DNA from: Escherichia coli
GTDB lineage: Bacteria; Pseudomonadota; Gammaproteobacteria; Enterobacterales; Enterobacteriaceae
Assembly (NCBI RefSeq): GCF_044324875.1
Contig: NZ_CP172185.1
DNA length: 64,000 bases
Strand: one strand, 5' to 3'
Shown here: positions 1 to 64,000 of the stretch, one piece after another
Position numbering within the stretch: position 1 is the first letter of the stretch
Layout of the letters: each line of letters starts with the position of its first letter
Notes under the pieces: model-generated
The model's database searches: none
Seen by the model: the letters and a program-made list of their open reading frames with translations, nothing else
Told to the model about the DNA's origin: nothing
Position numbers and translations under genes: made by a program

Positions 1-370
1 CAGATTTACCCATTTCCTGCTGTTCGTAAGTCGAACGCGGAAGTTCTAAGCCAAATTGCTCACGGAATGTACGCTGTACGAAACCAGAACAATCGATACC
101 TTTTTTAGTGCTGCCGCCCAAACGATAGCGTACGCCTTTCCAGTCAGCATACTGATCCATAATTCGCGATTTTACGTCGACATTACGAACCAGGTTTTCA
201 AATTCATCCTGAGAAGCTTGCAGTGATGATGTTTCACTACCCACTGCACGTGTCTCAGGATGCATATTCTTTGCGGTGTTATTTGCACTACATGCAGAAA
301 GCAGAACCGCTACTGCAATCGCGGGAATCCCGCGCAAGATATATCTCAAAATCGGTTGAGATTTGACCAT
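1..370 (-). CDS. mepS: Peptidoglycan endopeptidase lipoprotein MepS/Spr, 5' part only (3' end lies beyond window start)
   Basis: Minus-strand ATG at 368-370; translation [27 protein letters not shown]... with lipobox, continues to NlpC/P60-type sequence; runs off the window edge. Confidence 0.88.
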
Positions 371-781
371 GTTGTTTGTTTTCCCTTGAAGTCCTTAACG
401 ACAAATATCGTTATAAAAAAATGCCAAGCGACACGAGACTAATTACCTGGGCATGTTGAAACAATTCCTTAAGGCCAAATCTGTGGACTAACGCACAAAA
501 TTATATGCTGTGAGGATAATCTACCGCCGAGGCAAAACGAGTTCGAGATTACCCGATTGGTGCGGTCTTGGCGAGCGGTTTTACATGATTTTTTATAAGA
601 AAAAGTGATACAGAAAGTTAATAAACGGGATTGGTCAATTAAAGTACGATTGAGTGAAACGCATGCAATCCATTCATTTACTTAGAGAATGATTTTTGCG
701 CGCGATGGATGAAAGCACGGTGCGCATCATCAGGATTATCCTCACTATAAAAATAACCCTGATGATGTTAATTACTGTGAG

Positions 782-1495
782 TTATTTGTTTTGGAAATGT
801 TTGTTTTTTCCCGGTAGTGATTTGTCAAAAAAGGTGATTAATCGATCACTTAATGGCGTCAGCAACACCCAGGGCAAACCGATCAATATCACGGTCATCG
901 AACCGACAATGATGTCAGTAAACCAGTGTGCGCCAATCATTACTCTGGGAAACGCAAAAACCACAAAAATAATAAGGGCGATAAGGCCTGCAACTTTGCC
1001 GAAATAACGCCACATGAATGCCGAAAAAATAAGCAGCATCATACCGTGATCGCCGGGAAAGCTATCTCGTGAGGCATCTTTAGTGGGAACAGAGAGCAGT
1101 TCGCTGACGCGGTTAATATCGGTAAAAGTCAATGTTGGGCTGGCCCGTTTTACAGGAATTAATGCCTGACCCAGCTGGTTTAATACCACTGCAGTTAATA
1201 GCATGACCAGACCAATAATCACGATACGTCGTCTGCCTGGGGCGTTTTCTTTCAGCCAGAAACTCAGCATCAACATTCCCATCGCCAGCAGTGAAAAACC
1301 GTCGAAAGCGCGATTGTTGGTCAATGCAACCAGCCACAAAAAGGCCTTACTTTCGACCAGTTTCTGATTAAAGAAATAAAAAATATCCGCATCAATCGGC
1401 AACCAGAATCCATGATTAACGGGTATATACCAGGAAAGAAACAGCGCGAGGCCGACAATATTCAACAACACTATTTGCGGCAAATTTTTAATCAT
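782..1495 (-). CDS. lpxT: Lipid A 1-diphosphate synthase / undecaprenyl-PP phosphotransferase (PAP2 family)
   Basis: Track ORF 782-1531; start set at internal ATG (1493-1495) giving 237 aa MIKNLPQIVLL..., multi-TM PAP2-like. Confidence 0.85.
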   Translation of the reverse strand: MIKNLPQIVLLNIVGLALFLSWYIPVNHGFWLPIDADIFYFFNQKLVESKAFLWLVALTNNRAFDGFSLLAMGMLMLSFWLKENAPGRRRIVIIGLVMLLTAVVLNQLGQALIPVKRASPTLTFTDINRVSELLSVPTKDASRDSFPGDHGMMLLIFSAFMWRYFGKVAGLIALIIFVVFAFPRVMIGAHWFTDIIVGSMTVILIGLPWVLLTPLSDRLITFFDKSLPGKNKHFQNK

Positions 1496-1533
1496 ATTTT
1501 CTCTAATTATCTTACTGAAAAACGCAGGCAACC

Positions 1534-2520
1534 TTACGCGGTAGTCGCTAAACGAAGCTTCAACAGCGCGCTCTGCAAGGCATTCCAGTCAGCTTCGCTG
1601 CTGGAAATCAGCTCAATACGACTGTCCGGTGGCGCAACGTTTTGCGTTTCAATGTGCAGGTCATCGCCCTGACGGTTGATTCGCACCAGCCCTTCGGGAA
1701 TACGCATCACGCCTTTGACGCGTTCCACCGGTGCAAGTCGCGCCCATTCCAGAATGCCAATGGTGTCGAATACCGTATCAGCGTCGAATATCCAGCCACA
1801 GGCCTGATGCCCTTGTCCGCTGTTCAGACTGCGACGCCAGCGTTGATGCTCTGGCAGGCTTAACGCTGCTAACCCTTTTTTCACGACATGCTGATGAGAA
1901 TGCGCGGCGCTGGCGGGCAACTCGGCTAAATTGCGACGCGGCAAATCCAGAAGATGACCGTCAACTTTCCCATGCTCACTGTGAATTAATTGCCGATCGC
2001 CACCATTTTGCTGCCACCAGCGCTGTAGCGCTTGCTCACTTTCGGGCGTCGCACGGTCGGATTTATTGGCGACAATAATGTCTGCGGCAGCCAGCTGGTC
2101 ACGGAAGTTTTCATTGCTGGCGCTTTTTTCGTCCAGCAGCAGGCGTGGATCGAGAATGCACAACGTGGCGCGTAGATCTATCCACGGTTCATAGACTGGT
2201 GCGGTTAAGAGATCTAGGATCTGTTTCGGATGCCCCAGTCCGGTCGGCTCTATCAACAAGCGGTCTGGTTTTCCCTGACGCAGTAAGGTATTCAATCCTA
2301 CCTGCATGGGTAAACCATTAACGCAGCACATGCAGCCGCCGGGGATCTCTTTCAACAATGCGCCGCTATCGGCGAGCAAAGCACCATCAATTCCGACTTC
2401 CCCAAATTCATTAACCAGTACCGCCCATTTTTCGTTGGGATCTTTATGGGCTAACAGATGAAGAATCGACGTGGTTTTCCCGCTGCCGAGAAAACCGGTG
2501 ATGAGGTTGGTCCTGGTCAC
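1534..2520 (-). CDS. yeiR: COG0523-family zinc-binding GTPase
   Basis: 328 aa, GTG start, P-loop GFLGSGKTT near N-terminus, CxCC motif. Confidence 0.88.
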   Translation of the reverse strand: MTRTNLITGFLGSGKTTSILHLLAHKDPNEKWAVLVNEFGEVGIDGALLADSGALLKEIPGGCMCCVNGLPMQVGLNTLLRQGKPDRLLIEPTGLGHPKQILDLLTAPVYEPWIDLRATLCILDPRLLLDEKSASNENFRDQLAAADIIVANKSDRATPESEQALQRWWQQNGGDRQLIHSEHGKVDGHLLDLPRRNLAELPASAAHSHQHVVKKGLAALSLPEHQRWRRSLNSGQGHQACGWIFDADTVFDTIGILEWARLAPVERVKGVMRIPEGLVRINRQGDDLHIETQNVAPPDSRIELISSSEADWNALQSALLKLRLATTA

Positions 2521-2637
2521 AACGGCTCCGCAATACTCTTAAAAGTTAACTGAGCGTTAATCCTGGCTAAAAACGGCAGAAAAGAGAAGGGGAGAGCGGA
2601 CGAAGGCGAGCTTCATCCGCTTTAACCGCAGAAATCG

Positions 2638-4104
2638 TTAAATTTTGAGGGTGTTTAATAGCGCCTGATGCGCGCCGAATTGTGCGATTTGTTGCCAGGC
2701 TTGTTCGATGGTCTGCACAAAATGCGGGTTATCTGGCAGATCATCACCGAAAACTTCACGCAGGGAAAGCAGGGCGGTGACGCGTTGTTCACTGCTGCTG
2801 CCCGCAACAAGTTCGCGAATTTTATCGCTAAGCGGATCGCGAACATCAATGGCATTTCCGGCATCATCAACGCCGCTGACGTAACGCATCCAGCCTGCAA
2901 CGCCTAATGCCAGCATCGACCAGTCCGTTTCGCGCCCCAGATGTATGCGAATACCTGCCAGCATGCGTTGCGGTAATTTCTGGCTACCATCCATTGCGAT
3001 TTGCCAGGTCTTATGTTTCAGCGCCGGATTAGCAAAACGTGCAATTAACTTATCCGCATATTGTGTTAAATCGACATCTTTAATTCGCAGTGTTGGCGCT
3101 TGCTCATCCAGCATTAATGTTCTGGCGGCATGGCGAAATGCGCGATCCTGCATGCAATCACTGATATGGGCGAATCCTGAGAGGTAACCCAGATAAGCGA
3201 GAAAAGAGTGGCTGCCATTAAGCATACGCAGTTTCATCTCTTCCCATGGCAGGACATCATTCACCATTTGTACACCTGCGACTTCCCAGGCAGGACGCCC
3301 AGCGACGAAGTTATCTTCCACCACCCACTGGATAAACGGTTCGCAGCTAATCGCGCAGGGATCATTCACCCCCAGATGCTGGCTGATTTCCGCTAGTGAT
3401 TCGTCGGTTGCAGCCGGAACAATGCGGTCGACCATAGTTCCCGGAAAACTGACGTGTTCTTTTATCCACCCGGCGAGTTCTGGCGAACGTTTTTCTGCCA
3501 TTCCCAGCACCGCGTTTTTCACCACATGGCCATTGTCGGGAATATTGTCGCAGGAGAGCACGGTAAACGGTGTAAGGCCGCGCTCACGGCGGCGTTTCAG
3601 TGCTTCGACGAGAATTCCCGGTGCGGAGTGAGGTTCTTCAGGATTTTGAAGATCGTGAATAATCCGCGGATTGCTGGTGTCGAGTGCACCGGTGGCTGGG
3701 TCAATACAATAGCCTTTTTCGGTAATCGTCAGGGAAACAATTGCCACCTGTGGCTCGCAAAATTTCTCAATAATTGCCGCTAAGGAATCCAGTTTTGCAT
3801 TCAGGCATTCGTGAACGGCACCGACAATTATCGCCTGATTGCCGTCCGCACCTTTCTCCAGCACGGTATATAAATGGTTCTGTGCGCGGAGCTGGCTCAT
3901 CAGTTGATCGCCGCTGAACAAGCTGATCTCACAGATTCCCCAGTCGCCGCCCTGGGCATTCAGCACACGATCGGTCAGTAACGCCTGATGTGCGCGGTGA
4001 AAGGCTCCGAAGCCAAAATGAACGATACGTGATTGCAACTGCTGGCGATCGTAGCGTGGAGCGTGTACATGATGCGGGAGCGTAGCGGAGGCGATTGTAT
4101 TCAT
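2638..4104 (-). CDS. yeiQ: Mannitol dehydrogenase-family oxidoreductase
   Basis: Track ORF 491 aa; start moved to MNTIASA (488 aa); long-chain mannitol DH-like sequence. Confidence 0.8.
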   Translation of the reverse strand: MNTIASATLPHHVHAPRYDRQQLQSRIVHFGFGAFHRAHQALLTDRVLNAQGGDWGICEISLFSGDQLMSQLRAQNHLYTVLEKGADGNQAIIVGAVHECLNAKLDSLAAIIEKFCEPQVAIVSLTITEKGYCIDPATGALDTSNPRIIHDLQNPEEPHSAPGILVEALKRRRERGLTPFTVLSCDNIPDNGHVVKNAVLGMAEKRSPELAGWIKEHVSFPGTMVDRIVPAATDESLAEISQHLGVNDPCAISCEPFIQWVVEDNFVAGRPAWEVAGVQMVNDVLPWEEMKLRMLNGSHSFLAYLGYLSGFAHISDCMQDRAFRHAARTLMLDEQAPTLRIKDVDLTQYADKLIARFANPALKHKTWQIAMDGSQKLPQRMLAGIRIHLGRETDWSMLALGVAGWMRYVSGVDDAGNAIDVRDPLSDKIRELVAGSSSEQRVTALLSLREVFGDDLPDNPHFVQTIEQAWQQIAQFGAHQALLNTLKI

Positions 4105-4284
4105 AGGAGTCACGTCTTAGTAACGATTAATTAACAATGACAGTGTAAAGTTATATGACAGCAATTGAAATTGGTCTGGATTGTTAATGCGATGAAGTGT
4201 GAGGGCGATCAATCAACGAGTGAAAATTGAGGACGTAAGGTGTTCAGGAAGCGCAAAATAGAAGATTGGTATAATAAATTAAAA

Positions 4285-4307
4285 AAGGGACAGCCTGAGC
4301 TATCCCT
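4285..4307 (-). terminator. Hairpin with flanking A/T runs just downstream of yeiP
   Basis: Imperfect stem agggatagc/gctgtccct (minus strand) followed by T-run. Confidence 0.45.
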
Positions 4308-4326
4308 TTTCTGCATGCGGCTGAAA

Positions 4327-4899
4327 TTAGTCAGCACGACCCATATAACGGCGTTCTTCGATATGGATACGAATTTTTTCGCCCGGGCTTAAGTATTCTG
4401 GTACCTGAATCACCAGACCAGTGCTCAATGTCGCCGGTTTGTTACGGGCGCTGGCAGATGCCCCTTTGATGCCTGGTGCGGTTTCAACGATTTCCAGATC
4501 AACGGTCTGCGGCAGCTCAAGCGCCAGCAGTTGACCGTCCCAGGTCAGCACCTGCATGTCCGGCATGCCGCCCTCTGGCATAAACAGCAACTCTTCTTCA
4601 ATCTGATCTTTGGTGAAGGTATACGGGGTATAGTCTTCTTTATCCATAAAGACATATTCGTTACCATCGACATAGGAGAAGTCAACGTAACGGCGGGTCA
4701 GCGTCACGGTGTCAACGATATCATCTCCTTTGAAACGCTCTTCTACTTTCAGCCCGGTACGGACATCAGAAAAACGCATTTTGTACAGCGTAGCGGCACC
4801 GCGGGCAGTGGGCGACTGAATATCAATGTCCTTAACCAGCAGCAGTTTGCCGTTGTAATTCAGTACCATACCTTTTTTAATTTCGTTCGCTCTTGGCAT
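4327..4899 (-). CDS. yeiP: Elongation factor P-like protein
   Basis: Track ORF 275 aa; start at internal M ([22 protein letters not shown]...) gives 190 aa EF-P paralog. Confidence 0.88.
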
Positions 4900-5053
4900 C
4901 GAAAAATTCCTGTAGTCGAAAATGTCAAAAATATCGCGACAAAGTACTCGCGACGGGCCTTTCGGGCAAGTGGTATTCGCACTTTTGCTGGTGCAAAAAA
5001 GGTGGTACTGTGCGCGCTCATCAATCCGGTGGTTAACCTTAAGAGAACAACGT

Positions 5054-5308
5054 ATGGAATGCCGTCCGGGTTGCGGGGCGTGTTGCACTGCCCCTTCAAT
5101 TTCCAGCCCTATTCCCGGTATGCCAGATGGCAAGCCCGCCAATACGCCCTGCATTCAGCTTGATGAACAGCAACGCTGTAAAATTTTCACCTCGCCACTG
5201 CGACCGAAAGTTTGTGCGGGCTTACAAGCCAGCGCTGAAATGTGCGGTAACTCGCGTCAGCAGGCAATGACCTGGCTTATCGATCTGGAAATGCTGACCG
5301 CGCCTTAA
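5054..5308 (+). CDS. yeiW: Small cysteine-cluster protein (UPF0153 family)
   Basis: 84 aa [33 protein letters not shown]...; stop overlaps 3' end of setB convergently. Confidence 0.75.
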
Positions 5309-6486
5309 ACATCTTTAATCCGCAGTAAGCAAAACAGAGTGGCGATAATCATCACCATCGCAAACCAGAACACAGCGTGATAATTCCAGATCTCGGCGAC
5401 GATGCCCGCCACTGATCCTGCGATGATCCAGCCCACGCGCGACGTGTTGGTATAGAGCGTGGTGGCTGAACCTGCCTGACCGGGCATCAAATCCTGAAAA
5501 TAGAGCATCCCGATGCCACCCAGAATGCCAATAAAAATAGCATTTAGCAGCTGCAAGCCCAACAGAATGGCAGGTGAATGCGCCATCAGCATTCCTGCGT
5601 AAAAACAGACGCCACCCACGGCAGCAACGCGCATTAAGAAGCGCTTACCCAGACGTTTGGCGAAATATCCGGCAATCAACATGGTCGGGATTTCCAGCCC
5701 GGCGGCGGTCCCCATCATCACACCGGCCAGTTTCTCGGGAAGATGCAGTTCGTTGATAATAAATAGCGGCATGTTGATGATGTACAGGCTGTTCGAGCCC
5801 CACATCAATGTACAAATGACAAACAGCAGCAGCGTATCGCGACGGTTACGGCGCGGCGCTTCAACCGTGCCGGTCGCCAGCGGAAGTTCTTTTTGCATTG
5901 ACGGTAAAAACAGCCACACCATCACGCCGCAAACAATAAACGCTACCGCTGCGCTCAGATACATTACCGTAAAGCTGAAACCCATCGCTAAGGCATAAGC
6001 CAGCGGCGGGCCAATGACCCATGCCAGTGAAACCTGAGCACGTAAAAAAGAGCTGAACATCACCGCTTCACGTCCGGTTTTGTCAGCATGTTCACGGGCA
6101 AGGGCAAACATTTGCGGGTTAGCGGTCGAGCCAAAGCTGCTAAGAAAGACGCCAACGAATAGCAAAACAAAGTAGTTGCGATTCCAGGCAAAAAGGGTGC
6201 AGGCCAGCACGCCTAACAGGCAGCAAAAGACAATCAGCGATTTGCGATCGCCGCGCTTATCAGAGCGCCCGGCGAGAAACTGACTGACCAGAATCCCAAT
6301 GACAGCGCTGCCGGTAAAGAAGAATCCCACCATCGCTGGACGGGCATGTACTTCATCGGTAAGAAAAATGCTGAGTGTCGGGGTTTGCAGAGCGCCCGCA
6401 ATACCGGTGAGAAAGGCAACGATTAAAAACGCCGTCGAGGTCAGATCAAACGATTTCGCGCTGGAGACTGCGGGGGAGTTATGCAT
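5305..6486 (-). CDS. setB: MFS sugar efflux transporter
   Basis: 393 aa, 12-TM MFS-like, [28 protein letters not shown]... Confidence 0.88.
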
Positions 6487-6752
6487 GCTGGTCGATCACT
6501 GGAAGAGGAAGACGCGGAGTTTACGCTGCTTGTCAGAAAATAAACAGACAGCGAAATCAAAAGCGCCACGAATAATCAAAATGCCATTTCACTGTTGCTG
6601 ATTGGCTGCTGACGCTGCTGAAATGAAATTGCTGATAACGGATTTTCCCATCAGCAATTAGGAAAAATGACAAAAAATTGTGCAGCACATCAAACTTTTG
6701 CTCATAACTTTACGGCTTTCCTTGCGTGCTGAAATAGAAGTATTATGCTTTC

Positions 6753-6767
6753 TTGAAACGTTTCAGC
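6753..6767. promoter_or_regulatory. Cra (FruR) operator O1 of fruBKA promoter
   Basis: Palindrome TTGAAACGTTTCAGC upstream of fruB. Confidence 0.7.
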
Positions 6768-6818
6768 GCGATCTTGTCTTTAACCCTAAGCCAGGTTGGC
6801 GCTTTTTTTCTCATAGAA

Positions 6819-6839
6819 GCTGAATCGTTTCAATTCAGC
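6819..6839. promoter_or_regulatory. Cra (FruR) operator O2 of fruBKA leader
   Basis: GCTGAATCGTTTCAATTCAGC palindrome 15 bp before fruB ATG. Confidence 0.7.
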
Positions 6840-6853
6840 AAGAGAGGAGAACT

Positions 6854-7984
6854 ATGTTCCAGTTATCCGTACAGGACATCCATCCGGGCGAAAAGGCCGG
6901 AGACAAAGAAGAGGCGATTCGCCAGGTCGCTGCGGCGCTGGTGCAGGCCGGTAATGTAGCTGAAGGCTACGTCAATGGCATGCTGGCGCGCGAACAGCAA
7001 ACCTCTACGTTCCTCGGCAATGGTATTGCTATTCCACACGGCACTACCGACACCCGCGATCAGGTGCTGAAAACCGGCGTTCAGGTATTTCAGTTCCCGG
7101 AAGGCGTCACCTGGGGTGACGGCCAGGTAGCGTACGTGGCGATCGGTATTGCTGCCAGCTCGGATGAACATTTGGGCCTGCTACGCCAGCTGACCCACGT
7201 ACTGAGCGATGATTCCGTTGCTGAACAACTGAAGTCAGCAACAACAGCAGAAGAACTTCGCGCATTGCTGATGGGCGAAAAGCAGAGTGAGCAGCTGAAG
7301 CTCGACAACGAAATGCTGACGCTGGATATCGTCGCCAGCGATCTGCTGACTCTTCAGGCGCTGAACGCTGCACGTCTGAAAGAAGCGGGGGCAGTTGACG
7401 CCACTTTCGTCACCAAAGCCATCAATGAACAACCGCTGAACCTCGGACAGGGCATCTGGCTGAGCGATAGCGCCGAAGGCAATCTGCGTAGCGCGATTGC
7501 GGTAAGCCGTGCGGCAAATGCTTTTGATGTGGACGGCGAAACGGCAGCCATGCTGGTGAGTGTGGCGATGAATGACGATCAGCCCATTGCGGTTCTTAAG
7601 CGTCTCGCTGATTTGTTACTCGACAATAAAGCTGACCGCTTGCTGAAAGCGGATGCGGCAACGTTGCTGGCGCTGCTGACCAGCGATGATGCGCTGACCG
7701 ACGACGTGTTAAGCGCGGAGTTTGTGGTGCGCAATGAACACGGCCTGCATGCTCGTCCAGGTACCATGCTGGTCAATACCATTAAACAATTTAACAGTGA
7801 TATTACCGTGACAAACCTTGATGGCACCGGCAAACCGGCAAACGGACGTAGTCTGATGAAAGTTGTGGCACTTGGCGTTAAGAAAGGTCATCGCCTACGC
7901 TTTACCGCCCAGGGTGCAGATGCTGAACAGGCGCTGAAAGCCATTGGCGACGCTATCGCTGCTGGTCTTGGGGAGGGCGCATAA
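6854..7984 (+). CDS. fruB: PTS fructose-specific IIA/FPr multiphosphoryl transfer protein
   Basis: 376 aa, [24 protein letters not shown]..., C-terminal HPr-like domain. Confidence 0.93.
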
Positions 7985-8922
7985 TGAGCAGACGTGTTGC
8001 TACTATCACCCTTAATCCGGCTTATGACCTTGTTGGTTTCTGCCCGGAAATTGAACGCGGCGAAGTGAACCTGGTGAAAACCACCGGTCTGCATGCGGCG
8101 GGTAAAGGCATCAACGTGGCCAAAGTATTAAAAGACCTGGGAATTGATGTCACCGTTGGCGGCTTCCTCGGTAAAGACAATCAGGATGGTTTTCAGCAAC
8201 TGTTCAGCGAGCTGGGCATTGCCAACCGTTTCCAGGTTGTACAGGGGCGCACCCGAATTAACGTTAAGCTGACGGAAAAAGACGGCGAAGTGACCGACTT
8301 CAACTTCTCGGGTTTTGAAGTCACTCCCGCCGACTGGGAACGCTTTGTGACTGATTCTCTGAGCTGGCTCGGTCAGTTCGATATGGTCTGTGTCAGCGGA
8401 AGCTTACCGTCAGGCGTCAGCCCGGAAGCGTTCACCGACTGGATGACTCGCCTGCGTAGTCAGTGTCCTTGCATTATCTTTGATAGTAGCCGTGAAGCGT
8501 TAGTAGCAGGTTTGAAAGCGGCACCGTGGCTGGTGAAACCTAACCGCCGCGAGCTGGAAATCTGGGCAGGCCGTAAACTGCCTGAAATGAAAGATGTGAT
8601 TGAAGCTGCGCATGCGCTGCGTGAACAAGGTATCGCGCATGTCGTTATTTCACTGGGTGCCGAAGGCGCGCTTTGGGTTAATGCCTCCGGCGAATGGATC
8701 GCCAAACCACCGTCAGTCGATGTCGTAAGCACCGTTGGCGCAGGGGATTCTATGGTTGGTGGCCTGATTTATGGCTTGCTGATGCGTGAATCCAGTGAAC
8801 ACACACTGCGTCTGGCGACAGCTGTTGCAGCCCTGGCGGTAAGTCAAAGCAATGTGGGTATTACCGATCGTCCGCAGTTGGCCGCAATGATGGCGCGCGT
8901 CGACTTACAACCTTTTAACTGA
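7984..8922 (+). CDS. fruK: 1-phosphofructokinase
   Basis: 312 aa pfkB-family kinase; start overlaps fruB stop (ATAATG). Confidence 0.93.
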   Translation: MSRRVATITLNPAYDLVGFCPEIERGEVNLVKTTGLHAAGKGINVAKVLKDLGIDVTVGGFLGKDNQDGFQQLFSELGIANRFQVVQGRTRINVKLTEKDGEVTDFNFSGFEVTPADWERFVTDSLSWLGQFDMVCVSGSLPSGVSPEAFTDWMTRLRSQCPCIIFDSSREALVAGLKAAPWLVKPNRRELEIWAGRKLPEMKDVIEAAHALREQGIAHVVISLGAEGALWVNASGEWIAKPPSVDVVSTVGAGDSMVGGLIYGLLMRESSEHTLRLATAVAALAVSQSNVGITDRPQLAAMMARVDLQPFN

Positions 8923-8938
8923 CAGCAGGAGAGGCATA

Positions 8939-10630
8939 ATGAAAACGCTGCTGATTATTGACGCTAATCTCGGTCAGGCACGCGCCTATATGGCGAAGAC
9001 CCTGCTGGGCGCGGCGGCGCGAAAAGCAAAACTGGAAATCATCGACAATCCGAACGACGCTGAAATGGCGATTGTTCTCGGTGATTCCATCCCGAACGAC
9101 AGCGCGCTGAACGGTAAAAATGTCTGGCTGGGCGATATTTCCCGGGCAGTTGCGCACCCTGAGCTGTTCCTGAGTGAAGCCAAAGGCCATGCGAAACCTT
9201 ACACTGCGCCGGTCGCTGCGACAGCACCGGTTGCCGCCAGCGGTCCGAAACGCGTAGTTGCGGTGACTGCTTGCCCGACTGGCGTAGCACACACCTTTAT
9301 GGCGGCTGAAGCCATTGAAACCGAAGCGAAAAAACGTGGCTGGTGGGTGAAAGTTGAAACCCGTGGTTCTGTTGGCGCGGGTAATGCAATCACTCCCGAA
9401 GAAGTCGCAGCAGCGGATCTGGTGATTGTGGCGGCAGATATCGAAGTGGATCTGGCGAAATTTGCTGGTAAACCGATGTATCGCACCTCTACCGGTCTGG
9501 CGCTGAAGAAAACCGCGCAGGAACTGGATAAAGCGGTTGCTGAAGCAACGCCGTATGAACCGGCGGGCAAAACTCAAACAGCGACCACTGAAGGTAAGAA
9601 AGAGAGTGCAGGCGCTTATCGTCACTTGCTGACGGGCGTCTCTTACATGCTGCCGATGGTCGTTGCAGGTGGTCTGTGTATCGCGCTTTCTTTTGCTTTT
9701 GGTATCGAAGCGTTTAAAGAGCCGGGTACGTTGGCAGCGGCGCTGATGCAGATTGGTGGTGGTTCAGCCTTTGCGCTGATGGTGCCGGTACTGGCAGGTT
9801 ATATTGCCTTCTCCATTGCCGATCGTCCGGGCCTCACGCCGGGTCTGATTGGCGGTATGCTGGCGGTCAGCACTGGTTCTGGCTTCATTGGCGGTATTAT
9901 TGCGGGCTTCCTGGCTGGTTACATTGCGAAGTTAATCAGTACGCAATTGAAACTGCCACAGAGTATGGAGGCGCTGAAACCGATTCTGATCATTCCGCTA
10001 ATTTCCAGTCTGGTGGTCGGTCTGGCGATGATCTACCTGATCGGTAAACCGGTTGCTGGCATTCTCGAAGGGTTGACTCACTGGCTGCAGACCATGGGGA
10101 CTGCGAATGCGGTTCTGCTGGGGGCGATCCTCGGTGGCATGATGTGTGCTGACATGGGCGGTCCGGTAAACAAAGCAGCGTACGCATTCGGTGTGGGTCT
10201 GCTGAGTACTCAAACCTATGGCCCGATGGCGGCGATTATGGCGGCAGGTATGGTGCCACCGCTGGCAATGGGCCTGGCAACAATGGTGGCGCGTCGCAAA
10301 TTCGACAAAGCGCAGCAGGAAGGGGGCAAAGCCGCTCTGGTACTGGGACTGTGCTTTATTTCGGAAGGTGCAATTCCGTTTGCTGCTCGTGATCCGATGC
10401 GTGTGCTGCCGTGCTGTATCGTGGGTGGGGCGCTGACTGGCGCAATCTCAATGGCGATTGGTGCGAAACTGATGGCACCGCACGGTGGTCTGTTTGTTCT
10501 GCTGATCCCTGGCGCGATTACGCCGGTATTGGGTTACCTGGTAGCCATTATTGCCGGTACGCTGGTGGCGGGTCTGGCCTATGCCTTCCTGAAACGTCCG
10601 GAAGTGGACGCAGTAGCGAAAGCAGCGTAA
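8939..10630 (+). CDS. fruA: PTS fructose-specific IIB'BC component
   Basis: 563 aa, N-terminal IIB domains then multi-TM IIC. Confidence 0.93.
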   Translation: MKTLLIIDANLGQARAYMAKTLLGAAARKAKLEIIDNPNDAEMAIVLGDSIPNDSALNGKNVWLGDISRAVAHPELFLSEAKGHAKPYTAPVAATAPVAASGPKRVVAVTACPTGVAHTFMAAEAIETEAKKRGWWVKVETRGSVGAGNAITPEEVAAADLVIVAADIEVDLAKFAGKPMYRTSTGLALKKTAQELDKAVAEATPYEPAGKTQTATTEGKKESAGAYRHLLTGVSYMLPMVVAGGLCIALSFAFGIEAFKEPGTLAAALMQIGGGSAFALMVPVLAGYIAFSIADRPGLTPGLIGGMLAVSTGSGFIGGIIAGFLAGYIAKLISTQLKLPQSMEALKPILIIPLISSLVVGLAMIYLIGKPVAGILEGLTHWLQTMGTANAVLLGAILGGMMCADMGGPVNKAAYAFGVGLLSTQTYGPMAAIMAAGMVPPLAMGLATMVARRKFDKAQQEGGKAALVLGLCFISEGAIPFAARDPMRVLPCCIVGGALTGAISMAIGAKLMAPHGGLFVLLIPGAITPVLGYLVAIIAGTLVAGLAYAFLKRPEVDAVAKAA

Positions 10631-10640
10631 TAAAAGGTGT

Positions 10641-10671
10641 GTTACAGGGCAGAAATTTCCTGCCCTGTAAC
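10641..10671 (+). terminator. Perfect 12-bp-stem hairpin immediately after fruA stop
   Basis: gttacagggcag-aaatttc-ctgccctgtaac. Confidence 0.5.
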
Positions 10672-10787
10672 ATTTGATGCGCGCAAAGAGAATGACCGGT
10701 TTGTGAATGTAATTTTATGAATTTAAATGGTTTTATCTTTTAGTAGAAACCTGAAACCTTCATCAAACACTAAGGTTATTTCCTCAA

Positions 10788-10814
10788 GGGCAGATTAATT
10801 TCTGCCCTTTTTTA
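10788..10814 (+). terminator. Rho-independent terminator-like hairpin plus T-tract
   Basis: gggcagattaatttctgccc followed by ttttttatt. Confidence 0.6.
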
Positions 10815-11053
10815 TTGTTCCTGTTCTGTGCATCCCGTCACAAATTCCCCGTTTTTATAATTCAGGCATTTAATCGCGTTTTGTGAGCCTGCTCAAATCT
10901 GCCCATTTTGCCTCTCTGGCGGTAATTTACTTTACGTAAAACATGCATACTATGAGCACATGTTTAAATATGAACACATGTTTAAACCGTCTTTGCAGTA
11001 TCTATATTCTTGTGGATTGACAGGGTGGGTAATTTTTTACCAGAGGACGTGCT

Positions 11054-11995
11054 ATGCGCGAAAAGGATTATGTCGTAATTATAGGTTCGGCGAATATTGA
11101 TATCGCCGGATATTCACATGAATCATTAAATTATGCGGATTCAAATCCAGGTAAAATAAAATTTACGCCTGGTGGAGTCGGGCGAAATATTGCACAAAAC
11201 CTGGCGTTGCTGGGTAACAAAGCCTGGCTACTGAGCGCAGTAGGCAGTGATTTTTATGGTCAATCGCTGCTAACGCAAACCAATCAATCTGGCGTTTATG
11301 TCGATAAATGCCTGATTGTGCCGGGAGAAAATACGTCGAGCTATTTATCATTACTCGATAATACCGGTGAAATGCTGGTTGCTATAAATGACATGAATAT
11401 TAGCAACGCTATTACAGCTGAATATCTCGCACAGCACCGTGAATTTATTCAAAGGGCAAAGGTCATTGTCGCGGACTGTAATATCAGTGAAGAGACACTG
11501 GCATGGATTCTGGATAATGCCGCCAATGTACCTGTATTTGTCGATCCGGTTTCGGCATGGAAATGTGTCAAAGTGCGTGACCGTCTAAATCAGATCCACA
11601 CCCTGAAGCCAAACCGCCTTGAAGCGGAAACCTTGAGTGGGATTGCTTTGTCAGGGCGTGAAGATGTGGCAAAAGTTGCTGCCTGGTTCCATCAACATGG
11701 CCTGAACCGACTGGTAATGAGCATGGGCGGCGACGGCGTTTATTACAGTGATATCAGCGGTGAAAGTGGTTGGTCTGCGCCGATCAAAACCAATGTCATT
11801 AATGTTACCGGAGCGGGCGATGCCATGATGGCGGGACTTGCTTCGTGTTGGGTAGACGGAATGCCGTTTGCCGAATCTGTTCGTTTCGCACAGGGATGTT
11901 CGTCAATGGCGCTCTCCTGTGAATACACCAATAACCCCGATTTATCGATTGCCAACGTTATATCGTTAGTGGAGAACGCAGAATGTCTGAATTAA
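11054..11995 (+). CDS. psuK: Pseudouridine kinase (pfkB family)
   Basis: 313 aa MREKDYVVIIGSANIDIAG... Confidence 0.88.
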   Translation: MREKDYVVIIGSANIDIAGYSHESLNYADSNPGKIKFTPGGVGRNIAQNLALLGNKAWLLSAVGSDFYGQSLLTQTNQSGVYVDKCLIVPGENTSSYLSLLDNTGEMLVAINDMNISNAITAEYLAQHREFIQRAKVIVADCNISEETLAWILDNAANVPVFVDPVSAWKCVKVRDRLNQIHTLKPNRLEAETLSGIALSGREDVAKVAAWFHQHGLNRLVMSMGGDGVYYSDISGESGWSAPIKTNVINVTGAGDAMMAGLASCWVDGMPFAESVRFAQGCSSMALSCEYTNNPDLSIANVISLVENAECLN

Positions 11996-12921
11996 AAATT
12001 TCCCCTGAATTATTACAAATTTCCCCGGAAGTGCAGGACGCTTTAAAAAACAAAAAACCGGTTGTGGCGCTGGAATCGACCATTATTTCTCACGGGATGC
12101 CGTTCCCACAAAATGCCCAGACCGCAATTGAAGTTGAAGAAACTATTCGTAAACAGGGCGCTGTACCTGCCACTATCGCCATTATTGGCGGCGTGATGAA
12201 AGTGGGTTTAAGCAAAGAAGAAATTGAATTGCTGGGTCGTGAAGGGCATAACGTGACCAAAGTTAGTCGTCGCGATTTACCTTTTGTTGTTGCCGCCGGA
12301 AAAAATGGCGCAACTACCGTTGCTTCAACGATGATTATTGCGGCGCTTGCCGGAATTAAAGTATTTGCCACTGGGGGAATTGGTGGTGTGCATCGCGGGG
12401 CGGAACATACCTTCGATATTTCTGCCGATTTGCAAGAACTGGCGCACACCAATGTCACCGTCGTTTGTGCCGGGGCGAAATCTATTCTCGATTTAGGCTT
12501 AACTACCGAATATTTAGAAACTTTCGGTGTACCGCTAATTGGCTATCAGACCAAAGCGCTGCCTGCGTTTTTCTGCCGCACCAGCCCGTTTGAAGTCAGT
12601 ATTCGCCTTGATAGTGCCACGGAAATCGCTCGTGCAATGGCGGTGAAATGGCAAAGCGGTCTGAACGGTGGCCTGGTGGTGGCGAATCCGATCCCGGAAC
12701 AGTTTGCGATGCCGGAGGAATCTATCAATGCAGCCATAGATCAAGCCGTCGCCGAAGCCGAAGAGCAGGGCGTTATTGGTAAAGAAAGTACGCCATTCCT
12801 GCTGGCGCGCGTTGCTGAGCTGACCGGCGGTGACAGCCTGAAATCCAACATCCAGCTGGTGTTCAACAACGCCATTCTGGCGAGCGAAATTGCCAAAGAA
12901 TATCAGCGTCTCGCGGGTTAA
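11983..12921 (+). CDS. psuG: Pseudouridine-5'-phosphate glycosidase
   Basis: 312 aa MSELKISPELLQISPEVQDALKNKKPVVALESTIISHGMP...; overlaps psuK by 13 nt. Confidence 0.88.
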   Translation: MSELKISPELLQISPEVQDALKNKKPVVALESTIISHGMPFPQNAQTAIEVEETIRKQGAVPATIAIIGGVMKVGLSKEEIELLGREGHNVTKVSRRDLPFVVAAGKNGATTVASTMIIAALAGIKVFATGGIGGVHRGAEHTFDISADLQELAHTNVTVVCAGAKSILDLGLTTEYLETFGVPLIGYQTKALPAFFCRTSPFEVSIRLDSATEIARAMAVKWQSGLNGGLVVANPIPEQFAMPEESINAAIDQAVAEAEEQGVIGKESTPFLLARVAELTGGDSLKSNIQLVFNNAILASEIAKEYQRLAG

Positions 12922-13014
12922 TTTCTGACGGGCAGAAAGCCGTCGCCCGTACTCATCAAGCATACCAAAACCTGGCGCTGACGCCGGGTTTACTGGCATG
13001 AAGGGAAAATCATT

Positions 13015-14265
13015 ATGGATATAATGAGAAGTGTTGTGGGGATGGTGGTGTTACTGGCAATAGCATTTCTGTTGTCAGTGAATAAAAAGGGCATCAGTTT
13101 GCGCACGGTTGGAGCCGCACTGCTGCTGCAAATCGCTATTGGTGGCATCATGCTCTACTTCCCACCGGGAAAATGGGCAGTAGAACAGGCGGCATTAGGC
13201 GTTCATAAAGTGATGTCTTACAGTGATGCCGGTAGCGCCTTTATTTTTGGTTCATTGGTCGGGCCGAAAATGGATGTCCTGTTTGATGGCGCGGGCTTTA
13301 TCTTCGCCTTTCGCGTACTCCCGGCGATTATCTTCGTCACTGCGCTCATCAGCCTGCTGTACTACATTGGCGTGATGGGACTGCTGATTCGCATTCTTGG
13401 CAGCATTTTCCAGAAAGCTCTCAACATCAGCAAAATCGAATCTTTTGTTGCGGTTACCACTATTTTCCTCGGGCAAAATGAGATCCCGGCGATCGTTAAA
13501 CCGTTTATCGATCGCATGAATCGCAACGAGTTGTTTACCGCAATTTGTAGCGGGATGGCGTCCATTGCTGGTTCGATGATGATTGGTTATGCCGGAATGG
13601 GCGTACCAATTGACTACCTGTTAGCGGCATCGCTGATGGCGATCCCTGGCGGGATTTTGTTTGCACGTATTCTTAGCCCGGCAACCGAGCCTTCGCAGGT
13701 CACATTTGAAAATCTGTCGTTCAGCGAAACACCGCCAAAAAGCTTTATCGAAGCAGCGGCGAGCGGTGCGATGACCGGGTTGAAAATCGCCGCTGGTGTG
13801 GCGACGGTGGTAATGGCGTTTGTCGCAATTATTGCGCTGATTAATGGCATTATCGGCGGAATTGGCGGCTGGTTTGGTTTTACCAATGCTTCTCTGGAAA
13901 GTATTTTTGGCTATGTGCTGGCACCGCTGGCGTGGATCATGGGTGTGGACTGGAGTGATGCCAATCTTGCGGGTAGCCTGATTGGGCAGAAACTGGCGAT
14001 TAACGAATTCGTCGCTTACCTGAGTTTCTCCCCATACCTGCAAACGGGCGGCACGCTGGAAGTGAAAACCATTGCGATTATCTCCTTTGCGCTTTGTGGT
14101 TTTGCTAACTTTGGTTCTATCGGTGTTGTCGTTGGCGCATTTTCGGCTATTTCGCCTAAACGCGCACCGGAAATCGCCCTGCTTGGTTTACGGGCGCTGG
14201 CAGCAGCAACGCTTTCCAACCTGATGAGCGCGACCATTGCCGGGTTCTTTATTGGTTTAGCTTGA
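13015..14265 (+). CDS. psuT: NupC-family nucleoside transporter
   Basis: 416 aa multi-TM; close paralog of nupX in this window. Confidence 0.88.
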   Translation: MDIMRSVVGMVVLLAIAFLLSVNKKGISLRTVGAALLLQIAIGGIMLYFPPGKWAVEQAALGVHKVMSYSDAGSAFIFGSLVGPKMDVLFDGAGFIFAFRVLPAIIFVTALISLLYYIGVMGLLIRILGSIFQKALNISKIESFVAVTTIFLGQNEIPAIVKPFIDRMNRNELFTAICSGMASIAGSMMIGYAGMGVPIDYLLAASLMAIPGGILFARILSPATEPSQVTFENLSFSETPPKSFIEAAASGAMTGLKIAAGVATVVMAFVAIIALINGIIGGIGGWFGFTNASLESIFGYVLAPLAWIMGVDWSDANLAGSLIGQKLAINEFVAYLSFSPYLQTGGTLEVKTIAIISFALCGFANFGSIGVVVGAFSAISPKRAPEIALLGLRALAAATLSNLMSATIAGFFIGLA

Positions 14266-14272
14266 GTTTCAT

Positions 14273-14311
14273 TGCCGGATGTACGCGCTTATTTAGCGTC
14301 ACATCCGGCAA
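14273..14311. repeat. REP-like palindromic element between convergent psuT and yeiL
   Basis: gccggatgt...acatccggca palindrome. Confidence 0.5.
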
Positions 14312-14332
14312 TCGCTCTATTGCAAATAATTT

Positions 14333-14992
14333 TTACTGCATCATCCCTGAGAATTTATTTTCCGGGTCCATCTCCAGTGCCAGTCCTGACAACTGCTTTC
14401 TGTTTTTAATTAGATACCCTTTCTTGCTTTTAATTAATAAACCGTCGTGAATGAATTGCGCTAGAACATATAAAAGATGTCGATAAGAAACGCCTAAATA
14501 CTCTGCCGCTTGCGTATGCTTTTCGTGATAAAGATCACCTTCCTGCGAGAGTAATATAAAAGCTGCCAGGCGATTCACTAACGGAAATGATTGATTCTGA
14601 GTTAAAGAAACAATATTGCGATAATTTTTATGGCTTAAAGTAACGCAGAGTTTTCGTAAAAATAGCGTGTCGTTTAATAACAGCGGACGGTAATGTTTCA
14701 TAGGGAGCGCAAGGCACCAACACTCTTCAATAGCCTGTACCGCACGCGGTTCATGGTCTTTGTCGATTAACTCAATCTCGCCAATAAAACAGGGAGCGGC
14801 AAAGAAATCGATCAGCGACACGCGACCATTAGCTAGCGTGGCGTAAAGCCTGGCGCGGCCTCGCGTCAGGTAAAACAGCCAGGACGGCTGTTGCCCTTCC
14901 TGCACAATGTAGTCACGCGCTAAAAAATGAAACAGCCGCGTATCGGCTGAAACATCCGTTGAAAAGCAATCCTTAAACGCGGATTCACTCAT
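14333..14992 (-). CDS. yeiL: Crp/Fnr-family transcriptional regulator
   Basis: Track ORF 232 aa; start at MSESAFKD gives 219 aa with cNMP-binding-like domain and C-terminal HTH. Confidence 0.8.
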
Positions 14993-15160
14993 CAATTGCT
15001 GCTTAAGGTCATTATTGTGGATTTCTTTCACGATGTTTATCCGCTATGAGATTTCTCATATTTAGCATACTTACGCTGTTGTTAAGATTCAATCATCGGC
15101 CCGGTCGAATTTTCTTTGCTGTAGAAAAAATAACGCAACTGGAAACAGAGGAAATAAACA

Positions 15161-16102
15161 ATGGAAAAGAGAAAAATTATTCTGGATTGTGATCCGGGTC
15201 ATGATGATGCTATTGCCATAATGATGGCAGCGAAACATCCGGCAATAGATTTATTAGGCATCACCATTGTGGCGGGTAATCAGACGCTTGATAAAACATT
15301 AATTAATGGCCTGAATGTTTGCCAGAAACTGGAGATTAATGTTCCGGTTTATGCGGGGATGCCACAGCCCATTATGCGTCAACAAATCGTTGCCGACAAT
15401 ATTCATGGTGAAACAGGACTGGATGGCCCGGTATTCGAGCCGCTGACCCGCCAGGCAGAAAGTACCCATGCGGTGAAATACATCATTGATACCCTGATGG
15501 CAAGCGATGGCGATATCACTCTGGTGCCGGTTGGCCCACTTTCAAACATCGCGGTGGCAATGCGTATGCAACCCGCGATCCTGCCGAAAATCCGTGAAAT
15601 TGTGCTGATGGGCGGCGCTTACGGTACTGGCAACTTTACGCCATCCGCCGAGTTCAACATCTTTGCTGACCCGGAAGCCGCACGCGTGGTGTTCACCTCC
15701 GGCGTTCCGTTGGTGATGATGGGCCTCGATCTCACCAACCAGACCGTTTGCACCCCGGACGTGATTGCCCGGATGGAAAGGGCAGGCGGCCCTGCCGGAG
15801 AGCTGTTCAGCGACATCATGAACTTCACTCTCAAAACCCAGTTCGAAAACTATGGCCTGGCTGGCGGCCCGGTGCACGACGCCACCTGCATCGGTTATCT
15901 GATCAACCCTGATGGCATTAAAACCCAGGATATGTACGTCGAAGTGGATGTTAACAGTGGCCCTTGCTATGGGCGTACCGTCTGCGACGAGCTGGGCGTT
16001 CTTGGCAAGCCAGCCAATACCAAAGTCGGCATCACTATTGATACCGACTGGTTCTGGGGCTTAGTCGAAGAGTGCGTGCGCGGCTACATCAAAACCCATT
16101 AA
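15161..16102 (+). CDS. rihB: Pyrimidine-specific ribonucleoside hydrolase
   Basis: 313 aa, N-terminal DCDPGHDDA nucleoside hydrolase motif. Confidence 0.9.
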
Positions 16103-16201
16103 GTGTTGATAACAAGCCGGGCCGGTATCGCAAGATGCAGGCCCGGCTATTTCTGATGGGCAGAAAGCCGTCGCCCAAAATGACATGAAGAGATAATAAC
16201 T

Positions 16202-17452
16202 ATGGATGTCATGAGAAGTGTTCTGGGAATGGTTGTATTGCTGGCAATTGCGTTTTTGCTGTCAGTAAACAAGAAGAAGATCAGCCTGCGTACCGTTGGC
16301 GCGGCGTTAGTGTTACAGGTCGTGATTGGCGGCATTATGCTTTGGTTACCACCAGGGCGTTGGGTCGCTGAAAAAGTCGCTTTTGGAGTCCATAAAGTGA
16401 TGGCCTACAGCGACGCGGGTAGCGCATTTATCTTTGGTTCTCTGGTCGGACCGAAAATGGATACCTTATTTGATGGCGCAGGATTTATCTTTGGTTTCAG
16501 GGTATTACCGGCAATTATCTTCGTTACAGCACTGGTGAGTATTCTCTACTACATCGGTGTGATGGGGATCTTAATTCGCATTCTCGGCGGTATATTCCAG
16601 AAAGCATTGAATATCAGCAAGATTGAGTCATTCGTCGCGGTCACTACCATTTTCCTCGGGCAAAACGAAATTCCGGCAATCGTCAAACCCTTTATCGATC
16701 GTCTGAATCGCAATGAATTATTTACGGCTATTTGTAGTGGCATGGCCTCGATTGCTGGTTCGACAATGATTGGTTACGCCGCACTGGGCGTGCCTGTGGA
16801 ATATCTGCTAGCGGCATCGTTAATGGCGATCCCCGGCGGGATCTTGTTTGCCCGCCTGTTAAGCCCGGCTACCGAATCTTCGCAGGTTTCCTTTAATAAC
16901 CTCTCTTTCACCGAAACACCGCCAAAAAGCATTATTGAAGCCGCCGCTACAGGGGCTATGACCGGACTGAAAATCGCCGCAGGTGTGGCGACAGTGGTGA
17001 TGGCATTTGTTGCAATAATTGCGTTGATTAACGGTATTATCGGCGGCGTTGGCGGCTGGTTTGGTTTTGAACATGCCTCGCTGGAGTCCATTTTAGGTTA
17101 CCTGCTGGCCCCGCTGGCGTGGGTGATGGGGGTTGACTGGAGTGATGCGAATCTTGCCGGGAGTTTGATTGGACAGAAACTGGCGATTAATGAATTTGTC
17201 GCTTACCTCAATTTCTCACCTTATCTGCAAACAGCTGGCACTCTGGATGCTAAAACCGTGGCGATTATTTCCTTCGCGTTGTGCGGTTTCGCTAACTTTG
17301 GTTCTATCGGGGTGGTGGTGGGGGCGTTTTCTGCGGTTGCGCCACACCGTGCACCGGAAATCGCCCAGCTTGGTTTACGCGCGCTGGCGGCGGCGACACT
17401 TTCTAACCTGATGAGTGCCACCATTGCAGGATTCTTTATTGGCTTAGCGTAG
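16202..17452 (+). CDS. nupX: NupC-family nucleoside permease
   Basis: 416 aa, highly similar to psuT (13015-14265). Confidence 0.88.
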   Translation: MDVMRSVLGMVVLLAIAFLLSVNKKKISLRTVGAALVLQVVIGGIMLWLPPGRWVAEKVAFGVHKVMAYSDAGSAFIFGSLVGPKMDTLFDGAGFIFGFRVLPAIIFVTALVSILYYIGVMGILIRILGGIFQKALNISKIESFVAVTTIFLGQNEIPAIVKPFIDRLNRNELFTAICSGMASIAGSTMIGYAALGVPVEYLLAASLMAIPGGILFARLLSPATESSQVSFNNLSFTETPPKSIIEAAATGAMTGLKIAAGVATVVMAFVAIIALINGIIGGVGGWFGFEHASLESILGYLLAPLAWVMGVDWSDANLAGSLIGQKLAINEFVAYLNFSPYLQTAGTLDAKTVAIISFALCGFANFGSIGVVVGAFSAVAPHRAPEIAQLGLRALAAATLSNLMSATIAGFFIGLA

Positions 17453-17507
17453 TGCGCGAGTTATGAGCCGGATAAGACGCGGTCAAGCGTCGAATCCGGC
17501 AACATTG

Positions 17508-18596
17508 TTACACCATCGGCACTAATGAAAGCGCGTTATCGGCAGACAGGGTAGGGTTGTTTAAGCTGCCGCTGGCGCGTGAAATTGCCGCGCAGGCCAT
17601 CGCAAAACGGGCGCTGTCACGGAAATTGTTTCCCTCCAGAAAGCTATATACCAGGCCCGCCATAAAACCATCGTCAGCACCAAAACTGTCTACTGTCGTA
17701 TGCGCTGGCGCTGTCAGCAAAAATTGCTCTCCATCCTTTTCGCTGCAATAAACTGACTCATCGGGCAAATAAACAAACAGTTGCTGAACGCCTTGCTGAT
17801 GCAACGCATTCACTGCGGCATTACGGTCAGCATCGCTGGTGATCGCCTGTCCCCATAAAATTTCCAGCTCCGGTAAAGTGGGTTTCAGGGTGTGAATATG
17901 CGCCAGCCAGTGTTTGATTTTGCCCGCTTTGAATTCTGAAACGGTATCGACAAACACCGGGATTTCATCAGCGAGGGTAAAGACCCACTCCAGCGCCTCG
18001 GCTGTCAGGTTGCAATCAGCCAGTACCACGCCCGCATGACGAAGTAAATCGCGCGACCCGTTCAGTAGTTGCGGTGTCAACTGATCCAGCAGATGGGTAT
18101 CGTTAATCGCCAGCACGATTTGATCGTCTCGATCGGCAATTGCCAGATACGTCGATGTGCTTTGGCCATGTAAACGAACGCAGCCGGAGACATTCACGCC
18201 GGCGCGGCGCGTTTCTTCCAGGAGCATTTCGCCATAAAAGTCATCGCCAATCACTGAAAGCAAATGGACGTCGCGGCCTAACAGCGCCAGATTGTGGGCG
18301 ATATTGCGTCCAACGCCGCCTGCCGAGCAATGAATGGTACCGGGATGAGAAGCCGCTTGCGGGTAACGGATATCCGCCATCCCGCGAATATCCATATTGA
18401 TTGTCCCCACCACTACGCAGTATTCCTGCTCGGTGAGAATGTAACCTTTGCCTTTAATCCGACCTTTGCGCATTAAATCCATAATATGCGCCGCAACGCG
18501 CGAACGGCTGATTTGCAGCATATCAGCAATTTCGTTCTGCTGAATCAGCGGGTTACGCCGTAAAATTGCAAGGATCTCCTTCTCCCGGTTGTTCAT
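17508..18596 (-). CDS. yeiI: Putative sugar/nucleoside kinase with N-terminal HTH (pfkB family)
   Basis: 362 aa; kinase domain paralogous to psuK. Confidence 0.82.
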   Translation of the reverse strand: MNNREKEILAILRRNPLIQQNEIADMLQISRSRVAAHIMDLMRKGRIKGKGYILTEQEYCVVVGTINMDIRGMADIRYPQAASHPGTIHCSAGGVGRNIAHNLALLGRDVHLLSVIGDDFYGEMLLEETRRAGVNVSGCVRLHGQSTSTYLAIADRDDQIVLAINDTHLLDQLTPQLLNGSRDLLRHAGVVLADCNLTAEALEWVFTLADEIPVFVDTVSEFKAGKIKHWLAHIHTLKPTLPELEILWGQAITSDADRNAAVNALHQQGVQQLFVYLPDESVYCSEKDGEQFLLTAPAHTTVDSFGADDGFMAGLVYSFLEGNNFRDSARFAMACAAISRASGSLNNPTLSADNALSLVPMV

Positions 18597-18598
18597 CT

Positions 18599-19456
18599 TC
18601 AGGCTACCGCTTTTTCAGTTTGTTGCGCTTTCAGCCAGGCGATCTCTTCTGCCCAGATATCCGGGTTGATGGTTTCAAGGATCAGCGGAATGCCGTCGAA
18701 ACGGTCGTCCTGCATGATCCAGCGGAACGCATCATGACCGATATTGCCTTCACCGAGGCTATGATGGCGGTCAACGCGGCTGCCAAAGGTGCTTTTCGCA
18801 TCGTTAAGGTGCATCCCGCGCAGATACTTAAAGCCGACAATACGGGCAAAATCCGCGAACGTTTTCTCGCATTCGGCTGGAGTACGCAAATCATACCCGG
18901 CAGCAAAAGCATGGCAGGTATCAATGCAGACGCCGACGCGGGATTTATCTTCAACGCCGTCGATAATCGCCGCGAGATGTTCGAATTTAAACCCTAAGTT
19001 ACTGCCCTGACCGGCGGTGTTTTCAATCACCGCTGTCACACCATGAGTTTTATCCAGCGCAATGTTGATGGATTCGGCAATACGCGCAAGGCAATCCTCT
19101 TCTGAAATCTGCATCAGATGGCTGCCAGGGTGGAAGTTGAGCAAAGAAAGCCCCAGCTGTTCGCAACGCTGCATTTCATCTATAAACGCATCGCGCGATT
19201 TTTCCAGAGCTTCAGCGACCGGATGTCCGAGGTTAATCAGATAACTGTCGTGGGGAAGAATTTGCGCCGATGTGTAGTGATATTTTTCACAGGCGGCTTT
19301 GAATTCATCGATGGTTTGCGTCGTGAGCGGTGCGGCACGCCACTGACGTTGGTTTTTGGTGAACAAGGCAAACGCGGTTGCGTCGATTTCGGCGGCGCGA
19401 ATTGCGGCATTTGCCAGACCGCCAGCAGCACTAACGTGCGCTCCAATGTATTTCAT
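18599..19456 (-). CDS. nfo: Endonuclease IV (AP endonuclease)
   Basis: 285 aa [39 protein letters not shown]... Confidence 0.93.
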
Positions 19457-19529
19457 GCGAGGACTCCTGTTAAACCCGCTGGAGGAAAACGGTAATGATA
19501 GCGGGTTAACAGGAGCAAGATGTAGTGGT

Positions 19530-20579
19530 TTATGCGATGACGCTTTGAATCACATAGTTAATCGCACCACCACCAACAATCAGCCAGGCAAACAGTACCA
19601 GTGCCATCAGCAGAGGTTTCGCCCCGGCTTTTTTCAGTGCGCTGACGTGAGTGGTCAGACCCAGCGCCGCCATCGCCATTGCCAGCAGGAAGGTATCCAG
19701 CGTTACCAGCATGTTCACCACGCTCTGCGGTAACAGGTGGAACGAGTTAAAGATGGCAACTACGATGAACAAGATGGCAAACCACGGAATAGTGATTTTG
19801 CTTTTCTCGCCGCTGTTCGCCCCAGACAGCTGTTTAACACGCGCCGCCAGCAGGATGAGGAACGGAGCCAGCATCATCACGCGCAGCATTTTGGAAATAA
19901 CTGCTGCGTTTTCCGCATCCGGGCTGATGGCATGACCTGCCGCCACCACCTGCGCCACTTCGTGCACAGTAGAACCAATGTAGATACCGAAAGTTTCCGG
20001 ACTAAACCATTGAGACATCAGCGGATATATCGCCGGGTAGAGGAAAATCGCGACGGTCCCGAAGATAACAACGGTTGCAACAGCCACGGTTACTTTACTG
20101 GCTTCCGCTTTCACTACCGGCTCAGTCGCCAGTACCGCGGCAGCACCACAAATACTGCTACCGGCACCGATCAACCAGCTGGTGTGCTTATCCAGACCAA
20201 ACACTTTCTGCCCCAGGAAGCAAGCCAGCAGGAAGGTACTGGACAGCGTCAACACGTCAATGATGATCCCACTGATACCGACATCGGCAATTTGCGAGAA
20301 CGTCAGACGGAAGCCATAAAGAATGATACCCAGACGTAATAAATATTGCTTGGCAAACAGCACACCACCGTCACAGCTTTTCCAGATGTGCGGATAGATG
20401 GTGTTGCCTAAAACCATCCCCAACAAGATTGCGAGGGTGAGGGCACTAAACCCGGCACCCGCAACCGCGGGAATGGAACCACCCCACAGGGCGACCCCGG
20501 TGATAACTGCACTCAGGGCTAACCCCGGAATAAAATGCCACAGTGTACGATGTTGTTTCTGTAAGGTGATATTCGTCAT
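19530..20579 (-). CDS. yeiH: UPF0324-family inner membrane protein
   Basis: 349 aa multi-TM. Confidence 0.85.
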
Positions 20580-20677
20580 AACCCTCTCCTTTAACCGGGC
20601 ATAAGGTTACGACTAACTGGTTTAAAAATAAAATTGATTATATATTTATAATTAATCTTTATAAGTGGTAAGCGACT

Positions 20678-21559
20678 ATGCACATCACCCTCCGGCAGTT
20701 GGAAGTTTTTGCAGAAGTATTGAAAAGTGGATCAACCACCCAGGCGTCGGTGATGCTGGCGTTGTCGCAATCAGCAGTGAGCGCAGCCTTGACCGACCTG
20801 GAAGGGCAGCTTGGCGTGCAACTGTTTGATCGCGTGGGGAAAAGACTGGTAGTTAATGAACACGGGCGACTGCTCTATCCGCGTGCGTTGGCACTGCTTG
20901 AACAGGCGATCGAAATCGAACAACTGTTTCGCGAAGACAACGGTGCGATTCGTATCTATGCCAGTAGTACCATCGGTAACTACATTCTGCCTGCAGTCAT
21001 TGCCCGTTATCGCCATGATTATCCGCAGTTGCCGATTGAACTTAGCGTTGGGAACAGCCAGGACGTGATGCAAGCGGTGCTGGATTTCCGCGTTGATATT
21101 GGCTTTATTGAAGGACCGTGCCACAGCACTGAAATCATTTCTGAACCGTGGCTGGAAGACGAGCTGGTGGTTTTCGCCGCGCCGACTTCGCCATTGGCTC
21201 GTGGTCCGGTCACCTTAGAACAGCTGGCCGCTGCGCCGTGGATCCTGCGTGAACGCGGCTCCGGCACGCGGGAGATTGTCGATTATCTGTTGCTGTCACA
21301 TTTACCGAAGTTTGAGATGGCGATGGAATTAGGTAACTCCGAGGCAATCAAACATGCGGTGCGTCATGGGTTGGGAATTAGTTGCCTGTCGCGGCGGGTG
21401 ATTGAAGATCAATTGCAGGCAGGCACATTAAGTGAAGTTGCGGTCCCTCTGCCGCGCCTGATGCGTACGTTGTGGCGTATACATCATCGGCAAAAACACC
21501 TTTCCAACGCGCTACGGCGCTTTCTGGACTATTGCGATCCCGCGAATGTACCGCGTTAA
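20678..21559 (+). CDS. yeiE: LysR-type transcriptional regulator
   Basis: 293 aa, N-terminal HTH; divergent from yeiH. Confidence 0.88.
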
Positions 21560-21763
21560 GTTGCTGTACAAGAACATGCTGGTGCTGTGTCGATTTCGTG
21601 ACGCAGCGCCCTCAGCATGCATTCGCCAGAAAAGAGATTGGCTGCTTTACTTATAATCCCTGGGCGATCATGAAGGTGTCTTATAACCGTGTATTTCTGC
21701 CGGAAGGATTGCCAATCGTCTGCTACAATCGCGCCTCATTTTTAAGATGGATAGCATTTTTGT

Positions 21764-23233
21764 ATGGGTTCCGAAACTAAAACTACAGAAGCGCCGGGCT
21801 TACGCCGTGAATTAAAGGCGCGTCACCTGACGATGATTGCCATTGGCGGTTCCATCGGTACAGGTCTTTTTGTTGCCTCTGGCGCAACGATTTCTCAGGC
21901 AGGTCCGGGCGGGGCATTGCTCTCGTATATGTTGATTGGCCTGATGGTTTACTTCCTGATGACCAGTCTCGGTGAACTGGCTGCATATATGCCGGTTTCC
22001 GGTTCGTTTGCCACTTATGGTCAGAACTATGTTGAAGAAGGCTTTGGCTTCGCGCTGGGCTGGAACTACTGGTACAACTGGGCGGTGACTATCGCCGTTG
22101 ACCTGGTTGCAGCTCAGCTGGTCATGAGCTGGTGGTTCCCGGATACACCGGGCTGGATCTGGAGTGCGCTGTTCCTCGGCGTTATCTTCCTGCTGAACTA
22201 CATCTCAGTTCGTGGCTTTGGTGAAGCGGAATACTGGTTCTCACTGATCAAAGTCACGACAGTTATTGTCTTTATCATCGTTGGCGTGCTGATGATTATC
22301 GGTATCTTCAAAGGCGCGCAGCCTGCGGGCTGGAGCAACTGGACAATCGGCGAAGCGCCGTTTGCTGGTGGTTTTGCGGCGATGATCGGCGTAGCTATGA
22401 TTGTCGGCTTCTCTTTCCAGGGAACCGAGCTGATCGGTATTGCTGCAGGCGAGTCCGAAGATCCGGCGAAAAACATTCCACGCGCGGTACGTCAGGTGTT
22501 CTGGCGAATCCTGTTGTTCTATGTGTTCGCGATCCTGATTATCAGCCTGATTATTCCGTACACCGATCCGAGCCTGCTGCGTAACGATGTTAAAGACATC
22601 AGCGTTAGTCCGTTCACCCTGGTGTTCCAGCACGCGGGTCTGCTCTCTGCGGCGGCGGTGATGAACGCAGTTATTCTGACGGCGGTGCTGTCAGCGGGTA
22701 ACTCCGGTATGTATGCGTCTACTCGTATGCTGTACACCCTGGCGTGTGACGGTAAAGCGCCGCGCATTTTCGCTAAACTGTCGCGTGGTGGCGTGCCGCG
22801 TAATGCGCTGTATGCGACGACGGTGATTGCCGGTCTGTGCTTCCTGACCTCCATGTTTGGCAACCAGACGGTATACCTGTGGCTGCTGAACACCTCCGGG
22901 ATGACCGGTTTTATCGCCTGGCTGGGGATTGCCATTAGCCACTATCGCTTCCGTCGCGGTTACGTATTGCAGGGACACGACATTAACGATCTGCCGTACC
23001 GTTCAGGTTTCTTCCCACTGGGGCCGATCTTCGCATTCATTCTGTGTCTGATTATCACTTTGGGCCAGAACTACGAAGCGTTCCTGAAAGATACCATTGA
23101 CTGGGGCGGCGTAGCGGCAACGTATATTGGTATCCCGCTGTTCCTGATTATTTGGTTCGGCTACAAGCTGATTAAAGGAACTCACTTCGTACGCTACAGC
23201 GAAATGAAGTTCCCGCAGAACGATAAGAAATAA
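21764..23233 (+). CDS. lysP: Lysine-specific permease (APC family)
   Basis: 489 aa multi-TM amino acid permease. Confidence 0.93.
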   Translation: MGSETKTTEAPGLRRELKARHLTMIAIGGSIGTGLFVASGATISQAGPGGALLSYMLIGLMVYFLMTSLGELAAYMPVSGSFATYGQNYVEEGFGFALGWNYWYNWAVTIAVDLVAAQLVMSWWFPDTPGWIWSALFLGVIFLLNYISVRGFGEAEYWFSLIKVTTVIVFIIVGVLMIIGIFKGAQPAGWSNWTIGEAPFAGGFAAMIGVAMIVGFSFQGTELIGIAAGESEDPAKNIPRAVRQVFWRILLFYVFAILIISLIIPYTDPSLLRNDVKDISVSPFTLVFQHAGLLSAAAVMNAVILTAVLSAGNSGMYASTRMLYTLACDGKAPRIFAKLSRGGVPRNALYATTVIAGLCFLTSMFGNQTVYLWLLNTSGMTGFIAWLGIAISHYRFRRGYVLQGHDINDLPYRSGFFPLGPIFAFILCLIITLGQNYEAFLKDTIDWGGVAATYIGIPLFLIIWFGYKLIKGTHFVRYSEMKFPQNDKK

Positions 23234-23254
23234 GTTTCCTCCCTTCCTTGCTAA

Positions 23255-23279
23255 GCCCTCTCAACCGAGAGGGCTTTTT
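23255..23279 (+). terminator. Rho-independent terminator of lysP
   Basis: gccctctc-aacc-gagagggc followed by ttttt. Confidence 0.7.
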
Positions 23280-23330
23280 CAATTCCATTTCCCTGACAAA
23301 TCATGCGGATATAAAATTTAACATTTGGAT

Positions 23331-23360
23331 TGATAATTGTTATCGTTTGCATTATCGTTA
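23331..23360. promoter_or_regulatory. Fur box(es) in cirA promoter
   Basis: tgataattgttatcgtttgcattatcgtta resembles GATAATGATAATCATTATC. Confidence 0.6.
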
Positions 23361-23524
23361 CGCCGCAATCAAAAAAGGCTGACAAATCAGAGGCTGTTCC
23401 GGCTTTCTGGGATGATCACCTGCATACAAATAAGTCCACCGCGATGCTGCCGTACGCAAGGGGACGTAAAGAAGATGTGAGCGATACCCATTTTATTTTC
23501 GTAGTTACCTCATGGAGATATGGA

Positions 23525-25504
23525 ATGTTTAGGTTGAACCCTTTCGTACGGGTCGGGCTGTGTTTGTCCGCTATTTCTTGTGCATGGCCTGTGTTAGCGG
23601 TCGATGATGATAGCGAAACGATGGTTGTCACTGCATCTTCCGTTGAACAAAACCTTAAAGATGCACCTGCCAGTATCAGCGTCATTACCCAGGAAGACCT
23701 GCAGCGAAAACCGGTACAGAATCTGAAGGATGTCCTCAAAGAAGTGCCTGGCGTACAACTGACGAACGAAGGGGATAACCGTAAGGGCGTTAGTATTCGT
23801 GGTCTGGACAGCAGCTACACCCTGATTCTCGTCGACGGTAAACGCGTTAACTCCCGCAATGCCGTCTTCCGCCACAATGATTTCGATCTGAACTGGATCC
23901 CGGTCGATTCCATCGAACGTATTGAAGTGGTTCGTGGCCCGATGTCGTCGCTGTACGGCTCCGATGCGCTCGGCGGTGTAGTGAATATCATCACCAAAAA
24001 AATCGGTCAGAAATGGTCGGGTACCGTTACCGTCGATACCACCATTCAGGAACATCGCGATCGCGGTGATACCTATAACGGTCAGTTCTTTACCAGTGGA
24101 CCATTAATTGATGGTGTGCTGGGAATGAAAGCTTACGGCAGCCTGGCAAAACGTGAAAAGGATGACCCGCAAAACTCAACGACCACCGATACCGGAGAAA
24201 CGCCGCGTATTGAAGGATTCTCCAGCCGCGACGGCAATGTCGAATTTGCCTGGACACCGAATCAAAATCACGATTTTACTGCCGGATACGGTTTCGACCG
24301 TCAGGATCGTGATTCCGACTCGCTGGACAAAAACCGTCTGGAACGCCAGAACTACTCCGTCAGCCATAATGGGCGTTGGGATTACGGCACCAGCGAACTG
24401 AAATACTACGGTGAGAAAGTCGAGAACAAAAACCCTGGCAACAGCAGCCCGATAACTTCCGAAAGCAATACGGTCGACGGTAAATACACGTTGCCGCTGA
24501 CGGCGATTAATCAGTTTCTCACGGTTGGCGGTGAATGGCGTCACGACAAACTTAGTGATGCGGTGAACCTGACCGGGGGAACCAGCTCCAAAACGTCTGC
24601 CAGCCAGTACGCGCTATTTGTGGAAGATGAATGGCGGATCTTCGAGCCGCTGGCGCTGACGACCGGCGTACGTATGGACGATCATGAAACCTACGGTGAA
24701 CACTGGAGTCCGCGTGCCTACCTGGTTTATAACGCCACCGACACCGTAACGGTAAAAGGGGGCTGGGCGACGGCATTTAAAGCACCTTCTCTGTTGCAAC
24801 TTAGCCCTGACTGGACGAGCAATTCTTGCCGTGGCGCATGTAAGATTGTGGGTAGCCCGGATCTGAAACCAGAAACCAGCGAAAGTTGGGAACTGGGGCT
24901 TTACTACATGGGCGAAGACGGCTGGCTGGAAGGGGTGGAGTCCAGCGTTACCGTTTTTCGTAACGATGTGAAAGATCGTATCAGCATCAGCCGTACGTCT
25001 GACGTCAACGCTGCACCGGGCTACCAAAACTTTGTTGGTTTTACAGCGAACGGTGTGCCGGTATTCAGCTACTACAACGTTAACAAAGCACGTATTCAGG
25101 GCGTGGAAACCGAGCTGAAAATTCCGTTCAACGATGAATGGAAACTGTCACTCAACTACACCTACAACGATGGTCGTGATGTCAGCAACGGCGAAAATAA
25201 ACCTTTATCCGATCTGCCGTTCCATACCGCTAACGGTACGCTGGACTGGAAACCGCTGGCGCTGGAAGACTGGTCATTCTATGTTTCTGGTCACTATACC
25301 GGGCAGAAACGCGCCGACAGCGCGACGGCTAAAACACCGGGCGGTTATACCATCTGGAATACCGGTGCGGCCTGGCAGGTGACTAAAGACGTCAAACTGC
25401 GCGCAGGCGTGCTGAACCTTGGCGACAAGGATCTCAGTCGTGACGATTACAGCTATAACGAAGACGGACGTCGTTACTTTATGGCAGTGGATTATCGCTT
25501 CTGA
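23525..25504 (+). CDS. cirA: TonB-dependent colicin I / catecholate siderophore receptor
   Basis: Start at [25 protein letters not shown] (signal peptide), TonB box ETMVVTAS, C-terminal ...YRF; 659 aa as deduced here. Confidence 0.88.
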
Positions 25505-25534
25505 TGAGAAGATGCCCGGCGAACCGGGCAGACT

Positions 25535-26404
<870 letters not shown>

Positions 26405-26628
26405 TCATCATACCGTTTATTCAATGTGCTGTGAGTAACTTTCACTTCCGTATTTGCATAACGATGTTTTAACATCTGCTGATGAAAGGCAGCGGCAATT
26501 ACAATAATTATCGCTGTGAATACTGGATTATGTGCGCCGCCTCACGCACAATAATCAGGCTGTAAATCAGCTTAATAACTTTGCCCCCACGCAGGGCGGA
26601 GGCGTCACACCTGCAGGAGAAATCATAA

Positions 26629-27297
26629 ATGCCATCACTCAGTAAAGAAGCGGCCCTGGTTCATGAAGCGTTAGTTGCGCGAGGACTGGAAACACCGCTG
26701 CGCCCGCCCGTGCATGAAATGGATAACGAAACGCGCAAAAGCCTTATTGCTGGTCATATGACCGAAATCATGCAGCTGCTGAATCTCGACCTGGCTGATG
26801 ACAGTTTGATGGAAACGCCGCATCGCATCGCTAAAATGTATGTCGATGAAATTTTCTCCGGTCTGGATTACGCCAATTTCCCGAAAATCACCCTCATTGA
26901 AAACAAAATGAAGGTCGATGAAATGGTCACCGTGCGCGATATCACCCTGACCAGCACCTGTGAACACCATTTTGTTACCATTGATGGCAAAGCGACGGTG
27001 GCTTATATCCCGAAAGATTCGGTGATCGGTCTGTCAAAAATTAACCGCATCGTGCAGTTCTTTGCCCAGCGTCCGCAGGTGCAGGAACGTCTGACCCAGC
27101 AAATTCTCATTGCGCTACAAACGCTGCTGGGCACCAATAACGTGGCTGTCTCTATCGACGCGGTGCATTACTGCGTGAAAGCGCGTGGCATCCGCGACGC
27201 AACCAGTGCCACAACAACGACCTCTCTTGGTGGATTGTTCAAATCCAGTCAGAATACGCGCCACGAATTTCTGCGCGCTGTGCGTCATCACAACTGA
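26629..27297 (+). CDS. folE: GTP cyclohydrolase I
   Basis: 222 aa [24 protein letters not shown]... Confidence 0.93.
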
Positions 27298-27313
27298 TTA
27301 AAAGGCAGGAACC

Positions 27314-28471
27314 ATGGAGCGCAACGTCACGCTCGATTTTGTTCGCGGCGTCGCCATTCTGGGGATCCTGCTATTAAACATCAGCGCCTTTGGGCTACCA
27401 AAGGCGGCTTATCTCAATCCCGCCTGGTACGGCGCTATTACGCCGCAGGATGCATGGACCTGGGCATTTCTCGATCTCATCGGCCAGGTGAAATTCCTCA
27501 CGCTTTTTGCGCTGCTGTTTGGTGCTGGCCTGCAAATGTTGCTGCCCCGTGGCAGACGCTGGATCCAGTCGCGGTTAACGCTGTTAGTCTTGCTGGGCTT
27601 TATTCACGGTTTATTGTTCTGGGACGGCGATATTCTGCTGGCTTACGGGCTGGTGGGCTTAATCTGCTGGCGGCTGGTGCGCGATGCGCCATCGGTAAAA
27701 AGCCTGTTTAATACAGGCGTCATGCTTTATCTGGTGGGGCTTGGCGTTTTGCTGTTATTGGGGCTGATTTCCGACAGCCAGACCAGCCGCGCCTGGACGC
27801 CGGATGCATCGGCTATTTTGTATGAAAAATACTGGAAGCTTCACGGCGGCGTTGAAGCGATCGGTAATCGTGCCGATGGTGTTGGAAACAGTTTACTGGC
27901 ACTGGGCGCACAGTATGGCTGGCAACTGGCAGGGATGATGCTCATTGGTGCGGCGCTGATGCGCAGCGGCTGGCTGAAAGGGCAGTTCAGCTTACGTCAC
28001 TATCGTCGTACTGGTTTTGTGCTGGTGGCGATTGGGGTGATCATTAACCTTCCTGCCATCGCCCTGCAATGGCAGCTGGACTGGGCGTATCGCTGGTGTG
28101 CCTTCTTACTTCAAATGCCGCGGGAACTGAGTGCGCCGTTTCAGGCGATTGGCTATGCGTCGCTGTTTTATGGCTTCTGGCCGCAATTAAGCCGCTTTAA
28201 GCTGGTGCTTGCGATCGCCTGCGTCGGACGGATGGCGCTGACCAACTATCTATTGCAAACGCTGATTTGTACCACGCTTTTTTACCACCTCGGTTTGTTT
28301 ATGCATTTTGACCGCCTGGAGCTGCTGGCGTTTGTTATTCCGGTATGGCTGGCGAATATCCTCTTCTCTGTTATCTGGCTGCGTTACTTCCGCCAGGGGC
28401 CGGTGGAATGGCTCTGGCGTCAGTTAACTTTGCGTGCTGCCGGACCGGCAATATCTAAAACATCAAGATAA
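27314..28471 (+). CDS. yeiB: DUF418-family inner membrane protein
   Basis: 385 aa multi-TM. Confidence 0.82.
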   Translation: MERNVTLDFVRGVAILGILLLNISAFGLPKAAYLNPAWYGAITPQDAWTWAFLDLIGQVKFLTLFALLFGAGLQMLLPRGRRWIQSRLTLLVLLGFIHGLLFWDGDILLAYGLVGLICWRLVRDAPSVKSLFNTGVMLYLVGLGVLLLLGLISDSQTSRAWTPDASAILYEKYWKLHGGVEAIGNRADGVGNSLLALGAQYGWQLAGMMLIGAALMRSGWLKGQFSLRHYRRTGFVLVAIGVIINLPAIALQWQLDWAYRWCAFLLQMPRELSAPFQAIGYASLFYGFWPQLSRFKLVLAIACVGRMALTNYLLQTLICTTLFYHLGLFMHFDRLELLAFVIPVWLANILFSVIWLRYFRQGPVEWLWRQLTLRAAGPAISKTSR

Positions 28472-28501
28472 CGATCTGGATCACATTCGTTAACAAAACG
28501 G

Positions 28502-28539
28502 CTGTAACCGTTTCCATTGCTGTGACTCGATTCACGAAG
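28502..28539. promoter_or_regulatory. Candidate GalR/GalS operator pair upstream of galS
   Basis: ctgtaaccgtttccat and tgtgactcgattcacg resemble GTGnAAnCGnTTnCAC. Confidence 0.4.
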
Positions 28540-28612
28540 TCCTGTATTCAGTGCTGACAAAATAGCCGCCAGCAAGCAGTCATTTACTGCAATCTCATAA
28601 CAGGTAGTGAAT

Positions 28613-29653
28613 ATGATCACCATTCGTGATGTAGCGCGTCAGGCTGGCGTCTCTGTGGCAACGGTTTCCCGGGTGCTCAATAACAGCACGCTGGTCAGTG
28701 CCGACACGCGTGAAGCAGTAATGAAAGCCGTGAGTGAGCTGGATTATCGGCCAAACGCCAATGCCCAGGCGCTGGCAACTCAGGTTAGCGATACCATTGG
28801 CGTGGTGGTGATGGACGTTTCTGATGCGTTTTTCGGCGCGCTGGTAAAAGCGGTGGATCTGGTCGCCCAGCAGCATCAGAAATACGTGCTAATCGGCAAT
28901 AGCTATCATGAAGCGGAAAAAGAGCGTCACGCCATTGAGGTGTTAATTCGCCAGCGTTGTAATGCATTGATTGTTCACTCAAAAGCATTGAGTGACGATG
29001 AGCTGGCACAATTTATGGATAACATTCCCGGTATGGTATTAATCAACCGCGTTGTGCCGGGGTACGCCCATCGTTGCGTTTGCCTGGATAATCTCAGCGG
29101 TGCCCGAATGGCGACGCGCATGTTGCTGAATAACGGTCATCAACGTATTGGTTATCTTTCTTCCAGTCACGGCATTGAAGATGACGCCATGCGTAAAGCA
29201 GGCTGGATGAGTGCGTTGACAGAGCAGGATATTATTCCGCCGGAAAGCTGGATTGGCACTGGCACGCCGGACATGCCGGGTGGTGAGGCGGCGATGGTTG
29301 AACTGCTGGGGCGCAATCTACAACTTACCGCTGTATTTGCTTATAACGACAATATGGCCGCTGGCGCACTGACAGCATTAAAAGATAATGGCATTGCGAT
29401 TCCGTTACATCTCTCAATCATCGGTTTCGATGATATTCCCATCGCCCGTTACACCGACCCGCAATTAACGACTGTGCGTTATCCCATTGCTTCAATGGCG
29501 AAATTAGCCACCGAACTGGCCTTGCAGGGGGCAGCAGGCAATATTGATCCGCGTGCCAGCCACTGTTTTATGCCGACGTTAGTGCGTCGCCATTCTGTCG
29601 CAACGCGCCAGAATGCGGCGGCGATCACTAACTCAACAAATCAGGCGATGTAA
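28613..29653 (+). CDS. galS: LacI/GalR-family repressor of the mgl operon
   Basis: Start at [23 protein letters not shown] (346 aa). Confidence 0.88.
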
Positions 29654-29684
29654 CCGCTTTCAATCTGTGAGTGATTTCACAGTA
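29648..29684. promoter_or_regulatory. mgl promoter: Gal operator followed by CRP site
   Basis: atgtaaccgctttcaat then perfect CRP-type palindrome ctgtgagtgatttcacag (TGTGA-N6-TCACA). Confidence 0.6.
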
Positions 29685-29932
29685 TCTTAACAATGTGATA
29701 GCTATGATTGCACCGTTTTAACGTTGTAACCCGTATGTAACAGTGAATAATCACTTTCACCGAGGTAATAGCGTCATAACAACAATTAAAGCCGTTTTCT
29801 GGAGCGTTACCGGGCATGGAAGAACGAATTTTAAAAAGTGAGCTTCGGCGTTCAGTAACACTTCATTAACTCTACTGCCCCGCCGAGCATTTATCTCAAG
29901 CACTACCCTGCATAAGAAAAACCGGAGATACC

Positions 29933-30931
29933 ATGAATAAGAAGGTGTTAACCCTGTCTGCTGTGATGGCCAGCATGTTATTCGGTGCCGCTGCACACGC
30001 TGCTGATACTCGCATTGGTGTAACAATCTATAAGTACGACGATAACTTTATGTCTGTAGTGCGCAAGGCTATTGAGCAAGATGCGAAAGCCGCGCCAGAT
30101 GTTCAGCTGCTGATGAATGATTCTCAGAATGACCAGTCCAAGCAGAACGATCAGATCGACGTATTGCTGGCGAAAGGGGTGAAGGCACTGGCAATCAACC
30201 TGGTTGACCCGGCAGCTGCGGGTACGGTGATTGAGAAAGCGCGTGGGCAAAATGTGCCGGTGGTTTTCTTCAACAAAGAACCGTCTCGTAAGGCGCTGGA
30301 TAGCTACGACAAAGCCTACTACGTTGGCACTGACTCCAAAGAGTCCGGCATTATTCAGGGCGATTTGATTGCTAAACACTGGGCGGCGAATCAGGGTTGG
30401 GATCTGAACAAAGACGGTCAGATTCAGTTCGTACTGCTGAAAGGTGAGCCGGGCCATCCGGATGCAGAAGCACGTACCACTTACGTGATTAAAGAATTAA
30501 ACGACAAAGGCATCAAAACTGAACAGTTACAGTTAGATACCGCTATGTGGGATACCGCTCAGGCGAAAGATAAGATGGACGCCTGGCTGTCTGGCCCGAA
30601 CGCCAACAAAATCGAAGTGGTTATCGCCAACAACGATGCGATGGCAATGGGCGCGGTAGAAGCACTGAAAGCACACAACAAGTCCAGCATTCCGGTGTTT
30701 GGCGTCGATGCGCTGCCAGAAGCGCTGGCGCTGGTGAAATCCGGTGCACTGGCGGGCACCGTACTGAACGATGCTAACAACCAGGCGAAAGCGACCTTTG
30801 ATTTGGCGAAAAACCTGGCCGATGGCAAAGGTGCGGCTGATGGCACCAACTGGAAAATCGACAACAAAGTGGTCCGCGTACCTTATGTTGGCGTAGATAA
30901 AGACAACCTGGCTGAATTCAGCAAGAAATAA
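29933..30931 (+). CDS. mglB: Periplasmic galactose/glucose-binding protein
   Basis: 332 aa with signal peptide. Confidence 0.93.
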
Positions 30932-30991
30932 GACTGATTGGGCGCAGTCGTTTACTGCGCCCTTATTGTATGGCCAACAAGGTAAAATTAT

Positions 30992-32512
30992 ATGGTCAGC
31001 TCAACGACTCCGTCTTCCGGGGAATACTTGTTGGAAATGAGCGGTATCAACAAGTCTTTTCCTGGTGTTAAGGCACTTGATAACGTTAATTTAAAAGTCC
31101 GGCCACATTCTATCCATGCATTAATGGGGGAAAACGGCGCAGGAAAATCAACATTATTAAAATGCCTGTTTGGTATTTATCAAAAAGACTCCGGCACCAT
31201 TTTATTCCAGGGTAAAGAGATCGATTTCCATTCTGCAAAAGAAGCGCTGGAAAATGGTATTTCGATGGTACACCAGGAGTTAAACCTGGTATTACAACGT
31301 TCGGTGATGGATAACATGTGGCTGGGGCGATATCCCACCAAAGGCATGTTTGTCGATCAGGACAAAATGTACCGCGAAACCAAAGCGATTTTTGATGAAC
31401 TGGATATTGATATCGATCCGCGTGCGCGCGTCGGCACATTATCCGTTTCGCAAATGCAGATGATCGAAATCGCCAAAGCGTTTTCCTATAACGCGAAAAT
31501 TGTGATTATGGATGAACCGACTTCTTCGTTAACCGAAAAAGAGGTCAATCATCTGTTCACTATTATTCGTAAATTAAAAGAGCGCGGCTGCGGTATTGTT
31601 TATATCTCACATAAAATGGAAGAAATCTTCCAGTTATGTGATGAAGTTACCATATTGCGCGACGGTCAGTGGATCGCCACTGAACCGCTGGCAGGACTGA
31701 CGATGGACAAGATCATCGCCATGATGGTTGGGCGTTCTCTTAACCAGCGTTTCCCTGACAAAGAAAACAAGCCGGGCGAAGTGATTCTTGAAGTGCGTAA
31801 CCTGACGTCGCTGCGCCAGCCATCGATTCGCGATGTGTCGTTTGACCTGCATAAAGGGGAGATCCTCGGTATTGCCGGTCTGGTGGGGGCGAAACGTACC
31901 GATATTGTTGAGACGTTATTTGGTATTCGCGAGAAATCGGCTGGCACCATTACGTTGCACGGCAAAAAGATCAATAACCATAATGCCAACGAAGCCATAA
32001 ACCACGGATTTGCACTGGTAACTGAAGAGCGCCGCTCAACGGGAATTTATGCCTATCTGGATATCGGTTTTAACTCGTTAATTTCCAATATTCGCAACTA
32101 CAAAAATAAAGTTGGTTTACTGGATAACTCGCGGATGAAAAGCGATACCCAGTGGGTGATTGATTCGATGCGGGTAAAAACACCGGGGCATCGGACGCAA
32201 ATTGGTTCGCTCTCCGGCGGTAATCAGCAAAAGGTGATTATTGGTCGCTGGCTACTAACGCAACCAGAAATATTAATGCTCGATGAACCGACGCGCGGTA
32301 TTGATGTCGGAGCGAAGTTTGAAATTTATCAGTTAATTGCCGAGCTGGCGAAGAAAGGCAAGGGGATTATTATTATCTCCTCCGAAATGCCAGAGCTGTT
32401 AGGGATAACAGACCGTATTCTGGTCATGAGCAATGGTCTCGTTTCTGGAATTGTCGATACAAAAACAACAACGCAAAACGAAATTCTGCGTCTTGCGTCT
32501 TTGCACCTTTAA
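30992..32512 (+). CDS. mglA: Galactose/methyl-galactoside ABC transporter ATPase (duplicated ABC domains)
   Basis: 506 aa, two Walker A motifs. Confidence 0.93.
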
Positions 32513-32527
32513 GATTAGGGGCTTCCC

Positions 32528-33538
32528 ATGAGTGCGTTAAATAAGAAAAGTTTTCTTACTTACCTGAAAGAGGGCGGTATTTACGTCGTTCTTTTAGTTT
32601 TGCTGGCGATTATTATTTTCCAGGACCCAACATTTTTAAGTCTGTTGAACTTAAGTAATATTCTCACCCAGTCATCGGTGCGTATTATTATCGCGCTCGG
32701 TGTGGCAGGGTTAATTGTCACCCAGGGGACCGACCTTTCTGCGGGGCGTCAGGTAGGGCTGGCGGCAGTGGTGGCAGCGACATTATTGCAGTCCATGGAT
32801 AACGCCAACAAAGTGTTCCCGGAAATGGCGACGATGCCGATTGCGCTGGTTATTCTGATTGTCTGTGCCATTGGTGCGGTGATCGGTTTGATTAACGGCC
32901 TGATTATCGCTTATCTCAACGTGACGCCATTCATTACCACGCTCGGTACGATGATCATCGTCTATGGCATCAACTCGCTCTATTACGACTTTGTCGGGGC
33001 GTCGCCGATTTCTGGTTTCGACAGTGGCTTCTCTACCTTTGCTCAGGGCTTTGTCGCGCTGGGGAGTTTCCGTCTCTCTTACATCACCTTCTACGCGTTG
33101 ATTGCGGTGGCGTTCGTCTGGGTGTTGTGGAACAAAACCCGCTTCGGTAAGAACATTTTTGCCATTGGCGGTAACCCGGAAGCGGCAAAAGTATCTGGTG
33201 TCAACGTCGGCCTGAACCTGCTGATGATCTACGCGTTGTCTGGCGTGTTCTATGCCTTTGGCGGGATGTTAGAAGCCGGACGTATCGGCTCTGCCACCAA
33301 CAACCTCGGCTTTATGTATGAGCTGGATGCTATCGCGGCGTGCGTGGTAGGCGGCGTATCGTTCAGCGGCGGTGTAGGGACGGTGATTGGCGTGGTGACC
33401 GGGGTGATTATTTTTACCGTCATCAACTATGGCCTGACGTACATCGGCGTAAACCCATACTGGCAGTACATCATCAAAGGGGCGATTATTATCTTCGCTG
33501 TAGCGCTGGATTCACTGAAATACGCACGTAAGAAGTGA
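32528..33538 (+). CDS. mglC: Galactose ABC transporter permease
   Basis: 336 aa multi-TM. Confidence 0.93.
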   Translation: MSALNKKSFLTYLKEGGIYVVLLVLLAIIIFQDPTFLSLLNLSNILTQSSVRIIIALGVAGLIVTQGTDLSAGRQVGLAAVVAATLLQSMDNANKVFPEMATMPIALVILIVCAIGAVIGLINGLIIAYLNVTPFITTLGTMIIVYGINSLYYDFVGASPISGFDSGFSTFAQGFVALGSFRLSYITFYALIAVAFVWVLWNKTRFGKNIFAIGGNPEAAKVSGVNVGLNLLMIYALSGVFYAFGGMLEAGRIGSATNNLGFMYELDAIAACVVGGVSFSGGVGTVIGVVTGVIIFTVINYGLTYIGVNPYWQYIIKGAIIIFAVALDSLKYARKK

Positions 33539-33547
33539 TGTGATTGT

Positions 33548-33796
33548 GGGTATTGCCGGATGCGCTGCATCCGGCAATCGGTGCCAAATGCCGGATGCAA
33601 CGCTGGCGCGTTTTATCCGGCCTACAATGAGCGCAACATACTGATCTATATGGTTTTATATGCCGGATGCAACGCTGGCGCGTTTTATCCGGCCTACAAT
33701 GAGAACAACATATTGATTTATATGGTTTTGTAGGCCGGATAAGGCGTTCACGCCGCATCCGGCGACAGGAGCCAAATGCCGGATGCAACGCTGGTT
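33548..33796. repeat. REP/BIME cluster with tandemly repeated units
   Basis: Palindrome ttgccggatgcgctgcatccggcaa, then repeated gccaaatgccggatgcaacgctggcgcgttttatccggcctacaatgag units and taggccggataaggcgttcacgccgcatccggc. Confidence 0.75.
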
Positions 33797-35032
33797 TTAC
33801 AACGTTACCGGGTGTTCTTTCTCTCCCTTCTTAAACTTCACTTCTCCGAGATCAATACAACCCACCGGGCAGACGTGACCACAAAGCAGGCAACCAACAC
33901 ATTTCTCGGTATTACAATGCGGTGTACGGGTTTTCTCGCTCCATTCCATCGCCTGGTGACCGCCGTCGTAACAGGAAATATAACAGCGTCCACAGCCAAC
34001 ACATTTATCGAGGTTGATGTTGGGATAGACAATATAACTGCGGTCTAAATCTTCCGCCGGAACAATATTGTGATTCGCCAGACCTACCATATCCTGCAAC
34101 GAATCAAATCCCTGATCGGCGAGATAATGCGACAACCCGCTCGCCATATCTTCTACGATGCGATAGCCGTACTGCATAATGCCGGTGGTCACCTGCAACG
34201 TCGCTGCACCGAGCAATAAAAACTCTGCCGCATCTTCCCAGGTTTCGATACCGCCGATACCGCTGATCGGGAAATCGCGCAGCTCTGGATGGGTGCGCAT
34301 TTGCTGAATAAAGCGCAGGGCGATCGGTTTTACCGCTTTACCGGAATATCCGGAAATACTCGATTTACCGTTAACGATCGGCATACCGATTTTCTGATTA
34401 AGATCGATATTGGTGATGGATTTAACGGTGTTAATCGCCGCAATGCCATCTGCGCCGCCGCGCTTCGCCGCCAGCGCCACTTCGCACATATCACCGATAT
34501 TCGGCGTCATCTTCGCCAGCATCGGCAGCGTAGAACCGCGTTTCACTGCCCGACAATATTTTTCGACCAGCTCCGGGCTTTGCCCGACATCGCTACCCAT
34601 CGCATGAGAAGTCATTTGCGGACAGGAGAAGTTACACTCGATCATATCCGCGCCAGCTTCTTGCACCAGGCGCGCCAGCTCCTCCCATTGCTGCTCATTT
34701 TCCCCCATGATCGAAGCGATCAATACTTTGTCCGGGTAATCTTCCTTCAGCCGACGCAGGGCGGCCAGATTCTCTTCCAACGGATGTTCAGCAATCTGCT
34801 CCATATTTTTGAAGCCGATAAAACCGGTATCTTCTTTCACCAGATGATCAAAACGCGGCGAGACTTCGTTGGCGATAAAAAAGCCGATCGTTTTAAACAC
34901 CACGCCGCCCCAACCTGTGTCGTAGGCTTTGGCACACATCTCATAGCAGTTGCCTACAGGCGAAGAAGAGAGGCAGAACGGATTGGGAAACTTCACGCCG
35001 CAAAAAGTAATCGAAAGATCTTTCGTTAACAT
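33797..35032 (-). CDS. preA: NAD-dependent dihydropyrimidine dehydrogenase subunit (DHOD-like, C-terminal 4Fe-4S)
   Basis: Start at [12 protein letters not shown] (411 aa). Confidence 0.88.
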
Positions 35033-36264
35033 GAGCAAGCTCCCTCTAAATAGTGATGAATCGCCTCGGCGGCTTCTTTCCCGGTTTTCACGGCATAGAC
35101 CACGGTTTTGTCACCCTCAACAATATCGCCAGCAGCAAAGACTTGCGGATCGCGGGTCTGGTAATTTTGTGTATTGATGGTGTTACGCTGCGGCTCTAAC
35201 TCCGCAAAGGCATCCAGTCTGGCATGCTGACCGACGGCGAGAATAATTTTATCTGCCGTCATCGTCAGTTCGCCCGGTAACCGTACATGCTTAAACGTGA
35301 CTTTATTGCCTTCCACGGCTACTGGCGTAAATCCATCGATGATCGAAACGCCCAGCTCCCGGGCGCTGGCAAACTCTTTTTCGCTTGCCGGAAACTCATC
35401 TAACTCTTCACGCGCTACGCAAGTTACCGCCTGACAACCGAGAACTTTCAGCGTGCTGGCTACGTCCATCGCGACATCACCGCCGCCGATAATTAATGCG
35501 CTTTGTGGAATGCTGATATCGCCTTGCGCCTGTCGTGCACGTTGCAAGAAGTCGACGGCAATCTCAACGTCGCTATGCTCAAACAGTGGTAGCCCGGAAC
35601 CGCTAGATAACCCCACGGTGACCAGTACCGCGCGGTTTTCCGCTTTCAGCTGCTCCAGGGTGAGTGTTTTACCGATTTCGTTATTGCACTTAATGGTCAC
35701 GCCCATTTTTTCAATACGGGCGATTTCTGCATCCAGTACTGATTGCGGTAACCGGAATTGCGGAATGCCGTTACGCAACCAGCCACCGGGTTGTGCTTCT
35801 TTCTCATAGATCGTGACGTCATAACCCTGGTTTGTCAGCGTCACACTGGCCTGCAATCCGGCAGGACCTGCGCCAATAATGGCGACTTTGCCGAGCGTTT
35901 TAGTACCGGGCTGATAAATTTCCATCCCAGTTTGTTGTTCAAAATCAGTAACAAAACGCTGTAAGCGGCCGATATCAATGGGAGTATCAACACCGGCACG
36001 GGTACAACCGCTTTGGCATAATTTCTCCGTCGGGCACACTCTGGCACAAACGGCACCGAGGGCATTATTTTCACGAATTGTCTCGGCAGCGCCTTTAAAA
36101 TTACGAAAGTAGATTGAGCGAATAAATTTCCCCGGATCGGTCTGTGCCGGGCAAGCCTGACTACAGGGAGCGTCGTGACATAATAAGCAGCGAGAGGCTT
36201 CTTTAATCGCCAGTAACGGTGTAAAAGCCGGAGTGAGTTCATCCAGATAATTTTGTTGCGGCAT
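35026..36264 (-). CDS. preT: Dihydropyrimidine dehydrogenase subunit (FAD/NAD oxidoreductase)
   Basis: 412 aa, GAGPAG dinucleotide-binding motif. Confidence 0.88.
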
Positions 36265-36308
36265 GTGATCTTCCTTAATGCTATGAGTAATTAAGGCGAA
36301 CGCTAAAT

Positions 36309-36511
36309 ATACTCGTCATACTTCAAGTTGCATGTGCTGCGTCTGCGGGTTATTCGGCCCATCCATGGGCCTCACCCCTTATGGGGCCGCTGCAGGCAGC
36401 GTTCAAATCCGCTCCATGCGGATTTGTCGCTCACCCCAGTCACTTACTTATGTAAGCTCCTGGGGACTCACTCACTTGTCGCCTTCCTGCAACTTGAATT
36501 ATTTAGAGTAT
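36309..36511. repeat. ERIC/IRU element, long variant with terminal inverted repeats
   Basis: Ends atactcgtcatacttcaagttgca and tgcaacttgaattatttagagtat are inverted repeats; internal gctcaccccagtcacttacttatgtaagctcctgggga matches the ERIC core. Confidence 0.7.
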
Positions 36512-36660
36512 AAATATTGCGTGCTGATATTAAGGCTATGCGCGTGGGGAAATTTAAACTGTGAAAGGATTCACAAATAGCTGCGGTTCAGAATGTTATA
36601 TCCGCAGCTTATTGAGTGAAGTAATAATTATTCTCAATAATTAACAGAAAAGAGAAAATA

Positions 36661-38656
<1,996 letters not shown>

Positions 38657-38785
38657 GGCGTTGCCTCATAATCATGTAATGGGATAACAGTTTACGAACC
38701 CGTTATGGCTTTATATGTGATCTGAATCTCATTAATTATGCAACGCGTGAAACTTACATCAAAAATGCGCGACGCATCGCAAATT

Positions 38786-39912
<1,127 letters not shown>

Positions 39913-40018
39913 TTAATTCGTAAAACGTGCTACCGATCACATTAAGAAATCAGCGCTTATTTTTTCGCTCCCGGGCATTAAGCAATGAGCAGCGAACTCA
40001 GGCATACATCAAGCATAG

Positions 40019-40102
40019 AGAGGGATTGCAGTTTGCAGCAATCCCTCTTTGCAGACCTTTAATCCGCTGACCATAGGCGCTAACATAGCGCCTCATTTTT
40101 TT
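40019..40102 (+). promoter_or_regulatory. Two stem-loops in the dusC leader, the second terminator-like
   Basis: agagggattgc-agtttgca-gcaatccctct (11-bp stem) and aggcgct-aacat-agcgcct followed by cattttttt, ending 12 nt before the dusC ATG. Confidence 0.4.
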
Positions 40103-40114
40103 GCGGGTGATGAT

Positions 40115-41062
40115 ATGCGTGTGTTACTGGCACCGATGGAGGGTGTACTCGACTCTCTGGTGCGTGAATTGCTGACCGAAGTTAACGACTACGATCTGTG
40201 CATCACCGAGTTTGTCCGCGTGGTGGATCAACTGCTGCCAATAAAAGTCTTTCATCGCATTTGCCCTGAGCTACAAAATGCCAGCCGGACACCTTCCGGT
40301 ACGCTGGTGCGCGTGCAGTTGTTAGGTCAGTTCCCACAATGGCTGGCAGAGAATGCCGCCCGTGCGGTCGAGTTAGGTTCCTGGGGCGTGGATCTCAATT
40401 GCGGCTGCCCGTCGAAAACGGTTAACGGTAGCGGCGGTGGGGCGACGTTACTCAAAGATCCCGAACTCATCTACCAGGGTGCAAAAGCGATGCGTGAAGC
40501 TGTACCGGCGCATTTGCCCGTCAGCGTGAAAGTGCGTCTGGGATGGGACAGCGGTGAGAAGAAATTTGAAATCGCCGATGCGGTTCAACAGGCTGGTGCT
40601 ACAGAGCTGGTGGTGCATGGGCGGACGAAAGAGCAGGGTTACCGCGCGGAGCATATTGACTGGCAGGCGATTGGCGAGATTCGCCAGCGGCTGAATATTC
40701 CGGTGATTGCCAACGGTGAAATCTGGGACTGGCAGAGTGCGCAACAATGCATGACGATCAGCGGATGCGACGCAGTGATGATTGGTCGCGGGGCGCTCAA
40801 TATTCCCAACCTGAGCCGGGTGGTAAAATATAACGAACCGCGAATGCCGTGGCCGGAGGTAGTTGCTTTGCTGCAAAAATATACCCGTCTGGAAAAGCAG
40901 GGCGATACCGGGTTATATCACGTTGCGCGGATTAAACAGTGGTTGAGTTATTTGCGTAAAGAATACGATGAAGCAACGGAATTATTTCAGCATGTTCGGG
41001 TGTTGAATAATTCCCCTGATATTACAAGGGCTATTCAGGCAATTGATATCGAGAAACTCTAA
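40115..41062 (+). CDS. dusC: tRNA-dihydrouridine synthase C
   Basis: Start at [13 protein letters not shown] (315 aa). Confidence 0.88.
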
Positions 41063-41103
41063 AAAACCATAGTGATGTTTTTTGACAATGTGTTAGCTCT
41101 TTA

Positions 41104-41364
41104 TCAATAGGCCGCACGGTTGTTTGGTGGCGTCAAAATCGCCGAGGCGTTCCCCGAAGGCCGGGGCAGCCCACATGGATGTGGGCTGAGGGCGCGTTTT
41201 ACAGGGATGTTACCTCGCGCCCGACCCGGTAGCCGTAAGGGATAAGCCGAGGGCACCGCGCAGCGGCGATTTTGTTCGCCAGAGCCCGGGGGTGCAGGGG
41301 GCGGCGGCGATTGGTCGCCCCCTGCGCGCTCCTTGCGCCAGTGATTATATGAAGCAATGCACAT
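41104..41364. repeat. GC-rich intergenic element with nested inverted repeats (unclassified)
   Basis: Hairpins cagcccaca-tgga-tgtgggctg and cagggggcg-N12-cgccccctg, flanked by long-range inverted repeat gcgtcaaaatcgccg / cggcgattttgttcgc. Confidence 0.4.
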
Positions 41365-41434
41365 GACAGGAGCGCAACAGGATGAGAGACTGAAATATTC
41401 TCGTTATTTTCGGATCTGATGACATTAATTAATT

Positions 41435-41518
41435 TTAAAATATCATCTTAAATACACCAGTCACCACCAGTAGCCCAATCAGGAAAATAATCAATACGGC
41501 CCAGAGTATAATTTTCAT
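41435..41518 (-). CDS. yohP: Small membrane protein YohP (27 aa)
   Basis: Minus-strand ORF MKIILWAVLIIFLIGLLVVTGVFKMIF; below the ORF-track length cutoff. Confidence 0.75.
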   Translation of the reverse strand: MKIILWAVLIIFLIGLLVVTGVFKMIF

Positions 41519-41741
41519 TGGCGTTCCTTTATTTGTGAGTGCTGAATAAGTATAGGAAAAAACGAAGCCCTTTGCCGTTATCCATAAACTATTAAGATAA
41601 ATCAGAAGATATCATTCACTTAGTGTATATTTTTCTGGATATGTCGTTTTATTGCCACTGATGTATTGCCACGCGAAACTAAAAAATATATCGCAACACA
41701 CGGTAATCTCCGCGCACCTTTTCTTACCTGATTATTCCCCC

Positions 41742-43178
41742 ATGAATCGTGATTCTTTTTATCCAGCCATCGCCTGTTTTCCGCTGTTACTGATGCTGGC
41801 CGGGTGTGCGCCTATGCATGAAACCCGCCAGGCGTTAAGCCAGCAAACGCCCGCTTCACAAGTTGACACCGCATTACCCACGGCGCTGAAAAATGGTTGG
41901 CCAGACAGCCAATGGTGGCTGGAGTATCACGATAATCAACTCACTTCATTAATTAACAATGCACTACAGAACGCACCGGATATGCAGGTGGCTGAACAGC
42001 GCATTCAGCTGGCTGAAGCCCAGGCGAAGGCAGTTGCCACTCAGGATGGTCCGCAGATCGACTTTTCTGCGGATATGGAGCGGCAAAAAATGTCGGCAGA
42101 AGGGTTAATGGGGCCGTTTGCTCTGAACGATCCGGCCGCAGGTACGACCGGTCCGTGGTACACCAACGGTACTTTTGGCTTAACGGCGGGCTGGCATCTC
42201 GATATCTGGGGAAAGAATCGGGCGGAGGTAACTGCTCGCCTGGGTACGGTTAAAGCACGAGCGGCGGAACGCGAGCAAACCCGCCAATTGCTGGCTTGCA
42301 GCGTAGCCCGCCTGTACTGGGAGTGGCAAACCCAGGCGGCGTTAAACACTGTCTTACAGCAAATCGAAAAAGAGCAGAACACCATTATCGCCACCGATCG
42401 CCAGCTATATCAGAACGGGATTACTTCTTCAGTTGAAGGTGTGGAAACCGATATTAATGCCAGCAAAACCCGGCAGCAGCTCAACGATGTCGCGGGGAAA
42501 ATGAAAATTATTGAGGCACGGTTAAATGCACTCACAAATCACCAGACAAAGTCATTGAAGCTTAAATCGGTCGCATTGCCGAAAGTGGCAAGCCAGCTTC
42601 CTGATGAACTGGGGTACTCCTTACTGGCGCGGCGGGCAGATTTGCAGGCGGCGCACTGGTACGTTGAGTCATCGCTAAGCACCATTGATGCGGCAAAAGC
42701 GGCATTTTATCCTGACATCAACCTGATGGCCTTCCTGCAACAGGATGCGTTGCACTTAAGCGATCTGTTCCGTCATTCCGCGCAGCAAATGGGCGTTACG
42801 GCAGGCCTGACGCTACCCATTTTCGATAGTGGTCGTCTTAACGCCAACCTCGATATCGCAAAAGCCGAAAGCAACTTGTCTATCGCCAGCTACAACAAAG
42901 CGGTGGTTGAAGCGGTGAATGACGTGGCGCGGGCAGCCAGTCAGGTTCAGACACTGGCGGAGAAAAACCAGCATCAGGCGCAAATTGAGCGCGATGCCTT
43001 GCGTGTAGTAGGTCTTGCGCAGGCGCGCTTTAACGCGGGCATCATTGCCGGTTCCCGCGTCAGCGAAGCCAGAATCCCGGCGCTTCGCGAGCGGGCCAAT
43101 GGCCTGTTATTGCAAGGGCAGTGGCTGGATGCCTCCATTCAACTCACCGGTGCGCTGGGCGGGGGTTACAAACGCTGA
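41742..43178 (+). CDS. mdtQ: Outer membrane efflux lipoprotein (NodT/OMF family), intact reading frame
   Basis: Start at MNRDSFYPAIACFPLLLMLAGC (lipobox); 478 aa uninterrupted. Confidence 0.8.
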   Translation: MNRDSFYPAIACFPLLLMLAGCAPMHETRQALSQQTPASQVDTALPTALKNGWPDSQWWLEYHDNQLTSLINNALQNAPDMQVAEQRIQLAEAQAKAVATQDGPQIDFSADMERQKMSAEGLMGPFALNDPAAGTTGPWYTNGTFGLTAGWHLDIWGKNRAEVTARLGTVKARAAEREQTRQLLACSVARLYWEWQTQAALNTVLQQIEKEQNTIIATDRQLYQNGITSSVEGVETDINASKTRQQLNDVAGKMKIIEARLNALTNHQTKSLKLKSVALPKVASQLPDELGYSLLARRADLQAAHWYVESSLSTIDAAKAAFYPDINLMAFLQQDALHLSDLFRHSAQQMGVTAGLTLPIFDSGRLNANLDIAKAESNLSIASYNKAVVEAVNDVARAASQVQTLAEKNQHQAQIERDALRVVGLAQARFNAGIIAGSRVSEARIPALRERANGLLLQGQWLDASIQLTGALGGGYKR

Positions 43179-43230
43179 TGATATACGCGTCCTATACTTA
43201 ACGTTTATTCAGCGTTAAGTGGAGAACTCG

Positions 43231-43992
43231 ATGGCACAGGTCGCGATTATTACCGCCTCCGATTCGGGGATCGGCAAAGAGTGCGCGTTATTACTGGCGC
43301 AGCAGGGGTTTGATATTGGTATTACCTGGCACTCTGATGAAGAAGGGGCAAAAGATACCGCGCGTGAGGTGGTTAGCCACGGCGTAAGTGCGGAGATCGT
43401 GCAGCTGGATCTCGGCAATCTACCAGAAGGGGCACTGGCGCTGGAGAAACTCATTCAACGGCTGGGGCGTATTGATGTGCTGGTGAATAATGCGGGCGCA
43501 ATGACCAAAGCGCCGTTTCTTGATATGGCTTTCGATGAGTGGCGCAAGATTTTTACCGTTGATGTCGATGGTGCATTTTTATGCTCGCAAATTGCTGCCC
43601 GCCAGATGGTGAAACAAGGGCAGGGCGGTCGCATCATCAACATTACGTCGGTGCATGAACATACGCCGCTGCCGGATGCCAGCGCCTACACAGCCGCTAA
43701 ACATGCGCTCGGTGGGTTAACCAAAACGATGGCGCTGGAGCTGGTCAGGCATAAGATTTTGGTGAACGCAGTCGCACCTGGGGCGATCGCCACGCCAATG
43801 AATGGCATGGATGACGGGGATGTGAAGCCCGATGCGGAGCCTTCGATTCCCTTGCGGCGTTTTGGCGCAACGCATGAGATTGCCAGCCTGGTGGTGTGGC
43901 TTTGTTCGGAGGGCGCAAATTACACCACTGGGCAGTCGTTGATAGTGGATGGCGGCTTTATGCTGGCGAATCCGCAGTTCAACCCAGAATAG
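43231..43992 (+). CDS. yohF: Short-chain dehydrogenase/reductase
   Basis: Start at MAQVAIITASDSGIGK (253 aa), SDR Rossmann motif. Confidence 0.85.
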   Translation: MAQVAIITASDSGIGKECALLLAQQGFDIGITWHSDEEGAKDTAREVVSHGVSAEIVQLDLGNLPEGALALEKLIQRLGRIDVLVNNAGAMTKAPFLDMAFDEWRKIFTVDVDGAFLCSQIAARQMVKQGQGGRIINITSVHEHTPLPDASAYTAAKHALGGLTKTMALELVRHKILVNAVAPGAIATPMNGMDDGDVKPDAEPSIPLRRFGATHEIASLVVWLCSEGANYTTGQSLIVDGGFMLANPQFNPE

Positions 43993-44108
43993 CGCAGTGA
44001 GGTGCGTGGATATTTCAATGGGTTAGGCCAGATAAGACACCAGCGTCGCATCAGGCATGGAACACCCGGTGCCGGATGTGGCGTGAATGCTTATCTGTGG
44101 CAACTGCT

Positions 44109-44687
44109 TTACGCCTGATTATCCGGCTTTTTCTTCCCGCGTCGTTTCAGCCACCAGCGCACGCCTACCACCAGAACCACGACCAGAATCAACCAGACCC
44201 AGTGTTTCAAATGCTGGTCGAGATTGTGCAACCACGGCGCAATCACCTGACCACCAGCGTAACCGATAGTTGTAAAAATCAACGCCCAGGCAAATGCGCC
44301 AAGGATATTCAGTGGCAGAAAGATTTTCGGCGGCAGCTGGCTGGCACCAATCAGCGTCGGGCCAATCACCCGAAAGCCATACATAAAACGCGTACCAATG
44401 ACAAACAGATACGGATGGCGTTGGATAAGTTTCTGCGCCCGCTCAATTTTATCCTGATGTTTCGAGAAACGGCGTAATAGCTTGCCGCCAAAGCGCCGCC
44501 CGCACAGATAAAGCACCTGGTCGCCAATCATGCCGCCAAGCGCCACAGAAAGTACCACCAGCGGGAACTTTAATAGCCCCTGATGTGCCGCAACGCCTCC
44601 CAGCAAAGTCACGGTTTCACCTTCCGCCAGGCTACCGATCACCAGCGCGGCATAACCATATTGTGAGATGAGTGTATTGAGATCCAT
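44109..44687 (-). CDS. yohD: DedA-family inner membrane protein
   Basis: 192 aa multi-TM. Confidence 0.88.
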   Translation of the reverse strand: MDLNTLISQYGYAALVIGSLAEGETVTLLGGVAAHQGLLKFPLVVLSVALGGMIGDQVLYLCGRRFGGKLLRRFSKHQDKIERAQKLIQRHPYLFVIGTRFMYGFRVIGPTLIGASQLPPKIFLPLNILGAFAWALIFTTIGYAGGQVIAPWLHNLDQHLKHWVWLILVVVLVVGVRWWLKRRGKKKPDNQA

Positions 44688-44856
44688 AGGCCAGTCTGTC
44701 TCCCTTTAGTTGCCTGTAAGCATACACCCTGTGAATAGTTCACGCTGAAAAAGGACGTACATCAGACGGTGCAAATTACATGAGCGAACAAAAAATAATC
44801 ACAAGCTGACTTATACTTGAACTGTCAGGTTCATGAACTCACAACAAGGGGGCGGT

Positions 44857-45444
44857 ATGAGCCATGTCTGGGGACTGTTTTCCCATCCCGATCGTGAAAT
44901 GCAGGTGATTAATCGCGAAAACGAAACGATTTCTCACCATTACACCCACCACGTTTTGCTGATGGCGGCGATTCCGGTGATTTGCGCCTTCATTGGCACC
45001 ACACAAATTGGCTGGAATTTTGGCGATGGCACTATCCTGAAGTTATCCTGGTTTACCGGACTGGCGCTGGCTGTCTTGTTTTATGGCGTTATGCTGGCTG
45101 GGGTCGCGGTGATGGGGCGGGTCATCTGGTGGATGGCGCGCAATTATCCGCAGCGTCCGTCACTTGCGCACTGCATGGTCTTCGCGGGCTACGTTGCAAC
45201 TCCGCTGTTTTTAAGCGGTCTGGTGGCGCTTTATCCGCTGGTCTGGTTGTGTGCGCTGGTCGGCACGGTGGCACTGTTTTACACCGGTTACCTGCTTTAT
45301 CTCGGTATTCCGAGCTTCCTGAATATCAACAAAGAGGAAGGCCTTAGCTTCTCCAGTTCGACGCTGGCGATAGGCGTGCTGGTGCTGGAAGTGCTGCTCG
45401 CCCTTACCGTTATACTATGGGGTTACGGTTATCGTTTGTTCTAG
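44857..45444 (+). CDS. yohC: Yip1-family inner membrane protein
   Basis: Start at MSHVWGLFSHPDRE (195 aa). Confidence 0.8.
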   Translation: MSHVWGLFSHPDREMQVINRENETISHHYTHHVLLMAAIPVICAFIGTTQIGWNFGDGTILKLSWFTGLALAVLFYGVMLAGVAVMGRVIWWMARNYPQRPSLAHCMVFAGYVATPLFLSGLVALYPLVWLCALVGTVALFYTGYLLYLGIPSFLNINKEEGLSFSSSTLAIGVLVLEVLLALTVILWGYGYRLF

Positions 45445-45617
45445 AAAGTTCTTTTGTGTTGCATTGCTGGCGTAAATGTCAGCAATGCAGCATTTCCTCA
45501 CGATTCTCCTTTGACGATCGCACTTTTTGCTCGTTATGATGGCGTCGCTAGCCTCAGTAAATCCTTACTCCGGCGGTGCGCAACCCGTGCGCGTGAACCA
45601 CTATCTGAATGCTCATC

Positions 45618-46550
45618 ATGCCGAAATTTCGAGTTTCTTTATTTAGCCTGGCCCTGATGCTGGCTGTGCCTTTTGCACCGCAGGCCGTTGCGAAAACGGC
45701 AGCCGCTACCACCGCGTCACAGCCGGAAATTGCCTCCGGTAGCGCGATGATTGTTGATCTGAATACCAACAAAGTGATCTATTCGAACCACCCGGATCTG
45801 GTGCGTCCGATTGCGTCTATCAGCAAATTAATGACCGCGATGGTTGTGCTGGATGCACGACTGCCGCTGGATGAAAAACTAAAAGTGGATATCAGCCAGA
45901 CGCCGGAGATGAAAGGGGTCTATTCGCGCGTACGACTGAACAGCGAAATCAGCCGTAAAGATATGCTGTTGCTGGCGCTGATGTCTTCAGAAAACCGTGC
46001 GGCGGCAAGCCTTGCGCACCATTATCCCGGTGGTTACAAAGCCTTTATTAAGGCGATGAATGCGAAAGCGAAATCGCTCGGAATGAACAACACGCGCTTT
46101 GTTGAACCAACAGGATTGTCGGTGCATAACGTTTCAACTGCCCGTGACTTAACCAAACTGCTCATTGCCAGCAAACAATATCCGTTGATCGGTCAGTTAA
46201 GTACTACCAGGGAAGATATGGCAACCTTCTCTAACCCGACGTATACGCTGCCGTTCCGCAATACTAACCATCTGGTGTATCGCGATAACTGGAATATTCA
46301 GTTAACCAAAACCGGTTTTACCAATGCGGCGGGCCATTGTCTGGTGATGCGTACGGTTATCAATAATAAACCGGTGGCGCTGGTAGTGATGGACGCGTTT
46401 GGCAAATATACCCATTTTGCTGATGCCAGCCGCCTGCGTACCTGGATTGAGACCGGTAAAGTGATGCCTGTTCCGGCAGCAGCGTTAAGCTATAAAAAAC
46501 AAAAAGCCGCCCAAATGGCGGCGGCGGGGCAGACGGCACAGAACGATTAA
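45618..46550 (+). CDS. pbpG: D-alanyl-D-alanine endopeptidase (PBP7)
   Basis: Start at [25 protein letters not shown] (310 aa); SxxK motif SISK. Confidence 0.88.
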
Positions 46551-46557
46551 TTGAATG

Positions 46558-46590
46558 ACGGATGGCGATACTCTGCCATCCGTAATTTTT
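46558..46590. terminator. Bidirectional terminator hairpin between convergent pbpG and dld
   Basis: acggatggc-gatactct-gccatccgt followed by aattttta. Confidence 0.6.
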
Positions 46591-48304
46591 ACTCCACTTC
46601 CTGCCAGTTTTTCCGCTTACTGGTTTTACCGATCCCCGGATTCATACTGTTGGTCGGATCGTTCTCGCGATAAAACTTCTGCAACGTCTCCGGTGCTTTA
46701 TACAAATGACCGACGTTATGTTCGGCAGGGTATTGCGCGCCGCGCTGCTGTAGCAGCTCCAGCATCTGTTCTTTCAACGCATGCACATCCACGCCTTTTT
46801 TAACGATGTAATCCTGATGGAAGACATAGCACATAAAATGGCCGTAATAGAGCTTGTGCACCAGCTGGCTGTCGATCTCCGGCGGTAAATGCTCATACCA
46901 CTCGGTGTCGTTACGCCGCAGAGCGATATCCAGCGCCAGAATGTCTTCGACTTCATCGGAATGCACCGCCTGATAACGAATTGCTGCGCCCGCAGCGGCG
47001 AAACGGTGTAAAAACGCTTTGCTACCTTCCTCCGGCGTACAGACAAAGAAATCGCCTTCGGCCTGTTTGAAATAATCCACCAGCCACGATTTGGCTTCAC
47101 CGACGCCATCGCCCGCCATTTTTAACAGCAGATGATGTTCATATTTATCGCGCCAGTTTTTCATGCGCGGCGGTAAATGGCTGGGGAACAGGTGACCGAA
47201 TTTTTGCATCGCACGGTCGGTAAAATGCGGACGGAAGAATTTCACTTTCTCCAGCATCGCATCGGTGCGCCCCTTGAGATTAAAGAAGAACGGCATCTTG
47301 TCGGTGCCTAACTTATCAATCATCAGGAAGGTGTCTTTGCCGTATTTTTCCGCAATATCGTAGATATCCCGGTGCATATATTCCCCGGCAACCGGTAGAT
47401 TTTCGAAATTAGCCAGAATATGACGGCGGATTTCGGTCAGTACTTCCGGCTGGTTGGTGCCGATATAAAACACCTGCTGATTTTTTTCCGCTTCGAAGGT
47501 ATCAAGACGTACCGCAAAGACGGCCAGCTTCCCGGCGCAACCAGAAGATTCAAATAACCGATCCGGATCGGCGTTATAACGTGCGGGCGTGTCGGCTTCA
47601 ATATCACGAACGCGGTGGACATAGTCATAATCGTGGGCGTGACGACCATCGTGGCGCACATCGTCATCTTTGATGCGATCGTCATCCAGCTTGCTAAGGA
47701 TCTGTTCCGGCGTTTCGCCCAGATCAATCCCCAGATGGTTAACCAGCGTCAGCTTGCCATCTTCATTTATACGCGCGAATAACGACATTTCGGTATACGC
47801 CGGGCCACGTTGCACCAGCGAGCCGCCGGAGTTGTTACAAATACCGCCGATGACCGATGCGCCTATACACGATGATCCAATCACCGAGTGCGGTTCGCGT
47901 CCCAGCGGTTTGAGGGCTTTTTCCAGCGAATAAAGCGTGGTGCCCGGATAGGCCAGCACCTGTTCGCCCTTGCCAAGAACGTGCAGCTTGTCGAGACGCA
48001 GGGTGCTGATGATCACTATATCGCGATCATAGTCGTTACCGTTTGGCGTCGAGCCTTCGGTCAGACCTGTATTGGCAGCCTGCATCAGAATAATTTTGTC
48101 GGCGGTGACGCAGGCTTTCAGCACCCGCCACAATTCCAGTAGTGAGCCAGGGAAAACGACAGCCAGTGCGTCGCCCTGACCAGAACGGAAGCCCTTGCGA
48201 TAGCGGGCCGTTTTTGCGGGATCGGTGAGCAGGTGTGAAGAACCCACCAGTCGGGCAAGTTCATTCAAAAAGGCTTTATTATCAGTTGTTGTCATGGAAG
48301 ACAT
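46589..48304 (-). CDS. dld: FAD-dependent D-lactate dehydrogenase
   Basis: Start at MSSMTTTDNKAFLNELARLVG (571 aa). Confidence 0.93.
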   Translation of the reverse strand: MSSMTTTDNKAFLNELARLVGSSHLLTDPAKTARYRKGFRSGQGDALAVVFPGSLLELWRVLKACVTADKIILMQAANTGLTEGSTPNGNDYDRDIVIISTLRLDKLHVLGKGEQVLAYPGTTLYSLEKALKPLGREPHSVIGSSCIGASVIGGICNNSGGSLVQRGPAYTEMSLFARINEDGKLTLVNHLGIDLGETPEQILSKLDDDRIKDDDVRHDGRHAHDYDYVHRVRDIEADTPARYNADPDRLFESSGCAGKLAVFAVRLDTFEAEKNQQVFYIGTNQPEVLTEIRRHILANFENLPVAGEYMHRDIYDIAEKYGKDTFLMIDKLGTDKMPFFFNLKGRTDAMLEKVKFFRPHFTDRAMQKFGHLFPSHLPPRMKNWRDKYEHHLLLKMAGDGVGEAKSWLVDYFKQAEGDFFVCTPEEGSKAFLHRFAAAGAAIRYQAVHSDEVEDILALDIALRRNDTEWYEHLPPEIDSQLVHKLYYGHFMCYVFHQDYIVKKGVDVHALKEQMLELLQQRGAQYPAEHNVGHLYKAPETLQKFYRENDPTNSMNPGIGKTSKRKNWQEVE

Positions 48305-48499
48305 TTTCCACTCCTTGTGGTGGCGAAAAAATATCACAAACTAGAATAGCGCCTTGTATGACAATTCAGCGAGTGAATATTTTGAAAATTCAGACAATAA
48401 ACTGAGCATTCTTTTTCTCTCTCTATCATGCTTATGGCAAACTACGGTTTTTGCACCATTTTCGCTGCCTCGTCGGGCAACAGAGGAAGAAAAATCCAT

Positions 48500-50797
48500 A
48501 TGAAATGGCTATGTTCAGTAGGAATCGCGGTGAGTCTGGCCCTGCAGCCAGCACTGGCGGATGATTTATTCGGCAACCATCCATTAACGCCCGAAGCGCG
48601 GGATGCGTTCGTCACCGAACTGCTTAAGAAAATGACAGTTGATGAGAAAATTGGTCAGCTGCGCTTAATCAGCGTCGGCCCGGATAATCCGAAAGAGGCG
48701 ATCCGCGAGATGATCAAAGACGGGCAGGTTGGGGCGATTTTCAACACCGTAACCCGTCAGGATATCCGCGCCATGCAGGATCAGGTGATGGAATTAAGCC
48801 GCCTGAAAATTCCTCTTTTCTTTGCTTACGACGTGCTGCACGGTCAGCGCACGGTGTTCCCGATTAGCCTCGGTCTGGCCTCGTCTTTTAACCTCGATGC
48901 GGTGAAAACGGTCGGACGTGTCTCTGCTTATGAAGCGGCAGATGATGGCCTGAATATGACCTGGGCACCAATGGTCGATGTTTCGCGCGATCCGCGCTGG
49001 GGACGTGCTTCCGAAGGTTTTGGCGAAGATACGTATCTCACCTCAATAATGGGTAAAACCATGGTGGAAGCGATGCAGGGTAAAAGTCCGGCAGATCGCT
49101 ACTCGGTGATGACCAGCGTCAAACACTTTGCCGCTTACGGCGCGGTAGAAGGCGGTAAAGAGTACAACACCGTCGATATGAGTCCGCAGCGCCTGTTTAA
49201 TGATTATATGCCGCCGTACAAAGCGGGGCTGGACGCAGGCAGCGGCGCGGTGATGGTGGCGCTGAACTCGCTGAACGGCACGCCAGCCACCTCCGATTCA
49301 TGGCTGCTGAAAGATGTTCTGCGCGACCAGTGGGGCTTTAAAGGCATCACCGTTTCCGATCACGGCGCAATCAAAGAGCTGATTAAACATGGCACGGCGG
49401 CAGACCCGGAAGATGCGGTGCGCGTGGCGCTGAAATCCGGCATCAACATGAGTATGAGCGACGAGTACTACTCGAAGTATCTGCCTGGGTTGATCAAATC
49501 CGGCAAAGTGACCATGGAAGAGCTGGACGATGCAGCCCGCCACGTATTGAACGTTAAATATGATATGGGGTTGTTTAACGACCCATACAGCCATTTGGGG
49601 CCGAAAGAGTCTGACCCGGTTGACACCAATGCCGAAAGCCGCTTGCACCGCAAAGAAGCGCGTGAAGTGGCGCGCGAAAGCCTGGTGTTGCTGAAAAACC
49701 GTCTCGAAACGTTACCGCTGAAAAAATCCGCAACCATTGCGGTGGTTGGCCCGCTGGCAGACAGCAAGCGTGACGTGATGGGAAGCTGGTCGGCGGCAGG
49801 TGTTGCCGATCAATCCGTGACCGTGCTGACCGGGATTAAAAATGCCGTCGGTGAAAACGGTAAAGTGCTGTATGCCAAAGGGGCGAACGTTACCAGTGAC
49901 AAAGGCATTATCGACTTCCTGAATCAGTATGAAGAAGCGGTAAAAGTCGATCCGCGCTCGCCGCAAGAGATGATTGATGAAGCGGTGCAAACCGCGAAAC
50001 AATCTGATGTGGTGGTGGCTGTGGTCGGTGAAGCACAGGGGATGGCGCACGAGGCTTCCAGCCGTACCGATATCACTATTCCGCAAAGCCAACGTGACTT
50101 GATTGCGGCGCTGAAAGCCACCGGTAAACCGCTGGTGCTGGTGCTGATGAATGGGCGTCCGCTGGCGCTGGTGAAAGAAGATCAGCAGGCTGATGCGATT
50201 CTGGAAACCTGGTTTGCGGGGACTGAAGGCGGTAATGCAATTGCCGATGTATTGTTTGGCGATTACAACCCGTCCGGCAAGCTGCCGATGTCCTTCCCGC
50301 GTTCTGTCGGGCAGATCCCGGTGTACTACAGCCATCTGAACACCGGGCGTCCGTATAACGCCGATAAGCCGAACAAATACACGTCGCGTTATTTTGATGA
50401 AGCTAACGGGGCGCTTTATCCGTTCGGCTATGGTCTGAGCTACACCACTTTCACCGTCTCTGATGTGAAACTTTCCGCGCCGACCATGAAGCGTGACGGC
50501 AAAGTAACTGCCAGCGTGCAGGTGACGAACACCGGTAAGCGCGAAGGGGCGACGGTAGTGCAGATGTACTTGCAGGATGTGACGGCTTCCATGAGTCGTC
50601 CGGTGAAGCAGCTGAAAGGCTTTGAGAAAATCACCCTGAAACCGGGCGAAACCCAGACCGTCAGCTTCCCGATTGATATCGAGGCGCTGAAGTTCTGGAA
50701 TCAACAGATGAAATATGACGCCGAGCCTGGCAAGTTCAATGTCTTTATCGGCACTGATTCCGCACGCGTTAAGAAAGGCGAGTTTGAGTTGCTGTAA
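48500..50797 (+). CDS. bglX: Periplasmic beta-glucosidase (GH3)
   Basis: Start at MKWLCSVGIAVSLALQPALA signal peptide (765 aa). Confidence 0.93.
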   Translation: MKWLCSVGIAVSLALQPALADDLFGNHPLTPEARDAFVTELLKKMTVDEKIGQLRLISVGPDNPKEAIREMIKDGQVGAIFNTVTRQDIRAMQDQVMELSRLKIPLFFAYDVLHGQRTVFPISLGLASSFNLDAVKTVGRVSAYEAADDGLNMTWAPMVDVSRDPRWGRASEGFGEDTYLTSIMGKTMVEAMQGKSPADRYSVMTSVKHFAAYGAVEGGKEYNTVDMSPQRLFNDYMPPYKAGLDAGSGAVMVALNSLNGTPATSDSWLLKDVLRDQWGFKGITVSDHGAIKELIKHGTAADPEDAVRVALKSGINMSMSDEYYSKYLPGLIKSGKVTMEELDDAARHVLNVKYDMGLFNDPYSHLGPKESDPVDTNAESRLHRKEAREVARESLVLLKNRLETLPLKKSATIAVVGPLADSKRDVMGSWSAAGVADQSVTVLTGIKNAVGENGKVLYAKGANVTSDKGIIDFLNQYEEAVKVDPRSPQEMIDEAVQTAKQSDVVVAVVGEAQGMAHEASSRTDITIPQSQRDLIAALKATGKPLVLVLMNGRPLALVKEDQQADAILETWFAGTEGGNAIADVLFGDYNPSGKLPMSFPRSVGQIPVYYSHLNTGRPYNADKPNKYTSRYFDEANGALYPFGYGLSYTTFTVSDVKLSAPTMKRDGKVTASVQVTNTGKREGATVVQMYLQDVTASMSRPVKQLKGFEKITLKPGETQTVSFPIDIEALKFWNQQMKYDAEPGKFNVFIGTDSARVKKGEFELL

Positions 50798-50807
50798 TGC
50801 TTTAGCA

Positions 50808-50833
50808 AGGGCGCGACGTTTGCGCCCTTTGCC
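50808..50833 (+). terminator. bglX terminator hairpin
   Basis: agggcgc-gacgtt-tgcgccct followed by ttgcc. Confidence 0.55.
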
Positions 50834-50871
50834 TGATGTTCATATCTTAACTTGCTGAATTTTCGCCCTTT

Positions 50872-50906
50872 GTAGGCCGGATAAGGCGCTCGCGCCGCAT
50901 CCGGCA
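50872..50906. repeat. REP element
   Basis: gtaggccggataaggcgctcgcgccgcatccggca. Confidence 0.55.
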
Positions 50907-51048
50907 GGAAACGCCGGACCGAATATGCCTCTTAAGTATTTATCTGATTCTGCAACTGAATCCGTCCGCTCAGGCTAACTCTGTCATTATCAACTATGCT
51001 TTTCTCTTAATTCGCTGAAAACAACAGTAAAAGAATGAGGAAAGCATC

Positions 51049-51966
51049 ATGCCACTCTTAAAACTCTGGGCAGGTTCACTGGTTATGTTGGCAGCCGTGA
51101 GCCTGCCGCTACAGGCGGCTTCCCCCGTTAAGGTCGGTTCAAAAATTGATACCGAAGGCGCGTTGCTCGGCAACATCATCTTGCAGGTACTCGAAAGCCA
51201 CAGCGTACCGACGGTGAATAAAGTGCAACTCGGAACGACTCCTGTGGTGCGCGGGGCGATTACTTCCGGTGAACTGGATATCTATCCGGAATATACCGGC
51301 AATGGCGCGTTTTTCTTTAAAGATGAAAACGATGCGGCATGGAAAAATGCCGGGCAAGGCTACGAGAAAGTCAAAAAACTCGATGCAGAGCAAAACAAGT
51401 TAATCTGGCTGACGCCCGCGCCTGCAAATAACACCTGGACTATCGCCGTGCGTCAGGATGTGGCAGAGAAAAACAAACTCACTTCGCTTGCCGACCTGAG
51501 TCGTTATCTGAAAGAGGGCGGCGCCTTCAAACTGGCGGCCTCGGCAGAATTTATTGAACGCGCCGATGCGTTACCCGCGTTTGAAAAAGCCTATGGCTTT
51601 AAGCTCGGTCAGGATCAGTTGCTGTCACTGGCTGGTGGCGACACGGCGGTGACGATCAAAGCCGCTGCCCAGCAAACCTCTGGCGTTAATGCGGCGATGG
51701 CTTACGGCACTGACGGCCCGGTCGCGGCGCTGGGGCTGCAAACCTTAAGCGATCCGCAAGGCGTGCAACCTATCTACGCGCCTGCACCAGTGGTGCGTGA
51801 GTCGGTGTTGAAAGAGTATCCACAAATGGCACAGTGGCTACAGCCAGTCTTCGCCAGCCTCGATGAAAAAACATTGCAGCAACTGAATGCCAGCATTGCT
51901 GTGGAAGGACTGGATGCCAAAAAAGTGGCTGCCGACTACCTGAAACAAAAAGGGTGGACGAAGTAA
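51049..51966 (+). CDS. osmF: Glycine betaine-binding periplasmic protein
   Basis: 305 aa with signal peptide; first gene of a four-gene ABC operon. Confidence 0.88.
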   Translation: MPLLKLWAGSLVMLAAVSLPLQAASPVKVGSKIDTEGALLGNIILQVLESHSVPTVNKVQLGTTPVVRGAITSGELDIYPEYTGNGAFFFKDENDAAWKNAGQGYEKVKKLDAEQNKLIWLTPAPANNTWTIAVRQDVAEKNKLTSLADLSRYLKEGGAFKLAASAEFIERADALPAFEKAYGFKLGQDQLLSLAGGDTAVTIKAAAQQTSGVNAAMAYGTDGPVAALGLQTLSDPQGVQPIYAPAPVVRESVLKEYPQMAQWLQPVFASLDEKTLQQLNASIAVEGLDAKKVAADYLKQKGWTK

Positions 51967-51972
51967 TTTCCC

Positions 51973-53130
51973 GTGACTTATTTCCGTATTAATCCTGTTC
52001 TGGCGCTGCTGCTGTTGCTGACGGCAATCGCAGCGGCGCTGCCGTTTATCAGTTACGCGCCTAATCGTTTAGTTTCGGGTGAGGGGCGTCATCTCTGGCA
52101 GCTGTGGCCGCAAACGATCTGGATGCTGGTGGGCGTTGGTTGCGCCTGGATGACAGCCTGTTTTATTCCCGCTAAAAAAGGCAGCATTTTTGCACTCATT
52201 CTGGCGCAATTCGTCTTCGTATTGCTGGTGTGGGGAGCAGGAAAGGCGGCGACACAACTGGCACAAAATGGCAGTGCGCTGGCGCGTACCAGCCTCGGCA
52301 GTGGTTTCTGGCTGGCTGCGGCGCTGGCATTGCTGGCCTGTAGCGATGCCATCCGCCGAATCTCCACGCATCTGCTGTGGCGCTGGTTGTTGCATATGCA
52401 GATTGCCATTATTCCGCTGTGGTTGCTGTACTCCGGCACGCTTAACGATCTCTCGCTAATGAAAGAATACGCCAACCGTCAGGATGTGTTTGACGACGCG
52501 CTGGCACAACATCTGACGTTGCTGTTTGGTGCGGTGCTGCCTGCGTTAGTGATTGGTGTGCCGTTGGGCGTCTGGTGCTACTTTTCCACTGCGCGGCAGG
52601 GGGCGATTTTTTCGCTACTCAATGTCATTCAGACCGTGCCTTCGGTGGCGCTCTTTGGCCTGTTGATTGCGCCGCTTGCCGCGCTGGTTACGGCCTTTCC
52701 GTGGCTGGGTAAGCTCGGCATAGCAGGAACCGGAATGACACCCGCACTGATTGCGCTGGTGCTCTATGCCTTGCTGCCGCTGGTGCGCGGCGTGGTAGTC
52801 GGCTTGAACCAGATCCCGCGCGATGTGCTGGAGAGCGCCAGAGCGATGGGCATGAGCGGGGCGCAGCGATTCCTGCATGTTCAGTTACCGCTGGCGTTAC
52901 CGGTATTTCTGCGTAGCCTGCGGGTGGTGATGGTGCAAACCGTCGGCATGGCGGTGATTGCGGCGTTAATCGGCGCAGGCGGTTTTGGTGCGCTGGTTTT
53001 CCAGGGGCTGCTAAGCAGTGCCATTGATTTAGTGTTGCTGGGGGTGATCCCGGTAATTGTTCTGGCGGTGCTGATCGATGCGCTGTTCGATTTGCTTATC
53101 GCACTGCTGAAGGTGAAACGTAATGATTGA
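51973..53130 (+). CDS. yehY: ABC transporter permease
   Basis: 385 aa multi-TM. Confidence 0.88.
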
Positions 53131-54049
53131 ATTTAGCCATGTCAGCAAACTGTTCGGCGCACAAAAAGCCGTTAACGATCTCAATCTCAATTTTCAGGAA
53201 GGGAGTTTTTCGGTGCTGATTGGTACATCAGGCTCCGGCAAATCCACCACCCTGAAAATGATCAACCGCCTGGTGGAGCATGACAGCGGCGTGATCCGCT
53301 TTGCCGGAGAAGAAATTCGCTCGCTGCCAGTACTGGAGTTGCGCCGCCGGATGGGCTACGCCATTCAATCTATTGGCCTGTTCCCCCACTGGAGCGTGGC
53401 GCAAAACATCGCTACCGTGCCGCAATTACAAAAATGGTCGCGGGCGCGGATTGACGATCGTATCGACGAATTAATGGCGCTACTGGGGCTGGAGCCAAAT
53501 TTGCGTGAGCGTTATCCGCATCAGCTTTCTGGCGGTCAGCAGCAACGTGTGGGAGTGGCGCGCGCACTGGCTGCCGATCCGCAAGTCTTACTGATGGATG
53601 AACCTTTTGGCGCACTGGACCCGGTAACGCGCGGCGCGTTGCAACAAGAGATGACGCGCATTCACCGTTTGCTGGGGCGCACTATTGTGCTGGTCACTCA
53701 TGATATTGATGAGGCGCTACGGCTGGCAGAACATCTGGTATTGATGGATCACGGTGAAGTGGTGCAGCAGGGCAATCCGCTGACGATGCTGACTCGTCCG
53801 GCGAATGATTTTGTCCGCCAGTTTTTTGGGCATAGTGAACTGGGTGTCCGCCTGCTTTCGTTACGTAGCGTGGCGGATTACGTGCGTCGCGAAGAACGGG
53901 CAGAAGGTGAGGCGCTGGCAGAAGAGATGACGCTACGCGATGCGCTCTCCCTGTTTGTCGCGCGGAGATGTGAAGTGCTGCCGGTGGTGAACACGCAGGG
54001 CGAGCCTTGCGGCACGCTGCATTTTCAGGATCTGCTGGTGGAGGCGTAA
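53123..54049 (+). CDS. yehX: ABC transporter ATP-binding protein
   Basis: 308 aa, Walker [10 protein letters not shown], signature LSGGQQQR; overlaps yehY by 8 nt. Confidence 0.9.
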
Positions 54050-54053
54050 GCGT

Positions 54054-54785
54054 ATGAAGATGTTGCGCGATCCGCTGTTCTGGCTCATTGCTCTGTTTGT
54101 GGCGCTGATTTTCTGGCTGCCTTACAGCCAGCCGCTGTTTGCCGCCTTGTTCCCACAACTGCCACGACCCGTTTATCAGCAAGAAAGTTTTGCAGTTCTG
54201 GCACTGGCTCATTTCTGGCTGGTGGGAATTTCGAGTTTGTTTGCGGTGATCATTGGTACTGGTGCCGGAATTGCTGTCACTCGCCCTTGGGGCGCGGAAT
54301 TTCGCCCACTGGTGGAAACTATTGCCGCCGTTGGACAGACTTTTCCGCCCGTCGCGGTGCTGGCGATTGCCGTTCCGGTGATCGGCTTTGGTCTGCAACC
54401 CGCGATTATCGCCTTGATCCTTTACGGCGTGCTGCCCGTCCTGCAGGCAACACTTGCCGGGCTGGGAGCGATTGATGCCAGCGTGACAGAAGTTGCGAAA
54501 GGTATGGGAATGAGCCGTGGTCAGCGACTGCGTAAGGTCGAGCTACCGCTGGCGGCTCCGGTGATTCTGGCGGGCGTGCGAACTTCGGTGATTATCAACA
54601 TTGGTACGGCGACGATCGCCTCAACGGTAGGGGCCAGCACGCTGGGTACGCCGATCATCATCGGGCTTAGCGGATTTAATACCGCGTATGTGATCCAGGG
54701 GGCGTTACTGGTGGCACTGGCGGCGATCATTGCAGACCGCCTGTTTGAAAGGCTGGTGCAGGCGCTTAGCCAGCACGCAAAATAA
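54054..54785 (+). CDS. yehW: ABC transporter permease
   Basis: 243 aa multi-TM. Confidence 0.88.
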
Positions 54786-54873
54786 AGGTATAACCTGCGA
54801 GCATGACGCCACCAATTCCGCCTAACGCCATAAACAGGAACAGGGCGATGACCCCAATTTTAGCTATGCGCAT
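54766..54873 (-). CDS. yohO: Small membrane protein YohO (35 aa)
   Basis: Minus-strand [38 protein letters not shown]; 3' end overlaps yehW 3' end antisense; below ORF-track cutoff. Confidence 0.65.
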
Positions 54874-54932
54874 AATGCACTCCTTATGTTAACGAAAGGA
54901 TTGTACAGTAAAGCGCATTTGTTAACGAATCA

Positions 54933-55616
54933 TTAAATGCCGAGTGGGAAAATATCATGGCCTTGTTCCTGCCAACTGGTAAGTTGCTGCTGTTGGGCGG
55001 AGGTTCGATTTTCACCGCACCACACCAGCAATGTACGGCCTTCGAACAGTTCAGGGCGTAGTTGATTGAGCGAGTGGGCGAGGACATCAATGCGCCATCC
55101 TTGTTGACTGGCAATCCAGCCCTCCAGCCATAGACGGGTGGTATCGTGAATATTCCAGCCAACCACCAGCGCATCTTTACCCTGTTTTTTACGTGCCGAA
55201 GCCAGGCAAATGGCGATGTAGTTGATCAGTACGCCGTCAAGGATCGCCAGCAGCGCCTGGAGGGTCGGTTGTTGGCACTGAAGTCGTCGGCGCAGAGGAA
55301 TAAACAGATGCGTGGTGAGTGTCTGGGCAGGGTAATCCTGACCGCGCTCTTTGATCCACGTTCGCAGGCTATGCAGATTGCCGCTTTGCAGGTAAGTCAG
55401 TAATGTTTCTTGCTGATCGCGCCAGCCGTTCTGCACATCAACATTTTCATTACTGAGCAGCATTTTAACTTTGCTGACCTGCACGCCGTTGTCGATCCAG
55501 CGTTTGATCTCGCGGATCCGGTCAATATCGGCATCGTTGAACAGCCGATGGCCGCCGTCTGTCCGTTGCGGTTTCAGCAATCCGTAACGCCTCTGCCACG
55601 CGCGTAACGTGACAGG
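54933..55616 (-). pseudogene. mlrA: MerR-family regulator MlrA (YehV) lacking its 5' end, interrupted by prophage insertion
   Basis: Reading frame matches MlrA from ...PVTLRAWQRRYGLLKPQRTDGGHRLF to C-terminus FPLGI; upstream in frame the expected N-terminus (MALYTIGEVALLCDIN) is absent and a stop lies at 55650-55652; no ATG start. Confidence 0.8.
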
Positions 55617-55654
55617 GATTAAGGGTAAACTAACTGATTTTACAAGTTTTTATT

Positions 55655-56941
55655 TTACCCCACTTTCTTATGGGGCATACATGGGACACTTTCAGATAGT
55701 CTTTTGTTAAGGAGTTCTATCTGTTCGTGATTGTTGTCTTTCATCCATGCTCCGTAAACATTGAATACCATTTGTGCGTTTGTGTGGCCCATCTGGCTTG
55801 CGATAAAACTAGGATTAGCTCCAGCGGCAAGTGACCAGCATGCATAAGTATGCCTGGATTGGTACGATTTTCTGTGTCTCAGACCTGCGCGTTTTAAGAT
55901 ACTTGTCCATGACTCCCTGATGGAGTCAACCTTATAGTGCGGTCCGGAAAACTGCCGCTGTTTTATTACCTGAGGACTAAAAACAAAAGTGCATTTATGC
56001 ACAGTACTTCTCCCATATTCCCTCTGCTTTACCTCTACAGAATGTTGCTTTCCAAGCATGGTCATTTCCGCCTGACTTTTAAGAGCATCAATAGCTGGTT
56101 GAACCAGATGAATTGTCCTTCCGGTGCCAGCATCGGTTTTTGGTGGAGTGAATTCGCCAAGTTTTGTATAATTCCTACGGATGGTTATAGTCCTTGCTTT
56201 AAGGTCTATATCTTCCCATGCCAGCGATACCAACTCCCCGTGACGAATACCCGTGTATACAGCGAGAATCCACAGGTTTTTTGTTTGTTGATGACGGCAA
56301 GCCTCAATAAAACGAATAAATTCGTCACGGGTGAGAGGATCTGGTTTTACCTTGGACTTTTTTAAGGGAGCCAGACCGTTAAATGGGTTTCCTGAGGTAT
56401 AACCATTATCTGTTGCAAATTGAAACATTCCAGCTATGGTTGTCATATAGTAGTTTACCGTGACCACTGAGCGCCCTTTTATGGAAGAAGTCTTTCCATT
56501 AGAAAGCTTTTGGTAACCGGTCAACAAATCTCTCCTTACGAAAAGTAAATCCTCTTTTGTTATGGATGAAACCAGTTTTTTTTCACCTAACATTGGTAAC
56601 ATGTTTTTAATTACTGACTGGTAACGGTTAAGTGCATTCGCACAAATCTCAATTTTCTTAAGGTCCAACCATTTTTCCGAAAGTGCCTTAACGGTTATCT
56701 CTCTTTTTCCCAGACCAAAGTGTTTCAGGTTAGGGGAATTAGGGAACTGCGCGGCGTAGTCGAAACTCCCCATTCTGATTGCAAAACAAACGGAAGTGCG
56801 AAGTTCACCTGCGATCTTCCGGTTTTTGGCGGTGTCAGGAACACCGAGGTTTTCTCTGACACGTTTGCCATTATAGTGAAACCATATACGGAGTGATCCT
56901 CCATGGTTTTCAACGCCTGTCGGGTATGATACGTTACTCAT
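55655..56941 (-). CDS. int: Phage tyrosine integrase
   Basis: 428 aa; conserved boxes TGIRHGELVSL and HRKSYQSRHTYACW ... VYGAW; SD gggagg; 3' end faces the att junction. Confidence 0.88.
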   Translation of the reverse strand: MSNVSYPTGVENHGGSLRIWFHYNGKRVRENLGVPDTAKNRKIAGELRTSVCFAIRMGSFDYAAQFPNSPNLKHFGLGKREITVKALSEKWLDLKKIEICANALNRYQSVIKNMLPMLGEKKLVSSITKEDLLFVRRDLLTGYQKLSNGKTSSIKGRSVVTVNYYMTTIAGMFQFATDNGYTSGNPFNGLAPLKKSKVKPDPLTRDEFIRFIEACRHQQTKNLWILAVYTGIRHGELVSLAWEDIDLKARTITIRRNYTKLGEFTPPKTDAGTGRTIHLVQPAIDALKSQAEMTMLGKQHSVEVKQREYGRSTVHKCTFVFSPQVIKQRQFSGPHYKVDSIRESWTSILKRAGLRHRKSYQSRHTYACWSLAAGANPSFIASQMGHTNAQMVFNVYGAWMKDNNHEQIELLNKRLSESVPCMPHKKVG

Positions 56942-56974
56942 TAAACCTCCCAGACGTCCAGGAGCATTAACAGG

Positions 56975-57229
56975 TTAACCGGAACTTGCATTTTTGGCAC
57001 CTGGTTGTTTCTGGTTTTCGATCCATCGCATAATTTCTTCGATGTTGTACAGGCATTCACTGTAGTGCCCCGGATCACCTTCTACAGCGTAATGGCGGTA
57101 TTCTTTTCCCTGCATCCATGACTTTCTTCTTGCCCGCTCAATGGTGCCAGGCTTTAGCCCTGTTGATGCAATGAGGACTCTCTCCGTACACCATTTGCTG
57201 GGGGTTATCTGATAGATGATTGTCTGCAT
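56975..57229 (-). CDS. Putative excisionase / small DNA-binding protein
   Basis: 84 aa immediately upstream of int in the same operon, basic, SD gagg; function inferred from position only. Confidence 0.45.
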   Translation of the reverse strand: MQTIIYQITPSKWCTERVLIASTGLKPGTIERARRKSWMQGKEYRHYAVEGDPGHYSECLYNIEEIMRWIENQKQPGAKNASSG

Positions 57230-57247
57230 GCCAACCTCATAAAATTT

Positions 57248-57382
57248 TCATCCACGGCAGTGGCACCACACATCAAACATTCGCTTCACAACTTCACGAC
57301 AGTAGAAGCCGTCAACATCTCGCGTCAGGTCATAGCGATTGCCATAACGCTGGCGCACCCATAGTTCAAATGCTTTATTCAT
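57248..57382 (-). CDS. Candidate small Cys/His-containing protein (45 aa)
   Basis: MNKAFELWVRQRYGNRYDLTRDVDGFYCREVVKRMFDVWCHCRG; starts 3 nt after the stop of the upstream gene; not in ORF track. Confidence 0.3.
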   Translation of the reverse strand: MNKAFELWVRQRYGNRYDLTRDVDGFYCREVVKRMFDVWCHCRG

Positions 57383-57385
57383 TCT

Positions 57386-57628
57386 TTACTTCCTTTTCAT
57401 GGCCCGTAATTTTTTCAGATGAGCTTCCTGCTCTGTTTCTGCCAGAATTTGTCGGTATTCCTGGTGATCGAGCCGTTCAAACAGTTCATTAAAATCGTTT
57501 ATTTTTACCGACTGTGTTCTCCCATCCATTCTTCTGTACAACACAGTGTTGTTTATGCAGCGAATAATTTTTACCGGGTAGCCAGCACTATCGGTGTATA
57601 TCTGACCACGTTGAATCAGAGCGAACAT
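57386..57628 (-). CDS. Hypothetical phage protein (80 aa)
   Basis: Track ORF, same orientation as the operon. Confidence 0.5.
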   Translation of the reverse strand: MFALIQRGQIYTDSAGYPVKIIRCINNTVLYRRMDGRTQSVKINDFNELFERLDHQEYRQILAETEQEAHLKKLRAMKRK

Positions 57629-57715
57629 TCCTTTATCCCCAGCGGAAAAGCGAATACAGAATAAATGCCACCGCTATTGCAACTCCTACTGCGGTGAATG
57701 CTTCAGGCCAATTCA

Positions 57716-58345
57716 TCATTTCACCTCCACGCCGATCCCGGCAATAACACAATCCCGTTTGATAGCTTCTTTCACCCAGCGTTTATAGGTTTCCGGATGG
57801 AATTTTGCGTTTTTTCCGGTACCGCTCCAGAATGCCTTTGATGTGATATCGGGCAGGGTGATGGTCAGGCCTTTCTTCTTGCTGCCTTCAGAACTTTTGC
57901 AAAAAGTTAATGCGTCGCGTAGTTCTTTAACACACGCATAGTTTTCTGCTTTCTCTGGGTCGCCGGTACGGTGTTCAGCTTCTTGTCTGCACCATTTGAT
58001 GACTTTCTCTGCGGCTGCGTGGAGACGCTGACGTTGCCAGTCGTATGTGTCGACCAGCCCATATGCGTGATTCTTTGCTTTGCTTAATTCAGCGACGAGG
58101 CATTCGGAATCAATCAAATTATTTTCCGCAGCGGACAGCGCTTGTTTAAGTCGCTCGATTTCTTGAGCCATGTAGTAGCCGGTTTTACTCCAGGTATCGA
58201 CATCATCGTCACTCATATCCAGTTCCATCGACGCCATCAGAACGGCGTCGTGATAGTTCTGGCTACCGCAGGTGATTGCAACGACGTAGGAGTCACTATT
58301 TTCTCGTTTATGGATAAGTACAACTGGGTTTTTGATCTTGCTCAT
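57716..58345 (-). CDS. Hypothetical phage protein (209 aa)
   Basis: Track ORF; no recognisable motif. Confidence 0.55.
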   Translation of the reverse strand: MSKIKNPVVLIHKRENSDSYVVAITCGSQNYHDAVLMASMELDMSDDDVDTWSKTGYYMAQEIERLKQALSAAENNLIDSECLVAELSKAKNHAYGLVDTYDWQRQRLHAAAEKVIKWCRQEAEHRTGDPEKAENYACVKELRDALTFCKSSEGSKKKGLTITLPDITSKAFWSGTGKNAKFHPETYKRWVKEAIKRDCVIAGIGVEVK

Positions 58346-58353
58346 TCCGCACC

Positions 58354-58449
58354 TCAGTAATTCATTAAAAATTTATATTCAATCAGCGCACCGAAAACGA
58401 CGGACGCCAGCAGCAGACCAAACAGCATGGACAGGAGGAATGACTTCAT
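58354..58449 (-). CDS. Candidate small hydrophobic protein (31 aa)
   Basis: MKSFLLSMLFGLLLASVVFGALIEYKFLMNY; ATGA start/stop overlap with the upstream 74-aa gene; not in ORF track. Confidence 0.3.
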   Translation of the reverse strand: MKSFLLSMLFGLLLASVVFGALIEYKFLMNY

Positions 58450-58670
58450 CGCTTTGCCTCCCGCTGTACGATTTTGTAGGCGCGCAGGATGTCGCGTGTT
58501 TTTCCTGACAACGATGACTTAACCCAGAAAAAGCCGCTGCGGTTTTCATAGATCCCCTGTACATTAAACAGCACCGCATCAACAACGCGGTTATGCTTTT
58601 GCAATGTCAGGCAGGAACTGGTGATCACGATGTTCGCTACGGCGCCATAGTCCTTGTATTGGATTTTCAT
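58446..58670 (-). CDS. Hypothetical phage protein (74 aa)
   Basis: Track ORF; start abuts the stop of the 112-aa gene. Confidence 0.5.
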   Translation of the reverse strand: MKIQYKDYGAVANIVITSSCLTLQKHNRVVDAVLFNVQGIYENRSGFFWVKSSLSGKTRDILRAYKIVQREAKR

Positions 58671-59009
58671 TTACATGTTCCCCATAACGGTATCGCTCAT
58701 GTCGTTAACCATGCTCTGCCAGATTTCTTTGCCGCTTTGCGTCAGCTCGTTTCCACGAACGCATTTGCTTAACAGCTGAATACCAACGGCTTCCCATTGG
58801 GGGTAATTTTCTTTGATAGCCTTCAGAGCATAACCATCGATTAAATCCCTGATACCTTTAACCCCACCGATGATGTTTACTCGTATGGATTGCCCATTGA
58901 CATTAATCATGAAATGATCTCCGTTGGTGGCGGATATGTGGTTGTGCAGTGCAGCCGCATACTGATTTGCCAGCGCATTGAGGCGGAAATTTTGTGTAAT
59001 GAGTGGCAT
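58671..59009 (-). CDS. Hypothetical phage protein (112 aa)
   Basis: Track ORF; TAATG overlap with the upstream ORF6N gene. Confidence 0.5.
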   Translation of the reverse strand: MPLITQNFRLNALANQYAAALHNHISATNGDHFMINVNGQSIRVNIIGGVKGIRDLIDGYALKAIKENYPQWEAVGIQLLSKCVRGNELTQSGKEIWQSMVNDMSDTVMGNM

Positions 59010-59755
59010 TATTTACCCTCCCAACCAATCACCTGAAACAGCCCCATTTTCGGGTGATACCAGCGGGTACCGCGTGGCTCTGCCTCTGACATCATCTGAT
59101 GAAATGCTTTCATGAACGGCTCAAGCTCCACGATAGCCCGGCGAGAAAGAAGACCATCTGGCGTCATAAATTCGTGCGTATCGGTTGGGATGCTGTAGGC
59201 ATTGACCAGATTGCGGCACTTGGCATCAGTCATTCCGCTTTTGGCGACCACCTGGCGATAACCGACATATCCGGCGCGCATATTTCCGCGTTTGATGTTC
59301 TCCACAGCTTTGGTGACCGTTTCGATCTTCTCTTCAACATGACTCAGGCGCTTCTGCTGGCGAACGGCATCGGCGGCCATTGCAGCGATCATCTCCATTT
59401 CCGTCAGCGGCGCGTGAGTTCGGAAATAGCTGTTAACCAGTTCGCGCTGAACCTGCCATGCAAGAGTATCGTTAAAAGGCTTCGTCAACATCAGGTAACC
59501 AGACTCGAAAAGAATGATCCCTTTGGCAGTTCGCGCGGCAAAGGCATCAGAAAGTGACTCCGTACGTATTACGTCCGCAGTCATTTCAAGAAAATCCACC
59601 CCTTCGATAAAGTGAGAACGGTTGCGGTTAAACGCAGCACGGGCGGTACCTTCCGGGCGCTGGTGGACGTCATCAATCATTGCAAATGTCACAACACGCT
59701 GACCGCGATATTCGATTACCGGAAACTGTTTGTTGTTGATGGTTACAGTATTCAT
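59009..59755 (-). CDS. ORF6N/KilA-N domain protein (antirepressor-like)
   Basis: Start at MNTVTINNKQFPVIEYRGQRVVTF..IDDVHQRPEGTA (SD ggag 7 nt upstream); N-terminal pattern typical of ORF6N/KilA-N DNA-binding domain. Confidence 0.6.
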   Translation of the reverse strand: MNTVTINNKQFPVIEYRGQRVVTFAMIDDVHQRPEGTARAAFNRNRSHFIEGVDFLEMTADVIRTESLSDAFAARTAKGIILFESGYLMLTKPFNDTLAWQVQRELVNSYFRTHAPLTEMEMIAAMAADAVRQQKRLSHVEEKIETVTKAVENIKRGNMRAGYVGYRQVVAKSGMTDAKCRNLVNAYSIPTDTHEFMTPDGLLSRRAIVELEPFMKAFHQMMSEAEPRGTRWYHPKMGLFQVIGWEGK

Positions 59756-59798
59756 TTTTATCTCCAGACAGCCCGGCGTGTAATACCGGGCATATGTA

Positions 59799-60626
59799 TT
59801 ACTTAACCTGAATAAATGGTGTGTTGGCACCGCTGGTCATGTATTGCGGCAGTGTACCGTTCCACTTGTTGATGGCTTCCAGCTCCATAACGTTTGGGTT
59901 CTGGCGCAGAGCTTCACCGCGTAAACGAATAGCATCGGCTTCGGCCTGGGCTTTTGTGCGAATCGCATCTGCCTGTCCGGCAGCTTCCGCGCGCAACATG
60001 TTGGCTTCCGCTTCGCGCTGTTTTACTTCCTGCTCGCGTTGCAGGGTTTTCTGGTTGGCCGTGACTTTGGCATTAATGCTGTCGATAACAGTAGGCGGGT
60101 ACTCCGGCTTACCCACATATGAGAGGCTCATTACCTGAATACCGATGGGCGTCATTTCTTCCTGAATGTCTTTAAGAGCTGCATCCAGCAGCTCAGACTT
60201 GCCGCCGTCGATAAATTTGTCGGTGGTCATTTTGCTGGCCAGTCGGTTGAGTGCGTCGGCTATCTTCTGGCGCAGGTCGGTGTCGGTAATGTCGTCCACG
60301 CCTTTGCGGTAGGTCTGAAAGACTGTGGTAACTTTGGATGGATCAACTTTGTAGGCCACGCCGATGTGATAGCCGATGGTTGTACCGTCACTCATCTGGA
60401 AACTGAATGGATCATCGTAGGTCTTCATCTGCTTAAAGGTCGGGAAGATGTAAACCTCAGTGTTCCATCCCGTCCAGTAGCGCCCAACACCGACCACTTC
60501 ACCGACGCCTTTATCGTCGCCCAGTTTGTTTACTTTGATGCCCACATTACCAGGCTCAACGCGATCGCAACCGACAAGGCCAATGGTCGGCAGAACAATG
60601 GCTAAAGCAAAAAGTAATTTTTTCAT
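59799..60626 (-). CDS. SPFH/band-7 (prohibitin/HflKC-like) lipoprotein
   Basis: 275 aa; signal peptide with lipobox LVGC; SPFH-type core and C-terminal coiled-coil QREQEVKQREAEANMLRAEAAGQADAIRTKAQAEADAIR. Confidence 0.7.
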   Translation of the reverse strand: MKKLLFALAIVLPTIGLVGCDRVEPGNVGIKVNKLGDDKGVGEVVGVGRYWTGWNTEVYIFPTFKQMKTYDDPFSFQMSDGTTIGYHIGVAYKVDPSKVTTVFQTYRKGVDDITDTDLRQKIADALNRLASKMTTDKFIDGGKSELLDAALKDIQEEMTPIGIQVMSLSYVGKPEYPPTVIDSINAKVTANQKTLQREQEVKQREAEANMLRAEAAGQADAIRTKAQAEADAIRLRGEALRQNPNVMELEAINKWNGTLPQYMTSGANTPFIQVK

Positions 60627-60811
60627 CTTTTATCCTTAGAAAAAGAAAGACCCTTATAAATGGCATAAATGCAGGGCGGGGTCAGACACGCCAGAGCAAA
60701 GCCAGAAATCACTGCTATCGTATCCTTCATGGATATAAGGAACGGAACGAGTAATCCGTAAATGCATGCGATAATTGCCAGTAAAATTACTATTGTGAAA
60801 TACAGTCTCAT
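60623..60811 (-). CDS. Small two-TM membrane protein coupled to the SPFH gene
   Basis: 62 aa MRLYFTIVILLAIIACIYGLLVPFLISMKDTIAVISGFALACL...; 4-nt start/stop overlap with the SPFH gene. Confidence 0.55.
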   Translation of the reverse strand: MRLYFTIVILLAIIACIYGLLVPFLISMKDTIAVISGFALACLTPPCIYAIYKGLSFSKDKR

Positions 60812-60987
60812 TGGTCTGTGGTATCCCGATATTTTTAACCGACTGACAGCGCAATAAAGAGAATAATGATTTCTGTTAGTGTCAGCACTGTGGCAAGGAT
60901 TAAAATCAGTTTTACTCTGTTTAATTCACGGTTGCTTTTCATATAAACGGTTAGTAAAAAACGGAAGAATTATTTTCTTCTTAATAT

Positions 60988-61569
60988 TTAATGTGTCACT
61001 GGCGCTTCTGGCATACCATGAGTATTCAGGTCGTGAATCATTTCATCCAGAAGGAGTTCAAGCCCTTCGCGCCCCATAGCAGAGAGAATGAAACCATTAT
61101 CAGGATCTGCGATGAGCATTTTTTGATAGAGAAACAGAACTCGCCCCATGCCTTCAGTTTCGCCATATTTTTCAATAAATCCCCATTCGACATGGTTTTG
61201 CAGGGCAATGCGAAGTGGTCCTGGGTATATACTTATGCAACCATGTTTCCCCTTGTAAATAACTGCGCGATCTGTCGTCCCGTTATCGTTAGGGATATCA
61301 ATAGTGCCGTTCTTGTCTTCCTCTTCACTGATAAACTTCATCACATACAGCCAGCGCCACTGAGCAACCTTCAGATCGACTGAAAATCTTCCCAGCAATC
61401 CGGCATCATCAGCTTCGGCAAGACATTGCATGATTCTTAAACCGTGCCAGTATGGATTATCGAATTCGCCATCATTAAGCCGCTGTACGGCCTGAATATA
61501 ATTAATGGTTGTATTACCAATTTTTATGCCATGTGGCGTTACTTCTGGTCGGAACTCTGAATGATTCAT
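60988..61569 (-). CDS. Hypothetical phage protein (193 aa from MNHSEF; track ORF extends to 61626)
   Basis: ATGA overlap with the upstream 67-aa gene if it starts at 61569. Confidence 0.5.
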   Translation of the reverse strand: MNHSEFRPEVTPHGIKIGNTTINYIQAVQRLNDGEFDNPYWHGLRIMQCLAEADDAGLLGRFSVDLKVAQWRWLYVMKFISEEEDKNGTIDIPNDNGTTDRAVIYKGKHGCISIYPGPLRIALQNHVEWGFIEKYGETEGMGRVLFLYQKMLIADPDNGFILSAMGREGLELLLDEMIHDLNTHGMPEAPVTH

Positions 61570-61769
61570 AATATTTGCTCCTTTGCTGGTGGAATAATCG
61601 TGTAGCCAGCTCTTTTTGCCATCCACAGAAATGTATCCATGCAGCCAACGAATTCATTATCCAGCAGATGTTTTGAGTAAATTACTTCACCATTTTCAAT
61701 GGTTAGCAACACTCTTACTTTTTTATGTGTTATGTTTTGTTGTTTTTCTTCCATTGACTTATCTCCCAT
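61566..61769 (-). CDS. Hypothetical phage protein (67 aa)
   Basis: Track ORF; alternative start MEEKQQ at 61754. Confidence 0.45.
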   Translation of the reverse strand: MGDKSMEEKQQNITHKKVRVLLTIENGEVIYSKHLLDNEFVGCMDTFLWMAKRAGYTIIPPAKEQIL

Positions 61770-61950
61770 ATGCTTTGCGCAAATACAGGTTGGCTATATG
61801 AAGATAAGAATCTCCATGTTGTGCAATGAGGCAGGCAGTTTTATACGATGCCTTATGTTTCAGGAAAGTCATAACATAATCTCCTGCGAATAAAGGTTGC
61901 AACAATCCCCGGCGATAAAACCGTAATAAACATTCAGGGAATATTTATTG

Positions 61951-62316
61951 TTATTGCGCTAATTCTTTTTCGGCAGCAGATTTTGCATATTCACATGCAA
62001 AATTCAGAATTTCGCTGCCAAGTGTTTTTGTTTCGTGATTACTGGACATATGTAATACCTGTGTTGCATGCAATAAATGATAAACATTTACCGCAAATGA
62101 GTCCGGCTCCAGACAAATGCCTTCATAATCATCTTGTTGTGAGGTTGTTTCTGTCATTGCTCCTGAAGTGCATGCGAGCCTGTTTTTGACAATTCTCTTT
62201 CCTCTAATCACTATATCGGCAACATCTATTGCCTTTACAACCTCCGGGAGAAGTTCCGGGTTTGTATAATCAAAGTCATCAACATGGAGAACAGTTATGT
62301 TTTCGAACTTTTTCAT
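61951..62316 (-). CDS. Hypothetical phage protein (121 aa)
   Basis: Track ORF with SD gaggaag upstream. Confidence 0.5.
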   Translation of the reverse strand: MKKFENITVLHVDDFDYTNPELLPEVVKAIDVADIVIRGKRIVKNRLACTSGAMTETTSQQDDYEGICLEPDSFAVNVYHLLHATQVLHMSSNHETKTLGSEILNFACEYAKSAAEKELAQ

Positions 62317-62444
62317 GGCTTCCTCAGCTGACTTATATGTTCTGCTATATAGCGAGTCTCAGAAGTGTTTTCATATTGAGACTGTTTCCGCAATGATTGA
62401 TAAAAATGTTCGCATGTACCTTGAGGGGCGAAGCGGCGATTATG

Positions 62445-62903
62445 TCACCATTGGTATTGGTTCTTCCGTAGAAGAGCTTCGCGAGATAAGGAGCAAACTT
62501 GTTGAGATGCGTCATGGTGTTGCTGCTCCTCACTTTTTGGTTGCTCCGGAGGAGTAACCTCGCCAGTTAACAGCCACATCGGATCACAGCCAAGAACATT
62601 AGCCAGAGGGATAATCTGGCTTGCCAGAGGCTCCCTCTTGCCACTTTCCCACTGGATGATAATTTCTTCATCGAGATTGAGCAGCCTGGCGAGTTCGGCG
62701 GTTGTTAAGCCGCAGGCTTCGCGTTGGGTGTCAATAGAGCGATATTTTTTGTTTCCAGAAGGTAACAGAACACGTTTTATCTGTTGGATTTTTTCTATTG
62801 CAACTTCAATGAGTATGTTGCGGTTTCTTTCTGATGCAGACTCCATGCTTTCATGAAGTAGTGATTCTGCTTGTTCGATAAGAATCAGTTGTAAAGAAGA
62901 CAT
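62445..62903 (-). CDS. HTH (XRE/Cro-type) domain protein immediately downstream of cI
   Basis: 152 aa; central segment LTTAELARLLNLDEEIIIQWESGKREPLASQIIPLANVLGCDPMWLLTG is a typical XRE helix-turn-helix; SD gagg. Confidence 0.6.
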   Translation of the reverse strand: MSSLQLILIEQAESLLHESMESASERNRNILIEVAIEKIQQIKRVLLPSGNKKYRSIDTQREACGLTTAELARLLNLDEEIIIQWESGKREPLASQIIPLANVLGCDPMWLLTGEVTPPEQPKSEEQQHHDASQQVCSLSREALLRKNQYQW

Positions 62904-62911
62904 AAGAAAAC

Positions 62912-62946
62912 CTCGTAACCAACATTTCGAAATCTAGGTTACGAGT
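62912..62946. promoter_or_regulatory. Palindrome between cI and the downstream HTH gene; candidate operator or terminator
   Basis: ctcgtaacc-N17-ggttacgag (9-bp arms); spacer contains gaaatctaggtt, which recurs in the cI-cro intergenic region. Confidence 0.4.
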
Positions 62947-62988
62947 GAGTAATGTAGGTGTCAAGTGTAATTGATAATTTTTTGTTGA

Positions 62989-63648
62989 TTAAATTTGCAT
63001 ACGCATCTCAACGACAACACCAAGAATTTCACAATCGCCATTGATAGGGATCAGTGGATAGCGTGGGTTTAGTGGTTTTAAGAAACATTGTCCTGCGTCT
63101 TCAATGTACTGTTTGAGGGTTGCTTCACCGGAATTTTTGAGTCTAGCGACAACATATTTTCCTGAAAAAACTTCTTTGTCAGGGTTTACAAGAATGTTCA
63201 TGCCTTCAAAGATTGAGAACTCCCCATTCTGTGACGTCATTGAGTCACCTTTTACCTCCAGCCAGAATCCGTTATCTCCTGCATATATATCGCTACCGAT
63301 CCAATCTTCTGGATAAGGTATGTAATCTTCGCAGTTCCAAGGGCCGGCGCTCACCCATGTTAATTTTGGGTATCTGTAACGCGTTGGAGAAGCTGGTTTG
63401 GGGTTTCGAACGTTTTGAATACTATCTGTAGGTGAAGGTTCGCTACCATCAAGGAGCCATTTAGGTGAGCATTTTAATGCATCTGCGATCCTGAATAGGT
63501 TTGACGATCTTGTGTCTTGTGAGTCTCCTAACTCTATTTTGCTGATTGTTACACGTGAGACACCCGTCAATTTTGCCAGGTCATCTTGTGACATGCCTAG
63601 CTGAACTCTACGCATTAACAATCTCTGTCCAAAACTATCGTGTTCCAT
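62989..63648 (-). CDS. cI: CI-type phage repressor (HTH plus LexA-like S24 peptidase domain)
   Basis: 219 aa; N-terminal HTH MSQDDLAKLTGVSRVTISKIELG; C-terminal domain with GDSM serine motif and downstream lysine. Confidence 0.8.
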   Translation of the reverse strand: MEHDSFGQRLLMRRVQLGMSQDDLAKLTGVSRVTISKIELGDSQDTRSSNLFRIADALKCSPKWLLDGSEPSPTDSIQNVRNPKPASPTRYRYPKLTWVSAGPWNCEDYIPYPEDWIGSDIYAGDNGFWLEVKGDSMTSQNGEFSIFEGMNILVNPDKEVFSGKYVVARLKNSGEATLKQYIEDAGQCFLKPLNPRYPLIPINGDCEILGVVVEMRMQI

Positions 63649-63661
63649 CTTTTCTCTCCGT

Positions 63662-63746
63662 TGTCGAAATGATTTTTTCGAAACAAATATATCAAAAAAT
63701 ATTGAAATCTAGGTTTCGCAAAACTAAGATTGTTCGAAACAAACGT
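63662..63746. promoter_or_regulatory. Divergent cI/cro promoter-operator region with repeated TTCGAAAC-type sites
   Basis: tgtcgaaat, ttttcgaaacaaa, gaaatctaggtttcgcaaaac, tgttcgaaacaaacg between the divergent starts. Confidence 0.5.
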
Positions 63747-63758
63747 GTCGAGGTCGAT

Positions 63759-63968
63759 ATGGATTTGTATGAAATTCTAAAAAACATATTTGGTTCGAAT
63801 GTTGAGATCGGTCGCCATTTTCCCCGAAAGGGAAGGGCTAGAACTGGACAGGCTGTAGGAAAGTGGAAAAAACAAGGGGTACCGGAGGATGTAGCGATTC
63901 TTTGCCATCTGGATCCCGCAATTCCTTATCAGCATCCGCCTCTCACGAACGGTAGTAATGGCGTATGA
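63759..63968 (+). CDS. cro: Cro-like small DNA-binding regulator
   Basis: 69 aa MDLYEILKNIFGSNVEIGRHFPRKGRARTGQAVGKWKK...; divergent from cI, SD gagg; start chosen at internal ATG of a longer track ORF. Confidence 0.55.
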   Translation: MDLYEILKNIFGSNVEIGRHFPRKGRARTGQAVGKWKKQGVPEDVAILCHLDPAIPYQHPPLTNGSNGV

Positions 63969-64000
63969 AATCTCTCCGGAGGGCTGTATGTCCCAGAGTT

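What the first reader, a model, noticed from the sequence alone, without database searches (positions are those of the whole stretch)
54766..54873. Small membrane protein gene yohO overlapping the 3' end of yehW on the opposite strand
A 35-codon hydrophobic ORF on the minus strand overlaps the last 20 nt of yehW and lies directly beside the prophage-disrupted mlrA. It is missed by length-filtered ORF calling.
Basis: partly seen in the sequence, partly recalled or inferred. Interest (0 to 1): 0.3.

Follow-up and report, generated by a model that had tools for sequence, protein, structure and literature searches.

The report
Known small membrane protein gene yohO
This is the already catalogued E. 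coli gene yohO, a real and strongly conserved gene for a 35-residue single-helix membrane protein of unknown function whose end overlaps the end of the neighbouring transporter gene yehW; it is ordinary, not a discovery.

Summary
Window 54766..54873 (-) is a 35-codon ATG ORF. Its product is 100% identical to E. coli K-12 YohO (WP_001216963.1, UniRef YOHO_ECOLI) and scores 80.1 bits against the NCBIfam equivalog NF010225 (cutoff 57). It overlaps yehW (54054..54785, +) by exactly 20 nt. It lies 59 nt downstream of an mlrA copy that has lost its promoter and first 16 codons to a prophage (integrase 55655..56941).

RefSeq annotates yohO under this stretch in every E. coli record listed; 5423 of 5426 complete genomes carry the stretch. 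In 80 species loci fetched through yehW alone, yohO is intact in 78. It always converges on yehW with a 17, 20 or 26 nt overlap and always has an AGGAG ribosome-binding site. dN/dS is 0.16 in its frame and 0.34-2.7 in the other five. It is the only frame open in all 79 sequences scored.

Published work reports Ribo-seq coverage, top-down mass spectrometry detection and membrane association. The yohO-yehW pair is already listed as a convergent "excludon".

What I add: yohO has its own conserved promoter, so the prophage should not silence it. Its linkage is to the yehZYXW operon, not to mlrA. Its core is an invariant glycine-rich segment. Its biochemical function is still unknown. Verdict: already known, low interest.

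The parts
54766..54873 (-). yohO coding sequence (35 codons plus TAA stop)
   Evidence: ORF list. Identical to K-12 YohO. NF010225 at 80.1 bits against a cutoff of 57. dN/dS 0.16.
54766..54785 (.). 20-nt convergent overlap of the 3' ends of yohO and yehW, including both stop codons
   Evidence: An overlap of 17, 20 or 26 nt is present in all 79 relatives that carry yohO and in the more distant loci L083-L090.
54880..54885 (-). Shine-Dalgarno sequence AAGGAG, 6 nt upstream of the ATG
   Evidence: Read. A GGAG core is kept at the same distance in nearly all relatives.
54900..54905 (-). Predicted -10 box of yohO's own promoter (TACAAT; TATAAT in most genera). The predicted transcription start is near 54893.
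   Evidence: The T, A, A and T positions of the hexamer are invariant in a 40-species alignment (stacked sequences). Promoter activity and the start site are inferred, not measured.
54922..54936 (.). Conserved A/T-rich inverted repeat (TTAATG-N3-CATTAA; here TTAATG-ATT-CGTTAA) in the -35 region. It spans the mlrA stop codon (54933..54935).
   Evidence: It is kept in L087, L088 and L090, where the upstream gene is not mlrA. Its role is unknown.
54054..54785 (+). yehW, last gene of the yehZYXW (osmF) glycine betaine ABC transporter operon
   Evidence: RefSeq annotation. Its last 6 codons are relaxed (dN/dS 0.47, against 0.07 for the preceding 60 codons).
54933..55616 (-). mlrA remnant (K-12 codons 17-243), cut off from its promoter and first 16 codons
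   Evidence: tblastn covers residues 17-243. The alignment with K-12 breaks at about 55616.
55655..56941 (-). Prophage tyrosine integrase next to the insertion junction in mlrA
   Evidence: annotation of the same junction in strain LH50-c. 440 of 5426 complete genomes cover at least 80% of the 3-kb query across this junction.

Best explanation
The ORF is yohO, a genuine protein-coding gene restricted to Enterobacteriaceae and close relatives. It is transcribed from its own promoter in the 59-nt gap after mlrA and translated from a strong ribosome-binding site. The product is a 35-residue peptide that forms one, probably kinked, transmembrane helix in the inner membrane.

Topology is inferred from the positive-inside rule: R2 and K5 face the cytoplasm and the C-terminus faces the periplasm. 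Only a few residues protrude from the membrane, so the protein must act inside the bilayer. The likely mechanism is helix-helix contact through the invariant segment M15-A16-x-x-G19-I20-G21-G22-V23-M24-L25-x-G27-Y28. The partner is not known.

No terminator separates the convergent genes, so yehZYXW transcripts run antisense across all of yohO and yohO transcripts run into yehW. The two can therefore interfere with each other.

Shown here: identity, conservation, purifying selection, gene geometry, and conserved promoter and ribosome-binding-site sequence. Taken from the literature: translation, membrane association, overlapping transcripts. Inferred: topology, intramembrane partner binding, reciprocal regulation.
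For: Identity:
- 100% identical to K-12 YohO and YOHO_ECOLI.
- NF010225 equivalog at 80.1 bits against a cutoff of 57.
- Precomputed Pfam hit PF27791 UPF0387_membrane for homologues.
- The locus is found in 5423 of 5426 complete E. coli genomes, with yohO annotated under the match in the 12 records listed.

Coding:
- Intact in 78 of 80 species loci that were fetched through yehW alone.
- dN/dS 0.16, against 0.34-2.7 in the other five frames.
- Column entropy by codon position is 0.53, 0.23 and 1.18.
- It is the only frame open in 79 of 79 sequences.
- The AGGAG ribosome-binding site is conserved.

Own promoter: the -10 box is invariant across 40 species, including loci without mlrA upstream.

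Membrane helix:
- GRAVY 1.58 and a best hydropathy window of 2.41.
- AlphaFold2 pLDDT 90, with helices 3-18 and 20-33 broken at G19.
- Invariant G19, G22, V23, M24, L25, G27, Y28 and I31.

Overlapping transcription: yohO-yehW is in the MG1655 convergent excludome, meaning it was seen in at least 50% of 58 RNA-seq samples (PMC12288877). No terminator-like hairpin lies near either 3' end.
Against: - No function, partner or phenotype is known. Nothing here tests topology or binding.
- The conserved residues are contiguous rather than confined to one helix face. That fits a simple GxxxG packing model poorly.
- The promoter has only a weak -35 match, and the consensus scan did not call it.
- No transcription start data were available to me.
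- Hemm et al. 2008 could not be read directly. Its result is cited second-hand.
Confidence: 0.9

Rival explanations
1. YohO is a dedicated accessory or regulatory subunit of the adjacent YehZYXW glycine betaine ABC transporter. It would bind the YehW or YehY permease inside the membrane, as KdpF, AcrZ or MgtS bind their transporters.
For: yohO stays fused tail-to-tail with the yehW-type permease gene in every locus that has it. This holds even where the upstream neighbour changes from mlrA to an HTH_5 regulator, to metG, or to a TonB-dependent receptor. The invariant glycine-rich helix suits helix packing.
Against: It is on the opposite strand and has its own promoter, so it is not co-transcribed with the transporter. 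Antisense overlap predicts anti-correlated rather than joint expression (PMC12288877). No solved structure contains a YohO-like chain. The linkage could persist simply because a 3' overlap is hard to break without damaging both genes.
Confidence: 0.18
2. What matters is the RNA arrangement. The yohO transcription unit would exist mainly to act as an antisense brake on, or stand in for a terminator of, yehZYXW (an excludon), and the peptide would be secondary.
For: The pair is listed as a convergent excludon. No terminator separates the genes. The one yehW locus without yohO (L081) has a canonical terminator in that position.
Against: Purifying selection acts on the amino-acid sequence: dN/dS is 0.16, with nine invariant residues including seven in the helix core. 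The ribosome-binding site is conserved and the protein is detected. An RNA-only role would not keep the frame open in 79 of 79 sequences.
Confidence: 0.06
3. YohO is a toxin-like or stress peptide that oligomerises and depolarises the membrane, comparable to YohP or to type I toxins, with the yehW mRNA acting as its antisense antidote.
For: It is a small hydrophobic single-helix peptide with a glycine-rich motif of the kind seen in pore-forming peptides, and it has an antisense transcript. YohP, another E. coli small membrane protein, depolarises the membrane (bioRxiv 10.1101/2025.05.06.652344, title and abstract).
Against: An IPTG-induced ASKA yohO clone grew and was picked in a positive growth selection (PMC10299036). 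YohO is detected in ordinary cultures. No dedicated antisense sRNA or Rfam family is present. There is a single conserved copy at a fixed chromosomal site, unlike typical multi-copy type I toxin loci.
Confidence: 0.06
4. The ORF is a chance open frame. Its apparent conservation would come from constraints on the yehW 3' end or the mlrA 3' region.
For: ORFs of this length are common by chance: 49 ORFs of at least 20 aa overlap 3 kb.
Against: Only 20 of its 108 nt overlap yehW. The non-overlapping codons 2-28 give dN/dS 0.157. Within the overlap it is the YehW tail that varies while the YohO tail holds. The family model, mass spectrometry and Ribo-seq all agree.
Confidence: 0.01

Closest known systems
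YohO / UPF0387 family (NCBIfam NF010225; Pfam PF27791; UniProt YOHO_ECOLI)
   Same: Identical sequence, the same 35-aa length, the same position between yehW and mlrA, and the same 20-nt overlap as in K-12.
   Different: Nothing in the gene itself. Only the context differs: mlrA upstream is interrupted by a prophage in this strain.
YohP and other E. coli single-helix small membrane proteins (the Hemm/Storz set)
   Same: Under 50 aa, one transmembrane helix, overlooked by early annotation, and detected by tagging, Ribo-seq or mass spectrometry.
   Different: No sequence relationship. YohP has described activities (membrane depolarisation, nucleoid condensation; titles and abstracts). YohO has none.
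Small accessory subunits of transporters (KdpF, AcrZ, MgtS, CydX); their properties are stated from general knowledge
   Same: A single-helix peptide genetically linked to a transporter locus.
   Different: Those peptides are co-transcribed or co-regulated with their partner. yohO is convergent and antisense to its neighbour. No interaction has been shown.
Convergent excludons (ExcludonFinder, PMC12288877)
   Same: Convergent genes with overlapping transcripts; yohO-yehW is named in that paper's E. coli table.
   Different: Here the coding sequences themselves overlap, not just the untranslated regions. Reciprocal expression of this pair has not been demonstrated.

Membership tests
YohO (NCBIfam NF010225 equivalog / UPF0387) | Whole-protein HMM score above the curated cutoff, matching the full length of the model | tested here: met
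   80.1 bits against a cutoff of 57, E = 8.8e-23, residues 1-35 on model positions 1-35 of 35.
YohO (NCBIfam NF010225 equivalog / UPF0387) | Sequence identity to the reference E. coli K-12 protein | tested here: met
   The K-12 locus and the window translate to the same 35 residues. An exact look-up returns 'UPF0387 membrane protein YohO, RepID=YOHO_ECOLI'.
YohO (NCBIfam NF010225 equivalog / UPF0387) | Conserved position: convergent with, and overlapping, the 3' end of yehW | tested here: met
   20-nt overlap in the window and in K-12. Overlap of 17, 20 or 26 nt in 79 relatives. 20 nt in L083-L090.
YohO (NCBIfam NF010225 equivalog / UPF0387) | Single transmembrane helix | tested here: met
   Best Kyte-Doolittle 19-residue window 2.41. 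AlphaFold2 gives one helix with a break at G19 and pLDDT 90. Both are predictions.
YohO (NCBIfam NF010225 equivalog / UPF0387) | The protein is made and resides in the membrane | not testable with these tools
   Literature only: top-down mass spectrometry (PMC12529367); Ribo-seq coverage and a citation of Hemm 2008 for membrane association.
Pfam PF27791 UPF0387_membrane | Match to the Pfam model | tested here: inconclusive
   The local Pfam-A scan gave no such hit, only B12D at E = 0.36. Precomputed hits assign PF27791 to the homologues P0014 and P0015. The local copy probably predates this family.
Convergent excludon | Convergent neighbours whose transcripts overlap | tested here: met
   The coding sequences overlap by 20 nt and no terminator-like site separates them. 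RNA-level overlap is reported in at least 50% of 58 RNA-seq samples (PMC12288877).
Convergent excludon | Mutually exclusive expression of the two genes | not testable with these tools
   No expression data could be analysed here.
Type I toxin-antitoxin | Dedicated antisense sRNA and toxicity on overexpression | tested here: not met
   No Rfam family in 54000..56000. The antisense partner is an mRNA. An induced ASKA yohO clone grew in a selection (PMC10299036), which is indirect evidence.
Transporter accessory small subunit (KdpF/AcrZ-like) | Co-transcription or co-regulation with the transporter genes | tested here: not met
   yohO is on the opposite strand with its own conserved promoter.
Transporter accessory small subunit (KdpF/AcrZ-like) | Physical association with the transporter | not testable with these tools
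   No solved structure contains a YohO-like chain. No interaction data are available.

The most novel reading that the evidence does not exclude
yohO and yehZYXW form one conserved functional module. YohO would be an intramembrane modulator of the YehZYXW betaine transporter, and the tail-to-tail overlap without a terminator would act as a reciprocal switch. Sigma-S or osmotic induction of yehZYXW would then silence yohO by antisense transcription. This fits the unbroken yohO-yehW linkage across changing upstream neighbours and the terminator that replaces yohO in L081. Nothing tests it directly.
Probability: 0.15. Interest if true: 0.4.

Novelty: already known. Interest (0 to 1): 0.08.

Why it matters
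As a finding it matters little. The gene has been in E. coli annotation since the mid-2000s, and current pipelines call it.

It remains a useful check case for small-ORF detection: a 35-codon ORF that only comparative evidence or ribosome-binding-site models can separate from dozens of chance ORFs nearby.

The open question is what YohO does. The comparative results narrow where to look. It has its own promoter, which should survive the prophage insertion in mlrA. Its linkage to yehW persists in the loci examined where mlrA is not the upstream gene. Its core is an invariant glycine-rich segment.

Tried and rejected
I used the exhaustive representative search instead. It found only 17 representatives, several of them frameshifted or fused read-throughs, so the family is narrow.
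- Hemm et al. 2008 and 2010 are not held in the library.
- Searching for 'yohO' alone mostly returned papers about places and people named Yoho.
- The genomic SELEX entry near yohO is a weak peak inside yehW, about 0.5 kb from yohO by my recollection of MG1655 coordinates (not checked here). It says nothing about the yohO promoter.
- The consensus promoter scan did not call the yohO promoter because its -35 is weak. The terminator scans found only weak sites inside coding sequence.
- No Rfam family lies in the region, and no chain in the PDB resembles YohO.
- From memory, the E. coli -10 region TGTACAAT resembles a half-site of the MlrA box. The other half matches poorly, and most genera have CGTATAAT there, so I did not pursue MlrA control.
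- I considered folding a YehW-linker-YohO fusion. I dropped it because the tool returns no inter-residue error or coordinates, so docking could not be judged.

Full report
**Observation.** The ORF list gives 54766..54873 on the minus strand: 35 codons, an ATG start, product [35 protein letters not shown]. yehW runs 54054..54785 on the plus strand. The two coding sequences therefore share 54766..54785, which is 20 nt and includes both stop codons. AAGGAG lies 6 nt upstream of the ATG, and an in-frame TAA lies 18 nt upstream, which fixes the start (read). The peptide is very hydrophobic: GRAVY is 1.58 and the best 19-residue window scores 2.41. ORF length alone means nothing, since 49 ORFs of at least 20 aa overlap this 3-kb stretch.

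**Identity.**
- The product scores 80.1 bits (cutoff 57) over the full length of the NCBIfam equivalog NF010225, 'protein YohO'.
- The K-12 locus has the same layout: yehW, then yohO with a 20-nt overlap, then mlrA. It translates to the identical peptide.
- An exact look-up returns 'UPF0387 membrane protein YohO, YOHO_ECOLI'.
- The 501-bp stretch occurs in 5423 of 5426 complete E. coli genomes. yohO is annotated under the match in every record listed.
- The local Pfam scan found no family. Precomputed hits assign homologues to PF27791 UPF0387_membrane, so the local copy probably predates that family.

**Is it a real gene?** I fetched 80 species loci using YehW alone as the query, so the sample is blind to yohO.
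- A yohO homologue lies at the same place, convergent with yehW, in 79 of the 80, and it is intact in 78.
- It is 35 or 37 aa long (34 aa in two species). The overlap with yehW is 20, 26 or 17 nt. An AGGAG-type ribosome-binding site is always present.
- One exception, L008, carries a single extra T in a T5 run in an assembly consisting of one 4.9-Mb contig. That is probably a sequencing error.
- The other exception, L081, lacks yohO. It has a textbook hairpin terminator directly after yehW, followed by a convergent 714-aa gene that I take to be pta from its sequence, without a homology search.
- Pairwise Nei-Gojobori dN/dS over 78 distinct sequences is 0.17 for codons 2-34 and 0.16 for the non-overlapping codons 2-28. 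The other five frames give 0.34 to 2.7.
- Column entropy by codon position is 0.53, 0.23 and 1.18.
- The yohO frame is the only one open in all 79 sequences. The next best frame is open in 40.

**Published evidence.**
- Top-down proteomics detects it (PMC12529367).
- I could not read Hemm 2008 itself.

**Anatomy beyond the ORF.** Stacking and aligning the upstream regions shows a conserved promoter.
- The -10 box is TATAAT in most genera and TACAAT here (54905..54900). Its T, A, A and T positions are invariant across 40 species. It sits about 26 nt upstream of the ATG.
- A conserved GTTAACA lies at the predicted transcription start, near 54893.
- An A/T-rich inverted repeat, TTAATG-N3-CATTAA, lies in the -35 region (54936..54922). 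It spans the mlrA stop codon.
- This block persists in L087, L088 and L090, where the upstream gene is a TonB-dependent receptor rather than mlrA. It therefore belongs to yohO and not to mlrA.
- The promoter is a sequence inference. The consensus scanner did not call it because the -35 is weak, and I had no transcription start data.
- The practical consequence is that the prophage, which removes the mlrA promoter and codons 1-16, should not silence yohO.

**The overlap.**
- In the shared 20 nt, the YehW tail varies (LSQHAK, LTRHVK, LSRHAE and others) while the YohO tail holds at FILRAG.
- The last six yehW codons have dN/dS 0.47, against 0.07 for the preceding sixty codons. The last six yohO codons give 0.27.
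- No terminator-like hairpin lies near either 3' end. Each transcript should therefore run antisense into the other gene.
- This agrees with yohO-yehW being listed among 165 convergent excludons of MG1655, defined as overlap seen in at least 50% of 58 RNA-seq samples (PMC12288877).
- yehZYXW is described as sigma-S dependent (Checroun and Gutierrez 2004, cited in PMC2910731).
- Whether the pair is reciprocally expressed has not been tested.

**The protein.**
- Thirty distinct homologues share invariant M1, G19, G22, V23, M24, L25, G27, Y28 and I31. K5, M15, A16, I20 and G21 are nearly invariant.
- AlphaFold2 predicts one helix with a break at G19 and pLDDT 90.
- The positive-inside rule (R2, K5) predicts the N-terminus in the cytoplasm.
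- The family is narrow: 17 representatives at 50% identity among 1.84 billion proteins.
- No solved structure contains a similar chain.

**Mechanism.** My best-supported reading is a bilayer-embedded peptide that works by helix-helix contact through its glycine-rich core. The partner is unknown.
- The most attractive candidate partner is the YehW/YehY permease pair. yohO stays fused to yehW even where the upstream neighbour changes. However, it is on the opposite strand with its own promoter, and a 3' overlap is hard to undo once formed. I put this at about 0.15-0.2.
- A toxin-like role is unlikely. An induced ASKA clone grew in a selection (PMC10299036), and the protein is seen in ordinary cultures.
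- An RNA-only role conflicts with the selection seen on the amino-acid sequence.

**Context.** The prophage junction in mlrA lies at about 55616, with the integrase gene at 55655..56941. In total, 440 of 5426 complete genomes cover at least 80% of the 3-kb query across this junction. Prophage insertion in mlrA is a known cause of reduced curli and biofilm formation in Shiga-toxin-producing strains (PMC3874044 and PMC5931665).

**Verdict.** The gene is already known and routinely annotated, so interest is low. The comparative details on the promoter, the linkage and the invariant core are modest additions. They do not establish a function.

Noticed in passing
window 54922-54936 (and 54887-54893): A conserved A/T-rich inverted repeat, TTAATG-N3-CATTAA, spans the mlrA stop codon in the -35 region of yohO. 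It is retained in loci where mlrA is not the neighbour. In the Citrobacter freundii group it is shifted by an 8-nt deletion. A second GTTAACA sits at the predicted transcription start. It may be a regulator site; none was identified.
   Followed up: partly
window 54933-56941: mlrA has lost its promoter and first 16 codons to a lambdoid prophage (junction about 55616, integrase 55655..56941). In total, 440 of 5426 complete E. coli genomes cover at least 80% of the 3-kb query across this junction. The first 8.4 kb of the prophage is only about 84% identical, over 46% of its length, to the nearest deposited phages, which are Stx2a-converting phages.
   Followed up: partly
L081 3727-3790: The only yehW locus without yohO (Enterobacterales bacterium CwR94) has a canonical GC-rich hairpin terminator directly after yehW, followed by a convergent 714-aa gene (probably pta, judged by eye). 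A terminator thus occupies the place that yohO holds elsewhere.
   Followed up: partly
L008 3780-3800: In Citrobacter amalonaticus AUH_CA_2023_1, yohO is frameshifted by one extra T in a T5 run. Two other assemblies of the same species are intact, so this is probably a homopolymer sequencing error.
   Followed up: yes
window 54768-54785 (last 6 yehW codons): The C-terminal tail of YehW evolves much faster (dN/dS 0.47) than the preceding 60 codons (0.07). The overlapping YohO tail is better conserved, so within the overlap the small gene appears to be the more constrained partner.
   Followed up: yes
proteins P0002, P0005, P0010, P0011, P0016, P0017: Several database 'relatives' of YohO are 46-84 aa products that match YohO only at the N-terminus and then diverge. 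They look like frameshifted or read-through gene calls rather than true longer family members.
   Followed up: no

Follow-up and report, generated by a model that had tools for sequence, protein, structure and literature searches.

The gene mlrA (yehV) of the Escherichia coli genome studied here, which codes for a MerR-type activator of csgD, lies next to a phage integrase gene, and this raises the question of whether a prophage has inactivated the activator and, if so, whether the inactivation is permanent. We addressed this with a computational analysis of a stretch of 64,000 nucleotides from contig NZ_CP172185.1 (the window), of which mlrA and the phage genes occupy the last part. The chromosomal backbone around them (fruA...cirA...lysP...mglA...mdtQ...bglX, osmF-yehYXW, yohO) is that of an ordinary E. 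coli. The nearest complete RefSeq genomes were approximately 98.5-99.0% identical, and the lineage had no close relative among them.

We found the mlrA reading frame on the minus strand to be open from 55652 down to the stop codon at 54933-54935, both in the list of open reading frames and by direct translation. From P17 (codon 55616-55614) to I243, the encoded protein was identical at 227 of 227 residues to the intact 243-aa MlrA of E. coli STN0717-11 (E = 2e-172), in agreement with the original prediction that the frame is intact to the C-terminus, and the remnant thus comprises the 3′ 93% of the gene (residues 17 to 243). The same prediction had the frame diverge from the expected N-terminus upstream of this point and then meet a stop codon, and this is what the translation showed: the phage-derived codons for K-L-V-K-S-V-S-L-P-L-I replace MALYTIGEVALLCDIN and are preceded in frame by a TAA at 55650-55652. 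Read across the junction, the window gives ...K*KLVKSVSLPLIPVTLRAWQRRYGLLKPQ..., where the intact MlrA begins with MALYTIGEVALLCDINPVTL.... At the DNA level, the identity with uninterrupted mlrA was ungapped to 55617 and reached 55622 with a 1-nt gap across TTAA. The integrase gene adjoins the remnant, as had been claimed, and is cooriented with it on the minus strand; the distance of 40 bp given earlier needed correction, because 37 nt separate the end of the int open reading frame from the last mlrA-homologous base. The coordinates of all features are collected in Table 1.

Table 1. Features of the mlrA remnant, the junction, and the visible part of the prophage (positions are those of the 64,000-nt window)
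Feature	Position	Strand	Remarks
mlrA (yehV) 3′ remnant	54933..55617	minus	codons 17-243 plus stop codon; 227/227 identity to intact MlrA
21-bp att core CCCTGTCACGTTACGCGCGTG (mlrA sense)	55597..55617	minus	int-proximal copy; mlrA codons 16 (3rd base) to 23
Phage-derived arm	55618..55654	minus	between int stop codon and core; carries the mlrA-frame TAA 55650-55652 and ATC 55619-55617
Two ATG(C/T)CCCAT copies (AGTGTCCCATGTATGCCCCAT)	55670..55690	minus	tandem; overlap the last int codons; candidate arm-type Int-binding sites
Tyrosine integrase, 428 aa, full length	55655..56941	minus	PHROG 1 integrase, E = 4.5e-83
Excisionase xis, 84 aa	56975..57229	minus	PHROG 539, E = 1.6e-37; annotated xisR in Ch1 and O157
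Early-left region	57230..62988	minus	DUF4222 protein, small unknown ORFs, anti-repressor-like, SPFH lipoprotein, CII-like
ORF6N/anti-repressor-like protein, 273 aa	59009..59830	minus	early-left region
SPFH-domain lipoprotein, 275 aa	59799..60626	minus	PHROG 200; early-left region
CII-like HTH protein	62445..62903	minus	early-left region
CI/LexA-type repressor, 219 aa	62989..63648	minus	PHROG 4 transcriptional repressor, E = 1.6e-55

The crossover site was sought by comparison with an uninterrupted mlrA, as had been proposed. Since the 5′ end of mlrA lies outside the window, we defined the att core from two other genomes with the same int-side junction, Ch1 and O157:H7 strain 2-6-2. The sequence common to the int-side junctions, the far junctions of these two genomes, and the intact attB was the 21-bp CCCTGTCACGTTACGCGCGTG. 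It occurs once in the window and equals the annotated attL (665..685) of phage JLK-2012 (GenBank JQ347801.1); a full-text literature search with its letters returned no match. Two tandem copies of ATG(C/T)CCCAT overlap the end of int, and the far arm of the prophage in O157:H7 2-6-2 has three in the same orientation (~13690-13722 of the locus compared). These repeats may be arm-type Int-binding sites.

We searched the window for the first 45 nt of mlrA, and for all 16-mers of them, and did not find the 5′ fragment, which places the far junction outside the window. In both Ch1 and O157:H7 2-6-2, the second junction, at which the duplicated core is joined to the mlrA 5′ end and btsS, was present. 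In mlrA sense, the far junction of Ch1 reads ...ATGGCGCTTTACACAATTGGTGAAGTGGCGTTGCTTTGTGATATTAACCCTGTCACGTTACGCGCGTG up to the junction point and ACGCAACATTTTT... beyond it, the prophage being ~43 kb long, and that of O157:H7 2-6-2 is the same around the junction, with a prophage of ~54 kb. The frame at this point runs CGC GCG TGA and leaves a 22-codon mlrA 5′ stub, which PGAP records in both genomes as a 66-nt partial pseudogene labelled "hypothetical protein." The TGA that ends the stub follows the core directly, so that these relatives do not regain a hybrid gene, and the suggestion that the other junction might restore one fails there.

The junction itself is widespread. A 221-nt probe across it hit 457 of the 5,426 complete E. 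coli genomes when a match to 80% or more of the probe was required, and both O157:H7 strains and non-STEC animal isolates were among them. In a megablast search of the same genomes with positions 54800 to 55760, nearly all matched only to 55622 and approximately 8% matched the whole query. With 457 complete genomes sharing the junction, a chance resemblance is excluded, and an assembly chimera, which we also considered, was ruled out because these genomes are independent of one another. Elsewhere in the window, between positions 30001 and 54900, a short segment was repeated many times per genome (by megablast, at a median of 28 places in each), as would be expected of a dispersed repeat, of the REP/BIME type or another. 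The top syntenic matches to this part fell approximately 290 nt short of the query length.

Upstream of the remnant, the visible part of the prophage extends for approximately 8.4 kb, in the order int, xis, early genes, CII-like protein, and CI-like repressor up to position 64000, where the window ends within the immunity region and the prophage continues. The integrase is identical at 420 of 428 residues (98%) to the mlrA-adjacent Int of O157:H7 strain 2-6-2, and yehV is known to be used by both Stx1 and non-Stx lambdoid phages (PMC8309913, PMC3874044), so the statement that mlrA is an established integration site for lambdoid phages, Stx phages included, holds. By its integrase and its core junction, the prophage appears to belong to the mlrA/yehV-integrating lambdoid group with an Int of the Sp15/CP-933V/JLK-2012 type. 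Its early region is a mosaic similar to phiP27, ASU11, and Stx phages, and parts of the prophage match the Stx2e phage phiP27 at 95% identity. The best coverage was 65% among the 5,426 complete E. coli genomes for positions 55400 to 64000 and 46% among 50,697 phage records for positions 55623 to 64000. Two accessory genes of the early region, those for the ORF6N/anti-repressor-like protein and the SPFH lipoprotein, overlap each other (59009-60626).

Among the known systems, the Stx1a prophages of O157:H7 (Sp15/VT1-Sakai of strain Sakai and CP-933V of EDL933), as well as the mlrA prophage of O157:H7 strain 2-6-2, share with the window the host gene, the core, and the orientation, in which int adjoins the 3′ part of mlrA. 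The 2-6-2 prophage also carries xis and the DUF4222 gene in the same order, whereas the early region of the O157:H7 mlrA prophages beyond int-xis is a different mosaic. The first 2.1 kb (arm, int, and xis) of phage JLK-2012, from O55:H7 DEC5E, is 97.9% identical to the window, but the remainder is unlike the early region seen here, and the coverage is only 25%. Non-Stx lambdoid prophages or remnants in yehV (TW14359, TW14313, and Ch1) have the same junction, and Ch1, which was 100% identical over the 221-nt probe, is the closest junction relative. The syntenic RefSeq annotation of Ch1 lists yehW, yohO, mlrA, integrase, xisR, and a DUF4222 protein; its prophage has no annotated stx gene and shares 52% of the prophage part of the window.

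Whether such an element can still leave mlrA bears directly on the permanence of the disruption. One possibility, which we regard as unlikely although it deserves some weight, is that the window holds a defective remnant fixed in mlrA and unable to excise, so that the disruption would be permanent. Of 346 O157 strains, 96.5% carry an Stx1a or non-Stx phage at this site, and truncated or non-Stx remnants in yehV, among them a 20-kb non-Stx element, are common in stx1-negative O157 (PMC8309913). The orthologous int of Ch1 is frameshifted (fetched locus 12856-14143), as are several of its late phage genes, and that prophage is decaying. The element studied here, moreover, is visible for 8.4 kb only. 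Unlike in Ch1, however, int is full length in the window, as are xis and the gene for the CI-like repressor, and the core is intact. With Int, Xis, and the repressor all full length, excision competence of the window prophage is plausible.

To see what the insertion takes from the protein, we mapped the junction onto intact MlrA, in which Pfam places MerR_1 at residues 4 to 72, MlrA_helical at 81 to 155, and MlrA_C at 162 to 238. A single-sequence AlphaFold model had a poor mean pLDDT of 59.6, and only its N-terminal 60 residues (pLDDT of 70 to 88, with 85 to 88 over residues 1 to 20) were used, for the positions of helices 1 and 2. Helix 1 was assigned to residues 6 to 12 and helix 2, the recognition helix of the MerR family, to residues 17 to 25; the PDB homologues CarH, GlnR, TnrA, MerR, and MtaN align with MlrA from residue 1-6 on. 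The MerR_1 domain is therefore incomplete in the window, residues 4 to 16, including helix 1, being swapped for unrelated phage-derived codons, while MlrA_helical, MlrA_C, and the wing are fully encoded in the remnant. According to the model, helix 1 alone of the MerR-type HTH is deleted and the coding sequence for the recognition helix is kept. The original prediction had both the start codon and the N-terminal HTH removed; the loss of the start codon, and with it the promoter, stands, but the loss of the HTH has to be narrowed to its first helix. An in-frame start codon and an intact HTH upstream had been named as the findings that would speak against a disruption; neither a canonical in-frame start nor an intact helix 1 is present there. 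The comparisons of sequence thus confirmed that a lambda-like prophage severs mlrA from its promoter, its start codon, and its first 16 codons.

The remaining codons could matter if they were translated. The stretch from the TAA (55650-55652) to P17 contains no ATG, GTG, or TTG. The sole table-11 start in this interval is ATC 55619, and the 22 nt upstream of it (AAAATCAGTTAGTTTACCCTTA) contain no Shine-Dalgarno-like sequence. The first canonical start in the remnant is TTG 55580, which is L29 and lies 3′ of helix 2, with AGAGG 9 nt upstream. As no canonical start precedes L29, translation from any canonical start would yield a protein without the HTH.

A functional hybrid would have to begin at the ATC in the phage arm, and the resulting 228-aa MlrA would have to retain its control of csgD. 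It would include the recognition helix at 17 to 25, int is cooriented with the remnant, no terminator-like hairpin lies between them, and PGAP calls the remnants in Ch1 and O157:H7 2-6-2 "HTH-type transcriptional regulator MlrA," with no pseudogene flag. We nevertheless consider this extremely improbable. Initiation at ATC or ATT is very rare, the ATC here has no Shine-Dalgarno sequence upstream, and the codon in the phage arm that reads ATT in O157:H7 2-6-2 reads GTT in the window. Such a protein would also miss helix 1 and the start of MerR_1 (residues 4 to 16). Equivalent lysogens lose mlrA function and are complemented in trans (PMC3874044), and DNA binding by the distal fragments was deemed unlikely by the authors who studied them (PMC5931665).

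In RefSeq, the MlrA of Ch1 has 228 aa and starts from the ATC (fetched locus 12134-12820, corresponding to window positions 54933-55619), and that of O157:H7 2-6-2 has 233 aa and starts from the ATT (fetched locus 2414-3115, corresponding to 54933-55634). These "complete MlrA" calls might suggest that the hybrid gene is intact, but their starts lack a Shine-Dalgarno sequence. Because the ATC and ATT starts make the remnants look intact, screens for gene presence or absence miss the inactivation of mlrA.

A different matter is whether the remnant is transcribed from the prophage side. A consensus-only scan of positions 55400 to 57400 found neither a minus-strand sigma-70-like promoter nor a terminator-like hairpin between int and the remnant. 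With the two genes cooriented and 37 nt apart, the junction anatomy would be compatible with read-through. In published lysogens, run-off transcription can express the part of mlrA on the distal side of the prophage, and this part was upregulated 20- to 62-fold by qRT-PCR with SMX-TM, with csgD not being raised (PMC5931665). Read-through from int and the early-left region, especially under SOS conditions, could thus yield a truncated MlrA from TTG 55580 (L29) or ATG 55463 (M68), which would retain the helical and C-terminal domains and would modulate the csgD network via protein contacts, without DNA binding. Besides the short distance and the lack of a terminator-like site, the AGAGG ahead of the TTG and the undecayed state of the remnant, at 100% identity, agree with this. 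Recombinant truncated MlrA restored some Congo red affinity, but not biofilm, according to the account of Uhlich 2016 given in PMC5931665. Against this, expression of the remnant has no sign in the sequence, and the highly expressed distal fragment of strain PA20 did not raise csgD (PMC5931665). We judge such a role for a truncated product to be rather doubtful, and it would add to the main explanation, not replace it. A still bolder proposal, for which we see little likelihood, is that the undecayed remnant has been kept for use, with an HTH-less MlrA titrating partners in the c-di-GMP/csgD module and coupling induction to biofilm. If this were true and excision were reversible, the prophage would be a regulatory switch, not a simple knock-out.

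The explanation that we prefer, and in which we have high confidence, is that site-specific lambdoid integration at the mlrA core has left a remnant with no promoter, start codon, or helix 1, so that MlrA function would be lost in a way that excision could reverse. For this account, the junction anatomy and the core, the intactness of Int and Xis, and how often the junction occurs in E. coli were observed here, and the phenotype and the reversibility come from published equivalent insertions. The tyrosine integrase would have recombined a temperate lambdoid phage into the core at mlrA codons 16 to 23, and the promoter, the ribosome-binding site, the ATG, and the first 22 codons of mlrA would thereby have come to lie at the far end of the prophage, tens of kilobases past the window. 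A simple insertion predicts that the plus strand carries ...CACGCGCGTAACGTGACAGGGTTAATATCACAAAGCAACGCCAC... approximately 35 to 50 kb past position 64000, that is, the core, mlrA codons 15 to 1, and the mlrA-btsS intergenic region. Since the remnant lacks a promoter, a canonical start, and helix 1, no DNA-binding MlrA would be made, and MlrA-dependent csgD activation, curli, and the biofilm matrix would be lost for as long as the prophage stays. Precise excision by Int and Xis would rebuild an intact mlrA, with an attB reading ...GATATTAACCCTGTCACGTTACGCGCGTGGCAGAGG....

Published insertions agree with this course of events. [quoted passage not shown] Some non-O157 STEC have the insertion as well, and O103 and O113 strains with it regained curli and the ability to bind Congo red when given mlrA in trans (PMC3874044). 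In strain PA20, according to the summary of Uhlich 2016 in PMC5931665, excision of the Stx1 prophage restores the native mlrA and results in strong curli and biofilm formation, and cured cells are seldom recovered for an mlrA prophage (PMC5931665). The knock-out of the MerR-type csgD activator is most likely a polar and potentially reversible one, as judged by analogy with these strains.

This likeness invites a comparison with other split genes. Prophage-split regulator genes can serve as excision switches ("active lysogeny"), an example being the Listeria phage phi10403S in comK. Active lysogeny of the comK type likewise involves a split regulator gene that precise excision restores, as is the case for mlrA in strain PA20; it differs in that regulated, nonlytic excision has not been demonstrated for mlrA prophages.

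The arrangement described here is already known, best of all from E. coli O157:H7: the site, the core, the phenotype, and the question of the truncated fragment have all been published or annotated in databases. The presence of a prophage in mlrA/yehV is routinely used to type O157:H7 and other STEC, and it is an established cause of their curli-negative, weak-biofilm phenotype. By analogy, the source genome is predicted to be Congo red negative and low in csgD at low temperature, and the window flags a possibly inducible, perhaps toxin-converting lambdoid prophage.

What the first reader, a model, noticed from the sequence alone, without database searches (positions are those of the whole stretch)
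55617..64000. Compact prophage left arm without recognisable exo/bet/gam or N genes
Only about 6 kb separates int from cI, and it is filled with small genes of unknown function rather than recombination or antitermination functions. Positions next to int/xis and next to cI are where temperate phages usually carry accessory genes (superinfection exclusion, anti-defence, host takeover).
Basis: inference. Interest (0 to 1): 0.5.

Follow-up and report, generated by a model that had tools for sequence, protein, structure and literature searches.

The report
Compact prophage early-left operon at mlrA
This is the left end of an ordinary temperate prophage inserted in the E. coli mlrA gene; its short, repressor-controlled left operon lacks the lambda recombination and N genes, as do phage phiP27 and many other sequenced relatives, so it is a known design and not a surprise.

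Summary
Integrase (55655-56941) and a CI-type repressor (62989-63648) lie 6,047 bp apart. The gap holds about 16 tightly packed genes. None matches exo, bet, gam, N or any other recombinase or antiterminator, and no boxA-like site is present.

The compactness is not unusual. The segment is a mosaic: 99% identical to an E. coli LH50-c prophage at mlrA, and 96% identical to genes L05-L09 of the functional Stx2e phage phiP27. Phages PhiR49_2 and Stx2_14040 and prophages in Salmonella and Citrobacter have the same layout. A public assembly that is 100% identical shows the right arm: a helicase-primase replication module, RusA and Q.

Operator-like repeats cluster at two places only, between cI and cro and just downstream of cI. 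The arm therefore reads as a CI-repressed early-left operon.

Recognisable products are an XRE-type regulator, an ORF6N DNA-binding protein, an inner-membrane SPFH lipoprotein with a small membrane partner, a DUF4222 protein and a protein with Ea22-like domain layout. The rest have no known function, and none matches a known defence family.

The one odd detail is a conserved 86-codon gene on the opposite strand, between the regulator and the 121-aa gene.

Verdict: a real feature, a new member of a known kind, of low interest.

The parts
55617..55654 (.). attL junction. Homology to intact K-12 mlrA stops at about 55622, 43-44 nt into the ORF. mlrA loses its first ~14 codons.
   Evidence: blastn against MG1655 mlrA; translations
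55655..56941 (-). Tyrosine integrase, 428 aa (IntR-type; Arm-DNA-bind_2 + Phage_integrase)
   Evidence: phrog_1 E=4.5e-83; precomputed Pfam in the identical locus L015
56975..57229 (-). Excisionase, 84 aa (XisR / DUF1233 type)
   Evidence: phrog_539 E=1.6e-37; RefSeq name xisR in LH50-c
57248..57382 (-). 44-aa protein, function unknown (phrog_3871)
57386..57628 (-). DUF4222 protein, 80 aa, function unknown
   Evidence: phrog_285; PF13973 in L015
57716..58345 (-). 209-aa protein in three parts: conserved N domain, variable-length coiled-coil middle, conserved C domain. The layout resembles Ea22 and one source names a homologue Ead/Ea22-like, but there is no detectable similarity to lambda Ea22.
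   Evidence: phrog_492; homologue names; alignment A3; negative BLASTP and hhalign against lambda Ea22
58446..58670 (-). 74-aa protein, function unknown (phrog_1001)
58671..59009 (-). 112-aa protein, function unknown (phrog_37628); no Pfam hit
59009..59755 (-). ORF6N-domain DNA-binding protein, 248 aa (PHROGs label it 'anti-repressor')
   Evidence: phrog_1726 E=1.6e-69; PF10543 in L015; start taken from RefSeq and L015 gene calls
59799..60626 (-). SPFH/Band-7 lipoprotein, 275 aa. Lipobox LVGC with Asp at +2, so predicted to be retained in the inner membrane facing the periplasm.
   Evidence: Pfam Band_7 E=8e-31; phrog_200; weak HflK/HflC hits; signal sequence read
60623..60811 (-). 62-aa two-helix membrane protein. 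Its stop overlaps the SPFH start (ATGA), suggesting translational coupling.
   Evidence: phrog_1130 'membrane protein'; sequence
60988..61569 (-). 193-aa protein of a family seen in Enterobacterales, several members labelled 'prophage protein' (phiP27 L06; phrog_1515). Confident model with no solved-structure relative; function unknown.
61566..61769 (-). 62-67-aa protein (phiP27 L07; phrog_340). Probable start at 61754. Its stop overlaps the start of the 193-aa gene.
61951..62316 (-). 121-aa protein (phiP27 L08; phrog_5451). Narrow family: 21 cluster representatives among 1.84 billion proteins.
62297..62557 (+). orf86, a conserved gene on the opposite strand with a GGAG-N7-ATG ribosome site and a TATAAT at 62265-62270. 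It overlaps the 121-aa gene start by 20 nt and the HTH gene end by 113 nt. Function unknown.
   Evidence: phrog_6104 E=9.6e-50; homologues in four genera; third-position-biased substitutions; model with beta-beta-alpha-beta-alpha core; no PDB match
62445..62903 (-). XRE-type HTH regulator, 152 aa (phiP27 L10 family), first gene of the leftward operon
   Evidence: phrog_4739 and phrog_4836; DicA-like hit below cut-off; HTH_3 in L015
62913..62964 (-). OL/PL-like control region. Two overlapping 18-bp operator-like sites (62913-62930, 62927-62944) and, on the minus strand, a TTGACA -35 at 62964-62959 with a TAACCT -10 at 62941-62936, 17 nt away.
   Evidence: promoter read from the sequence (inference)
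62989..63648 (-). CI-type repressor, 219 aa (HTH + S24 self-cleaving peptidase domain)
   Evidence: phrog_4 E=1.6e-55; LexA and UmuD hits; Peptidase_S24 in L015; 50% identical to phiP27 CI
63664..63751 (.). OR-like control region. Three to four operator-like sites (63664-81, 63678-95, 63702-19, 63734-51) and a rightward promoter-like site at 63702-63730.
63759..63968 (+). Cro-position gene, 69 aa (phrog_4749), with GAGG 5 nt upstream of the ATG

Best explanation
Window 55617-64000 is the integrase-proximal end of a mosaic temperate prophage sitting in the 5' end of mlrA (yehV).

Layout. From the immunity region leftward the order is: a self-cleaving CI repressor; a PL-like promoter overlapped by two CI operator-like sites; then one gene-dense leftward operon that ends in xis and int. 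The operon order is HTH regulator, 121-aa, about 37-aa, 62-aa, 193-aa, small membrane peptides, SPFH lipoprotein, ORF6N protein, 112-aa, 74-aa, 209-aa, DUF4222, 44-aa, xis, int.

Predicted behaviour (inferred). In the lysogen CI shuts the operon. After SOS-induced CI cleavage, transcription runs through to xis and int without an N/nut system, because the genes abut or overlap and no strong terminator was found. The phage carries no Red system. In an identical copy of the prophage the early region from int to Q encodes no recombination function other than RusA. It replicates with a helicase-primase module and uses only a Q-type antiterminator for late genes.

Context. This short layout, free of N and Red, is the normal design of the phiP27-like and 'Eru'-type lineage. 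It is neither a deletion product nor a special cargo island.

What is shown and what is inferred. Shown: gene content, homologies, operator clustering, the mosaic map, and the identity of the right arm. Inferred: operator function, promoter use, readthrough, and reliance on host recombination.
For: Gene content and the lack of Red/N.

Mosaic map: 55400-60802 is 99% identical to the LH50-c prophage at mlrA; 59786-62403 is 96% identical to phiP27 L05-L09.

The same layout in other phages and prophages:
- phiP27, a complete phage record annotated with attL, attR and cos, with no exo, bet, gam or N annotated anywhere in its genome.
- PhiR49_2.
- Stx2_14040, where int to cI is only 4.1 kb.
- Salmonella and Citrobacter prophages.

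Operators: 6 of the 7 window-wide matches to TCGAAA-N6-TTTCGA fall at 62913-62944 and 63664-63751.

Right arm: an assembly 100% identical over 55400-64000 carries cro-like, HNH, DEAD helicase, primase, RusA and Q genes.

Literature: Eru1 Stx phages lack N, CII and CIII (PMC8044961), and Stx-phage replication and regulatory regions are highly diverse (PMC8951638).

Public occurrence: all ten proteins looked up occur exactly in public data, each on tens to hundreds of contigs.
Against: - The late region of this prophage was not seen, so viability is unproven.
- The LH50-c copy carries two pseudogenes in the arm.
- The PL -10 hexamer is weak (TAACCT, 3 of 6), and the consensus scan did not list the promoter.
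- A weak AT-rich hairpin followed by a U run lies after the 121-aa gene and could attenuate readthrough (z = -1.4, not significant).
- About eight ORFs have no assigned function, so a non-homologous recombination or antitermination factor cannot be formally excluded.
Confidence: 0.75

Rival explanations
1. The left arm is mainly a cargo island of accessory genes (superinfection exclusion, anti-defence, host takeover) that has displaced recombination and antitermination genes.
For: - The SPFH-lipoprotein/62-aa cassette is present in some relatives and absent in others.
- PHROGs files the 62-aa protein under 'moron, auxiliary metabolic gene and host takeover'.
- orf86 lies on the opposite strand with its own ribosome site and a TATAAT.
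- An AT-rich block of 37-41% GC spans 60500-62300.
- Most of the small ORFs have no known function.
Against: - No PADLOC hit beyond generic HTH models.
- No PHROG anti-defence family matched.
- The cI-adjacent trio is conserved next to repressors of different domain make-up and length, which suggests a core role.
- The arm lies behind operator sites, so most of it should be silent in the lysogen.
- The orf86 -10 element is not conserved in Salmonella or Citrobacter.
Confidence: 0.25
2. The prophage is a decaying remnant, and its recombination and N genes were lost by deletion after integration.
For: The window ends at 64000, so the late genes were not seen. The closely related LH50-c copy has a truncated and a frameshifted gene in the arm.
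Against: - Every ORF listed in the parts table reads as an intact frame, and several overlap by 4 nt (ATGA), suggesting translational coupling.
- The same layout occurs in the complete phage records phiP27, PhiR49_2 and Stx2_14040.
- The identical arm occurs on many contigs.
- The right arm of the identical copy is intact through Q.
Confidence: 0.1
3. One or more of the unannotated ORFs are non-homologous functional substitutes for Red or N. For example, the first-gene HTH protein might control leftward elongation, or the 193-aa or 209-aa protein might act in recombination.
For: - The HTH gene occupies the position that N holds in lambda.
- Eight ORFs have no assignment.
Against: - Foldseek against AFDB50 returned mostly uncharacterised or 'prophage' proteins, with no recombination or antitermination annotation.
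- No PHROG recombination or antitermination family matched.
- No boxA is present, and the leader before the first gene is too short to hold a nut or put element.
- The HTH protein is an ordinary XRE-type DNA binder.
Confidence: 0.1

Closest known systems
Enterobacteria phage phiP27 (Stx2e phage, NC_003356), left arm genes L01-L11
   Same: The order is the same: int, xis, small ORFs, SPFH lipoprotein (L05), L06, L07, L08, HTH (L10), CI (L11), then a divergent cro-position gene. Window 59786-62403 is 96% identical in DNA. No exo, bet, gam or N is annotated anywhere in the 42.6-kb genome.
   Different: int is only 72% identical and targets a different site. CI is 50% identical, so the immunity differs. 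phiP27 lacks the 209-aa, 112-aa, 74-aa and ORF6N genes found here. orf86 is cut to 36 codons in phiP27. phiP27 replicates with DnaC/DnaB-type genes, whereas the identical copy of this prophage uses a DEAD helicase and a primase.
Non-lambdoid 'Eru'-type Stx phages (Llarena 2021, PMC8044961; PMC8951638), e.g. Stx2_14040 (Eru7)
   Same: These phages have lambda-like gene order but no O/P, using helicase, primase or other replication genes instead. Eru1 phages lack N, CII and CIII (PMC8044961). Stx2_14040 shares intR, xis, the SPFH gene and the HTH regulator at about 84% DNA identity, and its int-to-cI arm is only 4.1 kb.
   Different: Eru types are defined by the two genes next to cI on the cro side, which lie outside the window. 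In the identical copy no stx gene appears within 3.3 kb downstream of Q; a porin gene lies there instead. This is therefore probably not a Stx phage.
Phage lambda early-left (PL) operon
   Same: int and xis sit at the far end of a leftward operon that starts just downstream of cI behind OL operators. The repressor is an S24 self-cleaving CI with a multi-site OR and a divergent cro. An opposite-strand gene lies next to the first PL gene: sieB in lambda, orf86 here.
   Different: There is no N/nutL, exo, bet, gam, kil, cIII, ral or rexAB. The arm is 6.0 kb, against 8.3 kb in lambda. The first gene is an XRE-type HTH protein. orf86 shows no similarity to SieB.
E. coli HflK/HflC (SPFH modulators of the FtsH protease)
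   Same: The 275-aa protein has a full Band_7 domain (E=8e-31), and its best solved-structure sequence hits are HflK. Its predicted location, periplasmic and anchored to the inner membrane, matches the HflK/C SPFH domains (inference from the lipobox and Asp+2).
   Different: It is anchored by a lipid and not by a transmembrane helix. NCBIfam scores are far below the HflK and HflC cut-offs: 24-26 bits against 134-159. It is encoded singly, next to a 62-aa membrane protein. No functional data were found in the papers searched.

Membership tests
Lambdoid prophage immunity / early-left region | Tyrosine integrase and excisionase at the att-proximal end, transcribed leftward | tested here: met
   phrog_1 E=4.5e-83 and phrog_539 E=1.6e-37; attL at about 55620
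Lambdoid prophage immunity / early-left region | HTH + S24 self-cleaving CI repressor, divergent cro-position gene, multi-site operator between them | tested here: met
   phrog_4 and LexA/UmuD hits; Peptidase_S24 in the identical L015; 3-4 operator-like sites at 63664-63751. Binding was not tested.
Lambdoid prophage immunity / early-left region | OL operators and a PL promoter directly downstream of cI, heading the leftward operon | tested here: inconclusive
   Two operator-like sites lie at 62913-62944. A perfect TTGACA -35 is present, but the -10 is weak (TAACCT). This was read and was not listed by the consensus scan.
Lambdoid prophage immunity / early-left region | N antiterminator with nutL (boxA/boxB) | tested here: not met
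   No PHROG, NCBIfam or Pfam N-like hit. No boxA within 55617-64000 at up to 1 mismatch. The leader before the first gene is too short to hold a nut site.
Lambdoid prophage immunity / early-left region | Red recombination genes exo, bet, gam (or Erf/RecT/RecE equivalents) in the left arm | tested here: not met
   No hit in PHROGs, NCBIfam or Pfam. The largest unknown (193 aa) has no nuclease or annealing-protein fold match.
Lambdoid prophage immunity / early-left region | Q-type late antiterminator in the right arm | tested here: met
   Outside the window, but present in the 100% identical locus L015: Phage_antitermQ, phrog_79 E=1.4e-51
phiP27-like / Eru-type non-classical lambdoid phages | Homologues of phiP27 L05-L10 in the same order between xis and cI | tested here: met
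   96% DNA identity over 59786-62403 and 85% over 62563-62730; annotation
phiP27-like / Eru-type non-classical lambdoid phages | Replication genes other than lambda O/P on the cro side of cI | tested here: met
   DEAD helicase (phrog_16) and primase (phrog_510) in the identical L015. These lie outside the window.
phiP27-like / Eru-type non-classical lambdoid phages | Shiga toxin genes downstream of Q | tested here: not met
   In L015 the 3.3 kb downstream of Q holds a porin gene and small ORFs with no toxin domain. Sequence beyond that was not seen.
Ea22 / Ead family (lambda exo-xis region) | Three-part layout: N domain, central coiled coil of variable length, conserved C domain | tested here: met
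   Alignment A3 of 17 homologues. The layout of lambda Ea22 is taken from PMC10834534.
Ea22 / Ead family (lambda exo-xis region) | Detectable sequence similarity to lambda Ea22 | tested here: not met
   BLASTP E=3.7; hhalign probability 0.5%; no NCBIfam hit. Only a UniRef name on an 82%-identical homologue points to this family.
SPFH / Band-7 proteins (HflK/C-like) | Band_7 (PF01145) domain | tested here: met
   E=8e-31 over residues 22-208
SPFH / Band-7 proteins (HflK/C-like) | Equivalence to HflK or HflC (curated NCBIfam cut-off) | tested here: not met
   26.0 and 23.6 bits, against cut-offs of 134.4 and 159.4
SPFH / Band-7 proteins (HflK/C-like) | Physical or functional interaction with FtsH | not testable with these tools
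   Needs pull-down or genetic assays
Known anti-phage defence systems (PADLOC-DB v2) | Match to any defence-protein model beyond a generic HTH | tested here: not met
   The only hits are HTH-domain hits of the two XRE proteins to RmrA, CapH and control-protein models, plus one Cas11a hit at E=0.04
SieB-type exclusion gene (lambda/P22) | Opposite-strand gene next to the first PL gene | tested here: met
   orf86 at 62297-62557 (+), compared with lambda sieB at 34482-35036 (+) next to N
SieB-type exclusion gene (lambda/P22) | Sequence similarity to SieB | tested here: not met
   hhalign probability 0.04%. orf86 is 86 aa and modelled as a compact beta-beta-alpha-beta-alpha domain.

The most novel reading that the evidence does not exclude
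The evidence does not exclude two untested ideas.

(a) The trio next to the repressor (L10-type HTH, antisense-embedded orf86, L08-type 121-aa protein) could be an undescribed developmental-switch or exclusion module. orf86 would be expressed from the opposite strand in the lysogen, as sieB is in lambda and P22 (the lysogen expression and antisense regulation of sieB are recalled from the literature, not checked here), and would be silenced by convergent PL transcription on induction.

(b) The inner-membrane SPFH lipoprotein with its 62-aa partner could be a phage-made HflK/C mimic that tunes FtsH in a phage that has no cIII.
Probability: 0.15. Interest if true: 0.55.

Novelty: new member of a known kind. 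Interest (0 to 1): 0.2.

Why it matters
It matters little as it stands. The result tells annotators that a short int-to-cI arm without Red or N genes signals a phiP27-like or Eru-type prophage, and is not evidence of decay or of a special cargo island.

Two things may be worth a bench test, because both are widespread in Escherichia prophages, including Stx phages, and have no assigned function:
- orf86, a conserved and inconsistently annotated opposite-strand gene next to the immunity region.
- The phage SPFH lipoprotein with its small membrane partner.

Insertion into mlrA is expected to affect curli and biofilm regulation. That effect is known from the literature for prophages at yehV; I state it from memory and did not check it here.

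Tried and rejected
- **orf86 as a GIY-YIG nuclease.** The model has a beta-beta-alpha-beta-alpha core, and three GIY-YIG entries appeared in the Foldseek PDB list, but at probability about 0.1. hhalign against E. coli YhbQ gave nothing and Pfam gave nothing. Rejected.
- **orf86 as SieB.** No similarity.
- **LexA box upstream of orf86** (a Tum-like antirepressor idea). None within the prophage apart from three chance-level 1-mismatch sites elsewhere.
- **The 209-aa protein as a true Ea22 homologue.** Rejected on sequence; only the domain layout agrees.
- **Sequence searches of solved structures** for the 209-, 193/212-, 121-, 112-, 86- and 273-aa products. Nothing informative.
- **Rfam at E<=1 over 54500-64000.** Nothing.
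- **boxA search.** No site in the prophage.
- **Terminator after the 121-aa gene.** An AT-rich hairpin, z = -1.4, not significant.
- **Conservation of the orf86 -10 element.** Not conserved in Salmonella or Citrobacter; the test is confounded by coding on the other strand.
- **Literature on phage SPFH proteins.** Only speculative remarks were found.

Full report
**Observation**

The window upstream of 55600 is the E. coli osmF-yehYXW-yohO-mlrA region. Homology to intact K-12 mlrA stops at about 55622, 43-44 nt into the ORF.

On the minus strand lie a 428-aa tyrosine integrase (55655-56941), an excisionase (56975-57229) and, 6,047 bp from the integrase start, a 219-aa HTH + S24 repressor (62989-63648). 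A 69-aa cro-position gene (63759-63968) diverges from the repressor gene. In lambda the same distance is 8.3 kb.

**Content of the 6 kb**

I searched twenty candidate products against PHROGs, NCBIfam and PADLOC, and six against Pfam.

Products with a recognisable domain or layout:
- A DUF4222 protein.
- An ORF6N DNA-binding protein that PHROGs labels 'anti-repressor'.
- An SPFH/Band-7 lipoprotein (Band_7 E=8e-31), translationally coupled to a 62-aa two-helix membrane protein.
- An XRE-type HTH regulator as the first gene after cI.
- A 209-aa protein with a conserved N domain, a variable coiled-coil middle and a conserved C domain. The layout recalls Ea22 (PMC10834534), and one source names a homologue Ead/Ea22-like. 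It shows no detectable similarity to lambda Ea22.

The 44-, 74-, 112-, 193-, 62/67- and 121-aa products fall in PHROG families of unknown function.

Nothing matched exo, bet, gam, Erf/RecT-type annealing proteins, Kil, cIII or N. No boxA-like site lies in the prophage, and Rfam found nothing. PADLOC returned only generic HTH-domain hits. The factual observation is confirmed.

**Is the layout unusual? No.**

The segment is a mosaic:
- 55400-60802 is 99% identical to a prophage at mlrA in E. coli LH50-c.
- 59786-62403 is 96% identical to genes L05-L09 of phiP27.
- About 160 bp at 62403-62563 matches neither.
- The immunity region (62700-64000) is only about 87% identical to seven complete E. coli genomes, one of which carries it in a Stx2b prophage.

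phiP27 is a complete 42.6-kb phage record annotated with attL, attR and cos, and no Red or N gene is annotated anywhere in it. Phage PhiR49_2 has the same arm. Stx2_14040, the reference for the widespread 'Eru7' type, has an arm of only 4.1 kb. Salmonella and Citrobacter prophages show the same design. The literature already records that Eru1 Stx phages lack N, CII and CIII, and that Stx-phage regulatory and replication regions are very diverse (PMC8044961, PMC8951638).

All ten proteins looked up occur exactly in public data, each on tens to hundreds of contigs. One assembly, L015, is 100% identical over 55400-64000. Its right arm holds a cro-like gene, a phrog_852 protein, an HNH endonuclease, a DEAD helicase, a primase, a phrog_6204 protein, RusA and Q, followed by a porin gene. 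No toxin gene lies within 3.3 kb of Q. RusA is thus the only recombination-related function and Q the only antiterminator between int and Q.

**How it most likely works**

An 18-bp motif, TCGAAA-N6-TTTCGA, matches seven times in the 64-kb window at up to two mismatches. Six of those matches sit in two places: 62913-62944, just downstream of cI, and 63664-63751, between cI and the cro-position gene.

At the first place the minus strand carries a perfect TTGACA, 17 nt from a weak TAACCT -10 that the operator-like sites overlap (read). I therefore read the arm as a CI-repressed early-left operon.

The genes abut or overlap: ATGA overlaps join the 62-aa gene to the SPFH gene and the 62/67-aa gene to the 193-aa gene. 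No convincing terminator was found on that strand, so readthrough to xis and int would not need an N-type factor. Operator binding, promoter use and readthrough are all inferences.

**The unknown genes**

- **121-aa protein.** The family is tiny: 21 cluster representatives among 1.84 billion proteins.
- **orf86 (62297-62557, plus strand).** This is the most curious detail. It has a GGAG-N7-ATG ribosome site and a TATAAT 27 nt upstream of the start codon. It is 86-88 aa in Escherichia, Salmonella and Citrobacter. Its substitutions are biased to third codon positions: 34 against 20 and 14 in one comparison, and 45 against 21 and 18 in another. Its conserved core covers a stretch that no minus-strand gene occupies. 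It overlaps the start of the 121-aa gene by 20 nt and the end of the HTH gene by 113 nt. Several annotations miss it, and it is truncated in phiP27. The HTH/orf86/121-aa trio stays together next to repressors of different domain make-up and length. Its position and orientation recall sieB next to N in lambda, but there is no sequence similarity. Its small alpha/beta model has no significant PDB match. A GIY-YIG lead was tested and dropped.

**The SPFH lipoprotein**

The signal sequence ends in the lipobox LVGC, and Asp follows the lipidated Cys. By the established Lol-avoidance rule this predicts retention in the inner membrane facing the periplasm, which is where the SPFH domains of HflK and HflC sit. 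Its best solved-structure sequence hits are HflK, but NCBIfam scores are far below the HflK and HflC cut-offs.

The cassette is present here and in phiP27, LH50-c and Stx2_14040, and absent from L003, L007 and L010. It is therefore the best candidate for a facultative, accessory module. The papers I found that mention phage SPFH proteins offer only speculation.

**Verdict**

The 'accessory gene' interpretation is only partly supported. The compact arm is the ordinary design of a known lineage, so this is a new mosaic member of a known kind and of low interest.

The residual novelty lies in two untested ideas: that orf86 and its neighbours form an undescribed switch or exclusion module, and that the SPFH lipoprotein acts on FtsH/HflKC. 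I put about 0.15 on either proving true and novel.

Noticed in passing
window 62297-62557 (+): A conserved 86-codon gene lies antisense inside the leftward operon. It overlaps the start of the 121-aa gene by 20 nt and the end of the HTH gene by 113 nt. Its substitutions are biased to third codon positions. It is missing from several annotations and is truncated in phiP27.
   Followed up: yes
window 59799-60811 (-): An SPFH/Band-7 lipoprotein (lipobox LVGC, Asp at +2, so predicted inner-membrane retention) is translationally coupled to a 62-aa two-helix membrane protein. The cassette is present in some relatives and absent in others. SPFH and ORF6N genes are about 51% GC, next to a block of 37-41% GC at 60500-62300.
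   Followed up: partly
window 54933-55622 (-): The prophage insertion removes the first ~14 codons of mlrA (MALYTIGEVALLCD, part of the MerR-type HTH). RefSeq nevertheless annotates a 228-aa 'MlrA' in the LH50-c equivalent without a pseudogene flag.
   Followed up: partly
window 62913-62944 and 63664-63751: Six of the seven window-wide matches to the 18-bp palindrome-like motif TCGAAA-N6-TTTCGA cluster at these two sites, which flank the repressor gene. They are presumed OL and OR operators of an uncommon immunity type: only 7 of 5,426 complete E. coli genomes match it, at about 87% identity.
   Followed up: yes
window 59786-60802: The stretch shared by both mosaic parents (LH50-c-like on the left, phiP27-like on the right) is exactly the SPFH/62-aa cassette. 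The recombination that built this arm may therefore have happened inside that cassette.
   Followed up: no
L015 1-8904 (continuation of the window beyond 64000, reverse orientation): In a 100% identical copy the right arm runs cro-like, phrog_852, HNH endonuclease, DEAD helicase, primase, phrog_6204, RusA and Q, then a porin gene. No Shiga toxin gene lies within 3.3 kb of Q.
   Followed up: partly
window 61759-61905 (-): The 181-nt 'gap' between the 121-aa and 62/67-aa genes holds a 37-codon ORF with an AGGAG ribosome site. It is annotated as a 37-aa protein in PhiR49_2 and L015. An AT-rich hairpin followed by a U run lies just after the 121-aa gene.
   Followed up: partly

Follow-up and report, generated by a model that had tools for sequence, protein, structure and literature searches.

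Three gaps in a tightly packed run of prophage genes, within the 64,000-nucleotide stretch of Escherichia coli DNA analysed here (the window), raise the question of whether the micro-ORFs that fill them are genes and, if so, what kind of product they encode. An earlier note on this DNA had pointed to two of them, ORF1 (57248–57382) and ORF2 (58354–58449), and the ORF list and the sequence bear out that both lie on the minus strand and fill their gaps exactly. A third micro-ORF of the same kind, ORF3 (57633–57719, minus strand), had been overlooked. The best explanation overall, which we consider probable, is that all three are genuine small protein-coding genes of the early-left operon, and that ORF2 and ORF3 encode accessory membrane micro-proteins.

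Operon setting and layout of the micro-ORFs

The host element is an E. coli prophage integrated at mlrA/yehV. A chain of minus-strand genes extends from int (55655) to approximately 60811, with junctions mostly of 0–34 nt, and the only larger gaps between 56900 and 58700 are the three occupied by ORF1, ORF2 and ORF3, all located at most 1.5 kb from xis. A cI-like repressor gene is found at 62989–63648, and every gene from there to xis and int lies on the same strand. This gene order backs the assignment to an early-left operon made in the earlier note: the element is a lambdoid prophage, and the three micro-ORFs are situated in the distal part of its early-left (pL-type) operon. No homologues of exo, bet, gam, kil or cIII were found between the repressor gene and int. 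A promoter and terminator scan of 56900–61000 gave no excess over shuffled sequence, in keeping with a continuous operon, and promoter-like sites were absent from both strands between 56900 and 60700, hence also from the vicinity of the micro-ORFs. A search of 56000–60000 against Rfam returned no RNA family at E ≤ 1, and PADLOC defence profiles matched none of 10 operon proteins (the micro-ORF products and their neighbours) at E ≤ 0.1. A further ORF of 35 aa is present at 60835–60942, and its E. coli matches are all at least 95% identical.

ORF2 consists of 31 codons and a stop, encodes the peptide MKSFLLSMLFGLLLASVVFGALIEYKFLMNY, and is positioned between a 74-aa gene upstream (58446–58670, minus strand; phrog_1001) and a 209-aa gene downstream (57716–58345, minus strand; phrog_492). 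The latter is annotated at full length in phage phi467; RefSeq has a mere pseudogene fragment. The start of ORF2 and the TGA stop of the 74-aa gene overlap in an ATGA (58446–58449), and the ORF2 stop lies 8 nt ahead of the ATG of the 209-aa gene (58345), within the Shine-Dalgarno sequence of that gene. The Shine-Dalgarno sequence of ORF2 itself, GGGAGG (58457–58462, minus strand), is located 7 nt upstream of its ATG, and the calculated duplex with the 16S 3′ end (−10.3 kcal/mol) is stronger than in most annotated neighbours. ORF3 appears in the ORF list as a 39-aa ORF with a TTG start; the ATG at 57719, which forms another ATGA with the stop codon of the 209-aa gene, yields the 28-aa peptide MMNWPEAFTAVGVAIAVAFILYSLFRWG, preceded by the Shine-Dalgarno sequence GGAGGTG (57722–57728, minus strand; duplex of −10.6 kcal/mol).

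An 80-aa DUF4222 gene (57386–57628, minus strand; PF13973, E = 3.2e-17; phrog_285) separates ORF3 from ORF1; the characterised member of this family is the prophage regulator RgdR (PMC10877973, PMC3378721). ORF1 comprises 44 codons and a stop and encodes MNKAFELWVRQRYGNRYDLTRDVDGFYCREVVKRMFDVWCHCRG, a peptide of 44 aa rather than the 45 aa given previously. Its ATG is placed 3 nt past the stop of the DUF4222 gene, and an AAGGAAG resembling a Shine-Dalgarno sequence (57389–57395, minus strand; anti-SD duplex of −6.3 kcal/mol) is contained within the final codons of that gene. ORF1 is the last gene before xis (56975–57229, minus strand), which encodes a DUF1233 excisionase (PF06806, E = 2e-29; phrog_539), and its stop lies 18 nt ahead of the xis ATG (57229). 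Each of the three micro-ORFs has its own Shine-Dalgarno sequence and a start codon that either overlaps the preceding stop or follows it by a few bases, so that ribosomes finishing the upstream gene could initiate directly. This arrangement is typical of translational coupling, as had been proposed. Translation of the micro-ORFs would be limited to prophage induction or infection. In the supplements of a Ribo-seq study of novel small genes in strain Sakai, none of the queried peptides and locus tags turned up, and an uninduced prophage would be silent anyway.

The description of the ORFs as unannotated is only partly correct. ORF2 is absent from the PGAP annotation in 5/5 RefSeq genomes inspected, and is annotated in phage phi467 (CUW01254.1) and sporadically in GenBank. 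The description does not stand for ORF1, annotated as WP_001030141.1 (a RefSeq CDS in a 99.9% identical genome) and as YP_001449240.1 in phage BP-4795.

Conservation across related loci

ORF2 homologues were identified as ORFs of 29–34 aa at 83 further loci, including 80 viral-contig loci, and DNA similarity independently recovered ORF2 in three other prophages with unrelated neighbours. The frame is open in 45/45 distinct DNAs (~115 loci), and the other sense frames are closed in 44–45 of the 45. Its dN/dS of 0.25 is the lowest among the six frames; with the C-terminal motif left out the value is 0.38, moderately low, and one shifted frame has 0.41 but contains stops in every sequence. Within codons 2–19 the entropy at the second position is 0.33, against 0.86 and 0.79 at the others, which is the pattern expected when hydrophobicity is selected. 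In the conserved C-terminal motif G-A-L-I-E-Y-K-F, third positions vary at six of the eight codons and second positions never, and the variation in LIEYKF is almost exclusively synonymous. Some of the ORF2 and ORF3 samples were gathered by patterns containing the respective conserved motifs, which partly builds motif invariance into those sets; the sets free of this bias are smaller.

The start of ORF2 overlaps an upstream stop as ATGA in 79/79 related loci with an identifiable upstream ORF, and the genes next to it in these contexts come from four families on the upstream side and eight on the downstream side. The Shine-Dalgarno sequence in related loci is GGGAGG, GGGGTGA or GAAGGA. When loci were chosen solely through the 74-aa gene (n = 80), ORF2 was present in 34, and [A/T]LIEYKF was kept in all copies except for a single allele cut short at 24 aa (...GALIE); at loci lacking ORF2, the flanking genes are joined directly via ATGA. 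A profile search of 1.84 billion proteins returned 15 representatives, 14 of which were retrieved, all of 30–85 aa; apart from one in-frame fusion and one match within a 3604-aa protein, the hits are all small peptides built like ORF2. Glu24 is found in 14/14 of the retrieved sequences. Among phage records, tblastn found phi467 alone, because the low-complexity filter masks the helix.

Relatives of ORF3 were collected with a degenerate DNA pattern at 126 loci (54 distinct DNAs). The frame is open in 54/54, the length is exactly conserved, and dN/dS is 0.34, with core entropies of 0.98, 0.55 and 0.30 at third, first and second codon positions. The well-studied Stx phages BP-4795 and VT1-Sakai, whose surrounding DNA is 88–91% identical, encode exactly this peptide and leave it unannotated. 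Diverged versions of 27 aa occur at loci found by DUF4222 similarity, and these keep the start overlap. The conserved residues of ORF3 include polar ends, W-P-E/D-A at the N-terminus and R-W-G at the C-terminus.

ORF1 matches phrog_3871 with E = 3.9e-33, residues 1–44 aligning to profile positions 1–44 of 48; it is an ordinary full-length member showing no difference from the family, which is itself uncharacterised, and Pfam gave no match of any kind. Homologues form 78 protein clusters at E ≤ 0.001 from Escherichia, Shigella, Salmonella, Pantoea, Enterobacter and Citrobacter, and the usual setting is a DUF4222 gene on one side and xis on the other. The frame is open in 63/63 distinct DNAs, with a dN/dS of 0.11 in an alignment anchored on the RYDL motif, and the entropy is 0.85 at the third codon position versus 0.29 and 0.27.

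These substitution patterns show purifying selection on the proteins encoded by ORF1, ORF2 and ORF3. Conservation in the compared sequences extends to the coupling layout, with the start on or near the upstream stop and, at ORF2 and ORF3 loci, the Shine-Dalgarno sequence inside the upstream gene. The earlier note had named conservation among related prophages as a check and its absence as grounds for rejection; the check was run, the frames are strongly conserved, and the objection falls.

Predicted products and competing explanations

The AlphaFold2 model of ORF1 (pLDDT 89) consists of a helix at residues 3–13, a loop, and a second helix at residues 30–43, and the protein is predicted to be a soluble helix-loop-helix. 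A Foldseek search of the PDB with this model revealed no fold relative (best E = 6.9). The Cys/His content of ORF1, which had been presented as a feature of the peptide, loses its weight in the homologues, many of which replace Cys40 by Arg, His41 by Tyr, Ser or Glu, and Cys42 by Leu, Arg or Phe; only Cys28 is nearly invariant. A zinc-binding Cys/His mini-domain was rejected on the grounds that this C-terminal ligand set is not conserved.

ORF2 and ORF3 are predicted single-pass membrane micro-proteins. The best Kyte-Doolittle 19-mer of ORF2 scores 2.54 (residues 5–23), with one predicted transmembrane helix, and that of ORF3 scores 2.28 (residues 7–25); on sequence grounds both fit the description of small single-pass membrane proteins, namely one hydrophobic segment of spanning length in a protein of no more than ~50 aa. 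Neither belongs to a family in Pfam, PHROG, NCBIfam or PADLOC, and searches of PDB sequences, with a profile in the case of ORF2, gave nothing significant. A literature search for the motif ALIEYKF found it in no paper.

We propose that ORF2 and ORF3 would insert into the inner membrane and serve there as accessory micro-proteins. By analogy with characterised bacterial small membrane proteins, they would probably attach, via their conserved juxtamembrane residues, to a larger membrane protein of the host or the phage, rather than cause generic membrane damage. The genes behave as gene-sized cassettes, present or absent between varying neighbours, with the ATGA junction rebuilt each time. More tentatively, and with rather less confidence than in the overall explanation, ORF2 and ORF3 may represent two unnamed families that each target a specific enterobacterial inner-membrane protein, through LIEYKF in one case and WPEA plus RWG in the other. 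Were this so, the targeting could reprogramme transport, signalling or envelope stress at the onset of the lytic phase, or exclude competing phages, and the cassettes would be shuffled among lambdoid prophages, rebuilding ATGA wherever they land. There would then be a membrane-directed layer of host takeover in well-studied Stx-type prophages that has gone unseen because reference annotation omits ORF2 and ORF3.

The earlier note had suggested a Kil-like or membrane-active toxin. ORF2, and by extension ORF3, would then be a host-killing peptide, either a Kil-like division inhibitor or a type I-like membrane depolariser, that is made early after induction and arrests or permeabilises the host. 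The size, the single hydrophobic helix and the short charged end do resemble small membrane toxins, a toxic product would be tolerated because the operon is silent in the lysogen, and homology offers no argument against the idea, as neither peptide has a known family. Positive support is nevertheless lacking. The Pfam search at E ≤ 1 returned neither Lambda_Kil nor any type I toxin family (Hok/Gef, Ldr, TisB, Ibs, ShoB and others), and the matches of ORF2 and ORF3 were insignificant (E ≥ 0.07) and to unrelated families; NCBIfam returned no type I toxin family at E ≤ 1. The same holds for antitoxin sRNA families in the Rfam search described above and for promoter-like sites near the ORFs on either strand, and ORF2 is not a free-standing gene paired with an antisense RNA but is translationally chained in an operon. 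FtsZ, the target of lambda Kil, is cytoplasmic (PMC11323111). The strongly conserved polar LIEYKF, finally, points to a specific contact more than to generic membrane damage, and we regard a toxin as unlikely.

Still less probable is that the micro-ORFs are translated spacers only, which keep downstream genes coupled or prevent Rho termination while their peptides are functionless. Such a role would agree with junctions at which the genes invariably overlap or are separated by a few bases only, and with an ORF2 stop that falls within the Shine-Dalgarno sequence of the 209-aa gene. The direct joining of the flanking genes where ORF2 is missing has been counted in its favour as well, but it also means that coupling works without ORF2 and that the cassette is not needed for it. 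Moreover, a spacer would not preserve amino acids, whereas nearly all changes in the motif codons of ORF2 fall at third positions, ORF3 combines a dN/dS of 0.34 with an exactly conserved length, the dN/dS of ORF1 is lower still, and the ORF2 peptide is retained beside four upstream and eight downstream gene families.

The conserved sequence beneath ORF2 could alternatively reflect an antisense ORF (58332–58508, plus strand) or a DNA or RNA element, which we consider highly improbable. One antisense frame is indeed open in 45/45 ORF2 variants, with a dN/dS of 0.48. That value, however, is twice the one for the sense frame of ORF2, the start, stop and length of the antisense ORF are inconstant among loci (58, 69, 50 and 43 aa), and it runs against the operon without a promoter-like site; no Rfam family matched. 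Where a coding sequence specifies hydrophobic residues, its codon composition commonly leaves an antisense frame open. The comparative data effectively refute the idea that the ORFs are merely frames left open by chance between genes. Frequent as ORFs of 30–45 codons are (139 ORFs of at least 20 aa in 8 kb here), all three frames are open in every distinct DNA while alternative sense frames are closed, start context and length are conserved, and the substitution patterns are those of coding sequence.

The reading of the three ORFs as small genes, two of them for membrane micro-proteins, contributes mainly to annotation and to the catalogue of phage genes, and does not overturn current understanding. 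ORF2 and ORF3 are missing from the RefSeq annotation in every genome checked, and family definitions would let pipelines call them; both are short, well-delimited candidates for phage–host membrane interactions. The presence or absence of a cassette together with a rebuilt ATGA illustrates phage mosaicism that preserves translational coupling.

Comparison with known small proteins

MgrB, MgtS, AcrZ and SafA are examples of small bacterial proteins with a single membrane pass that regulate larger membrane proteins. ORF2 and ORF3 are like these in falling in the range of ~30–50 aa, in having one hydrophobic helix, and in carrying a short stretch of conserved polar residues at the edge of the membrane, through which a specific contact could be made. 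They differ in that there is no sequence relationship and in being phage-borne and chained in a polycistronic early operon. Lambda Kil and the type I toxins (Hok, Ldr, TisB, Ibs, ShoB) have small size in common with the ORFs, and the type I toxins share the single hydrophobic helix with ORF2 and ORF3; the ORFs differ from both groups in matching none of their profiles and in having no antisense RNA or promoter of their own. The position differs too, as lambda kil lies between gam and cIII near pL, whereas here there is no gam-kil-cIII block and the micro-ORFs are located near xis.

The exo-xis genes of lambda and Stx phages (ea8.5, orf55, orf60a, orf61, orf63 and ea22) are small, conserved and non-essential, lie directly upstream of xis, and are expressed from pL as the earliest part of the lytic programme (PMC3824215, PMC8614690). 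Their location in the genome matches that of the micro-ORFs; none is homologous to them. In position, ORF1 corresponds to lambda orf55, which is likewise the final gene ahead of xis; homology was rejected because the predicted folds differ, with three β-strands and a helix for Orf55 (PMC8614690) versus a helix-loop-helix for ORF1. The text of that paper, as searched, makes no mention of a transmembrane protein.

Phage small proteins and small-gene families (PMC11323111) resemble the micro-ORFs in being short genes that annotation often misses and that pass from genome to genome as single-gene cassettes. The characterised phage small proteins are mostly soluble regulators or inhibitors, such as Kil, Gp0.4, the TraR-like Orf73 and anti-repressor modules (PMC11323111), whereas ORF2 and ORF3 are predicted membrane peptides without an assigned family. 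Taken as such, ORF2 and ORF3 belong to a known kind, the phage small membrane proteins.

Prophage setting and placement of the micro-ORFs

The window derives from the E. coli chromosome and carries yehX, yehW, yohO and mlrA (yehV), followed by a prophage. The integrase gene (int, 55655–56941, minus strand) adjoins mlrA, and the excisionase gene (xis, 56975–57229, minus strand) lies at the same end of the prophage. All genes from those of the cI-like repressor (62989–63648, minus strand) and a second HTH regulator (62445–62903, minus strand) to int occupy the minus strand, which places the micro-ORFs in the distal part of the early-left operon. This operon is short (~6.5 kb) and no exo, bet, gam, kil or cIII homologues were found in it. 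Hardly any unassigned DNA remains in the gene chain from int to ~60811 once three micro-ORFs are counted. No promoter-like or terminator-like signal interrupting the operon was found, and no Rfam family matched in the operon region; we therefore infer that micro-ORF expression should track the early-left promoter, only on induction or infection.

ORF1 (57248–57382, minus strand, 44 aa) starts with an ATG 3 nt after the stop of a DUF4222 gene (57386–57628, minus strand) and ends 18 nt before xis. The ATG of ORF2 (58354–58449, minus strand, 31 aa) overlaps the TGA of the upstream 74-aa gene (58446–58670, phrog_1001) in the sequence ATGA, and its stop lies within the Shine-Dalgarno sequence of a 209-aa gene (57716–58345, minus strand), 8 nt before that gene. 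A third micro-ORF, ORF3 (57633–57719, minus strand, 28 aa, MMNWPEAFTAVGVAIAVAFILYSLFRWG), with one predicted transmembrane helix, overlaps the stop of the 209-aa gene through its ATG (again ATGA) and stops 4 nt before the ATG of the DUF4222 gene, which separates it from ORF1. Predicted pairing with the 16S rRNA 3' end is strongest for ORF2 (-10.3 kcal/mol) and ORF3 (-10.6 kcal/mol); the other genes in the stretch from xis up to the 74-aa gene give -5.5 to -6.9 kcal/mol. The earlier note had described two coupled micro-ORFs of this operon, and these prove to be real: their positions, their overlapping or closely spaced junctions and the conservation of their frames bear it out. ORF1 is placed correctly but is one residue shorter than the 45 aa proposed, and ORF3 is absent from the note.

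The prophage sits at the 5' end of the curli regulator gene mlrA (yehV; the region concerned is 54933–56941) and shares this insertion site with the Stx1 prophage of O157:H7 Sakai, in whose record yehV is described as divided by the prophage insertion. Across 56900–59100 the window matches E. coli LH50-c at 99.9% identity. In a comparison of ~60800–64000, the LH50-c prophage at mlrA has different genes beyond ~60.9 kb, and the 100% match to 60780–61020 falls within another LH50-c prophage, at ~2.34 Mb of the record. The early-left operon of the window is thus a mosaic. An unannotated 35-aa hydrophobic ORF (60835–60942, minus strand; MKSNRELNRVKLILILATVLTLTEIIILFIALSVG) sits between a 212-aa gene and the gene of a 62-aa membrane protein (phrog_1130), which overlaps an SPFH-domain lipoprotein gene; every E. 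coli match of this ORF is ≥95% identical. The 209-aa gene is intact and matches phrog_492; the RefSeq record of the 99.9% identical genome shows just a 159-nt 'incomplete' pseudogene fragment. The last ~50 residues of its product (LTITLPD..SKAFWSG.GK..FHPE.YKR.VKEAI.R.CV.AGIGVEVK) recur on many N-terminal parts in related phages.

Annotation, coding evidence and distribution of ORF2 and ORF3

Sequence comparison identifies ORF2 and ORF3 as conserved, largely unannotated predicted membrane micro-proteins with no family model. PGAP leaves ORF2 uncalled in all five RefSeq genomes inspected; phage phi467 has it as a CDS. The exact peptide is recorded from 854 contigs, and a few GenBank entries name it 'hypothetical protein'. 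ORF3 is unannotated in the RefSeq, BP-4795 and VT1-Sakai records checked; a handful of GenBank entries do annotate it.

A DNA-similarity search of E. coli genomes recovered ORF2 in three further prophages, whose integrases differ and whose flanking genes are unrelated; in each it encodes 31 aa, keeps the ATGA overlap and fills an unannotated gap of ~100 nt. Scanning viral contigs by pattern and tblastn brought in a further 80 loci. Each of the 45 distinct DNA versions keeps the sense frame open, the two alternative sense frames are closed in 44–45 of them, and dN/dS over codons 2–27 (0.25) is the lowest among the six frames. Within the variable helix (codons 2–19), entropy at second codon positions is 0.33 versus 0.86 and 0.79 at the others, a constraint of the kind that selection for hydrophobic residues produces. 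Over codons 20–27 (G-A-L-I-E-Y-K-F), third positions vary in six of eight codons and second positions are invariant. A rival reading, an antisense ORF under ORF2, is open in all variants, but its ends are not constant, it lacks a promoter and its dN/dS is twice that of the sense frame.

Because the scan pattern itself contained ALIEYKF, a control sample of 80 loci was collected solely through the neighbouring 74-aa gene. ORF2 lies directly downstream of this gene in 34 of them, always with [A/T]LIEYKF except for one truncated 24-aa allele (ending ...GALIE). In 40 others the ATGA of the 74-aa gene opens straight into another gene (an ORF1-family gene in seven). This makes ORF2 an optional cassette the size of a gene (96 nt, followed by an 8-nt spacer with the next Shine-Dalgarno sequence) and no fixed part of its neighbours. 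Among 83 copies from the E. coli and pattern-scan samples, it is combined with four unrelated upstream and eight downstream families, and the stop/start overlap is kept in 79/79 cases. The region's small genes are evidently shuffled singly, as cassettes, and the overlap junction is rebuilt each time. It is unlikely that the micro-ORFs are pure translated spacers, since their amino-acid sequences are conserved and, where the ORF2 cassette is missing, ATGA couples the flanking genes without it. Chance open frames are excluded by the comparative data.

An exhaustive search of 1.84 billion representative proteins with an ORF2 profile gave only 15 matches, indicating a small and narrow family. Of these, 14 were retrieved: 30–45-aa peptides of the same design and, at 85 aa, one in-frame fusion with the 74-aa gene. 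All 14 have E24; the fifteenth match is inside a 3604-aa protein. Named sources are E. coli, Enterobacter, Citrobacter and Pseudocitrobacter, and no relative was found in Pfam, PHROG, NCBIfam, PADLOC or the PDB. Besides this fusion and the allele cut after 24 codons, the rearranged alleles include a chimera joining the N-terminus of the 74-aa gene to a C-terminal VVFGALIEYKFLIGF.

BP-4795 and VT1-Sakai encode an identical ORF3 peptide in DNA that is 88–91% identical to the window. Loci found via DUF4222 similarity carry diverged versions of exactly equal length (e.g., MTWPEALTTVGIAMAVALVVYSICRWG and MSWPDAIVTLGVVFAAAFVVFSICRWG), and a pattern scan added 120 loci. The family comprises 27–28-aa peptides (WP[E/D]A ... 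RWG) in at least 126 loci; approximately half of the copies sit 4 nt before a DUF4222 gene, and the remainder occur in other contexts. The frame is open in all 54 distinct DNAs, and each other frame is closed in 53. Entropy by codon position in the helix core, which is outside the search pattern, is 0.55, 0.30 and 0.98, and dN/dS is 0.34 versus 0.63 and 1.8 in the other frames.

Predicted function of the membrane micro-proteins

ORF2 and ORF3 each contain one hydrophobic stretch of membrane-spanning length (19-mer Kyte-Doolittle values of 2.54 and 2.28) with short conserved polar ends. The helix cores vary freely among hydrophobic residues and the boundary residues are nearly invariant, a pattern that fits peptides making contact with a particular partner at the surface of the membrane, in the manner of those bacterial small membrane proteins that have been characterised. 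The surrounding genes add little to this picture. The idea that the hydrophobic peptide is Kil-like or a membrane toxin found no support in the sequence analyses: no profile match, antisense RNA, own promoter or kil-type position was found. The target of lambda Kil is FtsZ, which is cytoplasmic (PMC11323111). Though it would hardly surprise phage biologists, the result has its use in annotation and in supplying candidates for experiments.

ORF1, its neighbour and the lambda counterpart

ORF1 is a hypothetical phage protein that is already catalogued, contrary to its description as unannotated: it is WP_001030141.1 in RefSeq (99.9% identical genome) and the ORF designated 3 in phage BP-4795. 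It matches phrog_3871 (E=3.9e-33) and no Pfam or NCBIfam family. Homologues of 44–48 aa occur in Escherichia, Shigella, Salmonella, Pantoea, Enterobacter and Citrobacter and share the core RYDLTRDxxGFYCREVVKRMFEVW. The frame is open in 63/63 distinct DNA versions, with entropies by codon position of 0.29, 0.27 and 0.85 and a dN/dS of 0.11 versus 2.4 and 1.6 in other frames. The earlier note had drawn attention to its Cys and His residues, but the C-terminal C-H-C is variable among homologues, and a metal site is therefore unlikely. In the seven control loci with an ORF1-family gene (MNREFEIWVRLR..., 48 aa), it follows the 74-aa gene directly via ATGA.

One member of the DUF4222 family is RgdR (ECs1581), which is encoded by a prophage of EHEC O157:H7, activates LEE type III secretion and represses motility (PMC3378721, PMC10877973), and in which an RGD motif at residues 20–22 is functionally important (PMC3378721). 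Residues 7–9 of the DUF4222 protein of the window (own numbering) are RGQ.

Lambdoid-phage genes upstream of xis are non-essential modulators of the lysis-lysogeny decision (PMC3824215, PMC8614690). The AlphaFold2 model of the hydrophilic ORF1 protein (pLDDT 89) consists of a helix (residues 3–13), a loop and a second helix (residues 30–43), and a Foldseek search with it gave no PDB relative. The published model of lambda Orf55 differs in fold from this prediction (PMC8614690), although orf55 and ORF1 hold the same position, as the last gene before xis.

Follow-up and report, generated by a model that had tools for sequence, protein, structure and literature searches.

A phage gene pair encoding an SPFH-domain lipoprotein and a two-helix membrane partner in Escherichia coli

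Described SPFH systems and phage relatives

HflK and HflC, which are encoded by two SPFH genes and anchored by transmembrane helices, form a cage around FtsH on the periplasmic side of the inner membrane. In SPFH–NfeD operons (QmcA–YbbJ, stomatin–NfeD), an SPFH gene overlaps one for a small membrane protein, and natural fusions of the two occur. NfeD proteins carry a soluble OB-fold domain, and QmcA faces the cytoplasm. The eukaryotic SPFH proteins (prohibitin, erlin, stomatin, flotillin and the vault shoulder) share the protomer architecture of the phage protein described below but are distant from it and differ in their membranes and anchors; their use here is limited to showing, by analogy, that full-length SPFH proteins form rings or cages. 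A functional likeness, likewise by analogy, may be drawn with the superinfection exclusion proteins T4 Imm and Sp, HK97 gp15, T5 Llp and phi80 Cor. These are small early or prophage-expressed proteins (inner-membrane proteins, periplasmic membrane-anchored proteins or lipoproteins) with narrow distributions, whereas the gene pair described here occurs across many phage families.

Within phages, phiP27 L05, N4 gp19/gp20 and P88 gp11/gp12 belong to the same family as this pair and have the same two-gene arrangement, with no substantive difference. Phage SPFH proteins were found in the literature as annotations only, with no functional work, and the reason for a phage to carry an SPFH protein “remains unclear” (PMC13239085, 2026). 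Experiments on a prophage SPFH protein were found only for Pmorf0222 (PM0222), an HflK/C-like protein of about 25–35 kDa encoded by a lambda-like prophage of Pasteurella multocida; it is produced in ordinary lysogen cultures and located in outer-membrane vesicles, and mutants that lack it are less virulent in mice (PMC9872710). Pmorf0222 was studied as a virulence factor and is likened to the present protein by description; the two are possibly related.

The gene pair and its surroundings

The window analysed here is a stretch of 64,000 nucleotides from E. coli (contig NZ_CP172185.1). An earlier sequence-only reading of it had described a 275-aa protein translationally coupled to a 62-aa protein at 59799–60811, and the ORF pair is as claimed: on the minus strand, the 62-aa gene (60811..60623) overlaps the 275-aa gene (60626..59799). 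Neither ORF is a chance ORF.

60623..60811, minus strand: 62-aa two-helix inner-membrane partner gene, PHROG 1130 family (ORF, phrog_1130 match, AF2 model, conservation)
59799..60626, minus strand: SPFH/Band 7 lipoprotein gene, 275 aa, PHROG 200, same gene as phiP27 L05 (ORF and profile matches)
60623..60626, minus strand: ATGA overlap of partner stop and SPFH start (read from sequence)
60633..60637, minus strand: AAGGA, putative Shine-Dalgarno-like sequence for the SPFH gene, within the 3' end of the partner gene (read from sequence)

The AAGGA sits 6 nt upstream of the SPFH ATG, and the 4-nt overlap suggests that translation of the two genes is coupled. The neighbours of the SPFH gene, the single one at the locus, are the 62-aa membrane protein gene and an ORF6N anti-repressor-like gene. 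The pair belongs to the early-left genes of a phiP27-like prophage and shares its strand with those leading from the repressor towards int/xis. The earlier description of the pair as an accessory cassette is borne out, as the flanking genes differ among phiP27, E. coli LH50-c and the present window, and the GC content of the SPFH gene is 51–55% vs 37–47% in the flanks. A scan around the pair found fewer promoter-like sites than in shuffled sequence and, on the minus strand, no terminator downstream of the SPFH gene; a GCCCGG...CCGGGC hairpin without a T-tract follows the SPFH stop.

The SPFH lipoprotein

The larger product had been read as a lipoprotein with an SPFH core and a long helical part, and profile searches and structure prediction agree with this.

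60567..60626, minus strand: signal peptide and lipobox LVGC, Cys20 (read from sequence)
60003..60563, minus strand: Band_7/SPFH domain, residues 22–208 (Pfam PF01145, E=8e-31)
59901..60095, minus strand: 65-residue continuous helix, residues 178–242, corresponding to the SPFH-cage wall helix (AF2, Foldseek)
59847..59867, minus strand: signature [KR]-W-[DN]-G-x-L-P, K254–P260, before the extended C-terminal tail (family alignment)

The protein, which is 97.8% identical to phiP27 L05 (tblastn) and 64% identical to N4 gp20, matches the phrog_200 profile at 2e-115. Its N-terminus (MKKLLFALAIVLPTIGLVGC) holds the lipobox Cys20 followed by Asp21. The lipobox Cys is kept in 100 of 109 diverse family members and is the predicted anchor, a role usually played by an N-terminal transmembrane helix. 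An Asp at position +2 of a lipoprotein is an inner-membrane retention signal in E. coli (the +2 rule), and Asp21 would thus retain this protein in the inner membrane. The +2 residue varies across the family (T in 22 members, S in 17, G in 12, D in 11 and E in 7), so some members may be located in the outer membrane. In the C-terminal signature, W255 and G257 are invariant in all 109 family sequences and P260 is present in 104 of them.

The AF2 model (pLDDT 93) shows an SPFH core, the helix at 178–242, a short helix at 244–254 and an extended tail. Foldseek ranks HflK, HflC, PHB, erlin and stomatin as the best matches (HflK/C 7vhq_E at 3.9e-14) and gives a probability of 1.00 over ~260–300 columns against HflK, HflC, PHB1/2, erlin, stomatin, flotillin and QmcA. 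The long helix is included in full-length alignments to HflK/C, prohibitin, erlin and stomatin protomers, and every part of an SPFH protomer is present: alpha/beta core, wall helix, a short helix after it and an extended C-terminal tail. By sequence profile, the best PDB match is prohibitin-1 (1.4e-10).

Compared with HflK/HflC, the phage protein shares the full-length protomer fold, the long wall helix, the C-terminal cap segment and, by prediction, the periplasmic orientation on the inner membrane. Identity is only 16–18%, and unlike HflK/HflC the phage protein has a predicted lipid anchor, a single SPFH gene, the KW[DN]GxLP motif and a two-helix partner of its own. HflK/HflC orthology was considered and rejected: HflK and HflC are the only NCBIfam families matched, and weakly so, with scores that fall far short of the equivalog cut-offs (23.6 vs 159.4 bits for TIGR01933 and 26 vs 134.4 bits for TIGR01932).

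The SPFH protein could be read as a mimic of HflK/C. Such a periplasmic ring would capture or shield FtsH or another membrane protease, and the altered turnover of CII-type regulators, membrane proteins or LpxC would change lysogeny frequency or membrane-protein stability. The shared predicted topology and the ranking of HflK and HflC as top structural and sole NCBIfam matches are consistent with this, as is the location of the pair in the early-left operon, where lambda carries its FtsH inhibitor cIII; FtsH, near-universal in bacteria, would also suit a wide host range. Mimicry is nonetheless quite unlikely, considering the distance from the HflK/HflC cut-offs, the prohibitin and QmcA sequence profiles that match equally well or better than HflK, the single SPFH gene in place of a heteromeric pair, and the lack of a transmembrane helix such as HflK uses beside FtsH. 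Relatives also include proteins of haloarchaeal viruses, whose hosts are not known to have FtsH.

The two-helix partner

The 62-aa protein consists of two hydrophobic helices with a basic C-terminus, in agreement with the two transmembrane segments first proposed for it, and AF2 models it as a helical hairpin (H2–26/H31–54, pLDDT 80–87). It matches phrog_1130 at 4.7e-23, a profile also matched by the partners in P88, N4, RCS47, GAP31, Hali and Piffle; both PHROGs of the pair have matches in these six phages. A word-based homologue search started from this protein returned close relatives only, and the distant partners were found as neighbours of SPFH genes. Alignment of 26 partners, both free and fused ones, reveals a conserved turn in which S27 is invariant and P23 is present in >90%; both residues are also nearly invariant in a 37-row paired alignment.

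60731..60745, minus strand: turn motif P-x-[LM]-[IV]-S, here P23-F-L-I-S27, at the predicted periplasmic end of helix 1 (26-partner alignment)

The pair had been compared with SPFH–NfeD pairs, a resemblance that stands for the gene arrangement and fails for the partner. The SPFH gene here likewise overlaps a small membrane protein gene and is fused to it in some lineages, but the partner has no NfeD/OB domain (PF01957), belongs to no Pfam family and reaches an hhalign probability of 3% against YbbJ, so that an NfeD identity was rejected. The SPFH proteins differ as well, since QmcA is cytoplasm-facing whereas the phage protein, by its signal peptide and lipobox, would be exported. None of the 26 partners matches any Pfam family, the best holin score being that of one partner at E=0.04, and a PDB search with the partner profile returned only chance-level matches to membrane helices.

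Size, two-helix topology and a charged C-terminus are features that the partner shares with class II holins. It could therefore be imagined as a holin- or antiholin-like protein, with the SPFH scaffold controlling when it triggers, and delayed lysis is known for N4 and several other carriers (10.1101/2025.11.12.688109). A role in lysis timing is nevertheless very improbable, as none of the inspected loci has the pair within a lysis cassette. According to the same study, N4 lysis and lysis inhibition map to gp60–63, the terminal repeats and the vRNAP gene, with no mention of gp19/gp20 (10.1101/2025.11.12.688109). Identification of the partner as a class II holin was rejected for lack of a lysis cassette in these loci and of a holin Pfam family, in spite of the fitting topology.

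Distribution and conservation of the pair

A search for the pair elsewhere, which the sequence-only reading had proposed, found it in hundreds of highly diverse phages, prophages included, the majority of them strictly lytic. PHROG 1130 and PHROG 200 genes are paired in lambdoid phiP27-type prophages, P2-like P88, P1-like phage-plasmids and virulent N4, and also in rV5-like, Pseudomonas and metagenomic phages; named examples include P88 gp11/gp12, N4 gp19/gp20, RCS47, Hali, Piffle and, with one intervening gene, GAP31. All contexts inspected are phage DNA adjoining replication, recombination or early genes. A first query in the viral-contig scan returned near-identical loci only, and the wider loci come from two scans with distant queries. 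All 79 informative E. coli-type related loci retain an intact small ORF and the 4-nt overlap. Among 75 further loci the partner was scored automatically in 63, and the overlap is present in 58 of the 63 scored Pseudomonas-type loci. When the 12 automatic misses were inspected by eye, ten proved to bear a partner, one had a frameshifted partner, and one held a remote SPFH gene (27% identity) without a partner. The partner is present at 4/4 metagenomic representatives with SPFH identities of 34–54% (representative P0139, whose DNA was not retrievable, was left out of the locus inspection). Intactness in 79/79 loci, the phrog_1130 match and a dN/dS of 0.23 together indicate that the partner ORF is not a chance ORF.

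The two genes evolve differently. The dN/dS of the SPFH gene is 0.026 vs 0.23 for the partner, and between the lambdoid, P2-like and P1-like copies the SPFH proteins are 92–93% identical while the partners share 20–29%. In about 20 lineages both genes are merged into one polypeptide (~19 of the top 150 50%-identity representatives, plus E. coli P0178). LUZ24-like SA22 and phiEa21-4 have an SPFH gene with no partner upstream, and the SPFH protein is thus apparently able to act alone. The two genes are inherited together across very distantly related phages, no functional study of them was found in the literature, and the earlier description of a genuine and uncharacterised two-gene membrane module is supported. 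That reading had also named a conserved structural or housekeeping role as what would speak against it, and the pair comes close to this in being widely conserved, although it is accessory rather than structural.

The proposed role of the pair as a prophage moron for defence is unsupported. In that role, it would be expressed in the lysogen and act by superinfection exclusion or abortive infection, the latter through a pore-forming partner held in check by an SPFH cage. About 10% of complete E. coli genomes carry the pair on prophages and P1-like plasmids, the flanks are mosaic, PHROG places the partner in the category “moron, auxiliary metabolic gene and host takeover”, and the fast divergence and class II holin-like features of the partner (small, two helices, basic C-terminus) would fit; the Pasteurella HflK/C-like prophage protein is likewise present in ordinary lysogen cultures (PMC9872710). 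Conversely, the pair is kept in strictly virulent lineages, in which a suicide system makes little sense, and lies in the early gene blocks of N4, the Stenotrophomonas N4-like Piffle and the rV5-like GAP31. Relatives of the SPFH protein occur in 433 phage records that are mostly of virulent types, so a prophage-only defence role is unsupported. PADLOC-DB v2 has no match for either protein of the pair or for both neighbours, and a known anti-phage defence system was accordingly rejected as an identity for it. Further points against are the early operon orientation in the window, where the scan detected no promoter or terminator of its own, the holin Pfam families unmatched apart from the single partner at E=0.04, and the literature searched, which held no paper tying SPFH proteins to phage defence. 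Taken together, prophage defence is unlikely; abortive infection by the pair is unlikely, and superinfection exclusion is possible as a general early-infection function.

The SPFH gene is frequent in prophages of pathogenic E. coli, including Stx2 phages, and the vesicle location of Pmorf0222 and the mouse attenuation on its deletion (PMC9872710) could suggest lysogenic conversion, with a surface or vesicle lipoprotein serving as a TLR2 agonist or virulence factor towards the animal host. Asp at +2 predicts inner-membrane retention instead, and the relatives belong mainly to virulent phages whose hosts are bacteria of soil, plants and water, so that an effect on an animal host cannot be the selected function. 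This reading is highly unlikely.

A proposed mechanism

The reading that we prefer, at roughly even odds, is a phage-specific two-gene module in which an early SPFH ring or cage and its partner work on the host envelope. The lipidated SPFH protein would be held in the inner membrane by Asp at +2 with its SPFH domain in the periplasm, on the same side as HflK/C. By analogy with all solved full-length SPFH proteins, it would oligomerise on the membrane to a ring or cage, which the wall helix of ~97 Å would extend deep into the periplasm. Both ends of the partner would lie in the cytoplasm and its conserved turn at the periplasmic surface. It would sit under or within the rim of the ring as a membrane-embedded anchor or client, and ring and partner would fence off a patch of inner membrane. 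Production of the module would be early in lytic growth, with the conserved SPFH part as a generic scaffold and the fast-diverging partner as the element of specificity or anchoring.

For the phenotype of this envelope module, superinfection exclusion or membrane protection is the most likely, with FtsH modulation second. The inner membrane of the infected cell may be kept sealed and closed to later phage DNA, in virulent and temperate phages alike, a proposal that we hold tentatively, as possible and somewhat doubtful. Conservation across host phyla is broad, and a generic host target therefore fits better than a competitor phage; for the same reason, the exclusion reading is weaker relative to membrane maintenance or protease control.

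A bolder extension, speculative and on balance improbable, is that the pair represents a near-universal phage device that has so far escaped notice: a periplasmic nanocage of lipid-anchored SPFH protein, with a two-helix subunit that can be exchanged to set specificity, would cage a defined inner-membrane machine of the host (for instance FtsH or the phage DNA-entry channel) and thereby control superinfection, membrane integrity or lysis–lysogeny. If so, a viral SPFH protein would have its first assigned function, and client selection by SPFH cages could be studied in a minimal system provided by nature. The family is small, homo-oligomeric and lipid-anchored by prediction, and predicted to be exported. 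Its dedicated partner of 60–80 aa has been repeatedly fused to the SPFH protein in nature, and its carriers (N4, P1-like, P2-like and lambdoid phages) are genetically tractable. What a viral SPFH cage encloses, and why, is therefore directly testable.

Annotation and an additional small ORF

In databases the SPFH gene is annotated as “lipoprotein”, “SPFH domain protein” or, by a routine mis-annotation, “serine protease”, which is erroneous; the partner often has no annotation, as in phiP27 and RCS47. In PhiSH19, the SPFH gene adjoins a gene annotated “superinfection exclusion protein”. A further small ORF lies upstream of the partner gene in the window.

60835..60942, minus strand: tentative ORF of 35 aa with a single helix (MKSNRELNRVKLILILATVLTLTEIIILFIALSVG), unannotated; distance to the partner gene downstream of it, 23 nt

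A PHROG search with this 35-aa ORF gave no match. The ORF is found in phiP27 and in ~30 of the 79 related loci, with conservative changes only.

Anatomy of the gene pair

The SPFH (stomatin/prohibitin/HflK-type) lipoprotein and its small partner are encoded head to tail on the minus strand, with the end of one gene overlapping the start of the other:

60811..60623, minus: ORF of the partner, 62 residues MRLYFTIVILLAIIACIYGLLVPFLISMKDTIAVISGFALACLTPPCIYAIYKGLSFSKDKR
60626..59799, minus: ORF of the SPFH lipoprotein, 275 residues
60623-60626, minus: ATGA, shared by the partner TGA and the SPFH ATG (read from the sequence)

An AAGGA can be read inside the partner gene, 6 nt upstream of the SPFH ATG, and the overlap suggests that the two genes are translationally coupled. 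The partner is a hairpin of two hydrophobic stretches with a short polar turn between them and a basic C-terminus. At the N-terminus of the lipoprotein is a signal peptide that closes with the lipobox L-V-G-C (Cys20); Asp is the next residue, and residues 22-208 match Pfam Band_7/SPFH (E=8e-31). Built from an alignment of 109 diverse relatives, the AlphaFold2 model has high confidence (mean pLDDT 93) and consists of an alpha/beta SPFH core, a 65-residue continuous helix (178-242; ~97 Å long if straight), a second helix (244-254) and an extended tail. The ORFs, lipobox, Band_7 match and model therefore bear out, in all particulars, the sequence-only reading's description of an SPFH lipoprotein with a small membrane protein.

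In Foldseek searches of the PDB, the whole protomer aligned (probability 1.00) with HflK (7vhq_E, 3.9e-14), HflC, prohibitin-1/2, erlin-1/2, stomatin, flotillin, QmcA and the vault shoulder domain, and a sequence profile matched prohibitin-1 (1.4e-10), QmcA (2.3e-7) and HflK (2.5e-7). Thus, it is a full-length SPFH protein that stands about equally far from each of the known subfamilies. Orthology to HflK/HflC was rejected (23.6 and 26 bits against equivalog cut-offs of 159.4 and 134.4 bits), as was identity of the partner with NfeD (no OB-fold; hhalign probability against YbbJ 3%). None of 26 partners matched a Pfam family, and a PDB search with the partner profile returned nothing meaningful. 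Many further SPFH proteins of viruses are present in BFVD, and none of them has been assigned a function.

Prophage setting

The 3' part of the window is a prophage that continues past the window's end. It adjoins osmF-yehY-yehX-yehW and an ORF in the position of mlrA (region 51049-57229), and the same junction is found in E. coli LH50-c. Stx prophages are known to insert at mlrA (yehV). The genes around the pair are as follows:

54933..55580, minus: ORF in the mlrA position
55655..56941, minus: integrase
56975..57229, minus: excisionase
59009..59830, minus: ORF6N/KilA-N anti-repressor-like gene (phrog_1726)
59799..60811, minus: the pair
60812..60987, minus: AT-rich spacer, 176 bp
60988..61626, minus: 212-aa protein (phrog_1515)
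62445..62903, minus: HTH protein
62989..63648, minus: LexA/CI-type repressor

The genes from repressor to integrase all run in one direction, and the pair therefore lies in the early-left operon. This position, equivalent to that of lambda cIII, together with the protein's topology, makes a mimic of HflK/C acting on FtsH attractive, but we consider it unlikely. The closest phage match is the Stx2e phage phiP27, whose SPFH gene is named L05; its small gene was left unannotated. The pair behaves as a cassette: phiP27 has a different gene on one side of it, E. coli LH50-c has a different gene on the other, and the GC content of the SPFH gene is 51-55% versus 37-47% around it. Consensus scans for promoters and terminators around the pair gave no signal above shuffled expectation.

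Two minor features flank the pair. An inverted repeat, GCCCGG-N9-CCGGGC (59756-59798, minus), lies between the SPFH stop codon and the likely start of the next gene (Met26 of its 273-aa ORF, according to annotation of RefSeq homologues); it has no T-tract behind it and is therefore no typical intrinsic terminator. The AT-rich spacer contains an unannotated 35-aa single-helix ORF MKSNRELNRVKLILILATVLTLTEIIILFIALSVG (60835-60942, minus), 23 nt upstream of the partner gene. This ORF has no PHROG match, recurs in phiP27 and about 30 of 79 related loci with conservative substitutions only, and might either belong to the module as its third gene or be an independent small membrane gene.

Conservation and evolution of the pair

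Many phages share the arrangement in which an SPFH lipoprotein gene is immediately preceded and overlapped by a small two-helix ORF. The pair is gp11/gp12 in the P2-like phage P88 and gp19/gp20 in the strictly virulent phage N4 (8-nt overlap), and it is present in the P1-like phage-plasmid RCS47 (small ORF unannotated), Pseudomonas phage Hali and the N4-like Stenotrophomonas phage Piffle; in the rV5-like Cronobacter phage GAP31, one small gene splits it. All four metagenomic representatives with retrievable DNA have it (SPFH identity 34-54%). In IMG/VR scans, the intact 62-aa ORF and 4-nt overlap were found in 79/79 informative E. coli-type loci. With two distant queries, the partner was scored automatically in 63 of 75 further loci; inspection of the other 12 revealed a partner in 10 (eight near-identical loci with the motif variant P-F-S-I-S, plus L152 and L161), a frameshifted partner in one, and none in a single locus with a remote SPFH protein (27% identity). 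The pairing is not universal: no recognisable partner lies upstream of the SPFH gene in SA22 (LUZ24-like, Pseudomonas) or Erwinia phage phiEa21-4. All partners tested matched phrog_1130 (E 7e-26 to 5e-5) and have in common the motif Y-G-x-x-x-P-x-[LM]-[IV]-S-[AS]-x-[SD], in which Ser27 is invariant and Pro23 kept in >90% of 26 aligned sequences.

The SPFH family itself is large. Phmmer against 1.84 billion representatives gave 3066 clusters at E<1e-3, of which 230 reach E<1e-30; almost all are full-length (270-300 aa). A tblastn search of 50,697 phage genomes placed the lipoprotein in 433 records. Among them are N4-like phages whose hosts are Escherichia, Klebsiella, Erwinia, Enterobacter, Xanthomonas and Stenotrophomonas, as well as rV5-like and related large myoviruses. 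Also represented are LUZ24-like and FelixO1-like phages, temperate phages of Burkholderia, phiCbK-like phages of Caulobacter, Lak megaphages and tailed viruses of haloarchaea. All contexts inspected were phage DNA, usually amid replication, recombination and other early genes. The gene occurs in 534 of 5426 complete E. coli genomes (418 chromosomal and 198 plasmid places). The lipoprotein Cys is present in 100 of 109 family sequences, and the C-terminal signature [KR]-W-[DN]-G-x-L-P has Trp and Gly invariant in 109/109.

The mature SPFH proteins of the lambdoid, P2-like and P1-like elements in E. coli share 92-93% identity, whereas their partners share just 20-29% and the signal peptides differ too. 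DNA identity among these copies (including RCS47 and P88) is 86-91% over window 59832-60578, starting just past the signal-peptide codons and stopping just short of the last ~10 codons; the partner gene, the signal peptide and the very C-terminal end have been swapped as separate blocks. Among phiP27-type alleles, the SPFH gene has a dN/dS of 0.026 and the partner one of 0.23. Thus, the scaffold is very strongly constrained and exchanged between phage types; of the partner, hardly more than the topology and the turn motif is kept.

Natural fusions

About 19 of the best 150 representatives at 50% identity are fused proteins of 320-390 aa, in which the partner with its motif forms an N-terminal extension, followed by a charged linker, a lipobox-bearing hydrophobic segment and the SPFH protein. 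The E. coli P1-type variant P0178 (347 aa) arrived at the same fusion by losing a few nucleotides. Gene fusion is the strongest evidence suggesting that the pair is a functional unit. The internal lipobox is retained in these in-frame fusions (representatives P0178, P0031, P0035, P0038, P0048 and others); if lipoprotein signal peptidase still cuts there, an unusual internal signal, the fusion would be resplit after translation. Because of such possible processing, the fusions do not prove an inner-membrane location. In Burkholderia phage phi644-2 (locus L098, 1201-2400), the SPFH ORF runs into integrase-core/transposase-like sequence (PF00665), and an insertion element therefore appears to have interrupted the gene or become fused with it.

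Proposed role in infection

Our literature search found no experiment on any family member, and a 2026 paper on an N4-like phage states that it is unclear why a phage genome should encode an SPFH lipoprotein (PMC13239085). The architecture, conserved lipoprotein Cys, hairpin partner, co-inheritance and fusions are shown by the analysis; beyond them, a structural model can be proposed that we consider somewhat probable. In E. coli, Asp at +2 would retain the lipoprotein in the inner membrane with its SPFH domain periplasmic, as for HflK/C, and the protein would form a ring or cage on the membrane, as do all solved full-length SPFH proteins. Basic residues at both of its termini suggest that the partner keeps these in the cytoplasm, with the conserved turn at the periplasmic surface; it may sit beneath the ring or in its rim as anchor or client. 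Position +2 is variable within the family, and its members may therefore be localised differently from host to host. PM0222 of Pasteurella, if related, was found in outer-membrane vesicles (PMC9872710); a lysogenic-conversion lipoprotein of that kind is very improbable here.

The module would be made early in lytic growth, because lambdoid, P2-like, P1-like and N4-type genomes carry it within blocks of early genes and on the early strand. Since many strictly virulent lineages retain the pair, the selected function must serve lytic infection, and conditioning of the infected cell's inner membrane is therefore favoured: tentatively, that membrane may be sealed and closed to the DNA of later-arriving phages. 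In the virulent Salmonella phage PhiSH19 (Vi01-like), a 263-aa SPFH/Band 7 gene adjoins a 'superinfection exclusion protein' gene (PMC3220722), a weak guilt-by-association lead for exclusion. A lysis-timing device is highly unlikely, and a recent N4 lysis study did not implicate gp19/gp20 (10.1101/2025.11.12.688109). A defence system expressed from the lysogen is rather unlikely; PADLOC models matched neither the SPFH protein, nor the partner, nor either neighbour. Of the earlier interpretation, the real membrane module stands, whereas the prophage-specific defence cassette gives way to a broadly conserved early phage pair.

Annotation of the family

The genes are already in the catalogues, as phiP27 L05, as PHROG 200/1130 and, in RefSeq, as 'SPFH domain-containing protein'. 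Within the reach of our searches, the dedicated, often fused two-helix partner, the signature of the SPFH family and its breadth across virulent phages are new. In many records (among them Stx2 phages, RCS47, Ro157c2YLVW, Kosakonia, Erwinia phage Pastis), the SPFH gene is labelled 'serine protease'. A search of the lipoprotein for a protease domain found none, and its sole protease-named match, phrog_11227, is weak (E=4e-4) and falls in the coiled-coil region; the label looks like an annotation error that has been propagated between records.
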